From IMG/VR virus record IMGVR_UViG_3300044701_003953, positions 124,001-188,000 of that record: a stretch of 64,000 nucleotides of DNA; one strand, 5' to 3'. The translations under genes and the position numbers were made by a program. Positions 1 through 64,000 of this stretch are shown piece by piece. Every line of letters begins with the position of its first letter. The stretch's first letter is position 1. The notes under the pieces were generated by a model that made no database searches, was not told where the DNA came from, and was given only the letters and a program-made list of their open reading frames with translations.

Positions 1-707
1 CCGACACCAAATCCGCACACTTGAGCAATCATGTGCGTGAACAGGCTGTAACTGGCTATGTTAAAAGGTACGCCCAGGAACATGTCACAACTGCGTTGAT
101 ACATCTGGCAACTGAGTTCATGGTTCTTGTTTACATAGAACTGCGCAAAGGCATGGCAAGGAGGTAGCGCCATGCTATCTAGTTCGCCAGGATTCCATGT
201 TGTGAGTATGTGACGCCGGCCGAATGGATCCTGCTTCAATCCTTCGATCAAAACTTTTAGTTGATCTGTTTCTTTGATGTGTAATGTGCCCTGGCGATTG
301 TATATGCTTCCAAAATCGTCTTTGAATGTTTCCGCTTTGTGTATGACAGGAGTGCGCCACTTGCGCCATTGTACTCCATATACCCTGCCCAAGTCGCCTT
401 CGTATTGTGCCTTTGGTTTCCAGTAAGGCGCTAATGCGTTTGGAGTCCAGATAGTAACTGGGCCTTCCCGTGTGCCGTGTGTAATTTCTGCTAGGCGACG
501 TTCGTCTCCCGACCCTTCAATGAACCAAAGCAGTTCGCCAACACATGCTTTCCATGCTAGTCGCTTGGTAGTGACTGCCGGGAAGCCTTGTCGTAGATCG
601 TATCTTTGTTGGAGCCCGAAAAGGGAGATCGTTCCTACTCCAGTGCGGTCATCTCTGACCTCACCATCATTCAATACTTGGGAGAGGGCGTTTAAATATG
701 CTTTCAT
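1..707 (-). CDS. thyA: Thymidylate synthase (runs off the left edge; absent from ORF track)
   Basis: Manual translation from ATG at 707: MKAYLNALSQVLNDGEVRDDRTGVGT...WNPGELDSMALPPCHAFAQF...YQRSCDMFLGVPFNIASY; catalytic PPCH and QRSCD motifs. Confidence 0.97.
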   Translation of the reverse strand, partial: MKAYLNALSQVLNDGEVRDDRTGVGTISLFGLQQRYDLRQGFPAVTTKRLAWKACVGELLWFIEGSGDERRLAEITHGTREGPVTIWTPNALAPYWKPKAQYEGDLGRVYGVQWRKWRTPVIHKAETFKDDFGSIYNRQGTLHIKETDQLKVLIEGLKQDPFGRRHILTTWNPGELDSMALPPCHAFAQFYVNKNHELSCQMYQRSCDMFLGVPFNIASYSLFTHMIAQVCGFGV

Positions 708-1185
708 ATTTCAAGAAGCTACATTGGAAATCGGGACTGGTGTCACAGCGTTTGACTTGGAATCCAGACAAGAACTCTTTGAGCTGTATACGGACATCGG
801 CTCTATGAGATCCCCTGAACACCGTCATATAGATATAGTCTAGGTAGCCTTGCATCTCCATCAGCAGGGCTGGCCCGCCGATGATGAATATCTTTTGATT
901 CTTATGTGCCTTCGCTACATTGGCCACCGCGGTTGGAAGGTCGCCCGAGATGGGTCTCCCATATAGCGGCAATGTCTGTGGTCTGTGCGTGTACACATAG
1001 CAGATCCGTCCTGGCAACGGTTTTGGAAATGTAGGATCGTCCCATGTTTTTCTTCCCATGACGAGCACATGCCCCATCGTCATCGATTGGAACCATTCCA
1101 TGTCGTACTTATTTTTTGGCCATGGTAACGTGCCAGCGTTGCCCATGGCACCGTTCATGTCGGTTGCGATTATAGCGTTTATCAT
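667..1185 (-). CDS. folA: Dihydrofolate reductase
   Basis: MINAIIATDMNGAMGNAGTLPWP, VMGRKTW, IFIIGG motifs; start moved to the Met at 1185; overlaps thyA start. Confidence 0.95.
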   Translation of the reverse strand: MINAIIATDMNGAMGNAGTLPWPKNKYDMEWFQSMTMGHVLVMGRKTWDDPTFPKPLPGRICYVYTHRPQTLPLYGRPISGDLPTAVANVAKAHKNQKIFIIGGPALLMEMQGYLDYIYMTVFRGSHRADVRIQLKEFLSGFQVKRCDTSPDFQCSFLKYESIFKRPLPSIE

Positions 1186-1186
1186 A

Positions 1187-1531
1187 TCAGAGATTTTTGA
1201 GTAATCTGTCAGTATAAGGTTGTACAGTCTTAGCAACCTTTTCTACACTGATCATAAAATCAACATCGTCGATAATTTCGTCCATTGCCTCGAGCCGATC
1301 ATTGATAGCCATCTCGAGATATTCCGGTTCATTGCCTTCGGAAAGTAACTGTTCTATATCAAGTACGACCTCTGTCCCGTCAGTGAGATTGATCCTGATT
1401 TTATCGATACAATGTAAGGGAACTTCACTTTTTTCTACGTCTTTAAGTATGCGTTCCCAGATCTGTTTGCGGGTATGGTTAAGCCGCTGCCTTTTGTTTT
1501 TTGGTGGTTGTTTTTTTGGTGGTGCGGGCAT
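1187..1531 (-). CDS. Hypothetical phage protein
   Basis: Intact 114-aa ORF in tight operon context. Confidence 0.7.
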   Translation of the reverse strand: MPAPPKKQPPKNKRQRLNHTRKQIWERILKDVEKSEVPLHCIDKIRINLTDGTEVVLDIEQLLSEGNEPEYLEMAINDRLEAMDEIIDDVDFMISVEKVAKTVQPYTDRLLKNL

Positions 1532-2063
1532 TTTTTGGTGACAGCGACATCGCTTCTTTCTCTAGTCGATTGGCTTCTTCTAAAAGTCTTTTTGCTTCGG
1601 CCTTCATCTGCGCGGCCTGTTTTTTCTGCGACTCGGCAAGGTCTCGATCGCTGAGCACACTGACATTTTCTACGATGCTAGGTTCTCCTAGGTCTTTCCC
1701 CATTGGTTCTCCGCTAGAGATTTTGTTCACCAAATCATTGAGTTTGTCTAGCTGGATATCGTTAGCACGATCAGTAGTTGGGGTCACCATCACGGAATTA
1801 GTTGGTACCTTGATCATATACCCGCCTGCGTGTAGACTGGTCAAGATGCTGTTTCCATCAGCCATGATGGTACGGAAAAATACTTCGTTGATGCTGTTGC
1901 TCTGTTGTCCACTAGGACTCTCTAAACAAGCCATCATTTCGTCGTGCAGTAGGCTAGGTAGTTTTTCGGGATAAACTATCAAGGCCTGATCGGATTCCCC
2001 CGGAACTTCACGGAAAACGATCACGGATTTTTTCTTTTTGTGTAATCCCACATGTTTGATCAT
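1479..2063 (-). CDS. Hypothetical phage protein with coiled-coil and Lys-rich C-terminus
   Basis: 194-aa ORF, start overlaps upstream stop. Confidence 0.75.
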   Translation of the reverse strand: MIKHVGLHKKKKSVIVFREVPGESDQALIVYPEKLPSLLHDEMMACLESPSGQQSNSINEVFFRTIMADGNSILTSLHAGGYMIKVPTNSVMVTPTTDRANDIQLDKLNDLVNKISSGEPMGKDLGEPSIVENVSVLSDRDLAESQKKQAAQMKAEAKRLLEEANRLEKEAMSLSPKNARTTKKTTTKKQKAAA

Positions 2064-2311
2064 GATTGATCTCCTTTCACTTCATTACCATCAGTTGCAG
2101 GTGCGGTCCCTGTTGGTGCGGTACCTAAAACCCCTGCCGAGGTCAAAAATACTTTAAGACGGTCGTGTAAAGCGCCGACATTCGATAGTTCGTCGGCACG
2201 GAACCCGCCACGCTGTGCTACTACCTGTATGACCTGGAACATGAGTAGTAAATCCTGTACGCCCAGCGATGGCGCGGCCTGGGCAGTGCCTTGCTGATTA
2301 TTTTCTTCCAT
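2060..2311 (-). CDS. Hypothetical protein
   Basis: 83 aa, GGAG RBS and TAAATA motif upstream. Confidence 0.7.
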   Translation of the reverse strand: MEENNQQGTAQAAPSLGVQDLLLMFQVIQVVAQRGGFRADELSNVGALHDRLKVFLTSAGVLGTAPTGTAPATDGNEVKGDQS

Positions 2312-2381
2312 TTGATTTTTCTCCAGTGTGGGATATCATTGATATAGATATTTAACTTGTTTAACTGAGACTATAATTTTT

Positions 2382-2675
2382 TTACCAAGACGATTCGAGT
2401 CTGGGATTTAGTGAATCCAGCATCAGTGCAAAATAGCTGGCTTCTCCTGGTATTTCAAAAGCAACAGTTTTTTCAAAATAGATCTTATCATGTACATCTC
2501 GATGATAGTGATCACCGTAGAAAAAACGACCTTCTAAGTTAGTCCATATCCAATCCGAAATGCTTTTTTCCGAAGTGCGTAATTGGAAACTGATCTTATG
2601 GAAATGTGGAGGACAGTGATCTAATCTTCTCAGTCCAAACACATTAAGTGGATTAGGTTGTAGATCCTTCAGCAT
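2382..2675 (-). CDS. Hypothetical protein
   Basis: 97-aa ORF in operon context. Confidence 0.65.
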   Translation of the reverse strand: MLKDLQPNPLNVFGLRRLDHCPPHFHKISFQLRTSEKSISDWIWTNLEGRFFYGDHYHRDVHDKIYFEKTVAFEIPGEASYFALMLDSLNPRLESSW

Positions 2676-2988
2676 CTTTATTTGATTTCAATATAGTGAT
2701 CTTCATTGGTCCGCGTTCAGGCTCTACCACAGTGATCTTATTCTGTAGCATTTCGTCGGCCCGACTACGGAATCCATCTACTAACTCAAACTGACGACTG
2801 ATCACAGCGATCTCGATCGCCCGCGATAGATCTTCTAGCGCCGTCTCAAGAGCCATGATGCGTTGTATGGCTGACTCAATATCTTCGGGGGCATTCTTAT
2901 ATTCGGGCACCGGTAGTTGGATATCGTCGAGCTTGTCGAAGATCTCTTGAGTGGTCTTTTCGTCTAATACAGGAGCGATTGAAGTCAT
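2653..2988 (-). CDS. Hypothetical protein
   Basis: 111-aa ORF in operon context. Confidence 0.65.
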   Translation of the reverse strand: MTSIAPVLDEKTTQEIFDKLDDIQLPVPEYKNAPEDIESAIQRIMALETALEDLSRAIEIAVISRQFELVDGFRSRADEMLQNKITVVEPERGPMKITILKSNKDAEGSTT

Positions 2989-2997
2989 GATGTTAGT

Positions 2998-3861
2998 TTA
3001 CTTGAAAGAGTTGTAAAAGTCAATGGATCTTTTTATTGAATCATTGGTTATTTTTTCATCGTACAAGTAAGTGACATGGACTCCAGTAGGTGACTGTTTT
3101 TTAAATCCGTGAAGCTCTTTACAATCCCAACAGTGCCCGGCACCTTCATAGATATGCCAGTCAACTTTGACTTTCTTTTCGATTACTTTCAGTGTCGGAA
3201 CGCAATCCTCGGGTGGTGTTTCTTTGTCATCGGACCCCATGAGCCATAAGACAGGGATGTTAGTGTCGTTGAATAGATATTTTCCGCCGCGGCCATAGTC
3301 ACATCCGCCATAGAGACCACCTACAGCCCGTGGCCTTAATCTACCATCGGCTACTTGTTGATAAACGTCTTGGCTAGCAGCAAGACCACTTACCATAGTA
3401 CCCAGACTGAGGCCAAAAGTGAAAATCCTATTTTTATCTACCCCAGGGATCTTGCTTAAATGTTCAACAGCATCGTACAGGTCTTTAACTAGTCGTCCTT
3501 CGGCTACTGTTCTATATCGAGACCCGCCGCAGTTTTTGCCAGCGTTGCGTGGTTGGTAATGATCGACTACCAATACAGTGTACCCAGCGTCAACGAATGC
3601 TTTAACCCACACTTTCAAATCATTTTCGGCCCGACTGTGTATTCCTGCACAGGCTGGTAATAGGACCATGCCCGGCCCGGGCTTGTTAGTTTTTGTGGTG
3701 GGCGAAAACACAGCGTTTCGTATAAACGACGAAGATTTAAATTCTTCAACTTGCGCAGAAAATTTTAAATCTTCTCCGATGGTTGCTTCTCGTCCATAAA
3801 AGGCTTCGGCCGGTGCTATGAATATCAGAGTTGAAAAAATAATCGCTAATGGTTTAATCAT
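2998..3861 (-). CDS. Exported dienelactone-hydrolase-family alpha/beta hydrolase
   Basis: Start at 3861 with AAGGAG RBS; signal peptide MIKPLAIIFSTLIFIAPAEA; GLSLG nucleophile elbow, GSDDKET and GAGH catalytic segments. Confidence 0.8.
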   Translation of the reverse strand: MIKPLAIIFSTLIFIAPAEAFYGREATIGEDLKFSAQVEEFKSSSFIRNAVFSPTTKTNKPGPGMVLLPACAGIHSRAENDLKVWVKAFVDAGYTVLVVDHYQPRNAGKNCGGSRYRTVAEGRLVKDLYDAVEHLSKIPGVDKNRIFTFGLSLGTMVSGLAASQDVYQQVADGRLRPRAVGGLYGGCDYGRGGKYLFNDTNIPVLWLMGSDDKETPPEDCVPTLKVIEKKVKVDWHIYEGAGHCWDCKELHGFKKQSPTGVHVTYLYDEKITNDSIKRSIDFYNSFK

Positions 3862-3871
3862 AGCATTCTCC

Positions 3872-5131
3872 TTAATGACGTTTAGCGGCTTCTTCGTAGT
3901 GGGCCCAGATACCAAAGGGTGGTTCGCAGTTAGGATTACCTTTGATGATCCAGACGGTTTCACAATACAACTCATCTCCCCAAGACCCAAACGGATAACC
4001 GTCTGTGAACATGATGAACTTTTTGGGTTCGATACCCTGTTCTTTCATGTAACGCCAGTTGGCATCAAAGTCAGTGCCGCCACCGCCCTGGGGCTCATAG
4101 GCCATGATGTCTTCTAGATTGTCGGAAGTGAATATCTGCGGATTGTAGACTTCGGTGTCGAAACTCCACACATGGATTCGATACTCGTCGTAACTGTCCA
4201 TGATACCTTTGATCTCGGTCAAGAACGCACGGATGTCCGATTCACCGATGGAACCTGATGTGTCAATACCGATGCAGACATCGATGGTCTCGCCGGGCTT
4301 CATGCCGGGCAGGATAGCATCGTGGTGCCAGCCTTTGCGGCTGGGACGAGCGAATGTGAAGTCGGATTTGATGGTGGAGATGATCTGTTGCTCCAGCAGT
4401 TCTTTCCAACCGATAACCGGAGCAGTGAGATCTTTGATCAAGCGTTTGACACCTGCTGGGATGTTGCCAGCACCTGCGGCCTGTGCCGATTGTAGCACAG
4501 CCTGCTTGATCTCGTCGCGGATCTGTTTGCGCTCTTCGTCGGTGAGTTTGGGGCGACCACCTTTGCCGTCCTTGTCACCATCACCTTCGCCTTCGCCATC
4601 ACCGTCCATGTGTTCGTCTAGGATCTGCTGGGCGAGTTGTTCGATGTCGATCTTGTCGGCGTTCTCCATCAAGTCGTCGTAGACTTCTTCGGCACTCATG
4701 CCCTTGTATTTGGAATCATAAAGGATGGGCACCACGGTGATGCGCTCGCCTACCCGCTGATCCAACAAGTCGGCGTTGACACAATAGTCGTCGGCGATGT
4801 TCCAGATCTTGGGATCACGGTCACCGCGTCGACCCATATGGTCATAGACAGCGTGGAGCACTTCGTGTCCGAACAAGAACTCGGTCTGCTTGAGCGGAAG
4901 GCTCTTGATGAACTGGGAATTGTAGTAGAACTTGCGTCCGTCTGTAGCGGCAGTGGGGCACCAGTCATCGGCGTTGATCAGCGTCATGCGGGTGGCCAGG
5001 TTGCCGAAAAACGGACTGCGGAGCAAGAGACCGATACGGGCAGTGACCAGTTTCTCGCGGGCCTCTGCGTCCACTTTGGGATCAGTGGTAACCTTGGATT
5101 TGGAACGTTCTGCTAGTGTGGTATCGCTCAT
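3872..5131 (-). CDS. DUF2201-like metallopeptidase + VWA domain protein (partner of MoxR-type ATPase)
   Basis: HEVLH (HExxH), acidic Gly linker, MIDAS DTSGS, GGGGTDF, FTDG. Confidence 0.88.
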   Translation of the reverse strand: MSDTTLAERSKSKVTTDPKVDAEAREKLVTARIGLLLRSPFFGNLATRMTLINADDWCPTAATDGRKFYYNSQFIKSLPLKQTEFLFGHEVLHAVYDHMGRRGDRDPKIWNIADDYCVNADLLDQRVGERITVVPILYDSKYKGMSAEEVYDDLMENADKIDIEQLAQQILDEHMDGDGEGEGDGDKDGKGGRPKLTDEERKQIRDEIKQAVLQSAQAAGAGNIPAGVKRLIKDLTAPVIGWKELLEQQIISTIKSDFTFARPSRKGWHHDAILPGMKPGETIDVCIGIDTSGSIGESDIRAFLTEIKGIMDSYDEYRIHVWSFDTEVYNPQIFTSDNLEDIMAYEPQGGGGTDFDANWRYMKEQGIEPKKFIMFTDGYPFGSWGDELYCETVWIIKGNPNCEPPFGIWAHYEEAAKRH

Positions 5132-5157
5132 TGGGTGCTCCTTAACTGTATATCTAT

Positions 5158-5186
5158 ATTATACAATAATGGGAATTATTGGTCAA
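5158..5186 (-). promoter_or_regulatory. Phage early sigma70-type promoter (conserved family, copy 1)
   Basis: TTGACC-17 bp-TATAAT followed by ATAGATATACAGTTAAGGAG. Confidence 0.85.
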
Positions 5187-5258
5187 CTAGGCGTAAGGCG
5201 TAAAATGGGGGACTTATACGCCCTGAATGCGATGCCCCCGGCCCGTGACGGCCAAACT

Positions 5259-6362
5259 TTACTTGCCTGATGCGGCGATGATGTATTTGCCGAAGCGACT
5301 GTGGAACTCGTCGAAGCTCTTCATCTTGCCGGGAACCATGGGCAGGTTGTAGGTAGTAAGAGCTACTCGGGCACCCATCACTACCAGTTCGGTAGTGAAG
5401 TTATCCATCATGAACCGCAGGAAGTTATCGGCTTGGGCATGCCAATCTGCGATCTTAGAGCCAGCCAACTTTTTATGTTGCTCCTGGAGCTCGTAGCACA
5501 TGGAGATCGTCAACGAGTACATCGCGGACACTTCCTTGACTTTGAGCTCTTTGACTTTGCCAGTGAGCACATCTTCGGGTTTAGGCATCTCGCCAGCGAC
5601 CTTGCGATGAGCCATGAACTTGACAGCGAGTCCTTCACCTACGGTGCCGGCGATCAAGTCAGTGAGTTCTGCGTCAGTGGCTTCGCCATCTTCTAAGAAC
5701 TCAGAAACGAACGTCCAAGAGCGTGGGGTAGCGAAAGAGCGGCTAGCCGAGCGAGGGTCAAAGTCCATCAAGTCTTGTTTGGCGAAGCTCAAGTAACCCA
5801 CCACGTCCTTGTGGATGTTCTTGTTCACAGCCCACTGGAACCAGGAATCAAAGTCCGAGCGCACTTCCAAGTGGACGAAACGGTTGGCCAACGGCGTAGG
5901 CATGCGATAAGAGATGCCTTTGTCGCTTTCGCGGTTACCAGCGGCCACCACCACCACATTGTCGGGCAGAACATACTTGCCGACTCGACGGTTCAGGATC
6001 AACTGGAACGCGGCACCTTGGACGGCAGGCACAGCCTGGTTCATCTCGTCCAAGAATAGCACGATGATGGGATACTGATCAGCCATCTCCTGCGTGGGCA
6101 AGTCGATGGGAGGCGCCCAGTCCATGAGCCCGGTGTCTTTGTTGAAGAACGGGATACCACGGATGTCAGTGGGCTCCATCTGGCCCAAACGCAGGTCGAT
6201 CATATGACCACCCATCTCGCTGGCGAGATCTGCGATCAGTTCGGACTTGCCGATTCCGGGAGGACCCCACAAGAAAACGGGTCGTTTGTTTTTAAAACAG
6301 CGAAGGACACGGCTACGGGTCTCGCTGGGGGTAACGGTACGATTTTCACTTACACTCATCAC
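5259..6362 (-). CDS. MoxR-like AAA+ ATPase
   Basis: Walker A GPPGIGKS, Walker B LFLDEMN, AAGNRESD, PLANRF. Confidence 0.92.
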   Translation of the reverse strand: MMSVSENRTVTPSETRSRVLRCFKNKRPVFLWGPPGIGKSELIADLASEMGGHMIDLRLGQMEPTDIRGIPFFNKDTGLMDWAPPIDLPTQEMADQYPIIVLFLDEMNQAVPAVQGAAFQLILNRRVGKYVLPDNVVVVAAGNRESDKGISYRMPTPLANRFVHLEVRSDFDSWFQWAVNKNIHKDVVGYLSFAKQDLMDFDPRSASRSFATPRSWTFVSEFLEDGEATDAELTDLIAGTVGEGLAVKFMAHRKVAGEMPKPEDVLTGKVKELKVKEVSAMYSLTISMCYELQEQHKKLAGSKIADWHAQADNFLRFMMDNFTTELVVMGARVALTTYNLPMVPGKMKSFDEFHSRFGKYIIAASGK

Positions 6363-6399
6363 GGGCTCCTTGGAAAGGTTGTTGCTTCAGGGTATCACT

Positions 6400-6428
6400 A
6401 TTGTAAGATATCGGGATTTTCAGGTCAA
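6400..6428 (-). promoter_or_regulatory. Phage early sigma70-type promoter (copy 2)
   Basis: TTGACC-17 bp-TACAAT, AAGGAG RBS downstream. Confidence 0.8.
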
Positions 6429-6438
6429 CCACCGTATC

Positions 6439-6696
6439 TTAGCAGTATTCGTAGAACTTGACGCCGGGATCCAGCTTCAAGAGTTGATCGGCGCAACGGG
6501 CGAGGTTGCGGTAACGGGTTTGGACCTGCGAGCGGCTCAGTTCACCATCGCAAGTGAGGTTTTCAGGGCTCAGGGCAGAATCGATCTTGTCGGCGATCTT
6601 CTGGCGATCAGCAGCTGAGTTGAGATCTAGCGGACGCTGGCCAAATTTGGCGCTGAAACGGTTTTCTTGGTCCACGTAGTTTTTGAGTTCTTTCAT
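6439..6696 (-). CDS. Hypothetical early protein
   Basis: 85 aa, AAGGAG RBS and own early promoter. Confidence 0.75.
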   Translation of the reverse strand: MKELKNYVDQENRFSAKFGQRPLDLNSAADRQKIADKIDSALSPENLTCDGELSRSQVQTRYRNLARCADQLLKLDPGVKFYEYC

Positions 6697-6727
6697 TGCT
6701 GGCTCCTTTATTTAACTGTATACCTAT

Positions 6728-6756
6728 ATTGTAGCAAAATGGGAATTTTGGGTCAA
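6728..6756 (-). promoter_or_regulatory. Phage early sigma70-type promoter (copy 3)
   Basis: TTGACC-17 bp-TACAAT followed by ATAGGTATACAGTTAA. Confidence 0.85.
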
Positions 6757-6929
6757 CCACCCCAAAAAACGGGGTTTTTAGGTGTTGTTTTTATGCCACA
6801 ATAAAAATACCTGTTTCTGCTTGGATCGTAGCTGGGTCATAAATATATTGACGGCGCATGATCGATGGATGCCGGCAAAACACACATCGAAAAGACGCTA
6901 TCATCTAAAACTCCAGGAGAAATACAATA

Positions 6930-7898
6930 ATGGAAAAAAGAACTCTGCGTTGGGTACTAGCCCACGAACCAATCGAGATCTTCATCCGCGCCGCAGAAAA
7001 ATTTGCTAAATCCATCAGCGAGAAGACCAACGGTGCTATCAGCATCGAGATCATGACAGCTGAGCAATATGGCAAACAGTATCACGGTATGGAAAAGGTC
7101 GACACACAGTATCGTTACGATCTCATCAAGCACTTAGAAGCTGGTGAACTCGAAATGAGCCAGATGTACACAACCACATTAGGTACACATTATGACCAGC
7201 AACTGCTGGCCCTTGACATGCCTTACATTTTCGCTGATCACGATCATGTAGCTCGTGTACTTGATGGTGAAATCGGCGTTAGCCTCCGTAAGAGCCTCAG
7301 CGAGAAGACCAACATGGCTTCCCTGGCTTTCACATACTCGGGTGGTTTCCGCGTACTGCCTTCTGCTAAGAAGATCACAAGCATCACAGAACTCGCTGGC
7401 GAAAAAGTCCGCGTTGGTAGCCCTGTTTCGTTAGAAACATTCAAGGCCCTAGGTTGCGAAGCCGTTGACGGCATCAAAATCGAAGAGCTGGGCGAAGCGA
7501 TCGGCGACGGTCGTATCGTTGCTGGTGAATCCACATACCCACGCCTCTACGGTACAGAGCAGAACATCGCTCCTTCCAAGACTGCCAAGGCAGTCATCAA
7601 CACAGAGCACAGCCTATTCTTGACAACTATCCTGATCAACAAGGATATCTGGAATAGCTTCAGCGCAGAACTACAACAGTTCATGCTGGAAGCCGCACAC
7701 GAGGCTGCTCTGGAAGAGCGTAAAGAAGCACTGCTTGACATCCAGAAGAACCAGGCTCGCCTGCGTGCCGACGGTGTTGAAGTGGTTGATCTTCCTGCCA
7801 CAGAAATCGACTTGTTCAAGAACAAGACAGCAGTCGTATACGACGTATTAGCTGACATGTTCCCAGCTGGTCTGATCTCTAGCATCAAGAACGCCTAA
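6930..7898 (+). CDS. dctP: TRAP-transporter substrate-binding protein (DctP family), no signal peptide
   Basis: LALDMPYIFADHDHV, LAFTYSGGFRVL, LAGEKVRV motifs; AGGAG RBS; ATAAATA at 6839-6845. Confidence 0.85.
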   Translation: MEKRTLRWVLAHEPIEIFIRAAEKFAKSISEKTNGAISIEIMTAEQYGKQYHGMEKVDTQYRYDLIKHLEAGELEMSQMYTTTLGTHYDQQLLALDMPYIFADHDHVARVLDGEIGVSLRKSLSEKTNMASLAFTYSGGFRVLPSAKKITSITELAGEKVRVGSPVSLETFKALGCEAVDGIKIEELGEAIGDGRIVAGESTYPRLYGTEQNIAPSKTAKAVINTEHSLFLTTILINKDIWNSFSAELQQFMLEAAHEAALEERKEALLDIQKNQARLRADGVEVVDLPATEIDLFKNKTAVVYDVLADMFPAGLISSIKNA

Positions 7899-7915
7899 TA
7901 AGTGTTTTGATAAAG

Positions 7916-7942
7916 AAAAAGCCCGCTTATGCGGGCTTTTTT
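7916..7942. terminator. Bidirectional intrinsic terminator between convergent dctP and phasin genes
   Basis: AAAAAGCCCGC-TTAT-GCGGGCTTTTTT. Confidence 0.9.
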
Positions 7943-7959
7943 GTTGGCTGTGTAGCGTA

Positions 7960-8250
7960 TTACTCAGCGTCAGCTTTAGAAGCCTTCTTAGAAGAAACAG
8001 AAGGAACTTTGAAGAACTTGGTTAGGTCGAAATGAGTAGCCTCATTGATAGCCTTAACGCCTTCTTCTGTCAGACGTGTACCAACTTCTGTAGCGACCTT
8101 AACTGCGCTCTTTGTGTAAGCGGTCTGGCCGTCGATGAAACTATTCATGGCTGTCTTGATACCGTCGTGTTGTACGAAAGTGTTCACGAATTGCTTCTTG
8201 GCGTTTTGTACAGAGTCGATGTAAAAATCAGGGGTTGTATTGTAAAACAT
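7960..8250 (-). CDS. Phasin-like (PHA granule-associated) protein
   Basis: 96-aa amphipathic helical protein of phasin-like size and pattern (FIDGQTAYTKSAVKVATE); AAGGAG RBS; PhaR-like box upstream. Confidence 0.6.
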   Translation of the reverse strand: MFYNTTPDFYIDSVQNAKKQFVNTFVQHDGIKTAMNSFIDGQTAYTKSAVKVATEVGTRLTEEGVKAINEATHFDLTKFFKVPSVSSKKASKADAE

Positions 8251-8349
8251 TTTGCTTTCTCCTTAGGTTAAGCGAGTTAAATCGTCCCTTGACCCGCACC
8301 ATGCGGCATCTTGGGTTTACTGCATTCATTGATTGTAACATTACTTATA

Positions 8350-8363
8350 TTGCGGCGCAACAT
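8350..8363. promoter_or_regulatory. PhaR-like operator (TGC-N3-GCA inverted repeat) upstream of phasin-like gene
   Basis: TTGCGGCGCAACAT; inverted repeat TTGC-GGC-GCAA. Confidence 0.5.
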
Positions 8364-8465
8364 GTAATATGCCCACTTTACGATTTAAGATGTCCAAAAA
8401 GAAATTTTCGCCCGGGACTCTTGGCCCAGTAAATACTACACTAATCGATTAGGAGATTTTTCAAA

Positions 8466-8747
8466 ATGGAAATTATTATCGCACTAGTAGTAATTGCAGC
8501 TCTTGGGTATTTCATTTTTAGAGGCACCGACGCCAACAAAGATGGTAAAGTGACTGTAGCTGAAGTCAAAGCAGTAGCAGACGTCAACAAAGACGGCAAA
8601 GTTGACATCCAAGATGTCAAGGCCGCTGCCACTAAAGCCAAGACCGCTGTGAAGAAAACAGCGACCAAGGCCGGTGCCAAGACCAAGGCTGTTGTCAAGA
8701 AGGCTACCACTGCTCGTAAACCTGCTGCCAAGAAAACAGCCAAGTAA
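8466..8747 (+). CDS. Membrane-anchored protein with two EF-hand-like loops and a Lys/Ala-rich histone-H1-like tail
   Basis: N-terminal TM helix; DANKDGKVT and DVNKDGKVD; AKKTA-type tail; AGGAG RBS, TAAATA at 8430. Confidence 0.8.
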   Translation: MEIIIALVVIAALGYFIFRGTDANKDGKVTVAEVKAVADVNKDGKVDIQDVKAAATKAKTAVKKTATKAGAKTKAVVKKATTARKPAAKKTAK

Positions 8748-8780
8748 ACTAGCAGACGAACCAAAATATAGGTGAAAAAC

Positions 8781-8805
8781 AAAAACGGGCTTCGGCCCGT
8801 TTTTT
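8781..8805. terminator. Bidirectional intrinsic terminator (UUCG loop)
   Basis: AAAAACGGGC-TTCG-GCCCGTTTTTT. Confidence 0.9.
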
Positions 8806-9178
8806 ATTGGCTAAGACTGTCCAAGTATTGTTTTAAGTCACCACCATATAGACTCAGCATAGTGGCTTCTTTTTCTTCAAACACCAAGATCTTCTTCCGC
8901 TTGCCGAACAGGAAGTAGACGCTGGGAAAGTGACGTTCCAGCTGTAGGATGTTGCCGTTGCTGAGTGGCTCGGTGAGTTCGTAGGCGTAGTGCTTGAGCC
9001 CCAAGGTCTTGGCCAGGAAAGTATAACCTTCCATGGTAAGACTCAGGCTATTGGGGTCTGTGGGGTTCGACCAGATGCGGAGACGCAGTTCTCGCTGGGT
9101 TCCTTGCGAGCCCGCCATCTCCCAGAATATCTTAGTAAGTTGAGTCTGGGTGAAATGCTTAGGGGTAGATTTGGTCAC
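8804..9178 (-). CDS. Hypothetical protein
   Basis: Probable GTG start at 9178 overlapping the upstream gene. Confidence 0.6.
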   Translation of the reverse strand: MTKSTPKHFTQTQLTKIFWEMAGSQGTQRELRLRIWSNPTDPNSLSLTMEGYTFLAKTLGLKHYAYELTEPLSNGNILQLERHFPSVYFLFGKRKKILVFEEKEATMLSLYGGDLKQYLDSLSQ

Positions 9179-9446
9179 CGGCTTTGAGCAAGACCACTGT
9201 GAATTTATCGGTCTTGAACAGGGTGTTGAGTTTCTTGGCCAAGTTGATAGCATGACCGGGGTTAGAGAAAGAAACCTTCTTATACTTGGGACCCGGGTAA
9301 GAAACTAAGATGTTGTGTGTTTTAAGGTTGATGGGGCTATTATCGTAGAAGACCGCCCAGATACCTTCACTGTTTAGCACCTGGTCACTTTTGTAAGTTG
9401 TTTTGTTTACATGTTCAACGATTACCGTTGGCTTTGGTCTTGACAT
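9159..9446 (-). CDS. Hypothetical phage protein
   Basis: 95 aa, ATAAATA at 9476-9482. Confidence 0.7.
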   Translation of the reverse strand: MSRPKPTVIVEHVNKTTYKSDQVLNSEGIWAVFYDNSPINLKTHNILVSYPGPKYKKVSFSNPGHAINLAKKLNTLFKTDKFTVVLLKAGDQIYP

Positions 9447-9500
9447 TTCCTAAATTCTCTTTTATGTGCGTACTTTATTTATCATTGATAAAGTGATACT

Positions 9501-9719
9501 TTAAAAAGCTCCGCCGTCTAATTGTACTTCGATTGTGCTTTCTTCAGAGTTTTGTTGAGATTTCGCCGATAACTCGCTGATCATGCTCAACAAAGTAAAG
9601 ATATCTGAATGCAAATTTCTGGCATCTTGGCAGGTCATAATGATGTCTTTTTTATTGGTTTGATTCATGATCTTTACACGCTCATTGAAAGCGTTGATGT
9701 GTGGTCCTGGTATGTTCAT
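9501..9719 (-). CDS. Hypothetical protein
   Basis: 72 aa, ATGA-type overlap with upstream gene. Confidence 0.65.
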   Translation of the reverse strand: MNIPGPHINAFNERVKIMNQTNKKDIIMTCQDARNLHSDIFTLLSMISELSAKSQQNSEESTIEVQLDGGAF

Positions 9720-10201
9720 GATGTTTGTTCCTTTGATTTTTCCAATTCTTTTTGTGCTTCATCCTTTGTCACAAACGGACCTATAAATCGGTGACGGTTG
9801 ATGGAAATGAGTTTGGGGCAAAATTCAATCAACCATTGGTTGCCGTAATCGACTAGATAGTAACCGGCACAGTAATAACTTTTGCTTTTATCGTTGAGGC
9901 TGTAGATTGGGAGTTGCCGACGCACATCAAACACTTCACTATAAGGGGTCTTATGGCAAGGGTAACCATAGATTTCTTTGTGTTTGCTTGCGGTCTTCTT
10001 TTTATTATGTGCTGTCAGTACACGGATATTGTACTGGCGTTTAATAGCCCGGATAGTAGGAAAATATTCTCGAGTCTGATTATGTACATAAGCAAAACCC
10101 CCGTCGTCTTTGGCCTGAATTGAGCCCACTTGACGCCCTTGTGATTCTACTACCCAAAATTTATCTTTGATAACAGGGGTGGCTGTAAGTTGTTCGATCA
10201 T
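9716..10201 (-). CDS. Hypothetical phage protein
   Basis: 161 aa, overlapping start/stop. Confidence 0.7.
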   Translation of the reverse strand: MIEQLTATPVIKDKFWVVESQGRQVGSIQAKDDGGFAYVHNQTREYFPTIRAIKRQYNIRVLTAHNKKKTASKHKEIYGYPCHKTPYSEVFDVRRQLPIYSLNDKSKSYYCAGYYLVDYGNQWLIEFCPKLISINRHRFIGPFVTKDEAQKELEKSKEQTS

Positions 10202-11187
10202 GTTTGATACTCTGCTGAAAGGAAATCTACATATTGTTGGACGTTGTCAGAGATGCGGTTGAGTTCATACTTACCGCAGAACTTGAGAAACTTGGTACCG
10301 ACTTGCCCGACATTTTTAGACACCGAGTTTTCTGCGATTGTCTCTGCTATCTTGGCCTTGACGTCATCCGGCTGTGCTGTGAGATCCACTAATGTGCGAT
10401 TGCGTTCATAATCATCTAACACACGATGCTCTACACCATTATGATCAGTCCAGCGTTGTAGCATGAGGTTGTTCCAATTGAAACCTTTCTTGCCACGATC
10501 TTCATAGGCTTCTTGTAAGCCCACTTTGTTCTTGGTGCCTTTGGTGCGCACACCGGGATAGGCTGAAAACACATTGTCAGTGGGGTCACCACGCATGCAT
10601 TTCTCAAACAAGATCCACTGTGGGTCGGGGATCTTCTTGGGCTCCTTGGTCTTTTTATCGACTACTGGCTTGCCCTTCTTGTCAAAGATACCTTCGATAG
10701 TATGTAACTCGTCGGCGATACCGTTGTATTGGTTCACGTTAGCGGCTAACAGTTGATGGAAGTCAGTGTCGCTGGAAACGATGGTATGATGATCGTCGGG
10801 ATGGCTCTGTATCCACCCTGCGATGAGATCGTCCGCTTCGAGCTCGGGGTGACGCAATACTGTACAATTGGTCTTCTCATACAAGAAAGTCTTGAGCTCG
10901 TCGAAGGCTTCCCAAAAGAGTCGATCCTCTTCTTGCTCGGCTTCTGTGAGCGCGGCCCGGGCCACGGCACGATTCTTCTTGTAAGGCTCATAAAAGTCCT
11001 TACGCCACGAACGACCTTCTAAACAGAAAACAACGTGATCGGCTCGCTGTTCGCGCCATGCTTTGGCCACGCTAGAAAGCGTGACATGGACGGCAAAGCC
11101 CAAGCGATCCCAAGTATCACTTTGTCTATGGGCCGCGTGTCGTGCGCGGAAGAAAGTATTAGCGGTGTCTACGATCAGATATCTCAT
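10198..11187 (-). CDS. T4 RNase H-like 5'-3' exonuclease (FEN/5'-nuclease family)
   Basis: LIVDTAN, FCLEG.SWRK.FY..YKKNR, LEADDLIA, SSDTDFHQL, GDPTDNV; start at 11187. Confidence 0.92.
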   Translation of the reverse strand: MRYLIVDTANTFFRARHAAHRQSDTWDRLGFAVHVTLSSVAKAWREQRADHVVFCLEGRSWRKDFYEPYKKNRAVARAALTEAEQEEDRLFWEAFDELKTFLYEKTNCTVLRHPELEADDLIAGWIQSHPDDHHTIVSSDTDFHQLLAANVNQYNGIADELHTIEGIFDKKGKPVVDKKTKEPKKIPDPQWILFEKCMRGDPTDNVFSAYPGVRTKGTKNKVGLQEAYEDRGKKGFNWNNLMLQRWTDHNGVEHRVLDDYERNRTLVDLTAQPDDVKAKIAETIAENSVSKNVGQVGTKFLKFCGKYELNRISDNVQQYVDFLSAEYQT

Positions 11188-11193
11188 AGAGTA

Positions 11194-11222
11194 ATAGTAG
11201 CAGTTTATAGTATTTTTGTCAA
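11194..11222 (-). promoter_or_regulatory. sigma70-type promoter, probably giving a leaderless RNase H mRNA
   Basis: TTGACA-17 bp-TACTAT, 6 nt before ATG, no SD. Confidence 0.7.
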
Positions 11223-11909
11223 CTGTGGATAGAGGAATTCGGCCCATTTTTGGTGAGCTTCTTTACCAAAATGGTAAGATCCCGGGGATGTTGGTTTGAA
11301 TCCCTGCGCTGATAACCACTCGAAATAAGTGCCGGACCGTTCATAAGGCGAGATATACGAATCTCCCCAATCGTATCTAGGAAAATCATTTGATCTGATC
11401 CAGTGGAAATGGCTATAGCAGTTGAAAAACAGATGTGGTATCTTTAAGCCAGAAAGTTTAAGATGGAAATCCCAGATCCGTTCGTGCCAGATCATTTCGC
11501 ATTCATTTAAACGCCGGCTCTGGGAAATGATCCAATCCCGATATCTATCCCTGAGCTCGGCCGGCACAGAGTCTCTTCCCGAGCAATTGATTTGTAACCA
11601 TTGACCGTCGTGGAACCATTCTTCTCTTTCCCAAGTAGTCCATCCGATCACTATAGCGTCGGGCCGATTAGTTGAAAGATATTCTAGTGTGGTCCTGATG
11701 ATACGATCGTTTCCGCCTGCTGATTCGGAATCGTTGAATCTTTCCCAACCGAGTTTTTCGGATAATATCGTCCCAAAGCAGACTTTTTCATTCTCTGGGT
11801 GAGGGCGACGGCCTAGATGTAAATATCGTCCGTCGTCTTCAGCGAACGCACAAGGATTGGCAGCTTCGGCACCGGCAGAATTACTGTCGCCGTTGATATA
11901 AAGGATCAT
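11205..11909 (-). CDS. SGNH/GDSL-like hydrolase-fold protein
   Basis: N-terminal INGDSNSAG; C-terminal SYHFGKEAHQKWA. Confidence 0.6.
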   Translation of the reverse strand: MILYINGDSNSAGAEAANPCAFAEDDGRYLHLGRRPHPENEKVCFGTILSEKLGWERFNDSESAGGNDRIIRTTLEYLSTNRPDAIVIGWTTWEREEWFHDGQWLQINCSGRDSVPAELRDRYRDWIISQSRRLNECEMIWHERIWDFHLKLSGLKIPHLFFNCYSHFHWIRSNDFPRYDWGDSYISPYERSGTYFEWLSAQGFKPTSPGSYHFGKEAHQKWAEFLYPQLTKIL

Positions 11910-12283
11910 GACACGGAAGTTTTGCCGCGGCCTATATCTTCTTTATCTACTCGGCGTTCCATGGTGTAATTGGCGTCCCACTGTTCGTAGTTTTCTTGTA
12001 CGACATTACGACATACGTCCTGGAACCAACGGTCGACGATAACAGATTCATCTTCGTTAGGCTTTTTTTGGTATCCGGCGCGGACTAAATTCGTGATAAA
12101 CTTGTCGTTCCAATCTAGTTCAAAAGCACCGTTACCGATGTTGTCGGGGTCTAGTTCTACCGCCACTACAGAGATATAAGGTTCACCTTTTTCTGTAGCG
12201 ATATCTTTGTCGGATTTTTTCTTAGGTGTCGCTTCTGTTTTTTTAGGTTCTGGTTTTTTCTTGAATCTATCGAATAAACCCAT
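11906..12283 (-). CDS. Hypothetical phage protein
   Basis: 125-aa ORF, operon context. Confidence 0.7.
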   Translation of the reverse strand: MGLFDRFKKKPEPKKTEATPKKKSDKDIATEKGEPYISVVAVELDPDNIGNGAFELDWNDKFITNLVRAGYQKKPNEDESVIVDRWFQDVCRNVVQENYEQWDANYTMERRVDKEDIGRGKTSVS

Positions 12284-12515
12284 GATGGGATCCTCTCATT
12301 ATCTTTATCAATGCTTCGTGTCGGTGATACCAACGATCCTCGATGATAGGATCACCGGGACCTGTGATGATCCTGCGCCCACGCACCGCTAATTCGCAGA
12401 ACAACCATCTGCGTGACATATAGCAACGCCGTGGAAGCCAACACCACACATATTGGAAGTCGGCACGGTCATCGAAGGGATCGTAAATGTGTAGGTCCAT
12501 AAACGGTATCGGCAA
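12267..12515 (-). CDS. Hypothetical protein
   Basis: 82-aa ORF immediately after queE. Confidence 0.55.
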   Translation of the reverse strand: MPIPFMDLHIYDPFDDRADFQYVWCWLPRRCYMSRRWLFCELAVRGRRIITGPGDPIIEDRWYHRHEALIKIMRGSHHGFIR

Positions 12516-13406
12516 TCAAGTGCCCCAAGCGTTACGCCAGATATCAACTTGTAGACGTGGACTGTAACGCCATCCACGTTCCATGGCCAATTTAGCGACT
12601 TCTTGTGTGTTAAGATTGTAAACTTGCGGAACACCGCCCATTGGCATGAGATACACTGGCCCACCGAATCCCGCCTCACGGAACTCAGCTACGGCACGTT
12701 CTGCGTCCTCTACGTCTTTGCGAGTAGCCACTACGAACTTGACATAAGTGTAACCGATCATCTCATAGCTCTTGATGACCTTGGGATTGATCGCCTTATC
12801 CCAGCTTTCGCCCGAGCATGGTAGTTTTGGACTCACAGAGAATGTGAGCTTGTCGTAGTCTCTACCGTTGCGTGTAAATTCTTGGAACAGGTATTCTTCC
12901 ACTTCAGGATACAAGGCTTGGCTACCATTGGTCTCAAACGTGAGATTGCGGAGTCCGTTGTCTCGACAGCGTTGGATCATGTCGGGATATAGTCGCTGAT
13001 AGCCCAGCAAAGGTTCACCACCAGTTATAACCAAATGTACATCATCATTGGCCCACTCGCCCGACCACTTTCCATTGGGAATCAATGCTTCCATTTTGTC
13101 CACGATCACATCCGGATCGTCTTGCTCATTGAACGACTTAAACTCGGGATAGATGCTCGCGTATGTGTCGCACCCCGTGGTCACTAGTGGTAGATCTTCG
13201 AACTTTTTATACTTGTCGGGATCTGCCTTGACCATGTTGATGATATCCACGACTTCTGGGTTGTGCCCTTCGAAGTCATCTGTACGGCCGAACTTCTTAC
13301 AACGGAAGTTACAACCATATGTTCGGAAGAACACGCTAGGCACACCTGCCCACTTGCCTTCGCCTTGTAGACTATAAAATATTTCTGTGTATGTGATTTT
13401 TTCCAT
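12516..13406 (-). CDS. queE: 7-carboxy-7-deazaguanine synthase (radical SAM)
   Basis: [10 protein letters not shown]...[16 protein letters not shown]...[34 protein letters not shown]; start at Met 13406. Confidence 0.93.
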
Positions 13407-13747
13407 CAATGATTCCTTTTGCCTTGGAACACGCAATTAAACAGCATGTGACTATCTCCATCGTTGATCACACGATGGAACGCACCGTCGGGGATCAATA
13501 CTACATCGCCAGGTCCCACACTAAATGGTTCGCTGGTCTCCTCTCCTACTATCATCTGCCCACGGCCTTGTACGAAAAAGTAAACTTCTTCTTGTCCGAC
13601 ATGCCTATGACCACGAGTCTGTTGATTACGATACAGCCATGTAGAACTCAGCACGAGATTATCGAGGTCGTGGTTATCCCGGAGCACATAAACTTCGTTG
13701 TCCTTGACTACTTCGCCACCGATATCATGTATGTGATATTTCTTCAT
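13406..13747 (-). CDS. Cupin-domain protein
   Basis: [16 protein letters not shown] and [14 protein letters not shown] cupin motifs. Confidence 0.85.
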
Positions 13748-14147
13748 TTAAATATCTCTTCAGTTCTTTGTCAGTGGGCTCAACGGCATAGTTATGTTTG
13801 AAAAAGATCTCATAACTGTCCGAGCCGTATTTGCCGATACCATATAACATTTTAGCATCACTGCCGTCCCAAGTCAAGTAGTCTTCGGTCATACCAAACA
13901 ACCTTTTAGTACGCACATTGACCATCCCCAATGGCCGGATCACTTCTTTGACCATCTCGGGGTCTGCCAATGAAAAGAATGCCGGGACAGGCCAGCGTTC
14001 TAGGAACTCTGGCAGCACCCGTTTCACGGGCTTGCGACCAGTTTGGTTCAGCATGATCACTGCCACCATGTGTTGCCAACGACGGACCCATTCTTCGCGG
14101 CCCGGCAGTTGTTGCTGGACCATCAGATCATCGCGCAATGGCTCCAT
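13725..14147 (-). CDS. MBD4-like HhH-GPD DNA glycosylase
   Basis: VAVIMLNQT, LYGIGKYGSDSYEIF...PTDKELKRY resembles the MBD4 catalytic domain; TAATG overlap at 14145-14149. Confidence 0.8.
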   Translation of the reverse strand: MEPLRDDLMVQQQLPGREEWVRRWQHMVAVIMLNQTGRKPVKRVLPEFLERWPVPAFFSLADPEMVKEVIRPLGMVNVRTKRLFGMTEDYLTWDGSDAKMLYGIGKYGSDSYEIFFKHNYAVEPTDKELKRYLNEEISHT

Positions 14148-14515
14148 TATCGTGTCAGGAACGGTTTGAGTTGTGGGGGAGTCCAACCTTCTGGTTTGAG
14201 AACTTTACCATCTTCGCGTTTACGGACTTTACCGGTGGCTGAGTCGATCTTAGCGAAGTTGGTGCGCATGACTTCGTTCCATGCTCCCTCTGCGTCCATC
14301 CCTGCGGAATGTATGGCACCGATAGTGACGACCAGGATATCGATCAGCGCATCGAGTTGTTCGACCGGGTCAGCGTCCACTAGAGCATGGATGAGTTCTT
14401 GATGCTCTTCGTTGATCAATTTGAGATACATGTTATATTGATCGAGATCGAACTTGCCGACTGTTTGGTCGCAGGCTCGCATGAACCGCTCTTGGTCTTG
14501 GAAAGGATTTGTCAT
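14147..14515 (-). CDS. MazG-like / PRA-PH-like NTP pyrophosphohydrolase
   Basis: LINEEHQEL, EQLDALIDILVV, EVMRTNFAK, KREDGKVLKPEGW. Confidence 0.85.
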   Translation of the reverse strand: MTNPFQDQERFMRACDQTVGKFDLDQYNMYLKLINEEHQELIHALVDADPVEQLDALIDILVVTIGAIHSAGMDAEGAWNEVMRTNFAKIDSATGKVRKREDGKVLKPEGWTPPQLKPFLTR

Positions 14516-14518
14516 TTT

Positions 14519-15043
14519 TTATCCTTCGTAGATGGCTGAGTTGGCTTCGTGCTCAAATACTTCCACAGAGCGTAACTTTACACCTTGTCCCACTGGATAA
14601 CGGGCAGAAAATGTTTTTCCATTGGGCAAGGTATATTCGCGACCTTGTTGATAGGTCTCAAGGATGTCTTGCATGGTGTTGTAGGCCAGTTCGGCGAATT
14701 TTTCGCAGCCCACTGCTTCCACGATGCGTAGGTCGCAAATGCCACCTTGCTCCTGGAGCCCCAACTTGGCCATGTTTTTAAAGATCTCAAGATGGGGATC
14801 ATCTGAGGCCACTACCAAAGTGTGATCGAACATGTATTCGCTCCACTCTTTGAATGCTTTCAGTCCACCGAAGTCCATAACCCAATTGCGATCATCAAGG
14901 GTAGTAGACTCAAATGCAAGACGAATGCCAATGCTATAACCATGCAATAGGCTGCAATGACTGTGAGTGCTACGCCATTGACGGAAACAGCACGAAAGGC
15001 CGCGGTCATTACCATAAGTTTTTGTTGAAAGGAATTTTGCCAT
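14519..15043 (-). CDS. queD: 6-carboxytetrahydropterin synthase
   Basis: HSHCSLLHGYS, WVMDFGGLK, FDHT, GCEKFAE, VEVFEH. Confidence 0.92.
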   Translation of the reverse strand: MAKFLSTKTYGNDRGLSCCFRQWRSTHSHCSLLHGYSIGIRLAFESTTLDDRNWVMDFGGLKAFKEWSEYMFDHTLVVASDDPHLEIFKNMAKLGLQEQGGICDLRIVEAVGCEKFAELAYNTMQDILETYQQGREYTLPNGKTFSARYPVGQGVKLRSVEVFEHEANSAIYEG

Positions 15044-15067
15044 CTCTAGTCTCCTGTGTAAGGGGCA

Positions 15068-15124
15068 AGTTTGATGACACGCAGAATTTATAAAGCGGGA
15101 TGAGCGTCATTGAAAGGCCGCTGG
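15068..15124 (-). ncRNA. Candidate cis-regulatory pseudoknot (preQ1-I-like riboswitch variant) in queD 5' UTR
   Basis: AGCGG/CCGCU stem, AUGACGC/GUGUCAU pseudoknot, CAUC-CC junction and A-rich 3' linker; lies between ATAAATA (15134-15140) and the AGGAG SD. Confidence 0.45.
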
Positions 15125-15148
15125 TTGAACAACTATTTATCGCAGTAG

Positions 15149-15967
15149 TCAATTGAAGAGAAAACGTCGATACCAAGGCGACTGTCCTTCTTGACGATCT
15201 ACTTCTATGTCCATGAGTTGATTATACACTATCTTCCTAGTGATATCAAGTCTTTCTTGTTTACTTTTGGCACCTAAAACTACCACAACGAAGTTTTGTC
15301 CGTTCTTTTCCACCATGAGTGCCACACACCACCCCGCGGCAAACGTGAAACCGGTCTTAGAGATCATGATTTCGTCAAACTCAAACAGCAGTGGACGATT
15401 GGTGTTCTGTAACTCTATGGTCCGGACCTTTTGTCGGAGTTTGATATCAAACAACGCCTGTTTCTGTACAGATGTTTCCACGATGAATGGGTAGCGAGCC
15501 GCGGCCTTCACCATTTCGGCTACTTCCGCAGCCGCGGCCATGTTGCCGGCATTCAGTCCCGATGGATCAACGAACTTAGCGGTAGGCATATTCAATTTCC
15601 GGGCGTGTTGATTCATGTCACGGACGAAGGCCTTTTGGCCCCCGGGATAATCGGCGGCTAGCGCATCAGCGGCTCGATTGTCGCTACGGATCAGCATGGC
15701 TCTCATGACATCTCGCCGTGTATGTGATCCTGCGGGTAATTTGCTTCCTCGGCGCACTGTGATGCGACGATCTAAGTCTTGGTCATGATCTAGTGCTACC
15801 ATAGCGGTCATGAGCTTAGTGATGCTGGCTATGCTCTTAGGAACATTAGAATCACTGTCTATCACTATTTCGTTTTTAGTGATATCATGTAACCAAATGG
15901 AAGGCGTCGATTCTTTGGCTAGTGCTGGAATACAAACCAGCGCCAAAGACAGTATCAATGATTTCAC
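15149..15967 (-). CDS. Peptidase S11 D-alanyl-D-alanine carboxy/endopeptidase (PbpG-like)
   Basis: Signal peptide; SITK (SxxK), SDN (SxN) and KTG motifs. Confidence 0.9.
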   Translation of the reverse strand: MKSLILSLALVCIPALAKESTPSIWLHDITKNEIVIDSDSNVPKSIASITKLMTAMVALDHDQDLDRRITVRRGSKLPAGSHTRRDVMRAMLIRSDNRAADALAADYPGGQKAFVRDMNQHARKLNMPTAKFVDPSGLNAGNMAAAAEVAEMVKAAARYPFIVETSVQKQALFDIKLRQKVRTIELQNTNRPLLFEFDEIMISKTGFTFAAGWCVALMVEKNGQNFVVVVLGAKSKQERLDITRKIVYNQLMDIEVDRQEGQSPWYRRFLFN

Positions 15968-16356
15968 GGTTGTTGGTAATCTTTTTTACGATAGTTGGCT
16001 TGCCCGGGTATGACCCCGCGCACACCGCCTACCGGGTCTTCTATATCGCCTTTGCGTCTCGGGATAAGATGTATGTGTGGATACATGACGGTCTGGCCAG
16101 CAGCCTCGCCCATGTTCATCCCAATGTTGAAAGCGTCGCACTCTCCGAGTTCTACCATCTGTTGACCTGATGCCCATGCCTCGTATAGCGTAGTGCTCAT
16201 CGATACTGGGTCCGTGCTCTTTGGGATAAAGAGTAAGTGACCTTTTGTGACTGGGTAAAGATCGCGGAACACGATATAAGTCATGCCTTCGCGGACCCAA
16301 TTGTCCCAGGGTGCTCTTCCTTCTGTTTTAGCGATGTAGTAATTGTCGTAGAACAT
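15964..16356 (-). CDS. HIT-family nucleotide hydrolase
   Basis: DLYPVTKGHLLFIPK, AGQTVMYPHIHLIPR. Confidence 0.9.
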   Translation of the reverse strand: MFYDNYYIAKTEGRAPWDNWVREGMTYIVFRDLYPVTKGHLLFIPKSTDPVSMSTTLYEAWASGQQMVELGECDAFNIGMNMGEAAGQTVMYPHIHLIPRRKGDIEDPVGGVRGVIPGQANYRKKDYQQP

Positions 16357-16363
16357 GATGTTA

Positions 16364-17002
16364 TTATATATTTACGGGTGAACGTTTGTCGAATAATTGC
16401 TTGACCACATCAATGGGCTGATAGAAATGTATACTAAACCAAACTCGAGGGCCTTGATTGTGTACTCTATGATACTGGGTGATGTTGATTATCGTGGGAG
16501 ACATGCTCCTCCCTGAGTAAAAGAAATCGTTTTGGTTATCGGGATCGTATACTACTCCTACAGAGTCACATATATGTAAAGGATAGACTAGACTGGCCTG
16601 ACCATTCTTGATGCTGTCGCGGTGCCTTGGTACATCATGACTAGAAAAACATACAGTGGCAGGCGTGAATGTGAGTTCAGGAAATGCCCGTTTAAATCGG
16701 TCTTCAAGGTCTTCGGTCTCATCGATGCCGCCCATGACGAAGAAGTCTTTGCTGGGACCACTCTTAGAGATCCAACCTCCCCCGGGTATCTCAGCGACTA
16801 CACTAGCGCCATCTTCGTAGAGGATATATTCTCGGTATATGTCAGTCTTGATAAAGTTATTGGCTATATCAGTGACGGTAGTCTTTAGTGCATCCCAGTC
16901 ATGATCGATATAGAGAGCAGGATGGAATCCCAGTAGCATCAGACATGCTCCTCGTTGGGATTCCAACGTCTCCACCATTCTTCCCAAGGAAACACGATCC
17001 AC
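16364..17002 (-). CDS. Possible 2OG-Fe(II) oxygenase-fold protein
   Basis: PRHRD (HxD) followed by YHRV and a distal Arg (RVWFSI). Confidence 0.45.
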   Translation of the reverse strand: MDRVSLGRMVETLESQRGACLMLLGFHPALYIDHDWDALKTTVTDIANNFIKTDIYREYILYEDGASVVAEIPGGGWISKSGPSKDFFVMGGIDETEDLEDRFKRAFPELTFTPATVCFSSHDVPRHRDSIKNGQASLVYPLHICDSVGVVYDPDNQNDFFYSGRSMSPTIINITQYHRVHNQGPRVWFSIHFYQPIDVVKQLFDKRSPVNI

Positions 17003-17514
17003 TGCGGGTCTTCGAATTTGTTGATAGTCTCGGCTGAGTAAGTTGGATGTAGTGTACTTTCACTGCTTTCGTTATCGTAAAGCACAGCCACACGCACATT
17101 ATCTCCCCAGATGCTATTCCAAACGGGATCATTGGGCATACAGCCGCCGGGCCAATCTTGCTTGATCCAGTTTAGTGTAGCACCCGAGTCATTGATATCA
17201 TCGACGATAAGGATTTTCTTTCGAAGTTCGGGGTTGCTATAGCCTGGCATGTCATCAGTGCGATGATACCCAAATGCTTCTTCGGCCATCCAAAGATTGC
17301 TTTCGCAATCACCGTCCTCGCCGCCATCACGCAATTTGACCTTAAGAGTTTCCATTGGGCAATCAAGATATTGGCTGATGAGGTTAGCAGGAACCAACCC
17401 ACCGCGAGTGATGCCTACCACATAGTCGGGCACCCAACGATCCTGCCACATCTGTCTTATCAGTTCTTGGACTTGGCGCTGGACATCTCCCCAGCTCACG
17501 TATACTTTTTTCAT
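16939..17514 (-). CDS. Type I phosphoribosyltransferase (purine-salvage, Gpt-like)
   Basis: VVGITRGGLVPA, ILIVDDINDSGATL, WIVFPWE. Confidence 0.9.
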   Translation of the reverse strand: MKKVYVSWGDVQRQVQELIRQMWQDRWVPDYVVGITRGGLVPANLISQYLDCPMETLKVKLRDGGEDGDCESNLWMAEEAFGYHRTDDMPGYSNPELRKKILIVDDINDSGATLNWIKQDWPGGCMPNDPVWNSIWGDNVRVAVLYDNESSESTLHPTYSAETINKFEDPQWIVFPWEEWWRRWNPNEEHV

Positions 17515-17915
17515 CGTTTCAATGTTTCCCAGATTTGTCGTTTTTCCAACATGCGCTTTTCAACAGCGCGATATTCGTCGCCTATCCGGCGGAGTTCTTC
17601 GAATTCTGCTTCTAGTTCGGGATTGAGCTTGACCAATCCCAGTTTACGCTCGATGGCATCCAAGATAGACATGAGGCTCTTGTCCCCGATCTCAATGTCG
17701 GCATTTTCACCCTTGAGCGAGATCTTAGCCGAATTGGGTCCCACCATCCCGGAATCGTTGAAAGTCCATGGACCATTGGTGTTGTTGGTGACAGTCACTT
17801 TCCCAAGATAAGGGGTAGCCGGTAAAGACACCGATGTGGTCATGGTGCTGTAAGTGAGATCGGTAGCCGCGTCAGTGTTCCACACCGGTGGCACGTTCTT
17901 TGAGGTATTGGTCAT
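17511..17915 (-). CDS. Hypothetical phage protein
   Basis: 134-aa ORF, operon context. Confidence 0.65.
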   Translation of the reverse strand: MTNTSKNVPPVWNTDAATDLTYSTMTTSVSLPATPYLGKVTVTNNTNGPWTFNDSGMVGPNSAKISLKGENADIEIGDKSLMSILDAIERKLGLVKLNPELEAEFEELRRIGDEYRAVEKRMLEKRQIWETLKR

Positions 17916-18339
17916 GCTTGATCCATTTATTGTTTACTAGGAATCCCCATTCTCTCTTGTGCGGTCCGGGCATAAACAACGTCCAGGCCGTCACACCTTC
18001 TTTTAGTTCGATGCGATGGTAAGAGTCGGGAGAGCAGATACGGAAATGACCGGGGCCGCGCCAGTGTCGGGTTTCCCCAATCTGTAGGCCTTGGGAATCG
18101 AAATCAGGAGTCCATTCATAGTATCCGCCACGTAAGATCAGAGTAGCATAAGGCCATGGATGGTCATGCACGTCATCGGGATCTGACTTAAGAAATTTGT
18201 GGACGAATACATTAAAAGGGAACCACTTTCGGTCGCGAAGAAAAACATAATATCTCTCCAAGTAAGGTTCGGTATCCACGCGATCCATGATCACGCGGTA
18301 GCGTCCCAACCTTTGCATGATGCTTTTAAGCAACGGCAC
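17872..18339 (-). CDS. Cupin-like phage protein
   Basis: HKFLKSDPDDVHDHPW, GGYYE, HRIEL; start uncertain (GTG 18339 or ATG 18318). Confidence 0.6.
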   Translation of the reverse strand: MPLLKSIMQRLGRYRVIMDRVDTEPYLERYYVFLRDRKWFPFNVFVHKFLKSDPDDVHDHPWPYATLILRGGYYEWTPDFDSQGLQIGETRHWRGPGHFRICSPDSYHRIELKEGVTAWTLFMPGPHKREWGFLVNNKWIKHDQYLKERATGVEH

Positions 18340-18538
18340 TTTTAAGGTTTTCCCCGAGTTCACGGATCTGTTCTGCGTTAAGGAAGAAATCATAGCTACT
18401 CTCATCGATCTTTTTACCATCGTTGTCGTATTGTTCGCCTGTGAATCTTAAGTGCTTGAGATCCGCTGGCATCACGCAATCATTGATCGTGACACGGATT
18501 TTAAAGGCTTGCCCGTCATTTGCTAAGAACTGTTTCAT
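18326..18538 (-). CDS. Hypothetical protein
   Basis: Start MKQFL at 18538 by ATGA overlap with the small upstream gene. Confidence 0.65.
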   Translation of the reverse strand: MKQFLANDGQAFKIRVTINDCVMPADLKHLRFTGEQYDNDGKKIDESSYDFFLNAEQIRELGENLKSAVA

Positions 18539-18681
18539 TTCTCTGAACCTTTCACCGAGTCGAATACATGTGGTAACCAGCCGGTTAATCCAACCAACCA
18601 GCCATATACGGCAGGAGTGCCCCAACTAACATACATCATGAAAATACAAGAAATTGTGATAAACATAGCGGCTATCTTCAT
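18535..18681 (-). CDS. Small membrane protein, 48 aa (absent from ORF track)
   Basis: MKIAAMFITISCIFMMYVSWGTPAVYGWLVGLTGWLPHVFDSVKGSEK; ATGA overlaps at both ends. Confidence 0.75.
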   Translation of the reverse strand: MKIAAMFITISCIFMMYVSWGTPAVYGWLVGLTGWLPHVFDSVKGSEK

Positions 18682-18878
18682 TCTGGTCTCCCCGAAGTAC
18701 ATGAATCATTCCATAAATCTTGTGCTTGCTGACGATATTGATCTAGTTCCCATTTGTTCTTTTTGATCAGATAGTCGTCTTCGGTAAGCCCATGCCAACC
18801 GATACATTTTCCTGTTGGACTGCGGCCACATCCACATGGCACACCACCGTCCTTGAATTGATCTACTCTTACTTGCAT
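18678..18878 (-). CDS. CDGSH-like iron-sulfur mini-protein
   Basis: PCGCGRSPTGKCIGWH resembles the CxCxx(S/T)xxxPxCDGxH ligand set. Confidence 0.55.
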   Translation of the reverse strand: MQVRVDQFKDGGVPCGCGRSPTGKCIGWHGLTEDDYLIKKNKWELDQYRQQAQDLWNDSCTSGRPE

Positions 18879-18889
18879 GATCGTTTCCT

Positions 18890-19636
18890 TTATCTAGGTG
18901 CGTAGTCTTGCTGGAGTTTGATGTTGTCGATGAACTCTTTTTTCACGGCGGAGTCCAACTTAAATGCTCCATGTAGAACAGTAGTCTGGGTCAACGAACT
19001 ATGTGCCATGATGCCACGATTCTCGCAACAGCCGTGTGTGGCTTGGATATATACACCAACATCTTTGCTGTCAGTGGCCTTCATGATCTCACGAGCGATA
19101 TCATTACAGAGTTCTTCTTGTAAGGTTCCTCGGCGAGCACACCACTGTGCGATGCGAGTGTATTTGCTGAGGCCGATCAGTTTCTGTGCGGCAAGGATGC
19201 CAATATAAGCAACCCCAACAACGGGTTGATGATGATGGCTACACATACTACGAAGTTCACTACGAACCACGAGCATGCCCTCGTAACGGTCTTCCGAATC
19301 GTTTGGAAACGCTGTGCAATCTGGTGCTGGGTCATATCGACCTCCCATTATTTCGTTGAAGTACATCTTGGCCAATCGACGTGCTGTGCCCTTTGAATTG
19401 GGGTCGGTTTCCCTATCGATGAGCAAACGGTCTAGCACTAGTTCAAACGCTTCGGTGGCTTCGTCGATCAGTCGCGCTTTATCTTCTTCGCTTACATAGT
19501 CGCTGACATTATCGCCTGCCCAGAAACGCTTGTTATCACGTTTCATCTTGAAGCGGATAGCATCGCCTAAGTATGCTTCTTTGTAACCACTGTCGCCTGC
19601 CATCGCATCAAGTGCTGTTTGTTGTTTATCTGTCAA
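18890..19636 (-). CDS. folE: GTP cyclohydrolase I
   Basis: TARRLAKMY, SMCSHHHQP, GLSKYTR, LQEEL, HGCCENRG. Confidence 0.95.
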   Translation of the reverse strand: MTDKQQTALDAMAGDSGYKEAYLGDAIRFKMKRDNKRFWAGDNVSDYVSEEDKARLIDEATEAFELVLDRLLIDRETDPNSKGTARRLAKMYFNEIMGGRYDPAPDCTAFPNDSEDRYEGMLVVRSELRSMCSHHHQPVVGVAYIGILAAQKLIGLSKYTRIAQWCARRGTLQEELCNDIAREIMKATDSKDVGVYIQATHGCCENRGIMAHSSLTQTTVLHGAFKLDSAVKKEFIDNIKLQQDYAPR

Positions 19637-19669
19637 TTTTATTTCTCCGAGTTATTGTCGTGGATGACG

Positions 19670-20248
19670 TTAGATTATTCTTATTTTCCTGAGGTCAGGA
19701 TACATTTTAGCACGAGGCTCTTCATTATGCGAGCCCAACATTACCAAACCTTTTTCTGCTTCTTCGGGTGTGGGTCTGTAATGATATCCCACTTCGAATA
19801 CTTGCTGTTCCTGCCATGGTGATATATTTAGGTCGCGGCCGTCATATCGTTGGCGGATCACTTTATTATAGAACTGTTCGTCGTCTGTGAGGATAGCACC
19901 ACCACGGCCGATCTCGAGTGGTTTGTCGAAACCAAAGCTCAGGCATTGTAACATACCCGGACGATACATATCACGTCTGAGCAAGCGAGCCGAATCCCAT
20001 ACACGTGAAGAACGGAAGCGATACTCTCCTACCCATTCTTCGTCAATGAGCTGATACTCTATTCCTAATCTTTTAAAAATCATAGGGACAGACAGATAAG
20101 TGAATGCTGTGAACTCTACTTTGCTGGGCTGGTCGTAGCGGAAACAAAGTTCGAGAGCGTGTGTACAACAGTCAGTCATGATAACATAAGGCGCCCCGGT
20201 GTAGTGCGCCAATGCTTGTTCGAAATCTGCTATGCTCTTAAACGACAT
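19670..20248 (-). CDS. Compact DegT/DnrJ/EryC1/StrS-like PLP aminotransferase
   Basis: DCCTHALEL, WDSA, LSFGFDKPLEIGRGGAILTDD (PLP Lys), YDGR, GYHY. Confidence 0.75.
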   Translation of the reverse strand: MSFKSIADFEQALAHYTGAPYVIMTDCCTHALELCFRYDQPSKVEFTAFTYLSVPMIFKRLGIEYQLIDEEWVGEYRFRSSRVWDSARLLRRDMYRPGMLQCLSFGFDKPLEIGRGGAILTDDEQFYNKVIRQRYDGRDLNISPWQEQQVFEVGYHYRPTPEEAEKGLVMLGSHNEEPRAKMYPDLRKIRII

Positions 20249-21209
20249 CTCGGCGATACCATTCCCATGCGTGTTCGATCATTTCATATAGATCGTATTT
20301 AGGCCGCCAACTGCTGGCACTCATCAACTTGTCAGCACTGGCCGTCAGCAAAGCAGGATCGCCGGCACGCCGATCTCCATACTTTTCAGGCCAGCGTGTG
20401 CCAGTGACTTGTTCAGCAGTCCTGACCACTTCTAAGTTGCTGGCACCACGATTGGTGCCGATGTTGTAGACACCATCGAGATCTTCTTCGATAGCCACAC
20501 GGATGGCCGACGCGATATCTGCTACATGGATGTAGTCACGGACGCAAGTGCCGTCGGGCGTGTCAAAGTCAGTGCCATTGATCACGAATTCTTTTTCGTG
20601 TAGCACGGCTTCTAGGTATCTCGCGATGATGTGCGTGGCTTCTTTTTCTTGACCATGCCTGCTTCCAGGATCGGCACCACATACATTGAAGAAACGGAAT
20701 GCGGTATACTTGAGCCCATACGCCATCTTGTAGTCGGCGAGTATCTGTTCAAACATTAGCTTGCTCCAACCATAGGGAGAGATGGGCACAGTGGGTCCAT
20801 CTTCCTTTAGCGGGACGATGCTGGGGTCGGGATTACCATATGTGGCCGCTGAACTAGCGAAAACGATCCTGGTCTCTGGACTGTGTTTACGGACCATATC
20901 CAAGAAACGGATGGAACGTGCCACGTTGTTTTCGTAATATTCGCCGGGGTCGGTCATGGAAGGACCTACTAGGCTAGTTCCAGCACAATGCACGATAGCA
21001 CGTGGTCTATGTTCTTTAATAGCATGTTCAACAGCCGCACTATCAAACCCATCCACGATGGTCTGGTGCCAGTTATTGGACACCGGGCGGCTGCGTCGAT
21101 CTACACCGATGACCCAGTATTTTTTCTGGTCCGCTAGTTCCAACCCAACCTGGCCACCGATGTATCCACCGGCGCCAGTGACTAGGATAGTATCAATACT
21201 TTGATTCAC
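20238..21209 (-). CDS. galE: UDP-glucose 4-epimerase-like NAD-dependent epimerase
   Basis: TGAGGYIG, SSAATYG, YGWSK (YxxxK), FRFFNVCGA, GTCVRDYIHV. Confidence 0.9.
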   Translation of the reverse strand: MNQSIDTILVTGAGGYIGGQVGLELADQKKYWVIGVDRRSRPVSNNWHQTIVDGFDSAAVEHAIKEHRPRAIVHCAGTSLVGPSMTDPGEYYENNVARSIRFLDMVRKHSPETRIVFASSAATYGNPDPSIVPLKEDGPTVPISPYGWSKLMFEQILADYKMAYGLKYTAFRFFNVCGADPGSRHGQEKEATHIIARYLEAVLHEKEFVINGTDFDTPDGTCVRDYIHVADIASAIRVAIEEDLDGVYNIGTNRGASNLEVVRTAEQVTGTRWPEKYGDRRAGDPALLTASADKLMSASSWRPKYDLYEMIEHAWEWYRRDVV

Positions 21210-22371
21210 TAGTATGCTTTCTGTAGTCTACGGTGTTGCGTAACCACTGCTCGCCTTGTCCTTCCAAGATGTCACAGATGCGATCGATGGTGCCATCGTT
21301 ATAGTCTGAAATCTTGCCCATGTCTGGATGGGGTGCTTCTAACAATGGCTTCAGTTTGTTGATAGCATCATCTAGGCTCCATGGAACGTAAAGTCGGCTA
21401 GCATCATTTGAAAAAGTTTCAGGAAAGCTACGATATGCAGGGTAAAGAACATTACACCCCAGAGTGTCGGCTTCGGATACAGTGTTAGATACCCAGTCTT
21501 GAAGAGCACAATTAAAGAGAACACGACTATCATTAAGAAGGGCATAGTAATCATTTTTTTCCAAGTCCTCGTGTAATGACAGCAATCCGCGGGCCTGTAG
21601 GTCTCGTGTCCGCTTCATGTATGAATCGTTGTTGCTACGCAATTTAGCGCCCGAGAAGATGGCAAACTCCACACCCGAATCGGGATAACGGCGATGCCAT
21701 TCTTCGATGAGATCCATGTAAAAGTCAGGTTGCTTTTCTTGGTCCCAGCGAGCGGCAAAGCCAACCCGTAAGGCACGGTCCTGGAAAGGTTTCAATTCAC
21801 CTGGCACACGGCCACGCACTTCGTCCTTGCCAAAAGCAAGTCCGGAGATGTTGTAGATTGGGGCTTCCCAGCCAGCGATTTTCATGTGTGCCACCATCTC
21901 TTCGTTGGTAGCCAGGACCGTGTCTACGAATGAGTCCACCATCTTTTCATAAGTTGACATCCACTTCTGCATGCCCCAGACATGAACGAAATCATCGGGG
22001 TCAATAGTTTGTGCAAGACAACGAACGGCGATACGAGGGCGAAGAGCAGGATCGATTTGATCCATAATGTAAGGCAAGCTCTCGATACCGGGCTGGAACA
22101 TATCTTCAAAATAGATGACATCTTCTCCATTGACTTCTCCTGCTTTCATCTTTTTAACGAGATTCATGAGTTGGCTCATACCAAAGTAGGTTCTGCCATG
22201 AGCATCCAGGACCTGGCCAGTGACGATGGCCTTGTCGTTACTGAGTGTTTCACCTTCGACGATTTCGTAATCGATACCTCGACGCTCAAACACCGCACGA
22301 TTCCACTCTTGTAACTGTAGAGTGTAACGTGCCTTGTAGGGCTCTAGGCCCATGTACCATAACTTACGCAT
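21193..22371 (-). CDS. GT-B (GT4-like) glycosyltransferase
   Basis: VGFAARWDQEKQP, ALQDWVSNTVSEA, YPAYRSFPE; probable start MRKLW at 22371. Confidence 0.75.
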   Translation of the reverse strand: MRKLWYMGLEPYKARYTLQLQEWNRAVFERRGIDYEIVEGETLSNDKAIVTGQVLDAHGRTYFGMSQLMNLVKKMKAGEVNGEDVIYFEDMFQPGIESLPYIMDQIDPALRPRIAVRCLAQTIDPDDFVHVWGMQKWMSTYEKMVDSFVDTVLATNEEMVAHMKIAGWEAPIYNISGLAFGKDEVRGRVPGELKPFQDRALRVGFAARWDQEKQPDFYMDLIEEWHRRYPDSGVEFAIFSGAKLRSNNDSYMKRTRDLQARGLLSLHEDLEKNDYYALLNDSRVLFNCALQDWVSNTVSEADTLGCNVLYPAYRSFPETFSNDASRLYVPWSLDDAINKLKPLLEAPHPDMGKISDYNDGTIDRICDILEGQGEQWLRNTVDYRKHTSESKY

Positions 22372-22939
22372 TGTTTTTCCTGTAATTTCCAATGGTTAAT
22401 TGCCTTACCACAAAAGGTTGATCCAACACCGAATGCACGATGTATTTGGCCATCTTGTCGGAGTCGATCTTTGAAAGTCTAATACGATCATCAGTTGTCC
22501 TGGGAGTATCAACCAGTCCAGGCTTCACTAAGACCACATCACATCTTGCTTCGAGATCGTTCCACGCCCATTGTGATGCCATTTCTAGAGCAGCTTTTTC
22601 GGAAGCATAATGAGCCCGCCCTAAAGGGTGTTGTGGACTGTCGGGGCCCGATCTCATGTCGTTAACTATGCTGCCAATATTAACGATCTTCTTCGGCTGG
22701 TCTCTCCAACTACGCCAGAGCCTAGTAAAAATCTCAACCTGGAAAAAACGTTCATGGGCATTGTTAACGAACATGTCAGCATCGGCTGACATTTCCACGA
22801 TTCTTTTTTGGGTTTCAACATCTGATATATTAAACCCAGCACTCCGAGAGATACCGACCACGTCGTGACCGCGCTTACAAAATTCTTCAGATAAAGATTT
22901 TCCAATCCCCGAAGTATTTCCGGTCACGATGATTTTCAT
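22364..22939 (-). CDS. Short-chain dehydrogenase/reductase
   Basis: IVTGNTSGIG, FVNNA, IVNIGS, YASEK (YxxxK), VKPGLVDT. Confidence 0.88.
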   Translation of the reverse strand: MKIIVTGNTSGIGKSLSEEFCKRGHDVVGISRSAGFNISDVETQKRIVEMSADADMFVNNAHERFFQVEIFTRLWRSWRDQPKKIVNIGSIVNDMRSGPDSPQHPLGRAHYASEKAALEMASQWAWNDLEARCDVVLVKPGLVDTPRTTDDRIRLSKIDSDKMAKYIVHSVLDQPFVVRQLTIGNYRKNNA

Positions 22940-23190
22940 CTCGGTTTCCTCTCAAAACGAGGTTTGTTAGGATCACGTGGCTTCCAGTACCACATATCGC
23001 GGGCCCAGCCTTTGCCACCAATCTTGCGCTGGAACTCGCCCCAGGGACCAAACTCTTTGTAGAGCTTGGCTTCGTCGAACGGGTGGCCGTGCTCCACACA
23101 AAACGCACGGTATTGGTCGAGATCGTCAAAGATCTGGCTGACCTCAGGTTTCATCTTAAGGTATTTTTCCAACCACTTAGGATTAGACAT
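22936..23190 (-). CDS. Hypothetical protein
   Basis: 84 aa, AAGGA RBS. Confidence 0.7.
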   Translation of the reverse strand: MSNPKWLEKYLKMKPEVSQIFDDLDQYRAFCVEHGHPFDEAKLYKEFGPWGEFQRKIGGKGWARDMWYWKPRDPNKPRFERKPR

Positions 23191-23207
23191 GCTACTTTCC
23201 TTTATAT

Positions 23208-23702
23208 TTAGACAGAAAGGGTTTGTGGACGGTGAGTTTCATATTTGATGAGGGCGCCGTTCTCACCATCTTCGGCAACCTCAATCCAGACGCTACGGCC
23301 AGGATACTTTTGTGCGATCTGGAGATACAGATCGTCAGCGATCATTTCACAGGATTTGTAGTTAAGGCTTAGAACTCCACCCTTATTATCGGGATTGGAG
23401 GGATTTCCCTGGGTATACAGGTTCTCCAGCCATCTTTTGAACTGGATGAACTCGATGTCTCGGTCGTTGTGGAACACATCGATCCACACCCTGAAATGGA
23501 AGATATGACGATGAGGATAACCAAGGAACGAAACATCATATTCATCTCCGGTAGCGAGTTGTGGATCTTCGAGTGCCGCTGGGTATTTATGTATGCCTTC
23601 TCGGCGGAAAGTGACCCAGATTTTGCGATCTGCTCGATCCATGATGCGTTCTACTGTGGCTCTTTGTTCTTGATTCATTTTGTTTCCGTTGGGAACGGCC
23701 AT
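23208..23702 (-). CDS. Second T-fold (QueD-like) protein, DpdL-like candidate
   Basis: EGIHKYP, FLGYPHRHIF (LxxxHRHxF), DRDIEFI, SCEMIA, EVAEDGENG. Confidence 0.6.
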   Translation of the reverse strand: MAVPNGNKMNQEQRATVERIMDRADRKIWVTFRREGIHKYPAALEDPQLATGDEYDVSFLGYPHRHIFHFRVWIDVFHNDRDIEFIQFKRWLENLYTQGNPSNPDNKGGVLSLNYKSCEMIADDLYLQIAQKYPGRSVWIEVAEDGENGALIKYETHRPQTLSV

Positions 23703-24184
23703 CCGTTGTTGGGTTTATGTTGATAGGGTTTGATGTTTTCTTCTATAACTGTATTGTATGAATCTGCATCTACGATGTCAATCTTTACTGGACCCAAAAT
23801 GTAGACACAGTCGTCTTCGATCTCCCAATCGTGTTCTCCATCAAACAACCAGGCTGTGCCCCAACGCCCATCTTCATCTTCTACACCATCCCAGAGGCTT
23901 TGGATCTCGGCCTTTTCTTCTTCGGTGAAATCACCAAACCAAGAAAAATATACACTACACAGATCATCTAGCTCGCAACCCCACCCTACCCCGGGATCAC
24001 ATCTCACACGATCCACTTCGTTCGCCCAGACTTCGTCGTCCATGTCGCGGAAGCCTTGCCCCCAACGATAGGTCTCTGTGACATCAAATCCGCGCACGGT
24101 GCCATCGGGTAGGGTTTCGTAGACATCCACGAAGAACTCTACGCTTTTCTTTTCTAAAGGAGTGATGCGATATAGTTGTGCCAT
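23675..24184 (-). CDS. Hypothetical acidic protein
   Basis: 169-aa ORF in operon. Confidence 0.65.
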   Translation of the reverse strand: MAQLYRITPLEKKSVEFFVDVYETLPDGTVRGFDVTETYRWGQGFRDMDDEVWANEVDRVRCDPGVGWGCELDDLCSVYFSWFGDFTEEEKAEIQSLWDGVEDEDGRWGTAWLFDGEHDWEIEDDCVYILGPVKIDIVDADSYNTVIEENIKPYQHKPNNGWPFPTETK

Positions 24185-24705
24185 TATTCTGAGACTTTGT
24201 CGTCTTGATATTTAGACCACGGCGTGAACACCGCACGATTTTTCAAGTCATGTAGGCTGTGGCACCACACACCAGGATTGGTGGCCTGGAAATCTCGGTC
24301 ATCGATCTTGATGGTGGTGTTGTAATTCCAGAGTTTGGCGTAAGGCAGTTTCACGGAGATCATGGGGATGAACAAGTCATGTTCGGTGAGTTTGCCCTCC
24401 AGCAAGCCCTCGGCACAACGAAGATCGAGATCTAATGTGCAGTAGTAACCTTCTTCCAAGAAAGGCCAGATCATGTTTTCCCAATCTTCCCAGGTCTGGA
24501 AATCGTCGAATTCGGGATTGGGGAAACTCTGATTGGCACCAAAGTAGATGTGCTTGATCTCGCGCTCAGCCATGGCCACTTGCACAGTGATCTCGCTAGT
24601 TGGCCGCAAGCCAACCACGAATAGTGTCTCCATGCCCAAGGCAGGTGTGTGTTCTACTTCGCGACCATAAAAGTAAGTCGCTGTTTCGTGTCCTGGTCTA
24701 TCCAT
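24184..24705 (-). CDS. Hypothetical protein of the deazaguanine cluster
   Basis: GREVEHTPALGMETLFV, HIYFGANQSF, ATNPGVWCH; lies between the transglycosylase and the T-fold gene. Confidence 0.65.
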   Translation of the reverse strand: MDRPGHETATYFYGREVEHTPALGMETLFVVGLRPTSEITVQVAMAEREIKHIYFGANQSFPNPEFDDFQTWEDWENMIWPFLEEGYYCTLDLDLRCAEGLLEGKLTEHDLFIPMISVKLPYAKLWNYNTTIKIDDRDFQATNPGVWCHSLHDLKNRAVFTPWSKYQDDKVSE

Positions 24706-24708
24706 TTT

Positions 24709-24915
24709 TTACTCTTCGTCGAAGTTGACTCGTTCGTGCTCTTCTTCCCATTGCTTCTTCTTCATTTTAGCGATTTCGTCTTTTAAGAGCAACTTCTTTT
24801 TCTTCAGAGTCTGGAGATGTTCGTCCGAAAAGTTTCCAGACGTCTCAAGTTTAACAATTTGTTCGTCCAAAAGGCGGTGTGCTTCTTCTAGATGGGCGAT
24901 CCGATTTTCATACAT
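24709..24915 (-). CDS. YdcH/DUF465-like small coiled-coil protein
   Basis: LEEAHRLLDEQI...LKKKKLLLKDEI; GAGGAG RBS, start 24915. Confidence 0.7.
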   Translation of the reverse strand: MYENRIAHLEEAHRLLDEQIVKLETSGNFSDEHLQTLKKKKLLLKDEIAKMKKKQWEEEHERVNFDEE

Positions 24916-26464
24916 TTGGGTTCTCCTCGAGTTGATCAAGTTTCGATTCGTCAAGTTCGGGTTCTTCGGAAACCTCTTCTTCTACAGTCTCAAATAAAGC
25001 GTTAAACATGGTCATGGAGTTCTTGGCTTTCTTTCCAGAGAAGCCGCGTGTGCCTACGATCTCCATCCAATATTTGTCATACTTTTCGATTATAGCTTCG
25101 CTGGTAGCGCGATCCGGTGCAGTGAAGATCTCTTCTACGATGTCTTGGAAACGATCATGGCTGGGACCTGAGTAACGCATCATGGCAGGATATTCGCCGG
25201 CGTCAAAGCGTCTATTGGCTTCTTGGACGGCAGTGATATGCTGATAGACATTATGTCCCATGAGCAAAGCATACGAGAAACTATCCCAGGATGTCTTACC
25301 TTCTTTGCCCACTTTGTTGAGATCACCGGGCTTGTAGATACAGATGTCTTTCATGCGCAACAGGTCGCTGACTGGACTGTCTTGCCATATGGGATAGATG
25401 CCGTCAGCTATCACTCCTTGCCGCCACTGTCGGGTGTCGGTGGCGTATTTTTTGTCATCGGCTGAAGGAGCCATGCGGTACGACCATTTGGAGTCGTGTT
25501 CGAAGACGTTTTCGAAGTAGACTTGTCCGTTCGCTGTTGCGAGGAATGGACTGGCGCAGTCAAAAGAGATGGTAAACGATGGGTTGACATATTTCCTCAC
25601 GGCACGTTGTAAGATAGTGAGCAAGACTGCCCACTCCAATTTTGATGTTCCCAAGAAGTGCATCCAGTCATGTTTGCCCTCCTGTAGGAGTCCATCGTAG
25701 CGCAATGCCACCAAGCGTCGTAATACTAAGTGGACATCACACATATTCTGACCACCCATAGCCCAACCGTTGAAATGCGTGTCGGGATACTTTGCGGGAT
25801 CACAATATTCTTTCATCGTTTCATACCAATCATCTGCTTCAGCGTGATTAGCACCTTGTAGCACGTTGAGGAATTTCACTCCACCGTTCTTGACACCCCG
25901 ACGGTGGGTCATGAAATACTCGTTGTTGTATTTTGTAGCGTTGACTGCTTCTTCGTGTGTGGTGATACCACAGGCCCGAGATGCTTTTTCATCATGCACT
26001 ACCCAGGTCGGGATATCAAGGATCATGCCGTAGTCGGCGATGCCATCCAACCATTTCAGCACCGCTTCTCGTTTCTTCTGCGCTTTGGGACAACCAGAAC
26101 CGGCCTTCCAATCGCCTTCCCAGAGTCCTTTAGCGATCTGGAATCCACCCGAGTCACCTAGGATCAATGTGCCAGGATCACGGTTACGCACCATGTCCTC
26201 CGACCAGTCCTGCTTGTTGAGATCTAAGTTAGCGTGTCCACCCGAGTATAGACTCCACTTATAAGGGAAAAGTCCTTTGGCATCGTTGAGCCAGTTCAAC
26301 TCTTCCATGTCCTTCATGCCCGGCGGGAAACGAGCAGGATCTACATAAGGGCCGTTTACAGGGTCGCGTTGCTTGCCTATGAACGTGGCATAGAAGCCCG
26401 AGATAGCCGGCAAAAACACAGCATAGTCATTTTGTTTGGAAGTCAGGTTATCTCGGTTTGTCAT
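24908..26464 (-). CDS. dpdA: TGT-family guanine transglycosylase, probably DNA-directed (DpdA-like)
   Basis: LGDSGGFQI, LDIPTW, NVLQG, GWAMGG, HFLGTS, SFDCASP; no CxCxxC Zn motif seen; near queE/queD/folE. Confidence 0.7.
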   Translation of the reverse strand: MTNRDNLTSKQNDYAVFLPAISGFYATFIGKQRDPVNGPYVDPARFPPGMKDMEELNWLNDAKGLFPYKWSLYSGGHANLDLNKQDWSEDMVRNRDPGTLILGDSGGFQIAKGLWEGDWKAGSGCPKAQKKREAVLKWLDGIADYGMILDIPTWVVHDEKASRACGITTHEEAVNATKYNNEYFMTHRRGVKNGGVKFLNVLQGANHAEADDWYETMKEYCDPAKYPDTHFNGWAMGGQNMCDVHLVLRRLVALRYDGLLQEGKHDWMHFLGTSKLEWAVLLTILQRAVRKYVNPSFTISFDCASPFLATANGQVYFENVFEHDSKWSYRMAPSADDKKYATDTRQWRQGVIADGIYPIWQDSPVSDLLRMKDICIYKPGDLNKVGKEGKTSWDSFSYALLMGHNVYQHITAVQEANRRFDAGEYPAMMRYSGPSHDRFQDIVEEIFTAPDRATSEAIIEKYDKYWMEIVGTRGFSGKKAKNSMTMFNALFETVEEEVSEEPELDESKLDQLEENPNV

Positions 26465-27074
26465 AGAAATGTGTAGAATTTATTAGTTCATAATCGATCG
26501 AAAAAGCATTTACTAATTTTGCCACCAATGGCGGATTCTGTTGTAACCGCTCTTTCATGAATTTTGAAATCTGTTTCGTGTCATAGTTATTCTCCGAAAC
26601 ATTATCCTCGACGCTGATATCATTGATCTCGACACCAAGAAGCCATCGTATCTGATCGAGTAAGTTATGATTATACTTGAGTAATATCGGGTCAGTCAAC
26701 TGTGATATATAGATGCTTTGTGGCGCGGTATGATCATCAAAGTATACGGTGTCAAAGATGATCCTTTCAGTGAGATCCGTGTAGTCTTCAACGAAGTGGT
26801 CACTACCGAAGTTCTGGCTACATAAGTGTAAGGTAGCATATGTGGCGAAACCACTGACCCAGCGATCTACAGGATCTCTCACGAAGGCGAACATTTTTTC
26901 AAAGTGATCGCTGTCCTTGAGTATATGTAGTTCCCACCCGTTCGCTAACAAAACATTCGTGAGATAAGTGCTGGCATTCTTAGGTATGTTAAGACAAAAG
27001 GCCTTCCCATCGGGCGATCTCATCCCTCCTCCGGGCTGATAGCCTTTAGTCTTTAACCAATCGAATGATATCAC
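26448..27074 (-). CDS. Sulfotransferase-family-2-like protein
   Basis: LNIPKNAST (5'-PSB-like) and FVRDPVDRWVSG (3'-PB-like). Confidence 0.7.
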   Translation of the reverse strand: MISFDWLKTKGYQPGGGMRSPDGKAFCLNIPKNASTYLTNVLLANGWELHILKDSDHFEKMFAFVRDPVDRWVSGFATYATLHLCSQNFGSDHFVEDYTDLTERIIFDTVYFDDHTAPQSIYISQLTDPILLKYNHNLLDQIRWLLGVEINDISVEDNVSENNYDTKQISKFMKERLQQNPPLVAKLVNAFSIDYELINSTHFYDKPR

Positions 27075-27802
27075 TTAGTTTGGGCTGGGATGATGTAAGA
27101 GTAGTCAGCGATACCAGAATCTACAGTGATCATGGCAGCACCTTCGTCGCTGATTTTGAAAGTCTTGTCTCCGGGCAAGCTCAGGATAGCAATCACCGCC
27201 GACACAGGCCAGCTCCATGCTTTGGTCAATGAGCCCGACACACCTTGTTCAAACACGAATTCACCAGCGTGGCTGGCAGCATCGCCAAAGTAGAACTTGA
27301 GCTTGTCACCGTCGGTCTTGGCCACGAATGTGGTCTCCTCGCTGTTGGCTTGTGCCTGGAACTTGAGACGTTGGATGGATGCGGCACTGGGAACGATGTC
27401 TACGTTCCACTTCACGCCACGGAATTTCACTGCCTTGAGTTTTTCGTTGATGATCTCAGCAGTCATGAAACGATAGTCGTTCTTGAAGTCACCGGCTTTG
27501 TTTTCAAAGTGGATACCAACAGGAACTTTTTCTCCGTTACGATCCTGGCGCGTCACAGAGATACTGGCGTCTTCGCGATACTCGCTGATGTTGAGAACTG
27601 TGTTGAGTTTGGCCAAGTTGGGCATGCCGAATGTGCCTACGAATTCGGCCACAGGCTGTTTGAAACTGGCTTCCAGTATTACGCTACGATCTTCTGCGAT
27701 AGCGTTGATGGCAGTACCAGCAGAGTCGCCGGTGACTTTGACCAGGTCGATGTTGCCTAAGCCATGTGTGTGTTGAACGATGTCTTGTAAAAAGTCTTTC
27801 AT
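27071..27802 (-). CDS. DNA polymerase sliding clamp (gp45-like)
   Basis: 243 aa, two-domain clamp-like pattern (FGMPNLAKLNTVL, KNDYRFM); strong own promoter; near the polymerase. Confidence 0.7.
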   Translation of the reverse strand: MKDFLQDIVQHTHGLGNIDLVKVTGDSAGTAINAIAEDRSVILEASFKQPVAEFVGTFGMPNLAKLNTVLNISEYREDASISVTRQDRNGEKVPVGIHFENKAGDFKNDYRFMTAEIINEKLKAVKFRGVKWNVDIVPSAASIQRLKFQAQANSEETTFVAKTDGDKLKFYFGDAASHAGEFVFEQGVSGSLTKAWSWPVSAVIAILSLPGDKTFKISDEGAAMITVDSGIADYSYIIPAQTK

Positions 27803-27825
27803 ATAGAGCCTCCAGTGATAGTTAG

Positions 27826-27855
27826 ATTATAGATGATTGTATTTAGATTTGTCAA
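27826..27855 (-). promoter_or_regulatory. Composite promoter of the clamp gene
   Basis: TTGACA-18 bp-TATAAT with TAAATA inside the spacer; GGAGG RBS. Confidence 0.7.
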
Positions 27856-27858
27856 TGA

Positions 27859-28962
27859 TTATACCAATAAAATTCTTCGTTTGGCGAAATTTTGGACTTC
27901 TTTGGGCAATAGATCAAACATTCGATCTCCTCGTAGTTTATCCATCATCAACGTATGTGCAATGGTATGGTGGAACAGATCTTCTGTGTTGCCTATCATT
28001 GATCGAGCCTGCTGATAGACACGTCGATTGTGATTTTGATTTCTGTCCGGCGCAAAATCAATTTCAGGCAGGAGGTCCTTTAACTCATAGGGCAAAGTCG
28101 ACAAAGAAAGGAAATCCGGTCCTTCTAATACTGATGTATTTAGAGTTATAGATTTATCTCGGCACCAATCTACCAATTCTTGTAGGAACCATATATTCAG
28201 TAGTCCCAGTGTGCAAAAAACAAATATTTCTGTGTCGGGTCTTTGCTTCCGATATGCCAGTAGAGATTCTATATTTTTTTCTGCACGATCCCAGTCTAAT
28301 CCCGATCTTACCATCTGCCCGGGCTCTCCGATAGCTTCCAGACTGGCATAGACTCTTGTCTTCTTAAAATGTTTCCAAAGTTCGGTGACTTCTTTTCCTC
28401 GGTAGTTTAAAGTAGTGAGGTTGGTATTGTATCTCAATGAAATGTTTCTGCTCCGACCATTTTCGATCAATGTATCTAACAATTTCCAATGATCGGGGTT
28501 TAGCATAGGTTCGCCGCCAGTGAAATAGATTTCTGTAAGTTCTTCGTTAGTGATTCCCTCTAACATAGGCCATACATTGAATCTTTCAAATTCGAGATCT
28601 CCGACCAAACTAGTCCAACTGCTACTGAAGTTGGGACTACAGATACGGCAAGTGAGATTGCAGGTGTTGTTGTTTCTGAGGTCGAGATATTTTATCGAAT
28701 CTCTTTGCCCAACATCGTCACCATAGTTTTTCCTGTAGGATTCTAAACCATTTTGCTCGTCTTCCCAACAACCTCGACAGCCTTGGGGACATGACCCCGA
28801 TAACATCTCTTGCTGTAGATCCTTAAAAGTATCTACCCCTTGGAAATTTTCCCCAGATCTGGCTAACTTGTAATCATAGATACAGCAAGGAGCAATCTTA
28901 CCGTCGGGGTAGACAGTGATGCTATTCCAAACGGCATTACAGATAAAAGGCTTGCCTGTCAT
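27859..28962 (-). CDS. Radical SAM protein with Cys-rich (SPASM/twitch-like) N-terminal region
   Basis: CNLTCRIC (CxxxCxxC), FTGGEP, YNTN; N-terminal C...PCC...CxxC. Confidence 0.85.
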   Translation of the reverse strand: MTGKPFICNAVWNSITVYPDGKIAPCCIYDYKLARSGENFQGVDTFKDLQQEMLSGSCPQGCRGCWEDEQNGLESYRKNYGDDVGQRDSIKYLDLRNNNTCNLTCRICSPNFSSSWTSLVGDLEFERFNVWPMLEGITNEELTEIYFTGGEPMLNPDHWKLLDTLIENGRSRNISLRYNTNLTTLNYRGKEVTELWKHFKKTRVYASLEAIGEPGQMVRSGLDWDRAEKNIESLLAYRKQRPDTEIFVFCTLGLLNIWFLQELVDWCRDKSITLNTSVLEGPDFLSLSTLPYELKDLLPEIDFAPDRNQNHNRRVYQQARSMIGNTEDLFHHTIAHTLMMDKLRGDRMFDLLPKEVQNFAKRRILLV

Positions 28963-29895
28963 TTAATTGTTAGGTTTGATTGTACCCAAGACTTGGTGTG
29001 CTTTAACAGTAGTAAGTTCGCCGGGTCGTTTAAGTTCTATCCAACTTACAGCCGGTTCGAAGTCTTGGTGATTGATGATCTCAAAACCCAACATCTCGCA
29101 CATAGGTATCAGCAGACTTTTTGGCATATATGTCATGTAGTATCTTTCGGCATATTCGGCCGCGGCCGGTAAGTCTCCGTTGTTGTAACTGAACAAGACC
29201 TTACCACCCGGCTTTAGCAAGTTGTATATCTGTTGTAGATAATGCTTGATGGTGTCGAGACTAAGATAGTTAAAATGGTTCCAACTAAATACGAACCCAA
29301 ACTGTTCCTGTGGTAACATAGAAAAATTTTGATCCTTAATTAGATATGGGCGTATGCGACGCTGATAATCCGTGTTAAACGCTTTGACGGTAGAGTCAAG
29401 GAATTCTTGGTGAACATCTGTGACATACAAAGGGTCTCCAGCCACCAGATGTTTAGTGAACTCTCCGTCTCTGCATCCAATCTCTAGAGTGGCATATCTC
29501 CAATCAAGGTTAGCATCGATTCTGCTCATCAATATGGGCTCAGCATGTTGCGGTATATAAAGAATACGAGCTTGCCTTACACCTTCTGCTTCGTTGTAAA
29601 CAAATTCAGTTTCGTAGTTAGCGGCAAAAAACTTTTTAGTGAGTTCTTCGATATCCTGCAAGAGATTATTTGTCAGCAGGGTTTTTCTTGATTCAATGAT
29701 ATCAAGTTCAGCAAGTTTGATATCAATAAGCTGTATGGTGTTATTGACTATGCTAGAATAATTTTCAGTGAGTTCATATCGATCGATGATCAATTCTAGT
29801 TTCTTTCGCAGATCTGCCATGGCAGCAACGACTTTGCTAACATCAAAAGCTAGATCGGCGTCGTTTTTTAGTGAGACTAGTTTATTGAGTTTCAT
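28963..29895 (-). CDS. Class I SAM-dependent methyltransferase with coiled-coil N-terminus
   Basis: LEIGCRDG, YVTD, FVFSWNHFNY, LLKPGGKVLFSY. Confidence 0.8.
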   Translation of the reverse strand: MKLNKLVSLKNDADLAFDVSKVVAAMADLRKKLELIIDRYELTENYSSIVNNTIQLIDIKLAELDIIESRKTLLTNNLLQDIEELTKKFFAANYETEFVYNEAEGVRQARILYIPQHAEPILMSRIDANLDWRYATLEIGCRDGEFTKHLVAGDPLYVTDVHQEFLDSTVKAFNTDYQRRIRPYLIKDQNFSMLPQEQFGFVFSWNHFNYLSLDTIKHYLQQIYNLLKPGGKVLFSYNNGDLPAAAEYAERYYMTYMPKSLLIPMCEMLGFEIINHQDFEPAVSWIELKRPGELTTVKAHQVLGTIKPNN

Positions 29896-29910
29896 AATAT
29901 ACGCCGTTAT

Positions 29911-32571
29911 TTATTGCCACTCAAACAAGCTGTCGAAAGTTGTTTTAATCTGTGTGTGTTCTTCTATCTTCCAATCTAGCACACCTAGCAGATTCTCTAC
30001 CTTTTGATCCACGATAGTGGACTCCATGTTATCGTCGTCGAAGGGCAATTCTTTGAACCAATTTGGGATATGTAACTCGTCGGTAGGGTAAGCTACGGAA
30101 GTATATCCGAGTGGATTATCTCGGAGTTTACAGACGATGACTTTCATGCCGTCCACGATCTGCATGGAATAATTGTCTCCGTGCATTCTCTTGAGGTTAT
30201 TCCAATTCATACCGGCTCTCACGTGTCCTGGCATGTTGGCTTTGCCCAGGCGTGCTTCTTCGGCTGTGTATTTGGTCAAGTTGTTGACACGCTTGGGTGT
30301 ACCTTTTTCCCAAGCCGGCCTTTCTGTGAATAACAGTTTAAAGTCCCGGACCTTCTCAATGATCTCGTCCCTGCCGGATCCTGTTAGGACCATAGTGAGC
30401 AATTCGCTGAGGAACTCTTGTACCACCTTGGGGGTGTCTGAACGCTTGAGGTCCAAGCCCATGGCCTTGACCTTGCCGGGTTTGCCGTGCGTATCCAGTC
30501 GCACACCTTCGAGATCGTAGATCAGAACAGCGTAGCGTTTTTTCTTGATGAACAAGCCCTTGGATGCCACTAGTTCACGACCGGCAGCGATGATGGCCCC
30601 CATGTCTCTGGGACAATGGCAGGCACGTTCCATGAACGCCGGGAACGAAGCGTTTACAGAATCGGCGATAGTGTCATACAGTTGTACGCAGATCTCGCGA
30701 TTCCATTCCATGCGCCCGGCCTCGACCTCGTCCTTGATAGCGGGCCAAGCAGAGAAGTACACCGAGTCGGTGTCTCCGTAGATCACGCTCTTGCCCACGT
30801 GGTCATATTCGCCAGTGATACATTCATTGACGAACGAGTCCATGTGCTTGGCGATGATACGGCCTGTCAGTGTCGTTGATTGTCCGATACGATGGTCGAA
30901 AAAGCGACAGCCCGGATTCAAGATAGCGCCGTATAGCGAGTTCAAGTTAATCTTCTTGACTAACTGACGCTTGTCCCAGAACGCTTTGTCTTCGGGAGTC
31001 TCGGCATCTTTTTTCTTGGCTTGTAGTTCTTTGCGTTCAGCATACCATCTTTCTAGCAAACCGGGGACGATACCTTTAGCATCGTACTTGAAAATAGTGC
31101 CGTTGGCACTGAGAGTCCAGGGCTGATTACTGTCGAATACCAAGCGCCATACATTGGCTGCCGATGTGACATCCGTGGTCCCATCCTCCCAGTCGATGGT
31201 GATCTCGGTGCCAGGCTCCATATTCATGACTGATTGATATTCGAGACTTCCGAACATGTTTTCCCAGGCGTCTGCGAAACTGCTGCCGCCAGCCATCTTG
31301 TCCTTGATATATCGATCCGTCATGATAGGCCGCAGTTGGCCCACGATGGTCTCGGGTCCCATGTTTAAAGCACGGATGGTAGAAGGATACAGACTGTTCA
31401 AGTCGATGGCGCCGATGTATTCGTGTATGCCACGCTTGGGGTAGGCCACATAAGCACCCGCGGCTTGTGTCTCACCTTGGTCATCACGGCTGCGACGATT
31501 GGGCACCACCATGCCGCGTTGGTGTGCTTCATTGATGATGGCTTGTTCTGTGACTGCCACTGCGCCCATGGTAGTGGGCAGTAACACGGTGTTGTCGTGT
31601 GCTAGTTCGTTGGCTAGATCCAGGAACCGGAGCTTCTTGTCGATTTTGACCAAGAGCATGACGTCTTGTCGGTTGTAGTCGATGAACTTGGGGAAGTCTT
31701 TGTTGTAGAGTTGGTCCAGAGTTCCTTCATAGGCCACCTTTGATTCACCGACTTCGTATTCTCCGATGGCATCCAGACTATAGGAGTGTCGTTCTTCATA
31801 AGTGTATTTACGATACAGTTGCATATAGTCCATATGTACTCGACCGATGATGTCAAAGGTCAAGTTCTCAGCACCAAAACGTTCGAAGGTACGTTGCTTA
31901 GGATACTGTCCCCACAAGCAGAATCGTCGCGTGTCGTCTTTGCTGAGAACACGATTCACTCGCATTACGGTATACGGGATATCAAAGCCTTCTGAGTTCC
32001 ACCCTGTCAGGATATCTGCGTCTTCGATGAGATCAAGGAATGTATCTAACATATCCTCTTCTCGCTCAAACAAGAAGCAATTATCAAACCCATCACAGAT
32101 CTCTTGCGCCGTCTCCCAGGAATAACTCTTAGGCGGGACCACTAGCGTGACGAGTCGGTCCAACCAGTCTAAGTAAACCGTGATGGATGTGATAGGATTG
32201 AAAGGATCTTCGGGTTTGGAATATCCGCGTTCGGGGTCGAAGTCGACCTCGATGTCGAAGAAACAAGTCTGTAGTTTAGGAGATGTCGCTCCTAGATAGT
32301 TTTCTTCGAGGCAGCGGAAGATGGGATTGATATCTGATTCCCAGAGACGTTTTCCGGAGTTGATCCGCATCTCTTTGTGGAACTCTTTGCTGTTGCGTGT
32401 GGAAAATCTACTGACAGGAGTGCCGTAGATAGTACGGAACTTGCCTTTGTTATCGTCGTAATAGAACACATACTTGGCCGGGAACTCGCGATATTCGCGG
32501 CTACCGTTTATACGTTCCACGACATGGATAGTATCACGCTCTCTATCAAAGAGCGCATCAATATAACTCAT
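29911..32571 (-). CDS. Family B DNA polymerase (T4 gp43-like)
   Basis: Exo FFDIE, GWNSEGFD, YNRQD; pol DLNSLYPS, KINLNSLYG, YGDTDS, KKRY; no intein apparent (886 aa). Confidence 0.97.
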   Translation of the reverse strand: MSYIDALFDRERDTIHVVERINGSREYREFPAKYVFYYDDNKGKFRTIYGTPVSRFSTRNSKEFHKEMRINSGKRLWESDINPIFRCLEENYLGATSPKLQTCFFDIEVDFDPERGYSKPEDPFNPITSITVYLDWLDRLVTLVVPPKSYSWETAQEICDGFDNCFLFEREEDMLDTFLDLIEDADILTGWNSEGFDIPYTVMRVNRVLSKDDTRRFCLWGQYPKQRTFERFGAENLTFDIIGRVHMDYMQLYRKYTYEERHSYSLDAIGEYEVGESKVAYEGTLDQLYNKDFPKFIDYNRQDVMLLVKIDKKLRFLDLANELAHDNTVLLPTTMGAVAVTEQAIINEAHQRGMVVPNRRSRDDQGETQAAGAYVAYPKRGIHEYIGAIDLNSLYPSTIRALNMGPETIVGQLRPIMTDRYIKDKMAGGSSFADAWENMFGSLEYQSVMNMEPGTEITIDWEDGTTDVTSAANVWRLVFDSNQPWTLSANGTIFKYDAKGIVPGLLERWYAERKELQAKKKDAETPEDKAFWDKRQLVKKINLNSLYGAILNPGCRFFDHRIGQSTTLTGRIIAKHMDSFVNECITGEYDHVGKSVIYGDTDSVYFSAWPAIKDEVEAGRMEWNREICVQLYDTIADSVNASFPAFMERACHCPRDMGAIIAAGRELVASKGLFIKKKRYAVLIYDLEGVRLDTHGKPGKVKAMGLDLKRSDTPKVVQEFLSELLTMVLTGSGRDEIIEKVRDFKLLFTERPAWEKGTPKRVNNLTKYTAEEARLGKANMPGHVRAGMNWNNLKRMHGDNYSMQIVDGMKVIVCKLRDNPLGYTSVAYPTDELHIPNWFKELPFDDDNMESTIVDQKVENLLGVLDWKIEEHTQIKTTFDSLFEWQ

Positions 32572-32580
32572 AGTCCTCCT

Positions 32581-32640
32581 GTGGTTTATGGCCCACTGGC
32601 CGTTCTACATGCTGGTTGAGCCAGCGACTCTATTATAACA
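32581..32640 (-). promoter_or_regulatory. Extended -10 promoter and structured leader of the polymerase gene
   Basis: TGTTATAAT (32632-32640); hairpins GCUGG-CUCAA-CCAGC and GGCC-AGUG-GGCC ahead of the AGGAGG SD. Confidence 0.55.
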
Positions 32641-32647
32641 GGATCGT

Positions 32648-32908
32648 TTACAGCGTACGACCAACAGTCTCAAGGATGGTGGTCAACTCTTCGTGTTCGT
32701 GAGTGGTTTCACCGAACTTGCTCTTTTGTGCGATCTTGATCGCTTTTTTCAAGATAGCAGGTTTGACTTCTAGTTCTTCTGCGATGGCCTTGATGGTGTC
32801 ATTGAGGCCGGCGCTGAGGTCTTCGACTTCTTGTAGCACAGCGATGCCTTCATTGATGAGTTGTGTGAGCTTGGCTTTCTGTTCGCCGGAAAACATTCTT
32901 GAGGACAT
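32648..32908 (-). CDS. Small helical protein, T4 DsbA/GapR-like dsDNA-binding candidate
   Basis: 86 aa, LNDTIKAIAEELEVKPAILKKAIK pattern; AAGGAG RBS and TTGACT-17-TATACT promoter (32933-32961). Confidence 0.5.
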   Translation of the reverse strand: MSSRMFSGEQKAKLTQLINEGIAVLQEVEDLSAGLNDTIKAIAEELEVKPAILKKAIKIAQKSKFGETTHEHEELTTILETVGRTL

Positions 32909-32957
32909 TCAAATCTCCTTGATAAAAAACACAGTATAGATACTTATTTTAAGATAG

Positions 32958-34127
32958 TCAACCCTGGAAACTTTCTAATAGTTCCATAGCCGCTTCAGTG
33001 ACTCCGGGTTCCCAGGTATGGTATCCTACCCAATCATGATCGTAATACATCGGGGAGATCCACACTATTCTGCGCTCGAAATCGGGACTTTTAGATGCCA
33101 CTTTGATTTTTTGGTCGGCATAAGAACGATTGCCATCAAACTCGAAAATATATCGTTTAGCTTCGAGTTTCACACCGGCACGGCCCTTGTGTACATGTTC
33201 GAAATGATGCTGTAAATTACTGTAACTCCATTGCACGAATTCGTCTGTATTAAAATAACTGTACTGTGCATAATCACTATGGTGTTTTCTGTCGATCGGC
33301 TTCTTGAAATCTTTGCGAAGGTGCATAAATGGTCTCACTATTGCGGTAGCCCATTTAAAATTTACATAATGCCACCACCACCAATCTGAGATAGTCTTGA
33401 CATTTTCGGGATTGACTTCTATGAGGTTTTCGGTGATCCTTCTTACATACCATTGACCGAATTCTGGATCGGCATTGATGCTTTGATCACGATCAAAGAA
33501 ACTAGCGATGAGATGCTGATTGTCTTTAAATGGTAGGAGATGTTGATCGTTATTGACCAGATGCTTGAACGCCGGAAGAGTTGGCCCAAACACAGCGTCG
33601 CCTGGATCGCCATGTATGAGTATGTATTTTTCTAAGGTTTCATTGCACATCTCAAAATCTAACAGTTGTATGTATCGGAATCTTCCTGATATATATTTTC
33701 TAAAAAAGTCAAAGTTTTCGATGATCGATTCGGTGCTCATGACTATATCAATGATCCCTAAATCGGATTCGGAAAGATTCTTTAAGAATGAAACTAATAC
33801 AGCAGTAGAATCAATTCCGCCGCTCCACATCAGTGCTATTCTTTTGTTTGCCTTTTTAGCGTAGTTAAAGACTTCTATAGCTCGTTGATCAAACAAGTCG
33901 TGTAACTTATAGTCGACAAATTTAAGTTCAGGCATAGGATAATGATGATCGTATGGTGCTTGCCATGGAGTGGAAAAATTTCCAGTCCTGGCACGCAGAT
34001 CTTTAGCGCCTATCACCAAGTGCGCAAACTTTGACCATAGGTGCCCGCTTCGGTGCTTGATATCAAGTTCGGCTACTAGATGATTGTCAACAGCTAGGCT
34101 GTTTTTTATACCTTCAACATGGTTCAT
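32958..34127 (-). CDS. Asparagine-synthetase-C-terminal-like ATP pyrophosphatase (copy 2)
   Basis: PP-loop WSGGIDST; HGDPGDAVFG aligns with the AsnB GEGADE.FG motif; no N-terminal Cys glutaminase domain. Confidence 0.7.
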   Translation of the reverse strand: MNHVEGIKNSLAVDNHLVAELDIKHRSGHLWSKFAHLVIGAKDLRARTGNFSTPWQAPYDHHYPMPELKFVDYKLHDLFDQRAIEVFNYAKKANKRIALMWSGGIDSTAVLVSFLKNLSESDLGIIDIVMSTESIIENFDFFRKYISGRFRYIQLLDFEMCNETLEKYILIHGDPGDAVFGPTLPAFKHLVNNDQHLLPFKDNQHLIASFFDRDQSINADPEFGQWYVRRITENLIEVNPENVKTISDWWWWHYVNFKWATAIVRPFMHLRKDFKKPIDRKHHSDYAQYSYFNTDEFVQWSYSNLQHHFEHVHKGRAGVKLEAKRYIFEFDGNRSYADQKIKVASKSPDFERRIVWISPMYYDHDWVGYHTWEPGVTEAAMELLESFQG

Positions 34128-34797
34128 TTTTTAGAAGTTCAATTGATTTATTGATCGATTCGGTGAAATAGTATGCACTAATAGGTATCAGTCTGATCTT
34201 TTTCTCGATGTCTGCTTTAATCTCATTGAGAGGACGACTATAATCTAGATCCGATAAAATGCGAAAAAGTATGCCTTGGAATTCTTCGAGTATTTTTTTC
34301 GGTACATCTTTGTTGATTATTTCTCGATCGACAAACTCTTGTACAGCGACATCATTGGGCACTGTCAAGGATATAAACTTTTTAAACACTCTTAGACCTT
34401 TTTTGAGAGTCTCGACCTGTCGTAGATCCCTATCAAGTATATGATAGTTATGATCTCTAGATTTTTGTATAAAATCAAAAAGGAAATGCATTTTTTCTTT
34501 ATACTCTATATCGTCCTGCGTGAACTTAGTCCTTGCTGGCACGAGCCTATATGAAGGATTTGTAAAATACATGTCGATCTCTATCCGTATTTTTTCTCCA
34601 TTGGCTATAGTGACGTTCATGCATCGATCATTGTTCAGGAGATTTGGTCGGTAGTTAACGATGCCGTTTAAATCTACTAGATACAGCAATTCATGGTTCA
34701 TGGTTATCAACTGCAAATATTTTAAACTTTCGTAATCACTGTTAACCATAATGAATCTATTACGAAACGTATTGAACAATGCATATTCATTTGACAT
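34114..34797 (-). CDS. Hypothetical partner protein (copy 2)
   Basis: Start MSNEY at 34797 with AAGGA RBS; homologous to 35962-36699 (TVPND...FVD.EI). Confidence 0.7.
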   Translation of the reverse strand: MSNEYALFNTFRNRFIMVNSDYESLKYLQLITMNHELLYLVDLNGIVNYRPNLLNNDRCMNVTIANGEKIRIEIDMYFTNPSYRLVPARTKFTQDDIEYKEKMHFLFDFIQKSRDHNYHILDRDLRQVETLKKGLRVFKKFISLTVPNDVAVQEFVDREIINKDVPKKILEEFQGILFRILSDLDYSRPLNEIKADIEKKIRLIPISAYYFTESINKSIELLKNEPC

Positions 34798-34804
34798 AAA
34801 ACTA

Positions 34805-35965
34805 TTATCCTTTAAAAGTTTCAAGTCGATAACAAACTTGCTCATTGAGATAGTCTTCCCAACGAAAGTAGCCTTTCCAATTTCGATCAAAGCATATCGG
34901 GTTGTCGGATGAAGTGCGAGTAATGACGTCGGGTGGGGCACCGGCTAACTTTGGTTTATTCTCAAAATAGAATTCATTTTTATCGAGCTCGAAAATATAT
35001 CGTTTGGCTTCGATCTTGTGAGACTTCATGCCGTCCTTTAAAAGATTTTTGAGATTGCTATAACTCCAATGCTGGAAGTATTCGGTGTTATAGAAAGTAT
35101 TTTCTGCGAACGTTTTTTGATTTTCGATGCTGATGCCTTTTTTTACATCTTTTTGGGAAAAGATAAAAGGTCTCTGGCAGCTGAATTCCCATTTGTAATT
35201 GTAATATGTCCACCACCACCAATCACTGACGGTAGTCACGTTGTCGGGGTTCACTTCTTCGATGTTATCGGTTATTTTTTTGACTATCCAATTTCCAAAA
35301 TTTGGAACAGAGTACGGCAGATGTTTACCGGGCTGACAGAGATCAATGAGTTTTTTAAAATGTTTTTTATAACTTTCTTTATGTTCGCCACTGATTATCA
35401 ACTCTCGATATGCAACAGTAGTTGGGCCGTAGAGACAATCTGCTGGGTCGCCATGCACTAAAATATTTTTATCAAGAAAATCGTCATTAAGGTCTAACAA
35501 CGAGTAATGGAAACATTTTATTTTATTAGAAATAAATTTCATATAAAATTCAAAATTTTCCACCATTGAGCCAGTGTTCATCACCACAGTCAATAATTCG
35601 AGATCTGTGCTACTTAGATTTTTAATAAAAGACGCCAAGACTGCGGTAGAGTCAATACCACCACTCCAAAGTACAAATATTTTTTTATTTGTTTTTTTGG
35701 CCACAGAAAATATTTCTAATGCTCTTCGATCTAATAGATCTGAGAGAGAATCGTTGATGAATTTGAACTCGGGCGCAGAATAAAAACTATTGCTAGGAGC
35801 ATTCCACGGAGTAGTGAAAGTACCCAATCGTGCTCTTAGGTCGTGTACTCCGATAAAACTATCTAGAGTCGATTTCCACATTTTTCCGTAGGGATTTTTT
35901 AGGTTGCCGGCAATGTTGAAGTTGCGCACGTCAACCATGATGGAATCTTCTATTTTTATAGTCAT
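34805..35965 (-). CDS. Asparagine-synthetase-C-terminal-like ATP pyrophosphatase (copy 1)
   Basis: WSGGIDST, HGDPADCLYG, SDWWWW, WSYSNL, EAKRYIFE shared with copy 2. Confidence 0.7.
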   Translation of the reverse strand: MTIKIEDSIMVDVRNFNIAGNLKNPYGKMWKSTLDSFIGVHDLRARLGTFTTPWNAPSNSFYSAPEFKFINDSLSDLLDRRALEIFSVAKKTNKKIFVLWSGGIDSTAVLASFIKNLSSTDLELLTVVMNTGSMVENFEFYMKFISNKIKCFHYSLLDLNDDFLDKNILVHGDPADCLYGPTTVAYRELIISGEHKESYKKHFKKLIDLCQPGKHLPYSVPNFGNWIVKKITDNIEEVNPDNVTTVSDWWWWTYYNYKWEFSCQRPFIFSQKDVKKGISIENQKTFAENTFYNTEYFQHWSYSNLKNLLKDGMKSHKIEAKRYIFELDKNEFYFENKPKLAGAPPDVITRTSSDNPICFDRNWKGYFRWEDYLNEQVCYRLETFKG

Positions 35966-36699
35966 TGTTCTTTTAACACTGATAGTAAGGTTTTTTTAAA
36001 AACATCAGATAAGAATATTTTTTTCCAATTGGTATTGACGTAGTCCAACTTACCAAATTCCAATGAGTTTATTTTTTCTTCGATGATTTTTTTTGCATCG
36101 TCTTTTCGATAGTTTACGTTAATCAATAAATTTATTATATCTGATTTAAATGGTCTTGCTCGTCGAATAGCGTTGTTTCTAATTTCAATTTCCCAGTCAA
36201 CAAAGTTATCGATGTTTTCGTCGTTTGGTATAGTGAGTTTTACAAACTCTTTTAACTCGATAAACCCGTTGATTTCATCGCGGAACCTTCTTTTTTCTTG
36301 TTCCTCAAATTCGTCGACGATTTTTTCCAGGACGTGCAAAATTTTCTGCAATAACAATAAGTTGGATCTCAATATAGGGTCTGGAGGCGAATGCGAGTCC
36401 ACGATTTTAGTTAGATGCATACCGGGGTCGGCGTCGAGTTTGATGTGTTTTACTGCTTTTGGTATACAGCCGAACTCATGACAGTTGTTATTGTCTATAT
36501 TGGAAGTATCTTTTTCAGATTCGAATTTTGATATGTTGATACAGAAAAAAAACTTCTGTTTCATAAGCACGAACTGTAACAGCTTCATGACTTTATGATT
36601 ATCATCTATTAGATAAAAGCAATTTTCGGGCAACCCAAGAAGACCATATACGTCGGCATCGGATTCGAATCTTCTAAAAAAGGGAAAATGTGCTGTCAT
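35962..36699 (-). CDS. Hypothetical partner protein (copy 1)
   Basis: 245 aa; TIPND...FVDWEI; preceded by TTGACT-17-TAAAAT promoter (36728-36756). Confidence 0.7.
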   Translation of the reverse strand: MTAHFPFFRRFESDADVYGLLGLPENCFYLIDDNHKVMKLLQFVLMKQKFFFCINISKFESEKDTSNIDNNNCHEFGCIPKAVKHIKLDADPGMHLTKIVDSHSPPDPILRSNLLLLQKILHVLEKIVDEFEEQEKRRFRDEINGFIELKEFVKLTIPNDENIDNFVDWEIEIRNNAIRRARPFKSDIINLLINVNYRKDDAKKIIEEKINSLEFGKLDYVNTNWKKIFLSDVFKKTLLSVLKEQ

Positions 36700-36828
36700 T
36701 TAATTTCTAACTCAACGGTAGTTTTCTATTTTACTATCTTTTAAAAGATTAGTCAATAGACTTATGGTAGATTGTGCTGGGCCCGAGGGCCCAGGTTATG
36801 CTAAAATGGTTTTTCTAATACGACTTGT

Positions 36829-38112
36829 TCAGTGGAACTGCTCTTCCTCTGTGGAACCTTTGAGGGCTTGTGTGGATGCGTCAGCTTCGATGGTCGTAGT
36901 GACAGCGTCGAAGTAACCTGTGCCTACTTCCCTTTGATGCTTAACAGCTTCAAAACCACGGCTCGCATCCGCGAACTCACGTTCTTGTAACTCCACGAAA
37001 GCAGACATACCGTTCCTAGCATAACCATGAGCAAGGTCAAACATGCCATGATTAAGAGCATGGAATCCAGCAAGTGTGATGAATTGAAAACGGTAGCCCA
37101 TTGCTCCAAGTTCACGTTGGAAACGGCTAATTGTGTCTGCATCTAAGTTCTTCCTCCAGTTGAATGATGGCGAGCAGTTGTAGGCTAACATCTTACCTGG
37201 ATGGTGCTTGTGTACTTGCTCTGCGAATTCCTTCGCGAATTGTAAGTCGGGCTTTCCTGTTTCACACCACACGAGGTCTGCGTAAGGTGCGTAGGCGACG
37301 GCTCTGCTGACTGCTTGATCGATTCCGTTACGGGTTCTGTAGAATCCTTCAACAGTTCTTTCACCAGTAAGGAAAGGCTTGTCGTTGTCATCAATATCGC
37401 TAGTGATAAGGTCACCGGCTTCGGCATCAGTTCGTGCAATAACAAGAGTAGGCACGCCCATAACATCACTAGCGAGGCGAGCGGCAACAAGTTTATTGAT
37501 GGCTTCTCTGGTTGGTACAAGGACTTTTCCTCCCATGTGTCCGCATTTTTTAGCAGACGCTAATTGGTCTTCGAAGTGTACACCAGCGGCACCAGCTTCG
37601 ATCATGGCCTTCATCAGTTCAAATGCGTTTAACACGCCACCAAAGCCGGCTTCGGCATCAGCTACGATGGGTGCGAAGAAGTCGTGATCATCTTTACCTT
37701 CCATCCACTGTATCTGATCGGCACGACGAAACGTGTTGTTGATCTTGCGGACCACGGCGGGCACAGAGTTCACTGGATACAAGCTCTGATCAGGATACAT
37801 CTCTCCGGCCAAGTTGGCATCACCTGCCACTTGCCAACCGCTTAGGTATATGGCTTTGAGTCCTGCTTTGACTTGCTGTAACGCCTGCATGCCTGTCAAC
37901 GCACCCAAGGTGTTGACATAGTCCTCAGTGGTCAGTAGGTTCCATAATTTCTTGGCTTGGTCTATCGCGAACTGATCGGGATATACACGACTGCCTTGCA
38001 AGCGAACTACATCATCGGCGGTGTAGTCTCGTTTGATGCCCAACCACCTTGGGTTGGTACTCCAATCCTGTTGTATCTGATAGGCTTTCCAGCTACGAGT
38101 GTTTTCAGACAT
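36829..38112 (-). CDS. aceA: Isocitrate lyase
   Basis: KKCGHMGGK signature, [43 protein letters not shown]; GAGGAG RBS. Confidence 0.98.
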
Positions 38113-38138
38113 TAGTTGATCTCCTCAGTGTTCTTAGA

Positions 38139-38146
38139 TATTTATA
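38139..38146 (-). promoter_or_regulatory. T4-type late promoter upstream of aceA
   Basis: Exact TATAAATA about 27 nt before the ATG. Confidence 0.7.
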
Positions 38147-38230
38147 TTGCTCTGCAATAGCAAATTTCAATGTTGGCCGTACGGGTTTTTTCCGAACCCA
38201 GGAGCAGGCCATACCAAATATAGATCAGGG

Positions 38231-38383
38231 TTACTGTTCTGCTGATTCTCGGCAGCTAGGACACCCGCATTCTGTACAGGAGTCGCAGTCGAGGCAACTG
38301 TGTCCGCAGTGTTTTGTGCATCCACAGGGGCATTTTGGCAAGAGTCGTTGGTAGGCTTCGATATCATCGATGTAATTCTCCAT
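38231..38383 (-). CDS. Metallothionein-like Cys-rich protein, 50 aa (absent from ORF track)
   Basis: MENYIDDIEAYQRLLPKCPCGCTKHCGHSCLDCDSCTECGCPSCRESAEQ: 10 Cys + 2 His; AAGGAG RBS; TAAATA at 38402-38407. Confidence 0.75.
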   Translation of the reverse strand: MENYIDDIEAYQRLLPKCPCGCTKHCGHSCLDCDSCTECGCPSCRESAEQ

Positions 38384-38423
38384 GTCCGGCTCCTTTTTGT
38401 TTATTTACCGGGACACTGGACTA

Positions 38424-38963
38424 TTACTCGACTTTACCCCAACCCGTTTTGGCACGGATGGCAAAGGCCAACTCTCGCATACGACCATATTCGGGACTGC
38501 CCTTGGGATGTGGCCCTGACTTTTTAAGTGCGTTGTAGGCTTTGACAAGTTCCGATTTGGTCTTGCCAGCATACTTGCCACGCTCTTCGGGGCCGACTTG
38601 TGTGTCTGTGCCCCATTTTTCTGCTAATGCCTTAGGGTTCTTGGCTAGAGCGATGCGATCGGCGAAAGTGACACGATCCTTGGGCGGGGCCAGTTTCGCG
38701 AGTTGTTCGCGGTCTAAGGCTTCTTGGGGTTTCTTTTCAGGGAGACCTTTATGTGGTGTCTTGGCGAAATCCTTGACATCACTTTTCTTCATGGTGCGAG
38801 CAGTTTGTTTGAGTTCCTTGCTGGCGCCTGGAATACGCTCGCCTTTTTGCATGGCATGCACCATGCCCATGTAACGCTGTTGGGCTTTGCTGACAGCACG
38901 CTCGGCCAGAGCGATTGCAGCACGCAGTTCGCGTGCCTCGTTGATGAATTCTTGGCTTTTCAT
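38424..38963 (-). CDS. DUF3008-like basic protein, candidate internal head protein
   Basis: AVSKAQQRYMGMVHAMQKG and VKDFAKTPHKGLPEKK; N-terminus MKSQEFINEA; AAGGAG RBS. Confidence 0.6.
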   Translation of the reverse strand: MKSQEFINEARELRAAIALAERAVSKAQQRYMGMVHAMQKGERIPGASKELKQTARTMKKSDVKDFAKTPHKGLPEKKPQEALDREQLAKLAPPKDRVTFADRIALAKNPKALAEKWGTDTQVGPEERGKYAGKTKSELVKAYNALKKSGPHPKGSPEYGRMRELAFAIRAKTGWGKVE

Positions 38964-38981
38964 TACGCCCTCCTTGGCGTG

Positions 38982-39416
38982 TTATTTGAGACTTGCTCTC
39001 AACATCCAGGAGTGTTTGCGGTGTGCGTCCATGCGCTCGGCCAGGAAGTTGGCAAGACCGTCTTCCCCAGCTTCAGTGGCCATGTCAAATACACGCTTAA
39101 GGATCTTGACCATCTTGTCAGAATCTTCTAGCAGTTCTTGGCACATGTCTTCAGCGGCTAGGATAGCAGTCTCGTCATCGACCATGCTGAGCATGGAGAA
39201 GCGGGTGAACGAGCCCGGGGTATAAGAATCTAGCTTGCGTATGTTTTCCGCGAACAGATCGATGCTACCGTATACTTCTTCGTAGATACCTCCAAACAGT
39301 TCGTGGAACTGTGCGAAGTGTATGCCTTCCACGTTCCAGTGGAAGTTGTGTGCTTTTAGATAAAACGCGAACTCGGATGAGAACGCGATCTTCATGGCTT
39401 TTTTAAGCTCGTCCAT
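38982..39416 (-). CDS. dps: Dps/ferritin-like protein
   Basis: KAHNFHWNVEG..F...HELF...YEE...D..AE; HRKHSWML. Confidence 0.93.
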   Translation of the reverse strand: MDELKKAMKIAFSSEFAFYLKAHNFHWNVEGIHFAQFHELFGGIYEEVYGSIDLFAENIRKLDSYTPGSFTRFSMLSMVDDETAILAAEDMCQELLEDSDKMVKILKRVFDMATEAGEDGLANFLAERMDAHRKHSWMLRASLK

Positions 39417-39428
39417 AGTAATCAGTCC

Positions 39429-40217
39429 TTAGATGTCGTAGCCGGATTCTTTCATCTCGGCCAAGTATTTACTGACCTCTTCAGCTGTGACACTACGGCT
39501 TTCGTTGGATCGTACTGACCAGTCTACTTTGATGTCTTTGACAGTCTTGCCTTGTTTGGCGAAATGCTGTTTGATCATGTCTGTGTAGCCTTCGTCACTG
39601 CGAAGTCTCACTGTGACTTTGCTACCATCGTCGAAAGTGACTTCGGCTTCATGATGTTCACCGGGGCGCAGGCTTTCGTTGGTTTCGATGTCACCCTCGC
39701 TATATTCGTCTACGATTTTATCCCAAAGTATCTCGATCATCTTGTCGTGGTCGTTGATGACATCCGTCATGCCTTTTGCGGCCAACTCGTCTTTGAGTTC
39801 TTCCATCATGTTTTGTAGGACATCTGCTGTACCTGGTCCTAAGTCACCTTCGAGAGCAGCGATCAGATCTTCTTCATCACCGCGTGTAGCCAAGGCATGT
39901 AGATCGATATCGATTTCGCTCATAAAGCCTTCCGCTACACCTTGCTCTGCGCTTTCCCTTGGGCCCATGCTCTGTAGTGTGCGTTCCACTTGTTTGACCC
40001 ATCCGCTGACGTCGGAGGTGCCGATCTCTTCAGTGTCACCCACGAAGTCTGCTACGTCGTCGATGGCAGCGATCACTTTGTCGACGCCATAGGTCTTGAT
40101 GAGGTCAAGGTGTTGACCCATGATGCGACGTGCTACAGCACCGGCTACAGCATCACGGTCTTCCTTGACCACTACTCGAGTCTTGAGTCTGAATGGTCCA
40201 AATTCATCTAAAAGCAT
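39429..40217 (-). CDS. Acidic hypothetical protein, candidate internal head protein
   Basis: Modular, segments bounded by VKE/VAEG/TNES/SNES-like motifs. Confidence 0.6.
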   Translation of the reverse strand: MLLDEFGPFRLKTRVVVKEDRDAVAGAVARRIMGQHLDLIKTYGVDKVIAAIDDVADFVGDTEEIGTSDVSGWVKQVERTLQSMGPRESAEQGVAEGFMSEIDIDLHALATRGDEEDLIAALEGDLGPGTADVLQNMMEELKDELAAKGMTDVINDHDKMIEILWDKIVDEYSEGDIETNESLRPGEHHEAEVTFDDGSKVTVRLRSDEGYTDMIKQHFAKQGKTVKDIKVDWSVRSNESRSVTAEEVSKYLAEMKESGYDI

Positions 40218-40219
40218 TT

Positions 40220-40564
40220 TTATTGTCCTGTCTTCTGTTGTGCTTTTTGTAGTGTATTCTTGATCTGTGGAGCAAGGGTAGGATCGGCTAATGCTTTTTC
40301 TACCGCCCCAGCGATACCTGCGGCATTGGCGGGATCTTCAGCATCTTTGTTGGGATCGATTTCGACACCAGCTCCTTTGAGTTGGTTGAGATTTTGTTTG
40401 AGTTTCTGTGCTTGCTGTGCAGCCTGCGCGGGATCAGAAGTCGTAGTTTGAGCATTGTCTGCTCCAAACTCACGCACACGCTTGATGGGTTTCTTGAATA
40501 AAGGTGTGGCTACTGTAGCGATAGCGCCGGAAGTTGTTTCTTTGATGATGTCGGTGATTTTCAT
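40220..40564 (-). CDS. Hypothetical protein, candidate internal head protein
   Basis: Probable start MKITDIIKET at 40564. Confidence 0.6.
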   Translation of the reverse strand: MKITDIIKETTSGAIATVATPLFKKPIKRVREFGADNAQTTTSDPAQAAQQAQKLKQNLNQLKGAGVEIDPNKDAEDPANAAGIAGAVEKALADPTLAPQIKNTLQKAQQKTGQ

Positions 40565-40586
40565 AACAATATTTATAATCCCAGAA

Positions 40587-40892
40587 TTAAATAGAAAACT
40601 CGAAATTTGCTGGTTGATCATTGATACGCACATTACTGATTCTCAGCATATCTCGTGGATCATTAAGTTTTTCTACCTTTAAGCGATGCGCCCCTGGCCC
40701 CAGCTTTACTGTGATCAGTTCTTCAACATAAGTGTCTTCGTGTTGCCAGACATAGGTACGTTCAGTCAAAAGATCCGAGTCCACATATATGCGATAGGCA
40801 GGTCGATACACATAAGCACCAGTTAACCCATGGGGTATATCTTCGCCGGACCAGCGTACATCAATACGTATCTCTATCTGCCGGTCATTCAT
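40587..40892 (-). CDS. Hypothetical beta-rich protein
   Basis: 101-aa ORF overlapping upstream stop. Confidence 0.6.
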   Translation of the reverse strand: MNDRQIEIRIDVRWSGEDIPHGLTGAYVYRPAYRIYVDSDLLTERTYVWQHEDTYVEELITVKLGPGAHRLKVEKLNDPRDMLRISNVRINDQPANFEFSI

Positions 40893-42222
40893 CGCTGAAA
40901 ATCCCTGGTGGGATTCCTCGTGCTCCTACTCCGCCTTTTTTCCTAAGAGCGGATAGGTCTCTGTAAGCCTTTAGCAAAGCATCGAGCATGACGGGCATCG
41001 GAGATTTCTGTAACAGATATTGTGCCTGACGAACTTGGTCGGCATCCATGCTAGACATCCTGTCTGACAGATCTTTAAAGTTATTTGCCAGTTTTTTATG
41101 TAATGTCGCGATAGTCAGGCGTCCGTACCCGGGTATCAATACTTCACTGTCGGACATTGGATTTGTGGGATCCTTAGCGTATAAACTTTCGATAAGGTTG
41201 AACGCTTTCATCATCTTTTTCAATGTATTTGTTTTTACATCAACAGTCATCGAAGTGCTGTATCTTGGATCGCGGGCCATCTTTTTATTTGATGCTACGA
41301 CACCGACTCCGGCCGCATCTTCATTAGAATGACGTCGATTTAGCCAATCTTTTTCTTGGTGGGCATCTCGACCGTTTCTTCCTAATATCCTGCTGGCATT
41401 CCGGTCCCCGCGAGCTATGGCCCGGATTTCTTGATCTATCTCGCCCTTTACTGAGTCTTTGCTGATATTTTGAATATTTTTCGCTGTGCGTAACGCGATT
41501 AATGCATCACGTGCTGTACCGGCATCAGTGGTGGCACAGCCCGGAGTTCCTGCGACGCATGCGGCCACTGCCGCGGCACCGAGAGCTTGCTTCCATCCTT
41601 CGGTAACGACCAGTTTCTGGTCCATGATGTGCTTTGCTTCTTCACTATAGCGTCCAAACAAGTCGGCGATTATCTGCTTACGAGTCGCAGGGTCGGCATC
41701 TTTGTACTGCTGTCGCACTTCTGTTGCTGACCGCATAGGCGCCCCAAGAACGGTGAAGTCCACCGTAGGTACCGTTAGGATATAGCCCGTCTTGTCGAAT
41801 GTATCGGCATCTTTTAGATCTGCGGGCAGAGGCTGGAAATATGTTGGGCTACCGTCTTTTTTAGTTCCCATACGGAAACGAGGATCTTCGGCCATGTCTT
41901 TTTCGCTGACCGCGAAGATCAATATAGTCGATTCTGCTGGATAATTTGCTGTTAGCTCAGGGACCTTGTAGGGTTCACGGCTTTCGATCACACGATCCAT
42001 TGGCACCCCTGTGAGCGCCATGAACACGGATTTGTCTGAAAAGTTGAAAGGACTCTTGGGGGGATCTACTTTGTTGCTGGTAGCGATGTAGACGCGATCT
42101 CGGCCAAATTTCTTGACGAGATAGTCATACACCGCTTTATGCCCTTTGTGGAAGGGTTGGAAGCGTCCGGGGTAGACTACGACAAGATTTTGCGTGTCTT
42201 CAAATAAATCAGCAACAAACAT
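40885..42222 (-). CDS. HxGH nucleotidyltransferase (cytidyltransferase-like) with extra C-terminal modules
   Basis: YPGRFQPFHKGH, MRSATEVR; ATAAATA at 42244-42250. Confidence 0.8.
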   Translation of the reverse strand: MFVADLFEDTQNLVVVYPGRFQPFHKGHKAVYDYLVKKFGRDRVYIATSNKVDPPKSPFNFSDKSVFMALTGVPMDRVIESREPYKVPELTANYPAESTILIFAVSEKDMAEDPRFRMGTKKDGSPTYFQPLPADLKDADTFDKTGYILTVPTVDFTVLGAPMRSATEVRQQYKDADPATRKQIIADLFGRYSEEAKHIMDQKLVVTEGWKQALGAAAVAACVAGTPGCATTDAGTARDALIALRTAKNIQNISKDSVKGEIDQEIRAIARGDRNASRILGRNGRDAHQEKDWLNRRHSNEDAAGVGVVASNKKMARDPRYSTSMTVDVKTNTLKKMMKAFNLIESLYAKDPTNPMSDSEVLIPGYGRLTIATLHKKLANNFKDLSDRMSSMDADQVRQAQYLLQKSPMPVMLDALLKAYRDLSALRKKGGVGARGIPPGIFSDE

Positions 42223-42252
42223 GTGGATTCCATTTCGTTGCTGTATTTATGG

Positions 42253-42765
42253 TTAGAGATTCTCTAGCAACCAGATATAAAAAGGGCTACCGAACTTGAT
42301 ATCGTACGATCCGTTCCATCCCATATGCCGTATACCGGGTATTTCTGTGACTCCGGATTCACCTTTGTAAGTGACTGGCTGATCGAGTTTGTAGATGCCA
42401 TATCTTGCTTCGTCACCGTAATCTGCACCAATTGGAATATCAACGGTATCTATTTCAAGATTTTCAACGACTAATAACATGTCTTTGGCTATAGACATAT
42501 TTTCTTCGGTGTAGTCATCGGCTTTAACTGTTTGATCGGGAGTTTTATTTAAAAAACGTATCGATAAAATATGATCAGTTGATTCCCGGAATTCTTTTGC
42601 AAATTCGTGATATTCAACTTCCCCACTGGGCGCAGTTATTTCTGATTCCTTGATAACTTCACCGTTAACGAGTATCTGGAAGAGTGGCTTTTTATCCCAG
42701 TATATACCCGATAAACCTATTTTTATTAAAAGTTTTTCTGAAAATTCTTTTGACATTTTTCTCAA
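42253..42765 (-). CDS. Hypothetical protein
   Basis: 170-aa ORF, GMGWNG/GWNG-type C-terminus. Confidence 0.65.
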   Translation of the reverse strand: MRKMSKEFSEKLLIKIGLSGIYWDKKPLFQILVNGEVIKESEITAPSGEVEYHEFAKEFRESTDHILSIRFLNKTPDQTVKADDYTEENMSIAKDMLLVVENLEIDTVDIPIGADYGDEARYGIYKLDQPVTYKGESGVTEIPGIRHMGWNGSYDIKFGSPFYIWLLENL

Positions 42766-43583
42766 TCCTTGGTATTTTGCTGCGACATAGTCATGGCTAG
42801 TGCTGCCGGTAAAGATACGTTATCGGGGTTCTGAGACGCATCAATTTTTTGGAATTTAGGCATCTGGTCGAGATTTCCGGCGAATTCGTGATGCCCGATA
42901 TGATTCAACAACACTTTTCCGTGTGCCCATATTTCTCCACCTAGGGCTTGCCAACGACGACAAAAAGTCCAATCCTCACTGAGATAGTGTCCTTTTTCGT
43001 CGATGATAGTATCGAAGATAGAATACATGTAAGGCTCGTACTGTTTGCCCAGATTCACATCGTCAACGTATTTACATTCGGGGTGTGCGGAGCAAAGTTT
43101 TTCATAAACATGACGTTTGAATAGCAAGAACCCGGTGCCGGCGGTATCTACAGTAAACATATCTCCGGATACTTTAGTGGTCTCGGCAAGATTGATCACA
43201 TAGTTGGACGGAAGACTTTTCTTGGGATATAATCCTGCGACGACGTCGCGATCCTGTATTATCATCTGGAATATCGACTCGGGCTGGAATCTGATATCGG
43301 CGTCAATGAACATGAAATGGGTCGCTTCTGTGTTGGACATCATTTTCGCCATGAGATTGTTCCGGGCTCTCGTGACCAGACTCTCATTAACCATAGTATC
43401 AAGACTCCATCGCATGCCGATGTTCTGGGCGAACAACACAAATTTCAAAAAACTTGTGAATGTGGGTTCGCTAATTTGCCCACCATAGCACGGTATTCCA
43501 ACATGGAGATTTATTTTTGAAAAATCAAAGTTGGGGGTATTGGGCACAGCCGCAGGTTTGCTAGATTTACTCTTTTTAGACAT
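42762..43583 (-). CDS. GT-A-fold glycosyltransferase-like protein
   Basis: VGIPCYGG, SLVTRARN, FMFIDADI (DxD), AGTGFLL, LSEDWTFC. Confidence 0.75.
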   Translation of the reverse strand: MSKKSKSSKPAAVPNTPNFDFSKINLHVGIPCYGGQISEPTFTSFLKFVLFAQNIGMRWSLDTMVNESLVTRARNNLMAKMMSNTEATHFMFIDADIRFQPESIFQMIIQDRDVVAGLYPKKSLPSNYVINLAETTKVSGDMFTVDTAGTGFLLFKRHVYEKLCSAHPECKYVDDVNLGKQYEPYMYSIFDTIIDEKGHYLSEDWTFCRRWQALGGEIWAHGKVLLNHIGHHEFAGNLDQMPKFQKIDASQNPDNVSLPAALAMTMSQQNTKD

Positions 43584-43600
43584 TCGGTGACTTTGGGGTA

Positions 43601-43765
43601 TTAAGCGATTTGTAGTTCGACCAATGATCTTTCACCGGCGAGCTCTTGGACCACTTGTTCCAAGCTCCTTAGATCTGGGTTGCCCAATAAAGGATGCTCT
43701 TCTTCGGTGTCTTTGAGTAGTCGGCTGATTTTAATCACCAACACTTGTTCTTGGAGTTTTGCCAT
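43601..43765 (-). CDS. Hypothetical 54-aa protein (absent from ORF track)
   Basis: MAKLQEQVLVIKISRLLKD...ELQIA; AAGGA RBS; ATAAATA at 43790-43796. Confidence 0.7.
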   Translation of the reverse strand: MAKLQEQVLVIKISRLLKDTEEEHPLLGNPDLRSLEQVVQELAGERSLVELQIA

Positions 43766-43792
43766 TTTGCGTTCCTTGAATAATAGTAGTAT

Positions 43793-44539
43793 TTATTCTA
43801 CCGTCACGATCTCGTGGACATTTGTGATTATGCCCGGGCTGATCAACTCAACGAATGTGTTTATCGAAATATCGTTGGTGTAATAATATACTCCCCAAAA
43901 TGAAGAGTAAGACGAAGACAGCATTTTCCTTGGTGCCGCGGGCAGGCTGACAAGGTCCTCCATCGAAAGCAGGTAATTCAATAAGCTAGATTTCGATGCG
44001 GTATCTAATCTACCATCTCGTAACAATACTTTATAACGGTATTGGTTCCTTCGTGATTTCCTGAGTATCTTGTTTTCTTGTAACATCGGGATATGTTCAG
44101 GGCGTGGCACGCTGATAGAAAACACTCGCGACTGATCGACAGCAGTAAAATGCTCGATCACTTTTTTCAATGAGGTTTCATCCTCTGCGTAGACTTGTAT
44201 GTACGGTTCTTCGACCCTTAACTTGATAGTGTCATCTTTGAGCAGATCCTTGAACACTTCAAGCTGTGCGAGACTAGATTGGTCGAGCGATTTATTGTTA
44301 CGATATATCCAGCTACCGCCATGGTTCCTATGTACCACTCGTGTGTTTATAGATGATGATATATCCTCGTCGTGGATGGCCCTGCCGCCGGGGCAAAACA
44401 CCCTCATGCGGCACAGATATTTTTTAAAAAATATTTTCCGTGTCTCTTCGAAGACGACGACGGAGTTAAGATTGATCCAGTACAATATATCCATTGTTGT
44501 CCACGGCTGGTTGTAGTTTATAGTCGCCTTTAACATCAA
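43793..44539 (-). CDS. Hypothetical phage protein
   Basis: Long ORF following clpA; true start probably downstream of 44539. Confidence 0.65.
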   Translation of the reverse strand: MMLKATINYNQPWTTMDILYWINLNSVVVFEETRKIFFKKYLCRMRVFCPGGRAIHDEDISSSINTRVVHRNHGGSWIYRNNKSLDQSSLAQLEVFKDLLKDDTIKLRVEEPYIQVYAEDETSLKKVIEHFTAVDQSRVFSISVPRPEHIPMLQENKILRKSRRNQYRYKVLLRDGRLDTASKSSLLNYLLSMEDLVSLPAAPRKMLSSSYSSFWGVYYYTNDISINTFVELISPGIITNVHEIVTVE

Positions 44540-46751
44540 AGACTACTTCATGATCGACGACACTAACTACTACTGTTGATCCCGGCGATAGCTTTTCAAA
44601 CAAGATCTTCTTGCTAAGTGGGACCTTCACCATTTCGTTGATTTTGCGAGCTAACGGACGAGCACCCAACTTGGGATCATACCCAACCTCTGCGAAATAA
44701 TTAACCGCGGTCTCTGTGAAATGCACACGCAGATTCTTATCACTGAGCAGTTCATTCATTTCCGACATGAGCTTGATCACGATCTTCTTCATGCTGAGAT
44801 GATCCAATTTGCCGAATTTACAGATGCCGTCGAGTCGATTGCGGAACTCTGGCTTGAAAAAGTCTTTGACTGCTTTATCATCTTCGCCGACTTTCTGGAA
44901 ATTCCTACCTATACCGATGGCATTCTTTTCTGAGTCTGCGGCACCCAGGTTGGAAGTCAATATCACGATAGTGTTGCGGCAATCGGCTTTCTTACCATTG
45001 CTGGAAGTGATCATACCCTCATCCATGAGGTTCAGTAAGACATTAGTGACATCGGGGTGTGCTTTTTCGATCTCATCAAACAGGATAACAGAGTTAGGAT
45101 TCTTCTCTACATCGCTGATCAAGAGTCCGCCACCGAGATTACTATCGTCGTAGCCTACATAGCCCGGGGGAGCACCAATCAGCTTAGATGCCGAATGCTT
45201 CTCTTGATATTCGCTCATGTCATAGCGTAATAATTTCATGCCCAAGTTATCAGCCAGGGCTTTCGCTAGTTCTGTCTTACCTGTGCCAGTGGGGCCGATA
45301 AACAGGAAATTGCCAATTGGTTTGTTGATAGCCTTGAGTCCGGCTTTGCTGACATAGATCTTTTCCAATACTTGGTCAACCACCGAATCTTGTCCAAATA
45401 CACGATCTTTAATACGATTTTCAAAATCATCGACGTCCTTGATCTCGTCGCTATCTCCGATCTGATCTGCAGGAATCTTGGTAAACTTGCTGATGGCTTC
45501 TACGATCTGGCTCTTGCCCACGATCCAATCATTGAGATGTATCTTGGATTTGGCGCAGGCTGTGTCAATAAGATCGATAGCCTTGTCTGGTAGTTTCTTG
45601 TCAGTCTGGTATCTCACGCTGAGATCTACAGCGGCATCGATAGCTTCGTCGGTAATCTTACCTCCGTGAAATTCTTCAAAGTAATTACGCAATCCTCGTA
45701 ATATGTCTTTGGCCACAACCGGACTTGGCTCCTCGATCGCCAACCTATGGAATCTGCGCATAAGAGCTCGATCTTTCTCGAAACTCTGTGTGAATTCTTC
45801 CCAGGTAGTAGATGCGATTACTTTGATGTGACCTTTGCTTAGGGCCGGCTTAATCATGTTAGCAAAGTCTACGCTGGAGTTAGATCCCGAACCGGCACCT
45901 CTCATCTGATGCGCTTCGTCAATGAATAGTATGCACTTACCGATAGCATGTAAAGCCGCGATTACTTCTTTGAGTTTTTCTTCGAATTCGCCACGATATT
46001 TGCTGCCGGCTAGTAGTCCGCCGATGTCGAGATTGTAAACAGTGAAGTCTTTGAGATAATCAGGCACTTCACCGTTGATGATGTTTAATGCTAACCCTTC
46101 GGCTATCGCGGTTTTGCCTACACCAGGATCGCCCACCATCAAGACATTGCTCTTGTTGCGCTTGGCTAGGATTTGTGTAATTTCGGCTATCTCGACTTCG
46201 CGACCAATCACGGGATCGATCTTGCCTTTTTCTGCCATCTCATTGAGATTGTCACAGAACTCCTTTAGTATTTCTGCTGCCTTGGCCTTGTTTGATGCCC
46301 CGGCTTCTTTTCGTTTGTCTTGCCAATTTTCGTTGTAATAGTCGACTAATCCGCTGCGGTCGATGCCGTACTTCATCAGAAAATAAGTAGCATGGCTGTT
46401 GCCTTCTTGCCATATGCTCAACACCAAATCGATGACTTGTATATGAGTGCGTCCCGAGAATAACACCTGAGTGAATGCTCGATTAAACACACGCTCGAGC
46501 GCATGTGTTTTTTTAGGAACATCGTCTTTGTCTGCCGAAGCTAGATGCTCTTGTGTTGTCAAGTACATCAACAACTCGTTGGACATGCCCTCGACGTTTA
46601 CACCATAATTGTTTAGAAATTCATTAAAAGGTTTATAGGTCAAAAGACCCTGTAATAGATGCTCTACAGTCACGTATTTGTGTCGTAGTTGGCGTGCTGC
46701 TGTAGTGGCATATTCTACGATCATTTCTATTTCAGGATTGGGTTGTATCAT
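44466..46751 (-). CDS. clpA: ClpA-like Clp ATPase (Hsp100)
   Basis: Clp-N domain, GDPGVGKT, FIDEAH, GPTGTGKT, LFDEIEKAHPDV, FKPEFRNRLD, GARPL. Confidence 0.93.
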   Translation of the reverse strand: MIQPNPEIEMIVEYATTAARQLRHKYVTVEHLLQGLLTYKPFNEFLNNYGVNVEGMSNELLMYLTTQEHLASADKDDVPKKTHALERVFNRAFTQVLFSGRTHIQVIDLVLSIWQEGNSHATYFLMKYGIDRSGLVDYYNENWQDKRKEAGASNKAKAAEILKEFCDNLNEMAEKGKIDPVIGREVEIAEITQILAKRNKSNVLMVGDPGVGKTAIAEGLALNIINGEVPDYLKDFTVYNLDIGGLLAGSKYRGEFEEKLKEVIAALHAIGKCILFIDEAHQMRGAGSGSNSSVDFANMIKPALSKGHIKVIASTTWEEFTQSFEKDRALMRRFHRLAIEEPSPVVAKDILRGLRNYFEEFHGGKITDEAIDAAVDLSVRYQTDKKLPDKAIDLIDTACAKSKIHLNDWIVGKSQIVEAISKFTKIPADQIGDSDEIKDVDDFENRIKDRVFGQDSVVDQVLEKIYVSKAGLKAINKPIGNFLFIGPTGTGKTELAKALADNLGMKLLRYDMSEYQEKHSASKLIGAPPGYVGYDDSNLGGGLLISDVEKNPNSVILFDEIEKAHPDVTNVLLNLMDEGMITSSNGKKADCRNTIVILTSNLGAADSEKNAIGIGRNFQKVGEDDKAVKDFFKPEFRNRLDGICKFGKLDHLSMKKIVIKLMSEMNELLSDKNLRVHFTETAVNYFAEVGYDPKLGARPLARKINEMVKVPLSKKILFEKLSPGSTVVVSVVDHEVVFDVKGDYKLQPAVDNNGYIVLDQS

Positions 46752-46833
46752 TGGGTTCCTATTCCGTTGAAAATTTAAGATAGCGTTGATTGATTTTACG
46801 ACAAATCAAAAAAATACACAACCTTTGTGATAT

Positions 46834-47682
46834 TTATTGACCTTTTTTGAGTTCTTCTAACAATTCTTTCCGGTGGTGATCGGTCTCTTTGGGAATATAG
46901 ACTTCGACTTCAACTAAGAGATTCCCCCGCGCCCCATTAGTTGAGTATAGTCCTTGATCTTTGATCCTTAATTTAGTTCCGTATTGTGTGCCCGGTGGCA
47001 CTGTTAATAAAAAAGTCTTGTTTTCGAGATTGGTTATTTCTCTCTGTGTGCCCAGGATCGCATCGTAGGCTGATATTTTAAGCGAGCAAACGATGTCTGA
47101 GTGATGTACTCGGAACCTTGGGTGCGGAATTAGGCGCACCAATACATAGAGATCTCCGCGCGGCAAGGTACTAAAAAAGTTGTCGCCTAACCCGGGATAT
47201 TTGATCATTGATCCGTCTTCGACACCGCGGGGGATATTGATGTTGATTGTTTCTCGGTAACCATTGGTAGTTTGTATCTGTATGGTTTTTCCGACGGGAT
47301 TTAAAGTTTCCTCAAGACCCAATCCCATTTCTATCCTGATGTCTTTGTTGCGCCGCGGCTGACGCATGCGTTCAAAGGGATCTTCAGAACGATTCCGGAA
47401 CCCGAAGTTAAATTGAGTGAATATGTCGTCGAGATCGGGCATACCGTCGGTGTCTTGATTCCAACGAAATTGCGGACCGCCGCCAAAACCTTTTCTTTCG
47501 AGATCGTATCGTTGTCGAGATTCGGGATTACTAAGCACACGATATGCTTCTTCGATACGCTGGAACTCATCCGTATTACCACCTTTATCGGGGTGATGTT
47601 TGGACGCTAGGCGGCGATAGGCTTTTTTAATCTCTTCGGGCGTAGCCGTTTCGGTTACTTTAAGGGTGTCGTAGTGAGACAT
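46834..47682 (-). CDS. dnaJ: DnaJ/CbpA-type co-chaperone (no Zn finger)
   Basis: J-domain with HPD, G/F linker, C-terminal GDLYV and PGTQ motifs. Confidence 0.9.
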
Positions 47683-47705
47683 CCATGTATTTTATGACAA
47701 AAGAT

Positions 47706-47731
47706 GTGCGGAAGTCAACAAACTTCCGCAC
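47706..47731. terminator. 10-bp hairpin after the holin, overlapping the -35 of a dnaJ promoter
   Basis: GTGCGGAAGT-CAACAA-ACTTCCGCAC; minus-strand TTGACT-18-TAAAAT (47689-47718). Confidence 0.6.
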
Positions 47732-47740
47732 GATCTTGAT

Positions 47741-48208
47741 TTACTTGATACCAAAATCCATTGGCGCTGGCTTAGCGACTGGTGGAATCGTTGGTGCTGG
47801 GTCTGCCGCTGGCATTGGTGCTGGCGCTGGTGCTGTGCTCGCCGTGTTGCCACCTAGCGGTGCGCTACCACTACCAAAGCTGGGTTTAGGCATAGCTGGT
47901 GCGTCTGTGGCTGATGAACCACCGGTGACTCCGGCCATCTTCTCTTGACCGCGGCTCCAAGCAGTGATACCAAGTACGGCACCCATAGCCATATGGAATA
48001 GACCTGCGCCTTGTAGCGTCAGTGGCTGCCATTGGCGGAATGCGTCGTTGGCCGCTTGTGTCTCCCAGAATTGGACGATGGTGAACATAACTGGAAATAC
48101 TATGAAGTCGAAAGCGCAGACTGTCATGTACATCATGGCCATCATTGGACGCCATTTTTTCTGCATCCAGTCTTCGGTTTTCTTGTCGGGTTTTGCTTGA
48201 TCGCTCAT
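47741..48208 (-). CDS. Holin of the GTA 3TM-like family
   Basis: KWRPMMAMMY...FDF..FP, WQPLTL.G.GLFH.AMGAVLG..AWSRGQEK; end of lysis cluster; TAAATA at 48229-48234. Confidence 0.7.
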   Translation of the reverse strand: MSDQAKPDKKTEDWMQKKWRPMMAMMYMTVCAFDFIVFPVMFTIVQFWETQAANDAFRQWQPLTLQGAGLFHMAMGAVLGITAWSRGQEKMAGVTGGSSATDAPAMPKPSFGSGSAPLGGNTASTAPAPAPMPAADPAPTIPPVAKPAPMDFGIK

Positions 48209-48245
48209 TGAATAGCTCCTTTTTTTAGTATTTACTAAAAATGGG

Positions 48246-48488
48246 CTATTTGTCGCTCGTGAGGGTGTAAGTTATGGGGCGATCGCTTTTGATGATAGTG
48301 GCTTTTTTAGTGCCATAATCTTGGTATATTATACAGTTATCGGCCTTTTCTTTGAACGCCGACACCCATACTGTGTAGAGCTCTCCGTTGAGCCAATACT
48401 GTAGCAAGAAGCGACTGCGGAACAGTTTCGCTAACCATCCCAACTCGGGGATCTCTGGGATGCTGATCGCTTCTTGATTGTCGCTCAT
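48246..48488 (-). CDS. Hypothetical protein
   Basis: 80 aa, overlapping start/stop. Confidence 0.6.
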   Translation of the reverse strand: MSDNQEAISIPEIPELGWLAKLFRSRFLLQYWLNGELYTVWVSAFKEKADNCIIYQDYGTKKATIIKSDRPITYTLTSDK

Positions 48489-48733
48489 AGTAGTGCTGGT
48501 AAATTAGTGACCAATTGGAATATCTTGGCTACTTGATACTCTTCGTCGGCGGTACGGCACATGCCTTTGAGAGTCTCGATGTCTGCCATCAAGTCGTTGT
48601 ATTCGTTTTGCGAGATTTCGCGATTAGCCAATGCTTGACCATAGATTATAGCCTTCCCGGCGAATTCAGCGATAGCTGAATTTTCATGTGCGCAGAATAT
48701 GTTGAGTTCTGCGATAGTCTGTTCAAAGCTCAT
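48485..48733 (-). CDS. Hypothetical protein
   Basis: 82 aa, overlapping start/stop. Confidence 0.6.
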   Translation of the reverse strand: MSFEQTIAELNIFCAHENSAIAEFAGKAIIYGQALANREISQNEYNDLMADIETLKGMCRTADEEYQVAKIFQLVTNLPALL

Positions 48734-49131
48734 TCTCTTTTCTCCCCACTAGATGATCGCAGTATCTCTGCGGCCTTGACTATGTTCTTGCTACGCTCTT
48801 TACAAAAGAATGCTGACATGGTTTCTCGCTTGGCTGTGTCCTCGACCATGCTCAATAACTTGCCATTGAGTTCTAAGGTGCGTTTGTTATAAGGACGACC
48901 TTCTAAGTATGCTTGGTGATACTTTAACTGGGAAGCCATGTGTGTGATAGTGGCTTTATAATCACCGGGCGTCGAGCATTTGGCTTCTAGTCCACGGGCT
49001 GTGACTAACTGTGCTACCGCACGATCATACTCGATGGGATCATAGTTGTGATAGTTGCCCATGATACCATCGATCAATGTTGAGCAACCTGTCAGTACTA
49101 CGAATATTGGGACGATCAACAGCTTTTTCAT
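48730..49131 (-). CDS. Lipoprotein
   Basis: MKKLLIVPIFVVLTGC lipobox. Confidence 0.8.
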   Translation of the reverse strand: MKKLLIVPIFVVLTGCSTLIDGIMGNYHNYDPIEYDRAVAQLVTARGLEAKCSTPGDYKATITHMASQLKYHQAYLEGRPYNKRTLELNGKLLSMVEDTAKRETMSAFFCKERSKNIVKAAEILRSSSGEKRE

Positions 49132-49141
49132 TTTTCTCTCC

Positions 49142-49300
49142 CTACCAATGTCTTATAACACCAGCGATAATAAAAATATTAGTAACAATATAGAATAGAA
49201 CGATAACAGTTCGTACCAGCGCCACCCTGTCTGCTTCTTGTTCGTCCTTGCCACTCTTTTCTCCTAGAGCCTTGGCCCACACACGCCAGAGAGATTTCAT
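49142..49300 (-). CDS. Small phage membrane protein, 52 aa (absent from ORF track)
   Basis: MKSLWRVWAKALGEKSGKDEQEADRVALVRTVIVLFYIVTNIFIIAGVIRHW; ATGA overlap. Confidence 0.8.
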   Translation of the reverse strand: MKSLWRVWAKALGEKSGKDEQEADRVALVRTVIVLFYIVTNIFIIAGVIRHW

Positions 49301-49719
49301 TTCTTGGAGTCGTCTTTTTTAGGCTCGTAATATTCTTTGTATTTGATGATGATAGCTCTTTGTGTGTTAATCAGATTCCTGAGGTCACCGATCGTCATCG
49401 CTAATTGCTGATAACCATCACTGGTTATAGCGAATAACACTACATCTTGGCCTTTTTCTTCGAGTTTCTTGAAAACGGCATCTGCGTTCTCCGGTGTGAC
49501 TACCATCCATTCGATCGGCTTGGTCTTGATCGGATCAGGAAGAGGAATATCTAGGTTGGTTCTTTCGACCGGCTTGGTCGTTATCTCAATAGGCTTTTCT
49601 CTCTTACCGAAGAGATCAAAACTGGCGCATCCGCTGAGACTACTGACCAGAAACAGGCTGGTAGTTAGGATTAGCCAACGAGGGACATTCTTTGTTGATT
49701 TCACTTGGTTTAGTTGCAT
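49297..49719 (-). CDS. o-spanin-like lipoprotein
   Basis: LSGC lipobox, Pro-rich segment, overlaps the i-spanin end; exact start uncertain. Confidence 0.7.
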   Translation of the reverse strand: MQLNQVKSTKNVPRWLILTTSLFLVSSLSGCASFDLFGKREKPIEITTKPVERTNLDIPLPDPIKTKPIEWMVVTPENADAVFKKLEEKGQDVVLFAITSDGYQQLAMTIGDLRNLINTQRAIIIKYKEYYEPKKDDSKK

Positions 49720-50140
49720 TTTTCTCTGTGTCCGTTAAAGGTGCGCCGCTGGCTATTTCTAGACAACGGAGTGCGTTTACGGTACCTCGGTTGATAGCAC
49801 GTTCTAGACTAGACGGCTTGGCCGCGGCTGTCTTTCCGAAGTCTCGTTTTTGACCATTGGCACTAGTATTGAATCTGTCAGAGAGATTCTGTAGATCCTT
49901 GTTCTGTAACTTTATGGTCGTGTTGAGTTCGGAGTTGATATCTTTTATTTTTTGTGCGTCTGCCTGGACTTGTTTGATCGCTTCTTGCTGTTGCTGTACA
50001 GCCTCGGTGAGTTTTTTAGTGTTCTCTTGGCTGATGGCCAGATCCGCACGAAGTCCAGTGACGTACCACAAACCACCGGCGCATACTAGCACGATGACTA
50101 GTGCGACGATGGCTTTGACGACGGCACTTATCCCGAACAT
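49640..50140 (-). CDS. i-spanin-like protein
   Basis: Single N-terminal TM helix, long coiled coil, C-terminal Cys residues; directly after the endolysin. Confidence 0.7.
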   Translation of the reverse strand: MFGISAVVKAIVALVIVLVCAGGLWYVTGLRADLAISQENTKKLTEAVQQQQEAIKQVQADAQKIKDINSELNTTIKLQNKDLQNLSDRFNTSANGQKRDFGKTAAAKPSSLERAINRGTVNALRCLEIASGAPLTDTEKNATKPSEINKECPSLANPNYQPVSGQ

Positions 50141-50142
50141 GA

Positions 50143-50772
50143 TCAGACGTTATCGTAAAGTATGTTCAAGCAATGGATCAGATGCTGTTTGCGATCTTCC
50201 AAGCCAATGGTGCCACCGTTGATTCGTTTGGTCATCTTGGTGTTGTCACGCTCGTCGGCCATAGCATTGAGACCGTTCTTGTACCAGAACCAGCAAGCAG
50301 ATTCTACGGCACCACGTAATGTCTCTAGATACTCGACTACGCTGTCGATGTCTGCTCCGATGTCGGCAGCAAATCTTGCGTAATTGTCATGACCAGTCAA
50401 TTGGATAGCACCACGTCCGCGATACTTCCAACCATCACCGGACGCTTCGTCGCCGTTGCCCATGCGGTTAGCATAAGCGCGGTTAGCGATAGCTTCTGGA
50501 TTGCGATTATATTGATCCTTGTTGGATTCATTGAAGTAACGTGGCCATACGCGGCAAAGCGAATCACCAGAGTAGTTCAAGTTTTCTTTAAGGATAGTGA
50601 AGTCGGCACTCTCGTGCCCGCATTGTGCCAAGAAGGCGGCTACGCGGTCGCGTGTGACGATTTCGTATTTAGGGAGCAGTTCGCACATGACGGCATAGAG
50701 TTCTGTGACGTCGGGGTTACGATGTAAGCATTCTGTTAGTTTTTCTTGGGTAAAGTCAAAATCGAAGCTCAT
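50143..50772 (-). CDS. Glycoside hydrolase family 19 endolysin
   Basis: AAFLAQCGHES, YRGRGAIQLTG..NY, SACWFW, INGG.IGL.DR; TAAATA at 50806-50811. Confidence 0.92.
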   Translation of the reverse strand: MSFDFDFTQEKLTECLHRNPDVTELYAVMCELLPKYEIVTRDRVAAFLAQCGHESADFTILKENLNYSGDSLCRVWPRYFNESNKDQYNRNPEAIANRAYANRMGNGDEASGDGWKYRGRGAIQLTGHDNYARFAADIGADIDSVVEYLETLRGAVESACWFWYKNGLNAMADERDNTKMTKRINGGTIGLEDRKQHLIHCLNILYDNV

Positions 50773-50800
50773 GTTTGTATACCTCAGGTTAAAATTTTGA

Positions 50801-51613
50801 TTAAGTATTTAGCCCTTTTGTTGCGAGCCAATGTTTCCAACGATCGAATTGGTCAGCCGTGATGAGTTTGCGGGCTTCTCGGTGTATGCTGACAGTCAGC
50901 GTATCTTCGCGTTTCATTTCCTCAAATAATCTTTCAAAATCGTGTTCTTCGCCATGTGTGATATTGACCGGGCGGAATCGCTGTGTCTGGCTATAAGGGC
51001 TGTAATCTTTGTGTATCATCAATACCATGGCAGAATAGAGATTAAACTCAGTTATGAAGTTTGGCTCCATGACGTTTTCGCAGAAAAATTCTACCAAGTT
51101 GGGTTTGGCGTAATGTCCGATGGTGTTCACGACCCGCCGATCCATGAGATACGGGACACCGCCCGGGCCGACTATCTGATCGATATAAGGTAACCCAAAG
51201 TGCTCGAGCAAAAACCTCCAACCATGCTCAAACACTGGCTGTATTTTTTGTGTCCTTATGTCGATCTTGCCATCGGGCCCGATGAAGGTATCTAAAGAAA
51301 ATTCTCGCACGAACCAAGTCTTGGTGTCTAATACCAACGCCCACTCAGTCGATTCTTTAGCGGCCATGATCTTAGAGATCTGTTGTTGATCCCAGCCAGA
51401 TGACATTTTAGGTATGCCGTAATATGTGTAATGCTTTATGTCTACGCGGTCTTGATATCTACCCCACCATGCGGGGTCTATCACGTAATCGTCGTCGTCA
51501 TTGATGACCACACGTATGCGATTTATATCACGTGCGTATAAGTGTATGCTTTGTGCTTGTGTTTTTAATAGATCTAGTTCGTCACGGAATACTACCGTGA
51601 CTAGGTCCATCAT
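50801..51613 (-). CDS. Glycosyltransferase-like (DUF6492-like) protein
   Basis: GWDQQQISKI, LVLDTK, ITEFNLY. Confidence 0.5.
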   Translation of the reverse strand: MMDLVTVVFRDELDLLKTQAQSIHLYARDINRIRVVINDDDDYVIDPAWWGRYQDRVDIKHYTYYGIPKMSSGWDQQQISKIMAAKESTEWALVLDTKTWFVREFSLDTFIGPDGKIDIRTQKIQPVFEHGWRFLLEHFGLPYIDQIVGPGGVPYLMDRRVVNTIGHYAKPNLVEFFCENVMEPNFITEFNLYSAMVLMIHKDYSPYSQTQRFRPVNITHGEEHDFERLFEEMKREDTLTVSIHREARKLITADQFDRWKHWLATKGLNT

Positions 51614-52176
51614 CGGATACCGGCGGCGATCCTTAGACTCTCGGTATATTCGTTTTTAGGAGCTTGAGATTCTACAGGTAGGCCGGCCGCCAGCTTGATG
51701 TCATTGATTTCTTTTTCTCCAACGCGACTAGCGTATTCGTCAGCGGTAGTTGGCACCACTTTAGAGATTTCTTCGCTAGTGACAGCGAATTCGCCGGGAA
51801 CTCGATGATAATGGAAATGCCATTCGCTGATGTCTTGGGATGTGAGATTAACGAGATCATTGAGCAGGCTCACGATGTTGTCGGGCAAGTCTGCGTCTCG
51901 CTCGATCTCAACGAATACCAAGTAGTCACCGTCGTCCATCTCACCAGAGCTGACATCGGCGTCGATGACCCAGCTGTAGCCTTTTTCCACGAATGATGCC
52001 AGATCCTGTGCGGGGTCTTTGCCTGAGACTTTGAAACTGAGCACACAGACATCTTCGTCGCGGCCCATCTTGCTGCGGAACTCGTCGATGTGCAGTTCGG
52101 GATGGACTAGTCGAGCTAGGTCGCCTTGCTCGTTGCCTTCGGTGATGATGTTAGGCTGCTGGTTGTTGCTCGGCAT
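51610..52176 (-). CDS. Hypothetical phage protein
   Basis: Probable start MPSNN at 52176. Confidence 0.65.
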   Translation of the reverse strand: MPSNNQQPNIITEGNEQGDLARLVHPELHIDEFRSKMGRDEDVCVLSFKVSGKDPAQDLASFVEKGYSWVIDADVSSGEMDDGDYLVFVEIERDADLPDNIVSLLNDLVNLTSQDISEWHFHYHRVPGEFAVTSEEISKVVPTTADEYASRVGEKEINDIKLAAGLPVESQAPKNEYTESLRIAAGIR

Positions 52177-52690
52177 TTTCCTGACCTTCTTCACTTTGAT
52201 AGACATCCTCGTCGGCACCAGTTTCGTAGGCCTGCTCGATGTCCTCGGCGTCGATGCTTTCGCCTTCGAGCTCGAGGCTACCACGGTGTATCTCTTGCAT
52301 GAGACGCTTGGGCATGACTATCTCGACCAGCCACACAGGAACGTGCTTCATCTTGGGCATCTTGGTGCCGGCTTCGAAATCGTCGAGGGATTCTATTTTT
52401 TGTGGCACTTCCAGCTGATCTTTTTTGTAAAACACTTCGCAGCCGTACTCTAAGAGACGCTCGCCGCCCCTGGGGTCGGGCATCATCTTGTAGGGCCACA
52501 TGAACACACAAGTCACGAAATACTTTTCGTAGTGTGGTCCCTGTACCAGCTCACCTTTTTTCCAGTTGTCAAAAACATAGATGTCGAGCTCGTCGATCAC
52601 ACGCTCAAAATCTAGGAGCGTGTTGAGACTGCTGTCGGTGAGATAGATCTCTCGGGTGTTTTCAATGATGTCTGCGATACTTTGTGCCAT
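52151..52690 (-). CDS. Hypothetical phage protein
   Basis: 179 aa; ATAAATA at 52698-52704. Confidence 0.7.
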   Translation of the reverse strand: MAQSIADIIENTREIYLTDSSLNTLLDFERVIDELDIYVFDNWKKGELVQGPHYEKYFVTCVFMWPYKMMPDPRGGERLLEYGCEVFYKKDQLEVPQKIESLDDFEAGTKMPKMKHVPVWLVEIVMPKRLMQEIHRGSLELEGESIDAEDIEQAYETGADEDVYQSEEGQENAEQQPAA

Positions 52691-52728
52691 AGTACTGTAT
52701 TTATGCTGATCTAGTTTTTGTCAAGCAT

Positions 52729-52756
52729 AAAAAAATGCCCCTTGCGGGGCATTTTT
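52729..52756. terminator. Intrinsic terminator after the tctC-like genes
   Basis: AAAAAAATGCCCC-TTGC-GGGGCATTTTT. Confidence 0.88.
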
Positions 52757-53591
52757 ATTTGGCGACATAACTCTTGATATATCGATCAATCCACACTTCG
52801 ACACGATCTAGCAGTGCTTTATCGCTGGTGGTGGTTCTTGCTACATAATTTCCTTGGTCTAGTAGACCCACAAATCCCTTGGACTCTAGTGCCGACTTGA
52901 CTCGAGCACGTTGATCTGCGCTGTCAACGCCATTGACTAATACCGTGACAGGGATACGCAAATCGGGAATTTTCATCTTAAGCTGTTTTCCGATGTAGTT
53001 TTGATCCACAGGATTGGTACTGGCCACACATTCAATGGCACCCGAGGACTCTTGTTTCTGCGCAGCAGAAGCACCCAATAGGCCTAGGTCAAGGTCGCCG
53101 CTCATGATCTGCAGCAAGACATCCTTGCTGCCTGAAAATGGTAGAGCTTTGATGCTGGTGCCATTTTGTGCATTGATGTCAGCCACGATGGGTCCGGGTT
53201 GCATCACTGATGGAATACCAAAAGTGGCATTGGCAGAACGGAAATTCTTGCCGGATCCTTTTTTGGTGCAGATCTTGAAAAATTGTTCGCCGTAAAACAC
53301 GATGTTCTTTTCTGTGATCTGTGGTTTGCAAATCTGCCCTTTGGCAACAGATGCAAAAGCCAGGCTGGTGCCATACACCAGAACACTGTCCTTGGTATCC
53401 TGGAACTTCTTGACGCCGTCGAGACAACTATCAGCTTGGTAAAACTTCGAGCCCGCAAGATTTTCTTGAAGAGTCATAGCAACAGTAGTGGTTGGACTGT
53501 TCCTTGATGAAGTAGAAATCACTGTGATGTCGGAGGCTTGAGCCATCAAGGGCATAAAGGCAGCAATTACAGCCAATTTGATTTTTTTCAT
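52755..53591 (-). CDS. tctC: Divergent TctC/Bug-like periplasmic binding protein (copy 2)
   Basis: Signal peptide; LPFSGSKDVLLQIMSGDLDLG resembles Bug VPY.G....DLL.G.VD; follows tctA. Confidence 0.6.
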   Translation of the reverse strand: MKKIKLAVIAAFMPLMAQASDITVISTSSRNSPTTTVAMTLQENLAGSKFYQADSCLDGVKKFQDTKDSVLVYGTSLAFASVAKGQICKPQITEKNIVFYGEQFFKICTKKGSGKNFRSANATFGIPSVMQPGPIVADINAQNGTSIKALPFSGSKDVLLQIMSGDLDLGLLGASAAQKQESSGAIECVASTNPVDQNYIGKQLKMKIPDLRIPVTVLVNGVDSADQRARVKSALESKGFVGLLDQGNYVARTTTSDKALLDRVEVWIDRYIKSYVAK

Positions 53592-53594
53592 TTA

Positions 53595-54422
53595 TTATTT
53601 CCCGTAGTTTGAATGAGATCGTTGGATATATGCATTTACATTCTTTACCAGTTCCTCGGAACCTTGGTAAGTCACATTTGCATACTCACCTTTATTTAAT
53701 AGAGTTTTTACGTCGTTGGAAATAATTCCTTGTTGTACCAGAGACAGAGCCTTGCTATCTTTGATGTTGTGAAGTATCAAAGTTTGTATGCGGATATCGG
53801 GCTGTTTCATTTTCAAAGCACTACCTAAAAACTTCGAGCTTTTGGGATCTGTGGATGCGATACACTCGATGGTGCCTAGTTTTTCCTGGGAGGCTGCGGT
53901 GCTGGTTCCGATCAGACCGAGATCAAGGTCGCCGCTCATGATCTGCAGCAAGACATCCTTGCTCCCGGCAAAAGGCACAGGGCGTAGCGTAGTGGCGTTT
54001 TGTGCATTGATGTCGGCCACGATGGCGTCTACAGGTTGCACAGAGGCCATCCCAAAAGTGGCATTGGCAGAACGGAAATTCTTGCCGGATCCTTTTTTGG
54101 TGCAGATCTGATAGTACTGCTCGCCATAGAACAAGATATTATTGGCTCGGATACTGGTGTCACAGGGTTTGTTTTTTCTCAAACCCGTGATGGCCAAATT
54201 GGTTCCATAGACTAGTAGACTGTTGTTGGTGCTTTCATATTTGGCCACAGCAGCCTGGCAGCTTTCGCCCTGATGGTACGCACTACCAGGGATATTTTTT
54301 TGCACAGTCATGGCCAAAGTGGCCACCGGCGATGTTTTTGCTTGTGGATTGATTACAAGGGTTTCAGCAGCTACCGAGACCAGCGGCAGGCATGCTAGAG
54401 CGGATAAGATGATTTTTTTCAT
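53595..54422 (-). CDS. tctC: Divergent TctC/Bug-like periplasmic binding protein (copy 1)
   Basis: Signal peptide; VPFAGSKDVLLQIMSGDLDLG. Confidence 0.6.
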   Translation of the reverse strand: MKKIILSALACLPLVSVAAETLVINPQAKTSPVATLAMTVQKNIPGSAYHQGESCQAAVAKYESTNNSLLVYGTNLAITGLRKNKPCDTSIRANNILFYGEQYYQICTKKGSGKNFRSANATFGMASVQPVDAIVADINAQNATTLRPVPFAGSKDVLLQIMSGDLDLGLIGTSTAASQEKLGTIECIASTDPKSSKFLGSALKMKQPDIRIQTLILHNIKDSKALSLVQQGIISNDVKTLLNKGEYANVTYQGSEELVKNVNAYIQRSHSNYGK

Positions 54423-54440
54423 GGTATTTTTCCTTTTGAA

Positions 54441-55727
54441 TCAGATAGTGGAGATGACCTGTAGAGCAGTCCATATGACTTTGTCCCCCAGGATAAACGC
54501 GAATAGCATGGGAATAGGATCGATGTTCTTTTTATCTAGTGCATAACCGATCGCGCTAAAAAACAAGAACAAGCAAACATATTTCAATGCTCCCAACTCT
54601 GAATAGTAGAAATCTATCAACCCCAGGCCTGCTATCAACAACAACAGTATGAATCTAAATCTCGACTGTAGAAACAACAGGGCACGAGCATAGACGTCCA
54701 ACAAACTGGTACTCAGGAAGTAGTAGATCACAGCCAGCAACACACAGGCCAGTTGTATGGTCAACAACATACGACCCACTTCTTCGAGATTGGCCAGGTC
54801 CGGCCAGTCAATGAGTTTGGTCTGCAGGATCTGTAACACTATGACTTCACCCACAGTGATGGGTATGCCCACGATCAACAACGGTAACATGCTAGTGATC
54901 ATGGCCGAGTTGTTGGCCGATTCTGCCGAAGTGACTTTTTTACTCAAATCTTTTTCGGTGTGGAACGCCAAGTTGCTGCTCAAAGTCGCCGACGGTCCTG
55001 GTATGAGCCCGATCATGCTGCCAATGACGCCGCCTTTGACAGCACTGGTCCATGGCATATCACCAATCACAGATTCAGCATTACGAGATTGCCATATTTC
55101 ACTGTCATATTTTTTAAACAGCTCGGGCACGATCAACAAGCCCAAGGCCATGGAAAAAAACGTGGTGTTCTGGAAAGTCTCTTGTAAGTGATACCAGGCT
55201 TCTGGCAAAGCATAATTGTTTTTTGGGCCCAGTAGAATACCAAACATCACTAACACCAATGCCACCGGTCTGTTTTTACTGAGTAATACAAAAAACAACA
55301 ATGCGAATCCGAAGATCACGGCCTTGACCCAGATTTTGTTGAACCAAAACATGAAATCGTACGACCCCAGCACAAACACAGCCACACATGCCACTGATGC
55401 AGCCACAGATGCTACCACTGATCCACGTGCGGTGTATTTGATCAGTTTGATACGATCTTTGATGCCCAAGGGTTTGATCGAATTCAAGTAGATCAAACTC
55501 GACGTTTCGCCAGGTACACCAGTGGTTATGGCAGCCACGCTGCCAAAATACTGCGACCCAATGATCACGGCTGCCCAGTATAGGAATATGTCAAACACCG
55601 ACATGAATTCCACAAACGGGAACATCAACATCATGCCCAAAGCAATAGGCATGGCCGGGAAAAGTCCTACCAACATCCCGGCCATGATTCCTGAAACAAA
55701 AGTTATGATTGTTGAAAGTTCGATCAA
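54441..55727 (-). CDS. tctA: TctA-family tripartite tricarboxylate transporter permease
   Basis: GSQYFGSVAAITTGVPGETSS, GLIPGPSATL, SAESANNSA, LIVGIPIT; polytopic; TTG start. Confidence 0.85.
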   Translation of the reverse strand: MIELSTIITFVSGIMAGMLVGLFPAMPIALGMMLMFPFVEFMSVFDIFLYWAAVIIGSQYFGSVAAITTGVPGETSSLIYLNSIKPLGIKDRIKLIKYTARGSVVASVAASVACVAVFVLGSYDFMFWFNKIWVKAVIFGFALLFFVLLSKNRPVALVLVMFGILLGPKNNYALPEAWYHLQETFQNTTFFSMALGLLIVPELFKKYDSEIWQSRNAESVIGDMPWTSAVKGGVIGSMIGLIPGPSATLSSNLAFHTEKDLSKKVTSAESANNSAMITSMLPLLIVGIPITVGEVIVLQILQTKLIDWPDLANLEEVGRMLLTIQLACVLLAVIYYFLSTSLLDVYARALLFLQSRFRFILLLLIAGLGLIDFYYSELGALKYVCLFLFFSAIGYALDKKNIDPIPMLFAFILGDKVIWTALQVISTI

Positions 55728-55785
55728 TTGATTTCTCTATTCGATGTAAAAATTTATCAATGGAAAATCACTGGTGCGCCCCACT

Positions 55786-56475
55786 TCAGTGGGTGGGTTT
55801 GAGAGCGCCGGTCTTGCTGGCCAAGATGAGTTGTGTGCGGTTCTGCACACCGTATCGTCGAATGATGGCCGATACATGACCTTTGACGGTGTCTTCGCTG
55901 ACCTGTAAGATCTCAGCTATCTTGCGATTGGGCAGGCCGCGTTGTGTGATCAACTTGAACACTTCGGCCTGGCGATCCGTGAGACCGATCTCTCGCTTGC
56001 GCACCACTGCTCGCTGGAGTTCGGGTTTGACCACGATGCTGGGCCAGTGGCTTTCACCGCGGGCCAGAGTCTGATATGCTGTCACTGAATGTTCAGCATC
56101 AAAGAATCGCATGCCCGGAATCACGCCTAGAACATCGTTGCGTTTGAGTTTGGCCAAGAGATCGGCGTCCAGGAGTTCGGGTACTACCACAGCGATGTCC
56201 ACCCGCTGGCGCTCGGCCACGAAGCGCGACAACGATGACAGCATGCTCAACACTTCGTCGATCATCATGTCATTGCGTTCCAGACAGTCCAAGCGGAACA
56301 CCACCAAGGCGTCCTCGGGCTCTTCGAGCTGGCGCATGAGATTGGGCCAGCCGGCTGTGATGGTTATGGCGATGCCTACCGCGGCATGATGGTCGACCAC
56401 ACGCTGGATAGACTCCAACTCGACCTCAGAATCGGTGCTGGGCGAGAAGTAAATGATTTTTCGGGATTTGGCCAT
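55786..56475 (-). CDS. LuxR/NarL-type HTH transcription regulator with degenerate receiver-like domain
   Basis: LTDRQAEVFKLI..GLPNRKIAEIL.VSEDTVKGHVSAI.R..GVQNRTQL. Confidence 0.88.
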   Translation of the reverse strand: MAKSRKIIYFSPSTDSEVELESIQRVVDHHAAVGIAITITAGWPNLMRQLEEPEDALVVFRLDCLERNDMMIDEVLSMLSSLSRFVAERQRVDIAVVVPELLDADLLAKLKRNDVLGVIPGMRFFDAEHSVTAYQTLARGESHWPSIVVKPELQRAVVRKREIGLTDRQAEVFKLITQRGLPNRKIAEILQVSEDTVKGHVSAIIRRYGVQNRTQLILASKTGALKPTH

Positions 56476-56619
56476 TTTGTTGATTTTACTATGACCTGGT
56501 GTTGCCTGTCAAGGCCGTAAATGCGGGTATGGAGGAATTTGGTTAGCCAAATATTTAGTAGTCAGTGACAAAAAAGAACTCTTCTGTTTTTATACGAGCA
56601 TATGGGTACCTAAATATCT

Positions 56620-57390
56620 GTGTCACTTCCGCCAAAGGAGGCACACTTGACCAAAAGAAAACATCGCGACTCATATTCGCATCATCCGCAAGCCCTTCAA
56701 CAACAGCACATAGACTACGAACATTATCGATCAAATCGACAAAATATACAGCTCATCCCTAAGAGTCTTGGGCAAGAGAGGTATATAGAGTTGCTGACCG
56801 ACCCAGCACGAACGATCATATTCGCCACAGGCCCAGCCGGTACTGGCAAGACCATGTTGGCGGTGTTGGCAGCACTGCGAGCACTCAAGAATGGCGAGTG
56901 CAAGAAGATAGTGATCACTAGACCGGCAGTGGGTGTAGATGACGAGAAGCACGGTTTCCTACCCGGAGACTTGAACCAAAAGATGGAACCCTGGACCCGT
57001 CCCATATTCGACTACATGGGCGAATATATGAGACCCCAGGAAATCGCAAGGATGCTAGACGAACAGATCGTGGAAATTTCCCCACTGGCATTCATGAGAG
57101 GACGCACATTTAAAAATGCGTGGATCATCGCAGACGAAATGCAGAATGCCACGCCCTCGCAGATGAAGATGCTGCTTACGCGACTCGGCGAAGGTTCCCG
57201 TATGGTAGTAACTGGTGACACGAAACAAGCAGATCGCCAGGACCCTGACAACGGACTACTTGATTTCAAGAAAATAGTAGCAGATTATGATGGAAAATTA
57301 CTACATATTTCCGGTGTAGAGTTTGATTATCGTGATATAAAGCGCCACCCAGCGGTGTCAGAAGTACTAAAACTTTACGGTGAAATCTAA
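56620..57390 (+). CDS. phoH: PhoH-like ATPase
   Basis: GPAGTGKT, ITRPAV, GFLPGDL..K..PW, PLAFMRGRT, DEMQN, GD.KQAD; TAAATA at 56611. Confidence 0.95.
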   Translation: MSLPPKEAHLTKRKHRDSYSHHPQALQQQHIDYEHYRSNRQNIQLIPKSLGQERYIELLTDPARTIIFATGPAGTGKTMLAVLAALRALKNGECKKIVITRPAVGVDDEKHGFLPGDLNQKMEPWTRPIFDYMGEYMRPQEIARMLDEQIVEISPLAFMRGRTFKNAWIIADEMQNATPSQMKMLLTRLGEGSRMVVTGDTKQADRQDPDNGLLDFKKIVADYDGKLLHISGVEFDYRDIKRHPAVSEVLKLYGEI

Positions 57391-57447
57391 AGGTTTTTGC
57401 CATAATCATAAATAAAGTTATCATATCACTCAATGGAGACTTCCCCA

Positions 57448-58536
57448 ATGACACAATTAACTGGAAAAAATGGACGTAGAAAAGTCCGTTGGATCATAGC
57501 TCACTTCCCACTAGAACTGTTTGTTCGTGCGGCCAAGGCATTTCAGCTCGAAATTGAAAAACTTTGCCCCGGGCAGTTCGACATCGAGATCCATACTATC
57601 GGTTCTTATCTAAGAGCTTACGGTAACGAACTCACTGAAGAACAGAAAAAGAATCTTGGATTCGTGGCCCCACGTATTCCTGGACTCGAAGATCCCAAGA
57701 ACACAGTTGCAACTAAAAACCCAGACAGCCTAGTTTTTGCTAAAGACTTCAACCAACTCAAAGTTTGGTGGAAGACATTGTTTGAGGTGATGAAAGAGCA
57801 GAAGTTTGAGATGAGCCAGACACAGGTCAACATCGTTGGTAGCCATCTGCACACCAACTTCCATGCCATCGATCTTCCTTACCTTTTCAAAGATCACGAT
57901 CACGTAGCTAAAGTACTCGACGGCGAAGTCGGACAAAAGATCAGCGACCAAGTAGCAAAAGACACTGGTGTAAAAGCACTGGGTTACACATACTCGGGCG
58001 GATATCGAATCATCGGTAGTACCGAGGGTATTACAAAACTTGATGATCTTAAAGAAAAGAAATTCATCAGCTTTACTGCACCTAGCAATATGTTGTTCAG
58101 ACTCGCAGACGTACCACGTCTTCCACGTTACCTCACAACAGCAGAAGACCTCGGTGATATCGCTGAGCAAGGTGGTGCCATTGAGACCACATATCTGCGC
58201 TTTGCTGGTAAGAATGTTCTTAAAACAAACCACAGCATGTTCATGACATCGATCCTGACCAGCGAAAACTTCATAAATTCGTTAACAGAAGACCAGCGTG
58301 CCGCTTTTACAGAAGCTGCACATCGTGTTGCCAAAATCGAAAGACTTTGGTCTGTTGAAGATGCCGCCAAGTATGAGCAGGATGCTGAAAGCCGTGGCGT
58401 TACTATCGTTCCAGTTAACGAAGAAGACGACACAAGACTCAGAACAGCAGCCAAGGAAATTTACAAGAAAGAAAATCTTGAGAAGATTGGTATCGACTAC
58501 ACATTAGTAGAAGAAATCATCAAACTCGGTAAGTAA
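57448..58536 (+). CDS. dctP: Second DctP-family substrate-binding protein, no signal peptide
   Basis: AIDLPYLFKDHDHV, LGYTYSGGYRII; GGAG RBS favours the start at 57448; ATAAATA at 57408-57414. Confidence 0.82.
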   Translation: MTQLTGKNGRRKVRWIIAHFPLELFVRAAKAFQLEIEKLCPGQFDIEIHTIGSYLRAYGNELTEEQKKNLGFVAPRIPGLEDPKNTVATKNPDSLVFAKDFNQLKVWWKTLFEVMKEQKFEMSQTQVNIVGSHLHTNFHAIDLPYLFKDHDHVAKVLDGEVGQKISDQVAKDTGVKALGYTYSGGYRIIGSTEGITKLDDLKEKKFISFTAPSNMLFRLADVPRLPRYLTTAEDLGDIAEQGGAIETTYLRFAGKNVLKTNHSMFMTSILTSENFINSLTEDQRAAFTEAAHRVAKIERLWSVEDAAKYEQDAESRGVTIVPVNEEDDTRLRTAAKEIYKKENLEKIGIDYTLVEEIIKLGK

Positions 58537-58551
58537 TATTCTTGCACTAAT

Positions 58552-58577
58552 AAAAAACCGCCTCCGGGCGGTTTTTT
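58552..58577. terminator. Bidirectional intrinsic terminator
   Basis: AAAAAACCGCC-TCCG-GGCGGTTTTTT. Confidence 0.9.
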
Positions 58578-59163
58578 ATTGGCCGACTACTAGCTCGTAT
58601 ATCTCTCGCCAGTCCTTGACTTTAGGAATGTCTTCGTGATAGTAGTGCATATTATGACCGTGCTCGACTAGTATCGGTTTAAGTCCTAACATCCAGCCCA
58701 ATTCGGCATTTGTGACTTTGTCCTCGATCCACCACAGCCCGGTCTTGCGATAAGGTGCCAGTGCTTCGTCTTTGTCAGCACCAGTATCCAAGCACACTAT
58801 CTTTTCGAAAACAGTCTCCCCAAACAGTTTGGCGAGATTCATCTCGCGGAGTCTCTGTGCGTTCCTGTCTAAGCTCAATGACGTGATACAGTGGAATACG
58901 AATCCGTGTTCTTCGTGTAGCCTCTTCACGTAATACATAGCATCACGGAGTGGTGGGAGGAACCCAATAGCGGCACTTTCGTTGAACATCTTGATCAGCT
59001 TCTTGCCTTGTGTTTTCGTGATGCCGTAACGTTCGCCGATGTCATAGTTGAGTTCTCCACCGGGCACCATCTCGAAGCCATGGTCCTCCATCCAAACAGA
59101 AAAGGCATACTCCCAGTTAAGGAGCACGCCGTCGCAGTCAGTTAAAATAATCCTATTCGTCAT
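58576..59163 (-). CDS. HAD-superfamily 5'(3')-nucleotidase-like phosphatase
   Basis: ILTDCDGVL (DxDGV), ITS, WIEDK. Confidence 0.82.
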   Translation of the reverse strand: MTNRIILTDCDGVLLNWEYAFSVWMEDHGFEMVPGGELNYDIGERYGITKTQGKKLIKMFNESAAIGFLPPLRDAMYYVKRLHEEHGFVFHCITSLSLDRNAQRLREMNLAKLFGETVFEKIVCLDTGADKDEALAPYRKTGLWWIEDKVTNAELGWMLGLKPILVEHGHNMHYYHEDIPKVKDWREIYELVVGQ

Positions 59164-59915
59164 AACACCTTTACACGATTGAGTTGGGTTGAGTCGTCAC
59201 GATGTGCTTTCACCGTGCCTTGTATTTTAAGTTTCGCTCCAGCGGCCAGTTGCTCGCGGTAGCTGAAGAAAATCATTTTGCCATCGCCGGTGATAGCATT
59301 GTTGAACCATACGTTCCACTTCTGGCTGTAATTGCTACGAATCACTTCCACATCCAGCGACACCTTGTCACCTTCGGCACCGATGTGCCCACCGGTGCTA
59401 CGCTCACGGGCATCTTCTTCCCGGCGTCCGTGCGTATACGAACGGATCTGGCTGGGCACCAGGCTCAGGGCATAGCGATCAGCACGGGTGTCAAAGTTGT
59501 CAAGATTGATCATATCCATCATGGAGCGATCAAAGTCTGACAGATTGCCTTTGAGGCTCTTGAGCGTGAGATTCTTCTGGTGCCACTCGCGCACGGCACG
59601 ACCTTCGGCCTGGTCTGCTTCTGACACACCGGTGTTCAGGGCATCTAGCATGAGATCTCGGTTGGTACGATTTTTGGTCACATACTGATCGTTCTCGATC
59701 TGTACATTGGGCACCTTGTAATAGTTGCCACCATTAACCCTATCAGCCACTACTGCCGCACCCCAGACTTGATCCGCGGTGTAGAGAACGCTCACGGGCT
59801 TAGCCGATGCTCGACGGCTTCTTTTTTCTGTGGGAGTATCTTCGTCGTCGTCCATCTGCCCGAGACGTTTGATCTCGAGCGAAGTCCAACCAGTCACGTC
59901 AACGAATCCAGACAT
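59160..59915 (-). CDS. Hypothetical protein with C-terminal OB-fold-like domain
   Basis: HIGAEGDKV.LDVEV...LKIQGTVKAH. Confidence 0.55.
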   Translation of the reverse strand: MSGFVDVTGWTSLEIKRLGQMDDDEDTPTEKRSRRASAKPVSVLYTADQVWGAAVVADRVNGGNYYKVPNVQIENDQYVTKNRTNRDLMLDALNTGVSEADQAEGRAVREWHQKNLTLKSLKGNLSDFDRSMMDMINLDNFDTRADRYALSLVPSQIRSYTHGRREEDARERSTGGHIGAEGDKVSLDVEVIRSNYSQKWNVWFNNAITGDGKMIFFSYREQLAAGAKLKIQGTVKAHRDDSTQLNRVKVL

Positions 59916-59928
59916 AGTTGCTCCTTGA

Positions 59929-60285
59929 TTAATCTAAACGGCTACCAGCATAAGCACGGAAACCATATTTCTCGAATACCTTCTGGGCCGCGTATGCGCC
60001 AGCCTCTTTGGTATCGACATTCTGTACTGGCATACCACTCGGGTCCCAGATCGAAAAACATTTTTTATAGTCTGAGCGGTCAACACCAGCGGCTTTCAAC
60101 ATCTTGCCTAATCGGGTGTTGCCTTTGATGCCATAGATATCAACCCAGGCGAAACCACAGGCATATTGATCTTGGCCGTTCAATTTCTCTTGGAAGAATC
60201 GATCAGCGGCTTTACGTGCGGCCACTTTGGCCTCGGCTACTATATCGTTGATTTGCTCTTGTGTATATTCCATAATCTGCTCCAA
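59929..60285 (-). CDS. Hypothetical early protein
   Basis: ACGFAWV motif; own early promoter and GGAG RBS. Confidence 0.75.
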   Translation of the reverse strand: MEQIMEYTQEQINDIVAEAKVAARKAADRFFQEKLNGQDQYACGFAWVDIYGIKGNTRLGKMLKAAGVDRSDYKKCFSIWDPSGMPVQNVDTKEAGAYAAQKVFEKYGFRAYAGSRLD

Positions 60286-60304
60286 TCTTTTACTGTATGC
60301 TTAT

Positions 60305-60333
60305 ATTGTAGCAAAATGGAAATTTCTGGTCAA
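60305..60333 (-). promoter_or_regulatory. Phage early sigma70-type promoter (copy 4)
   Basis: TTGACC-17 bp-TACAAT followed by ATAAGCATACAGT; spacer nearly identical to copy 3. Confidence 0.85.
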
Positions 60334-60338
60334 CCGGG

Positions 60339-61508
60339 CTATTTTTTGGTGAAAATATAGATTCCTTCGTGCTTGAAACCATTGGATTTTTTATTATTAC
60401 CTTGCCCTGGGCGCACATTCAACATCATCTTGATTTCACGTTGATACTGAAATCCACACTTTTCGCTTAATTCACGCCAGCGATCTACTATTTCAAACTT
60501 TTCTTTACCAGTACGATAATCTGCTATGTTTACAGCATATACACCATCATCATCAAGAGCACGATGGATCATATTAAGAGTGGGTTCTACATAGAGTTCA
60601 AACCAAGCGTCAAGATTGCTACAACGATTCATACACTGGGTAGGTTCGTCGCTATAGGTTTCAAGATTAAAATAAGGTGGGCTACTGAAAGCGGCCTGAT
60701 AAAATCCTGGTTCGGGATCAAAATCTTCGCTAGGCATGCAATTCATATCATATCCGTTGCCCTGCCCGCATTCGGTTAGAAGTTCTCCTAACGCTACCAG
60801 ACCTTCATAGGTTTTGGTATTTGGGTCGATACCTGTGTAATGGTATCTCATGCGGCTAGTCATGGCTCCCATCATACGACCGCCATATCCTGAACTGAAG
60901 TCTAATAGATTTCCAAACAATGTAGGACAGATATATTCCCACACCGCCCGAGCATTCATAGGTTTGAAATTCTGTATACTACCGCCTGATACCAAATCAA
61001 AGGCTCGACGCAGATTTTTCGGCACTACCGCCAAATCTCCTTCATCTCTATGTTTGTAACAGAGATTGATAGCACGACGTAGTTTATTGTCATTCATGAA
61101 TCTACCACGCAGACTGACCTCTGTATTGTCTCTGGTATATGCATCTTGAATGTTTTCGAACCAGAACCTGCCCAAGGTTAGTCCTTCATTGTTACCAACC
61201 TGCAGGATGCCATTGTCTATCCTTTTTTGTTGTCGGGCTAGATCAAATATGGCCTCCTGGCAACCTTCGAGATTGAAGTAATATATGGGAAGGATGTTCT
61301 TGTTGCGATAGATATCAAAAACTTCTTGTTCGATATCCTCCTTGCCAGCATCGTCTGCAGCCAGCCATGCTTCTTTGCTCAACTGATGCAATCTCGGCAT
61401 TTCAACTTCGTAGCCGGTACATATCTTATCCGTGGGAGTATAACCCCATCGTTGGCACAGTTGGTTGTAATAATCTAGTATTTTTTGATTAGTTGTAATA
61501 CTTGTCAT
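60339..61508 (-). CDS. Amino (N6-A/N4-C)-type DNA methyltransferase-like protein
   Basis: Motif I LLDFSSGYGG, motif IV FSSPPYF; probable start MTSITT at 61508. Confidence 0.75.
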   Translation of the reverse strand: MTSITTNQKILDYYNQLCQRWGYTPTDKICTGYEVEMPRLHQLSKEAWLAADDAGKEDIEQEVFDIYRNKNILPIYYFNLEGCQEAIFDLARQQKRIDNGILQVGNNEGLTLGRFWFENIQDAYTRDNTEVSLRGRFMNDNKLRRAINLCYKHRDEGDLAVVPKNLRRAFDLVSGGSIQNFKPMNARAVWEYICPTLFGNLLDFSSGYGGRMMGAMTSRMRYHYTGIDPNTKTYEGLVALGELLTECGQGNGYDMNCMPSEDFDPEPGFYQAAFSSPPYFNLETYSDEPTQCMNRCSNLDAWFELYVEPTLNMIHRALDDDGVYAVNIADYRTGKEKFEIVDRWRELSEKCGFQYQREIKMMLNVRPGQGNNKKSNGFKHEGIYIFTKK

Positions 61509-62691
61509 ATATCTCTTTGACTTTGGCAAGATACTTAATGTTAGGTATCTTGCTCCAAAAATCTTTGGTATGGGTTTTGACCAACACAGTTTTGAACAGT
61601 ATATTGTAGCACAGTTCGTTGTTGATTGCATCCGTCAGTTTGTCGAATTCTCTTTTACTCATAGCGACCCAGGGTACTTGAGCACTACAAGCTAGTTCTC
61701 CTTTGGCATCATAATAAAAGTTTGGAATACGACCGGGATTTCCATTTTTTGGTACCATGAGTTTAGGAACACCATACCCCATCCTATCAGTGACATCACG
61801 TTTACTGATCATCATGATTTTGACTTTGTGCTGTTTGTTATAAGTAGTTTTTAGTTTTTTACCACTAATAACATCATCTAACCATTCACGAAATACTAAT
61901 GGAACAGATCCCGCTGCGGGATTGAATTTTGAGTTATCTTCAGGGCCTGATTCAGAACGATAACCTTCAAACCCTGTCTGTAAAACTTCTTGAACAAACT
62001 CGAATCCAGCAGCATCTTCAGTGGGCACTGTTTTTGGATTATCGATTACCAGAGAATTTTTTCCGCAGATGAATTTTACTTTTTTATTCTTTTTAATGGC
62101 AGGTACATGGATCAGGCACATAGGAGTCATTTTGACTCGACGAAGAAACTGATAGGTGTTGATTTCAGTTAATTTGCTTTCGACATATCGATGCGAATTT
62201 GATTTTGTGATTACGATAACATGTTCACTTAAATTTTTATAGTGTTCAATAAATTCATTTGTTGTGTCAAAATCGATGGATCCAAATGTATAAGTGGTTT
62301 TCTTTTCATTTTGGAAACAATCTTGTACCTCGATATTAGGCTCAAAAGACATATCGCCCACCGCATGCTTGATATTGGCTCGGGCGATCCTGGCCTGGAT
62401 AGGTTCTTTATCGCCCAAGAAAATCTGATTCTTGAAAATATGCCATAACCTATCCTGTTCATCGGGGATGGCATCCTGGAGATCGATCATCAATTGTTCG
62501 GCTAAGATCAGGGCATCAAGACCCGTGCCGCATTGACTGTCCTGGTATGTAGTAGCAAGATTCCGTCGATCCTTCACTGGAATCATCGCCACTAGTTTAC
62601 GAGCATCACCTTCGTTGGTGATGCTCTGTGCACCGGACCTGTTGAAGTACGGAATCTTTTCGATCTGCCGAGAAATCTTGTTAGATAGCAT
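61489..62691 (-). CDS. Eco57I/TaqI-like methyltransferase-fold protein with degenerate catalytic motif
   Basis: YQDSQCGTG (DPxCGxG-like) but SIDF where NPPY is expected; specificity-domain-like C-terminus. Confidence 0.45.
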   Translation of the reverse strand: MLSNKISRQIEKIPYFNRSGAQSITNEGDARKLVAMIPVKDRRNLATTYQDSQCGTGLDALILAEQLMIDLQDAIPDEQDRLWHIFKNQIFLGDKEPIQARIARANIKHAVGDMSFEPNIEVQDCFQNEKKTTYTFGSIDFDTTNEFIEHYKNLSEHVIVITKSNSHRYVESKLTEINTYQFLRRVKMTPMCLIHVPAIKKNKKVKFICGKNSLVIDNPKTVPTEDAAGFEFVQEVLQTGFEGYRSESGPEDNSKFNPAAGSVPLVFREWLDDVISGKKLKTTYNKQHKVKIMMISKRDVTDRMGYGVPKLMVPKNGNPGRIPNFYYDAKGELACSAQVPWVAMSKREFDKLTDAINNELCYNILFKTVLVKTHTKDFWSKIPNIKYLAKVKEIYDKYYN

Positions 62692-64000
62692 TGAATTGTC
62701 CTAACGCAAGATCCATACCGATCACATCAATAGCAGGCAAAATCGTCTTCCATTCTCTGGGCATCAATCCTGTGATCGCTACTACCAGTCCGGGATCCTT
62801 GAAGTTCACGACATCATACATGGATCCTATTTTTAATCCATCGCCTTGCGCTATCTGAGATAGCTCATAGACTTGTTTCAATGCGTAGCGTATCCTGAGT
62901 TCGGTGAGATCTTGTTCTTCTTGTGTTGTGGTGCCACCGGGTTTGTTCTTTTTGCCTTTCTTTTGATTGGAGCCCCGTACGAGATCATTTTCATTGAGCT
63001 GTGTGGTAGCTGACACAGAATTTGAGTCTTTGTTCTTATCGGCCATCAATTGTTTGATCTCGTCGGTGATGCAGGCGGATTTCACGAAACTACCGATTCG
63101 TTCTATGTAATTTCCTATGTTACTGAGGAATCTCTGCTTGAGATCAACACCGTCGACAATGTTCCAACCATTGTCAGTGTAGTCATAGATGTCACTGCAT
63201 TCGCCAAACTCAGCGGCCACTTGCTCGGGATCACGACCGGTTGCGTCGGCCTTTCGTTGTATATGCTGATACATCACGCTCACGAAGCGTTCGGGGTTGT
63301 AGTCAAACACGATGACTTCTTGTTTGTCGCCGTCGGACCATGGAGTCTTGCAACGGAACGAACCTTGGAAATAGTCTTCGGCGCTCTTGGCATCATTGAT
63401 CTGATGTACAGCCCACCATTGCTTAATGCTGGTGCCTTCCAGGAAACGTCCACAGGTAAGTGTGATGGTCCCGATGAAGTCGCTCTTACCTGATTCTACA
63501 GCATCGATACGGGTCTGTACGTCACCGATATCACTTACACTTGCTATATTGTCTTTGTTGCCTTTATCTGTGGCCAGAATGATGTCATACTTCTTGAAGT
63601 AAGGGTGTTCCTGTAGCATCCGAGCCACTGCTTTGATAGCCTTTACATTTTTAGGCAGGACCCATAGCGTGTGCTTGGTGACTTTTTCCACAATGTTTTC
63701 AAACTTTGGTGGCAGATTTTTATAACCACGTAGCCGGACATGATTGATGAGTTCGTTTACCGCGTCTCGATATACCAGCTGATCGCCTTGGGTAGAAAAG
63801 ATACCACGGGCGCCGAGATTGAAGTTCTCGTCATTGACCAGAGATCGGATCTTTGCAGGTACAGAGATCAAGGCCCAATTGATACGAGACTTGTAACGGA
63901 ACTGTCGAGTCTGTTCGTCATCAAGGTCATTGACAGCCAGTAACTCATCACGGATTTTCTGCTCGTCGATGTAATCAAAACTGTAGATGGATTCTTCTGG
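62681..64000 (-). CDS. SF2 helicase / restriction-subunit-like protein (C-terminal part; runs off the right edge)
   Basis: Frame open to the window edge; TLTCGRFLEGTSI and YFQGSFRCKTPW resemble SF2 motifs V/VI. Confidence 0.65.
   Translation of the reverse strand, partial: PEESIYSFDYIDEQKIRDELLAVNDLDDEQTRQFRYKSRINWALISVPAKIRSLVNDENFNLGARGIFSTQGDQLVYRDAVNELINHVRLRGYKNLPPKFENIVEKVTKHTLWVLPKNVKAIKAVARMLQEHPYFKKYDIILATDKGNKDNIASVSDIGDVQTRIDAVESGKSDFIGTITLTCGRFLEGTSIKQWWAVHQINDAKSAEDYFQGSFRCKTPWSDGDKQEVIVFDYNPERFVSVMYQHIQRKADATGRDPEQVAAEFGECSDIYDYTDNGWNIVDGVDLKQRFLSNIGNYIERIGSFVKSACITDEIKQLMADKNKDSNSVSATTQLNENDLVRGSNQKKGKKNKPGGTTTQEEQDLTELRIRYALKQVYELSQIAQGDGLKIGSMYDVVNFKDPGLVVAITGLMPREWKTILPAIDVIGMDLALGQFNAI

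What the first reader, a model, noticed from the sequence alone, without database searches (positions are those of the whole stretch)
38231..38407. Hidden phage metallothionein-like gene near dps
The ORF track shows a different-frame 66-aa ORF here. The frame with an AAGGAG SD and TAAATA motif instead encodes 50 aa with 10 Cys and 2 His within 27 residues (CPCGC..HC.H.C..C..C..CGC..C). That density is typical of metallothioneins. Together with Dps about 600 bp away, it suggests a late metal/oxidative-stress module (inference).
Basis: partly seen in the sequence, partly recalled or inferred. Interest (0 to 1): 0.7.

Follow-up and report, generated by a model that had tools for sequence, protein, structure and literature searches.

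The report
Phage metal-cluster mini-protein, metallothionein-like
A real, conserved 50-residue gene of an uncultured freshwater jumbo phage encodes a very cysteine-rich protein that almost certainly wraps a cluster of metal ions as a metallothionein does, but it belongs to no known family and is not a fixed partner of the nearby Dps gene.

Summary

The gene is real. Relatives occur in 63 IMG/VR phage contigs (46 distinct coding sequences) and in 43 clusters of a 1.84-billion-protein library, all of them stand-alone proteins of 48-88 aa. The Cys frame is open in every relative. The overlapping 66-aa ORF carries stops in 44 of 46. Synonymous sites are saturated (pS 0.89 against pN 0.33).

Ten ligand positions are invariant (nine Cys and H25), and position 22 alternates between Cys and His. 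That gives 11 ligands in 27 residues, too dense for separate zinc fingers. The count equals the metallothionein alpha-domain (M4Cys11) and SmtA (Zn4Cys9His2).

No Pfam, PHROG, NCBIfam, PDB or fold match exists. I read it as a new, phage-specific, metallothionein-like metal-thiolate family whose metal binding is untested.

The Dps "module" is not supported as a conserved unit. None of the 80 closest DNA-polymerase relatives has this gene, although 19 of the 30 with enough upstream sequence have Dps. One complete 364-kb phage has the gene but no Dps. The gene lies in a variable island between Dps and the DNA-polymerase block. Late expression is plausible.

The parts
38231..38383 (-). Coding sequence of the 50-aa Cys/His-rich mini-protein. 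AlphaFold2 predicts an N-terminal helix (about residues 7-14), a ligand core at residues 18-44 and a C-terminal helix (about residues 42-49).
   Evidence: Searches give the ORF. Searches give the homologues. Searches show that the frame is conserved and under purifying selection. Searches give AlphaFold2 models with pLDDT 68-70.
38390..38395 (-). Shine-Dalgarno sequence AAGGAG, 6 nt upstream of the ATG.
   Evidence: One search shows the sequence. A GGAG-type motif lies in the last 20 nt before the start in 36 of 45 distinct homologous upstream regions.
38402..38407 (-). TAAATA motif, a T4-type late-promoter-like element that starts 24 nt upstream of the ATG.
   Evidence: The motif lies within 60 nt upstream of 17 of 90 crude ORF calls, against 1.5 expected. 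It sits at -23 to -26 in 5 of 45 distinct homologous upstream regions. The genome has a weak gp55-like match. Promoter activity is inferred.
38167..38367 (-). Overlapping 66-aa ORF in another frame. It is not a gene.
   Evidence: This frame has stops in 44 of 46 distinct homologous sequences and is open only in the window and its closest relative L002. It has no Pfam match.
38424..38963 (-). Upstream neighbour, a 179-aa protein with a DUF3008 domain. Context only.
   Evidence: PF11450 at E 1.2e-5, plus several PHROGs of unknown function. It is also present between Dps and the Cys gene in L002.
38982..39416 (-). Dps/ferritin-like gene of 144 aa. It is a resident of this genome region whether or not the Cys gene is present.
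   Evidence: PF00210 at E 2.8e-21. It is present in 19 of 30 close relatives that lack the Cys gene.
36829..38112 (-). Downstream neighbour, isocitrate lyase of 427 aa, with TATAAATA 32 nt upstream of its start. It is cargo of the same variable island.
   Evidence: PF00463 at E 8e-108. The motif is shown. ICL is also near the Cys gene in L002, L006, L007/L008 and L016.
29911..32908 (-). Synteny anchor: an 86-aa phrog_639-like regulator (32648-32908) followed by family B DNA polymerase (29911-32571).
   Evidence: In many related loci the Cys gene lies 1-3 genes upstream of this same pair.

Best explanation
window:38231-38383 (-) is a genuine accessory gene of an uncultured freshwater jumbo phage. 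By DNA polymerase the phage is related to Sinorhizobium phage Phosso and Agrobacterium phage Atu_ph07.

The gene encodes a soluble, cytoplasmic, strongly acidic protein of 50 aa. Eleven conserved ligands lie within 27 residues: C18, C20, C/H22, H25, C26, C30, C33, C36, C39, C41 and C44. That spacing is too tight for independent zinc fingers. I infer that they share metals through bridging thiolates in one polynuclear cluster, most likely 3-4 Zn(II) or Cd(II), or alternatively a Cu(I) cluster. The two short flanking helices would pack against that cluster. This is metallothionein chemistry in a new, phage-specific sequence family.

The gene is probably transcribed from its own TAAATA (T4-late-type) element and translated from a strong Shine-Dalgarno sequence. 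I infer that the protein acts during infection as a high-capacity sink or buffer for Zn, Cu and oxidants.

Shown here: the gene is real, it is under purifying selection, the ligand pattern is conserved, it has translation signals, and it is distributed among phages. Inferred: cluster formation, the identity of the metal, expression timing and the physiological role.
For: - **Conservation.** Relatives occur in 63 IMG/VR loci, giving 46 distinct coding sequences, all open in this frame. A profile search finds 43 clusters, all 49-88 aa.
- **Selection.** Mean pN is 0.33 against a saturated pS of 0.89. Median dN/dS is 0.14 for the 40 unsaturated pairs.
- **Independent strain.** A roughly 90%-identical contig from a subsurface metagenome keeps the ICL-Cys gene-DUF3008 order. 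All three listed changes at Cys codons (C36, C39, C41) are synonymous.
- **Ligands.** In 85 sequences C18, C20, H25, C26, C30, C33, C36, C39, C41 and C44 are invariant. Position 22 is Cys in 38 and His in 8 of the 46 distinct sequences. A Cys/His exchange is typical of a metal ligand and not of a disulfide partner.
- **Location in the cell.** There is no hydrophobic run longer than 5 residues, so no signal peptide. Median net charge is -5.
- **Structure.** The AlphaFold2 core has no regular secondary structure between two helices, as expected for a metal-organised fold.
- **Nearest sequence.** The only PDB sequence near the profile is the human MT1A beta-domain (E 0.95, compositional). The long-form relatives share its C-x-C-x2-C-x-C-x2-C spacing.
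- **Stoichiometry precedent.** SmtA binds 4 Zn (PMC10612145). That it does so with 11 ligands, and that the MT alpha-domain is M4Cys11, is established knowledge.
- **Expression signals.**
Against: - No metal-binding data exist, and the one attempt to model the protein with Zn was not run.
- No metallothionein model matches. The only trace is one of 48 members at E 0.007 to PF12749, which is not significant for that many tests.
- No cellular homologue was found, which is unlike a host-derived auxiliary metabolic gene.
- Several non-ligand positions are strongly conserved: G27, S29, D34, E38 and the N-terminal helix (Y4, D6, D7, Y11, R13, L14). In many clades the gene sits in fixed synteny with two unknown phage proteins. 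Both features fit a specific binding role at least as well as bulk metal buffering.
- The high negative charge is unlike the Lys-rich animal metallothioneins.
- No RNA run was listed, so expression is unconfirmed.
Confidence: 0.42

Rival explanations
1. The metal cluster is only a scaffold. The protein is a zinc-cluster-stabilised small effector or regulator that binds a specific host or phage protein through its conserved acidic N-terminal helix and surface. It could, for example, act on replication or transcription machinery or on a host defence. It would not be a metal store.
For: - The family is phage-specific, with no cellular relative found.
- Non-ligand residues and spacing are strictly conserved despite saturated synonymous divergence.
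- Synteny next to two unknown phage proteins recurs: the 207-aa c1 lies directly downstream in 24 loci and the 140-aa, 7-Cys c3 is adjacent in 20. The gene also lies just upstream of a phrog_639-like regulator and DNA polymerase.
- The family is consistently acidic. Acidity is common in phage inhibitor and mimic proteins, which is general knowledge.
Against: - The ligand density (11 in 27 residues) exceeds that of the structural zinc domains I know and equals metallothionein domains.
- About half the positions between the ligands are freely variable.
- The N-terminal helix is missing or different in the deeper branches.
- c1, c3 and c20 are absent from the 207-kb record that holds this window, although that record is only 59% complete.
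- The gene is absent from all 80 closest DNA-polymerase relatives, so it is not a core function.
Confidence: 0.35
2. It is an iron-sulfur or redox protein: a small ferredoxin-like or thiol-redox carrier linked to the iron and oxidative-stress genes nearby (Dps, ICL).
For: The protein is rich in Cys. Dps lies 599 bp away. In some related loci the neighbouring gene belongs to phrog_3704, which some records label 'ferredoxin'.
Against: - No CxxCxxCxxxCP or other Fe-S spacing is present in the sequence.
- C-x-C-x-C and C-x-C-x2-C runs are too tight for cubane ligation, and an invariant His with Cys/His exchange fits Zn better. Both points rest on established knowledge.
- The 'ferredoxin' label on phrog_3704 is inconsistent, since the same protein is also called PurM or regulator, and that protein is absent here.
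- Dps linkage is not conserved.
Confidence: 0.07
3. It is a disulfide-rich secreted peptide, or a precursor of a ribosomally made, modified peptide.
For: The product is small and Cys-rich.
Against: - There is no signal peptide or hydrophobic segment.
- The number of invariant Cys is odd (9), and position 22 alternates Cys/His.
- No radical-SAM, lanthipeptide or other maturase domain was found in the conserved neighbours that were scanned.
Confidence: 0.04
4. It is not a gene. The Cys-rich frame is a chance or antisense artefact, and the 66-aa ORF or nothing at all is expressed.
For: Antisense frames of real genes can reach 9-10 Cys in 27 residues. No RNA run was listed.
Against: - 46 distinct homologues are all open in this frame with a conserved start and Shine-Dalgarno sequence.
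- The alternative frames are broken in 89-100% of them.
- Purifying selection is strong.
Confidence: 0.01

Closest known systems
Bacterial metallothionein SmtA/BmtA (Pfam PF02069), Zn4Cys9His2
   Same: Both are single-domain proteins of about 50-56 aa, and both include His among the ligands. The number of conserved ligands is the same, 11 (9-10 Cys plus 1-2 His). Relatives with His at position 22 have exactly Cys9His2. Both tolerate aromatic residues and some secondary structure. SmtA binds 4 Zn (PMC10612145).
   Different: There is no sequence or profile similarity. The ligand spacing differs. The AlphaFold2 model shows two helices and no GATA-like beta-hairpin. This family is known only from phages and is strongly acidic.
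Vertebrate metallothionein domains (beta M3Cys9, alpha M4Cys11)
   Same: The Cys density is the same. The common long form of the family ends with the spacing C-x-C-x2-C-x-C-x2-C found in the MT1A beta-domain. The alpha-domain also uses 11 ligands for 4 metals, which is established knowledge.
   Different: The PDB profile hit is not significant and is driven by composition (E 0.95, bias 18). This family has an invariant His, aromatic residues, acidic rather than Lys-rich flanks, and a conserved non-Cys N-terminal helix.
Structural Zn3Cys9 cluster domains (CXC/tesmin, pre-SET)
   Same: These are short domains in which closely spaced C-x-C and C-x2-C motifs share zinc through bridging thiolates, and the cluster serves as a scaffold. 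This comparison rests on my own knowledge.
   Different: No Pfam hit to these families was found at E up to 10. They are domains of large eukaryotic proteins and bind DNA or histones. This protein stands alone, is acidic and belongs to phages.
Copper thioneins (MymT, CUP1) and Cu(I)-cluster motifs
   Same: They are small and contain C-x-C, C-x2-C and C-x-H motifs. MymT is about the same length. This comparison rests on my own knowledge.
   Different: No sequence similarity was detected. The invariant His and the conserved Asp/Glu fit Zn(II) better. The metal was not tested.

Membership tests
Metallothionein (operational definition) | Low molecular mass (under about 10 kDa) and a very high Cys content with C-x-C and C-x2-C motifs | tested here: met
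   The protein has 50 aa and 10 Cys (20%), with C-x-C-x-C and C-x2-C-x-C-x2-C motifs. Across the family the median is 10 Cys in 55 aa.
Metallothionein (operational definition) | Binds several metal ions per chain in metal-thiolate clusters | not testable with these tools
   This is inferred only from 11 conserved ligands in 27 residues. The Zn co-folding job was not run by the tool.
Metallothionein (operational definition) | Role in metal homeostasis, detoxification or oxidant scavenging, and induction by metals | not testable with these tools
   No expression or phenotype data exist, and no RNA run was listed.
Bacterial metallothionein SmtA/BmtA (PF02069) | Match to the family model | tested here: not met
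   No member of 48 matches PF02069 at E up to 10. No NCBIfam match was found. The family profile does not reach any bacterial metallothionein chain in the PDB sequence set at E up to 10.
Bacterial metallothionein SmtA/BmtA (PF02069) | GATA-like zinc-finger fold around the cluster | tested here: inconclusive
   The AlphaFold2 models (pLDDT 68-70) show two helices and a coil core with no hairpin. They have no fold match in PDB or the Atlas. Models made without metal are unreliable for such folds.
Eukaryotic metallothioneins (PF00131, PF12749 and others) | Match to a family model | tested here: not met
   One of 48 members matches PF12749 at E 0.0071, and no other member matches any of these families. 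The PDB profile hit to MT1A has E 0.95 with high compositional bias.
Single zinc finger or zinc ribbon | Four ligands in two knuckles around one Zn | tested here: not met
   Eleven conserved ligands have a mean spacing under 3 residues. No zinc-finger family model matches significantly.
Disulfide-rich secreted peptide | Signal peptide and an even set of invariant Cys | tested here: not met
   There is no hydrophobic run longer than 5 residues. Nine Cys are invariant and one position alternates Cys/His.
Ferredoxin-type Fe-S protein | CxxCxxCxxxCP or an equivalent cluster-binding spacing | tested here: not met
   The motif is absent from the sequence, and no Fe-S family match was found.
Conserved Dps plus Cys-protein stress module | The two genes co-occur and stay adjacent across relatives | tested here: not met
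   Dps lies within 5 kb in only 6 of 63 homologous loci. None of the 80 closest DNA-polymerase relatives has the Cys gene, while 19 of the 30 with at least 5 kb upstream have Dps. Complete genome G001 has the gene and no ferritin-like gene, and in G002 the two lie about 208 kb apart.
T4-type late gene | A TATAAATA-like -10 element upstream and a gp55-type sigma factor in the genome | tested here: inconclusive
   TAAATA starts 24 nt upstream of the ATG. The motif is enriched upstream of genes, 17 of 90 against 1.5 expected. The gp55 match is weak (E 8e-6, 36% identity over 69 residues). There are no transcript data.

The most novel reading that the evidence does not exclude
This is the first metallothionein lineage that arose within viruses. 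On this reading it is a de novo, phage-specific metal-thiolate cluster protein that environmental jumbo phages use to take control of the infected cell's zinc or copper pool. It could supply phage metalloenzymes, starve zinc-dependent host functions, or blunt copper and oxidant stress. The gene would be exchanged among phages as cargo of a variable island next to the replication genes.
Probability: 0.3. Interest if true: 0.75.

Novelty: new variant of a known kind. Interest (0 to 1): 0.55.

Why it matters
Metallothioneins are polyphyletic and are defined by their chemistry. No virus-specific family has been described. A full-text search found only passing mentions of host-type metallothionein genes in viromes.

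This family is small, abundant in environmental jumbo phages and easy to synthesise. It therefore offers a direct test of whether phages manipulate trace-metal pools during infection. It would also add a new minimal metal-cluster fold.

There is a practical point for annotation as well. The gene is hidden behind a longer spurious ORF and is labelled 'hypothetical' wherever a source names it.

Tried and rejected
- **Family libraries.** Pfam, PHROGs and NCBIfam scans of the protein and of 48-85 family members gave no significant match.
- **Solved structures by sequence.** The PDB search with the family profile gave only a compositional hit to MT1A at E 0.95.
- **Fold searches.** Foldseek against PDB, VIA-align against 48,161 chains and the ESM Atlas shape search gave nothing usable. 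The Atlas feature search returned only unnamed clusters.
- **Zn co-folding.** The complex-prediction job with four Zn ions was not folded by the tool, so it is no evidence either way.
- **Cultured phages.** tblastn gave only noise. The family profile finds nothing in Sinorhizobium phage Phosso or Agrobacterium phage Atu_ph07.
- **Cellular genomes.** The scan of 185,579 species genomes found no relative. It used only two peptide patterns, so its sensitivity is limited.
- **Transcripts.** No RNA run was listed.
- **Neighbour leads.** The conserved neighbours c1, c3 and c20 have no informative Pfam, PDB or Atlas match. c20 is the variously mislabelled 'PurM/ferredoxin' protein of cyanophages and is unrelated to c1. 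None of the three is in this genome record.
- **Terminator.** No intrinsic terminator or notable RNA structure lies between the gene and ICL.
- **Dps module.** Rejected as a conserved unit.

Full report
**The observation**

The minus strand of window 38231-38383 carries a 50-codon ORF with an ATG start and a TAA stop. Residues 18-44 contain 10 Cys and 2 His. AAGGAG lies at 38390-38395, six bases before the ATG. TAAATA lies at 38402-38407. A 66-aa ORF in another frame overlaps at 38167-38367. Dps (38982-39416, PF00210, E 2.8e-21) ends 599 bp upstream.

No other stop-free 27-residue window in the six frames exceeds 6 Cys, and base shuffles never exceeded 8. Density alone is not proof, however. 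Antisense frames of genuine genes in related contigs reach 9-10 Cys.

**Is it a gene?**

Yes. A word-indexed search found four relatives at 62-71% identity. A profile search of 1.84 billion representative proteins found 43 clusters, all 49-88 aa and matched along most of their length. A scan of IMG/VR found 63 phage contigs that encode a relative. These give 46 distinct coding sequences.

- All 46 are open in the Cys frame.
- The frame of the 66-aa ORF has stops in 44 of 46. It is open only in the window and in its nearest relative.
- The three antisense frames are broken in 89-98% of them.
- Mean pN is 0.33 against a saturated pS of 0.89. For the 40 unsaturated pairs the median dN/dS is 0.14.
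- A GGAG-type ribosome-binding site precedes the start in 36 of 45 distinct upstream regions.

Contigs of the two source-like freshwater runs reproduce the stretch without any difference. A subsurface metagenome holds a contig about 90% identical across ICL, this gene and the DUF3008 gene. In that contig the three listed changes at Cys codons (C36, C39, C41) are synonymous. The listed non-synonymous changes fall at variable positions or in the tail. No RNA run was listed, so transcription itself remains unobserved.

**What the protein looks like**

In an 85-sequence alignment C18, C20, H25, C26, C30, C33, C36, C39, C41 and C44 are invariant. Among the 46 distinct sequences:

- Position 22 is Cys in 38 and His in 8.
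- E38 is Glu in 44 and Asp in 2.
- D34 is Asp in 40.
- G27 and S29 are common.

Sequence variants change in concert. Relatives with C-x2-C-x-H at the start also have C-D-H-C later.

A Cys/His exchange at a fixed position, an odd number of invariant Cys, the lack of any hydrophobic segment and a median net charge of -5 point to a soluble cytoplasmic metal-binding protein and away from a disulfide-bonded one.

Eleven conserved ligands in 27 residues cannot form separate four-ligand zinc fingers. The count and density equal those of the metallothionein alpha-domain (M4Cys11) and of SmtA (Zn4Cys9His2). Both comparisons are established knowledge, and SmtA's four Zn are confirmed in PMC10612145. I therefore infer a single polynuclear metal-thiolate cluster.

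AlphaFold2 gives moderate confidence (pLDDT 68 with 48 sequences, 70 with 85). It predicts helices at about residues 7-14 and 42-49 and an irregular core. That is what one expects when the organising metal is missing from the model.

**Comparison with known families**

Nothing matches. Pfam, PHROGs and NCBIfam give no significant hit for the protein or for 48-85 family members. The only trace is one member at E 0.007 to PF12749, which is not significant across that many tests.

The family profile against all PDB sequences gives one hit, the human MT1A beta-domain, at E 0.95 with heavy compositional bias. That alignment does show that the common long form of the family ends in the same C-x-C-x2-C-x-C-x2-C spacing.

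Fold searches by Foldseek, by VIA-align against 48,161 chains and by Atlas shape give nothing. The attempt to co-fold with Zn was not run by the tool.

The protein is therefore metallothionein-like in composition and probable chemistry. It is not a member of any described metallothionein family.

**The phage and the neighbourhood**

The window is part of a 207.5-kb IMG/VR record estimated at 59% complete and recovered from freshwater metagenomes. Its family B DNA polymerase (29911-32571) is 51% identical to that of Sinorhizobium phage Phosso and 49% to Agrobacterium phage Atu_ph07. Weaker matches lead to the GAP32 and CBB group of jumbo phages.

Of 90 crude ORF calls, 82 lie on the minus strand. 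TAAATA lies within 60 nt upstream of 17 of them, against 1.5 expected. These include ICL (a full TATAAATA), the cytidylyltransferase-like gene and this gene. T4 gp55 finds a weak match elsewhere in the genome (E 8e-6). A T4-type late promoter is therefore a reasonable inference, but it is unproven.

In relatives the Cys gene usually lies in one of two blocks:

- virion protein, c3, Cys gene, c1, SNase-like nuclease;
- nucleotidyltransferase, c5, Cys gene, c3, c1, phrog_639-like regulator, DNA polymerase.

The window keeps the 'Cys gene ... regulator, DNA polymerase' order. ICL, a 245-aa protein and two paralogous PP-loop proteins are inserted in between. c1, c3 and c20 have no informative match and are absent from this genome record.

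**The Dps 'module'**

Dps lies within 5 kb of the gene in 6 of 63 homologous loci, on either side of it. ICL does so in 5.

The 80 closest relatives by DNA polymerase (78-86% identity) settle the matter. None has the Cys gene, by motif search or by tblastn. Yet 19 of the 30 with at least 5 kb of upstream sequence carry Dps 0.8-5.5 kb upstream of the regulator-polymerase pair.

A complete 364-kb phage has the Cys gene and no ferritin-like gene. Another has Dps about 208 kb away. The family is absent from Phosso and Atu_ph07.

Dps is thus a resident of this region. The Cys gene, together with the DUF3008 gene, ICL and the PP-loop paralogues, is cargo of a variable island between Dps and the replication genes. 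A functional synergy in this particular phage cannot be excluded, but no conserved module exists.

**Mechanism and rivals**

My best reading (0.42) is a metallothionein-like cluster protein, made from its own late-type promoter and a strong ribosome-binding site, that acts as a Zn, Cu and oxidant sink during infection.

The main rival (0.35) is that the cluster merely stabilises a small acidic effector that binds a specific partner. Several observations favour it: restriction to phages, the conserved non-ligand residues and N-terminal helix, and the fixed synteny with c1 and c3. Against it stand the extreme ligand density, the variable inter-ligand positions, the loss of the N-terminal helix in deep branches and the patchy, accessory distribution.

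The Fe-S reading (0.07), the disulfide or modified-peptide reading (0.04) and the artefact reading (0.01) each fail specific tests listed in the report sections.

**Novelty**

All named copies are 'hypothetical protein'. Full-text searches found no paper on a phage-specific metallothionein. They found only mentions of metallothionein genes among viral auxiliary genes.

I rate this as a new variant of a known kind: metallothionein-type chemistry in a new, virus-restricted family. Interest is moderate because the biochemistry is still inferred.

Noticed in passing
window 36829-38112 (-): The phage encodes an isocitrate lyase of 427 aa (PF00463, E 8e-108) with a perfect TATAAATA 32 nt upstream of its start. 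No malate synthase was noticed among the neighbouring genes that were scanned. ICL in huge phages has been reported: 98 genes in 98 genomes (bioRxiv 10.1101/2025.02.27.640493).
   Followed up: partly
window 38982-39416 (-); loci L073-L152: Dps/ferritin-like is a conserved resident upstream of the regulator-DNA polymerase pair in this abundant phage clade. It is present in 19 of 30 close relatives with enough upstream sequence, at 60-75% identity to the window's Dps. At least 598 IMG/VR contigs carry a related polymerase.
   Followed up: partly
window 32958-34127 (-) and 34805-35965 (-): Two tandem paralogues (42% identical, E 6e-111) carry an SGGIDST PP-loop motif and a weak phrog_424 'PAPS reductase' match. 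Their function is unknown. They are present in some relatives and absent in others.
   Followed up: partly
whole window: TAAATA is strongly enriched just upstream of gene starts: 17 of 90 crude ORF calls against 1.5 expected, and 38 occurrences on both strands in total. Of the 90 calls, 82 are on the minus strand. T4 gp55 finds a weak match at G000:C1:69637-69837, outside the window.
   Followed up: partly
window 40885-42222 (-): A 445-aa protein has an N-terminal cytidylyltransferase-like (NMNAT-type) domain (PF01467, E 1.9e-5) and a long extension of unknown function. TAAATA lies 27 nt upstream of its start.
   Followed up: no
L015:93-512 and relatives (c3): A second phage-specific Cys-rich family (about 140 aa, 7 Cys, no Pfam, PHROG or PDB match) lies directly beside the Cys mini-protein gene in 20 related loci. 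A 207-aa unknown protein (c1) lies directly downstream in 24 loci. The three may work together. None of the three partners is in this genome record.
   Followed up: partly
L042:4348-4980 and relatives (c20, phrog_3704): A 211-aa protein conserved in cyanophages and pelagiphages is annotated inconsistently in GenBank as PurM, ferredoxin or transcriptional regulator. It has no Pfam or PDB match, so the labels look unreliable.
   Followed up: partly
window 37640-38642: A subsurface metagenome (run X5) holds a contig about 90% identical that spans ICL, the Cys gene and the DUF3008 gene. In it the stop codon of the Cys gene is changed (TAA to CAA), which would lengthen the tail. Small insertions are placed at the start codon and in the leader just upstream of it.
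   Followed up: no
window 1-64000: ARAGORN finds no tRNA gene in the 64-kb window.
   Followed up: yes
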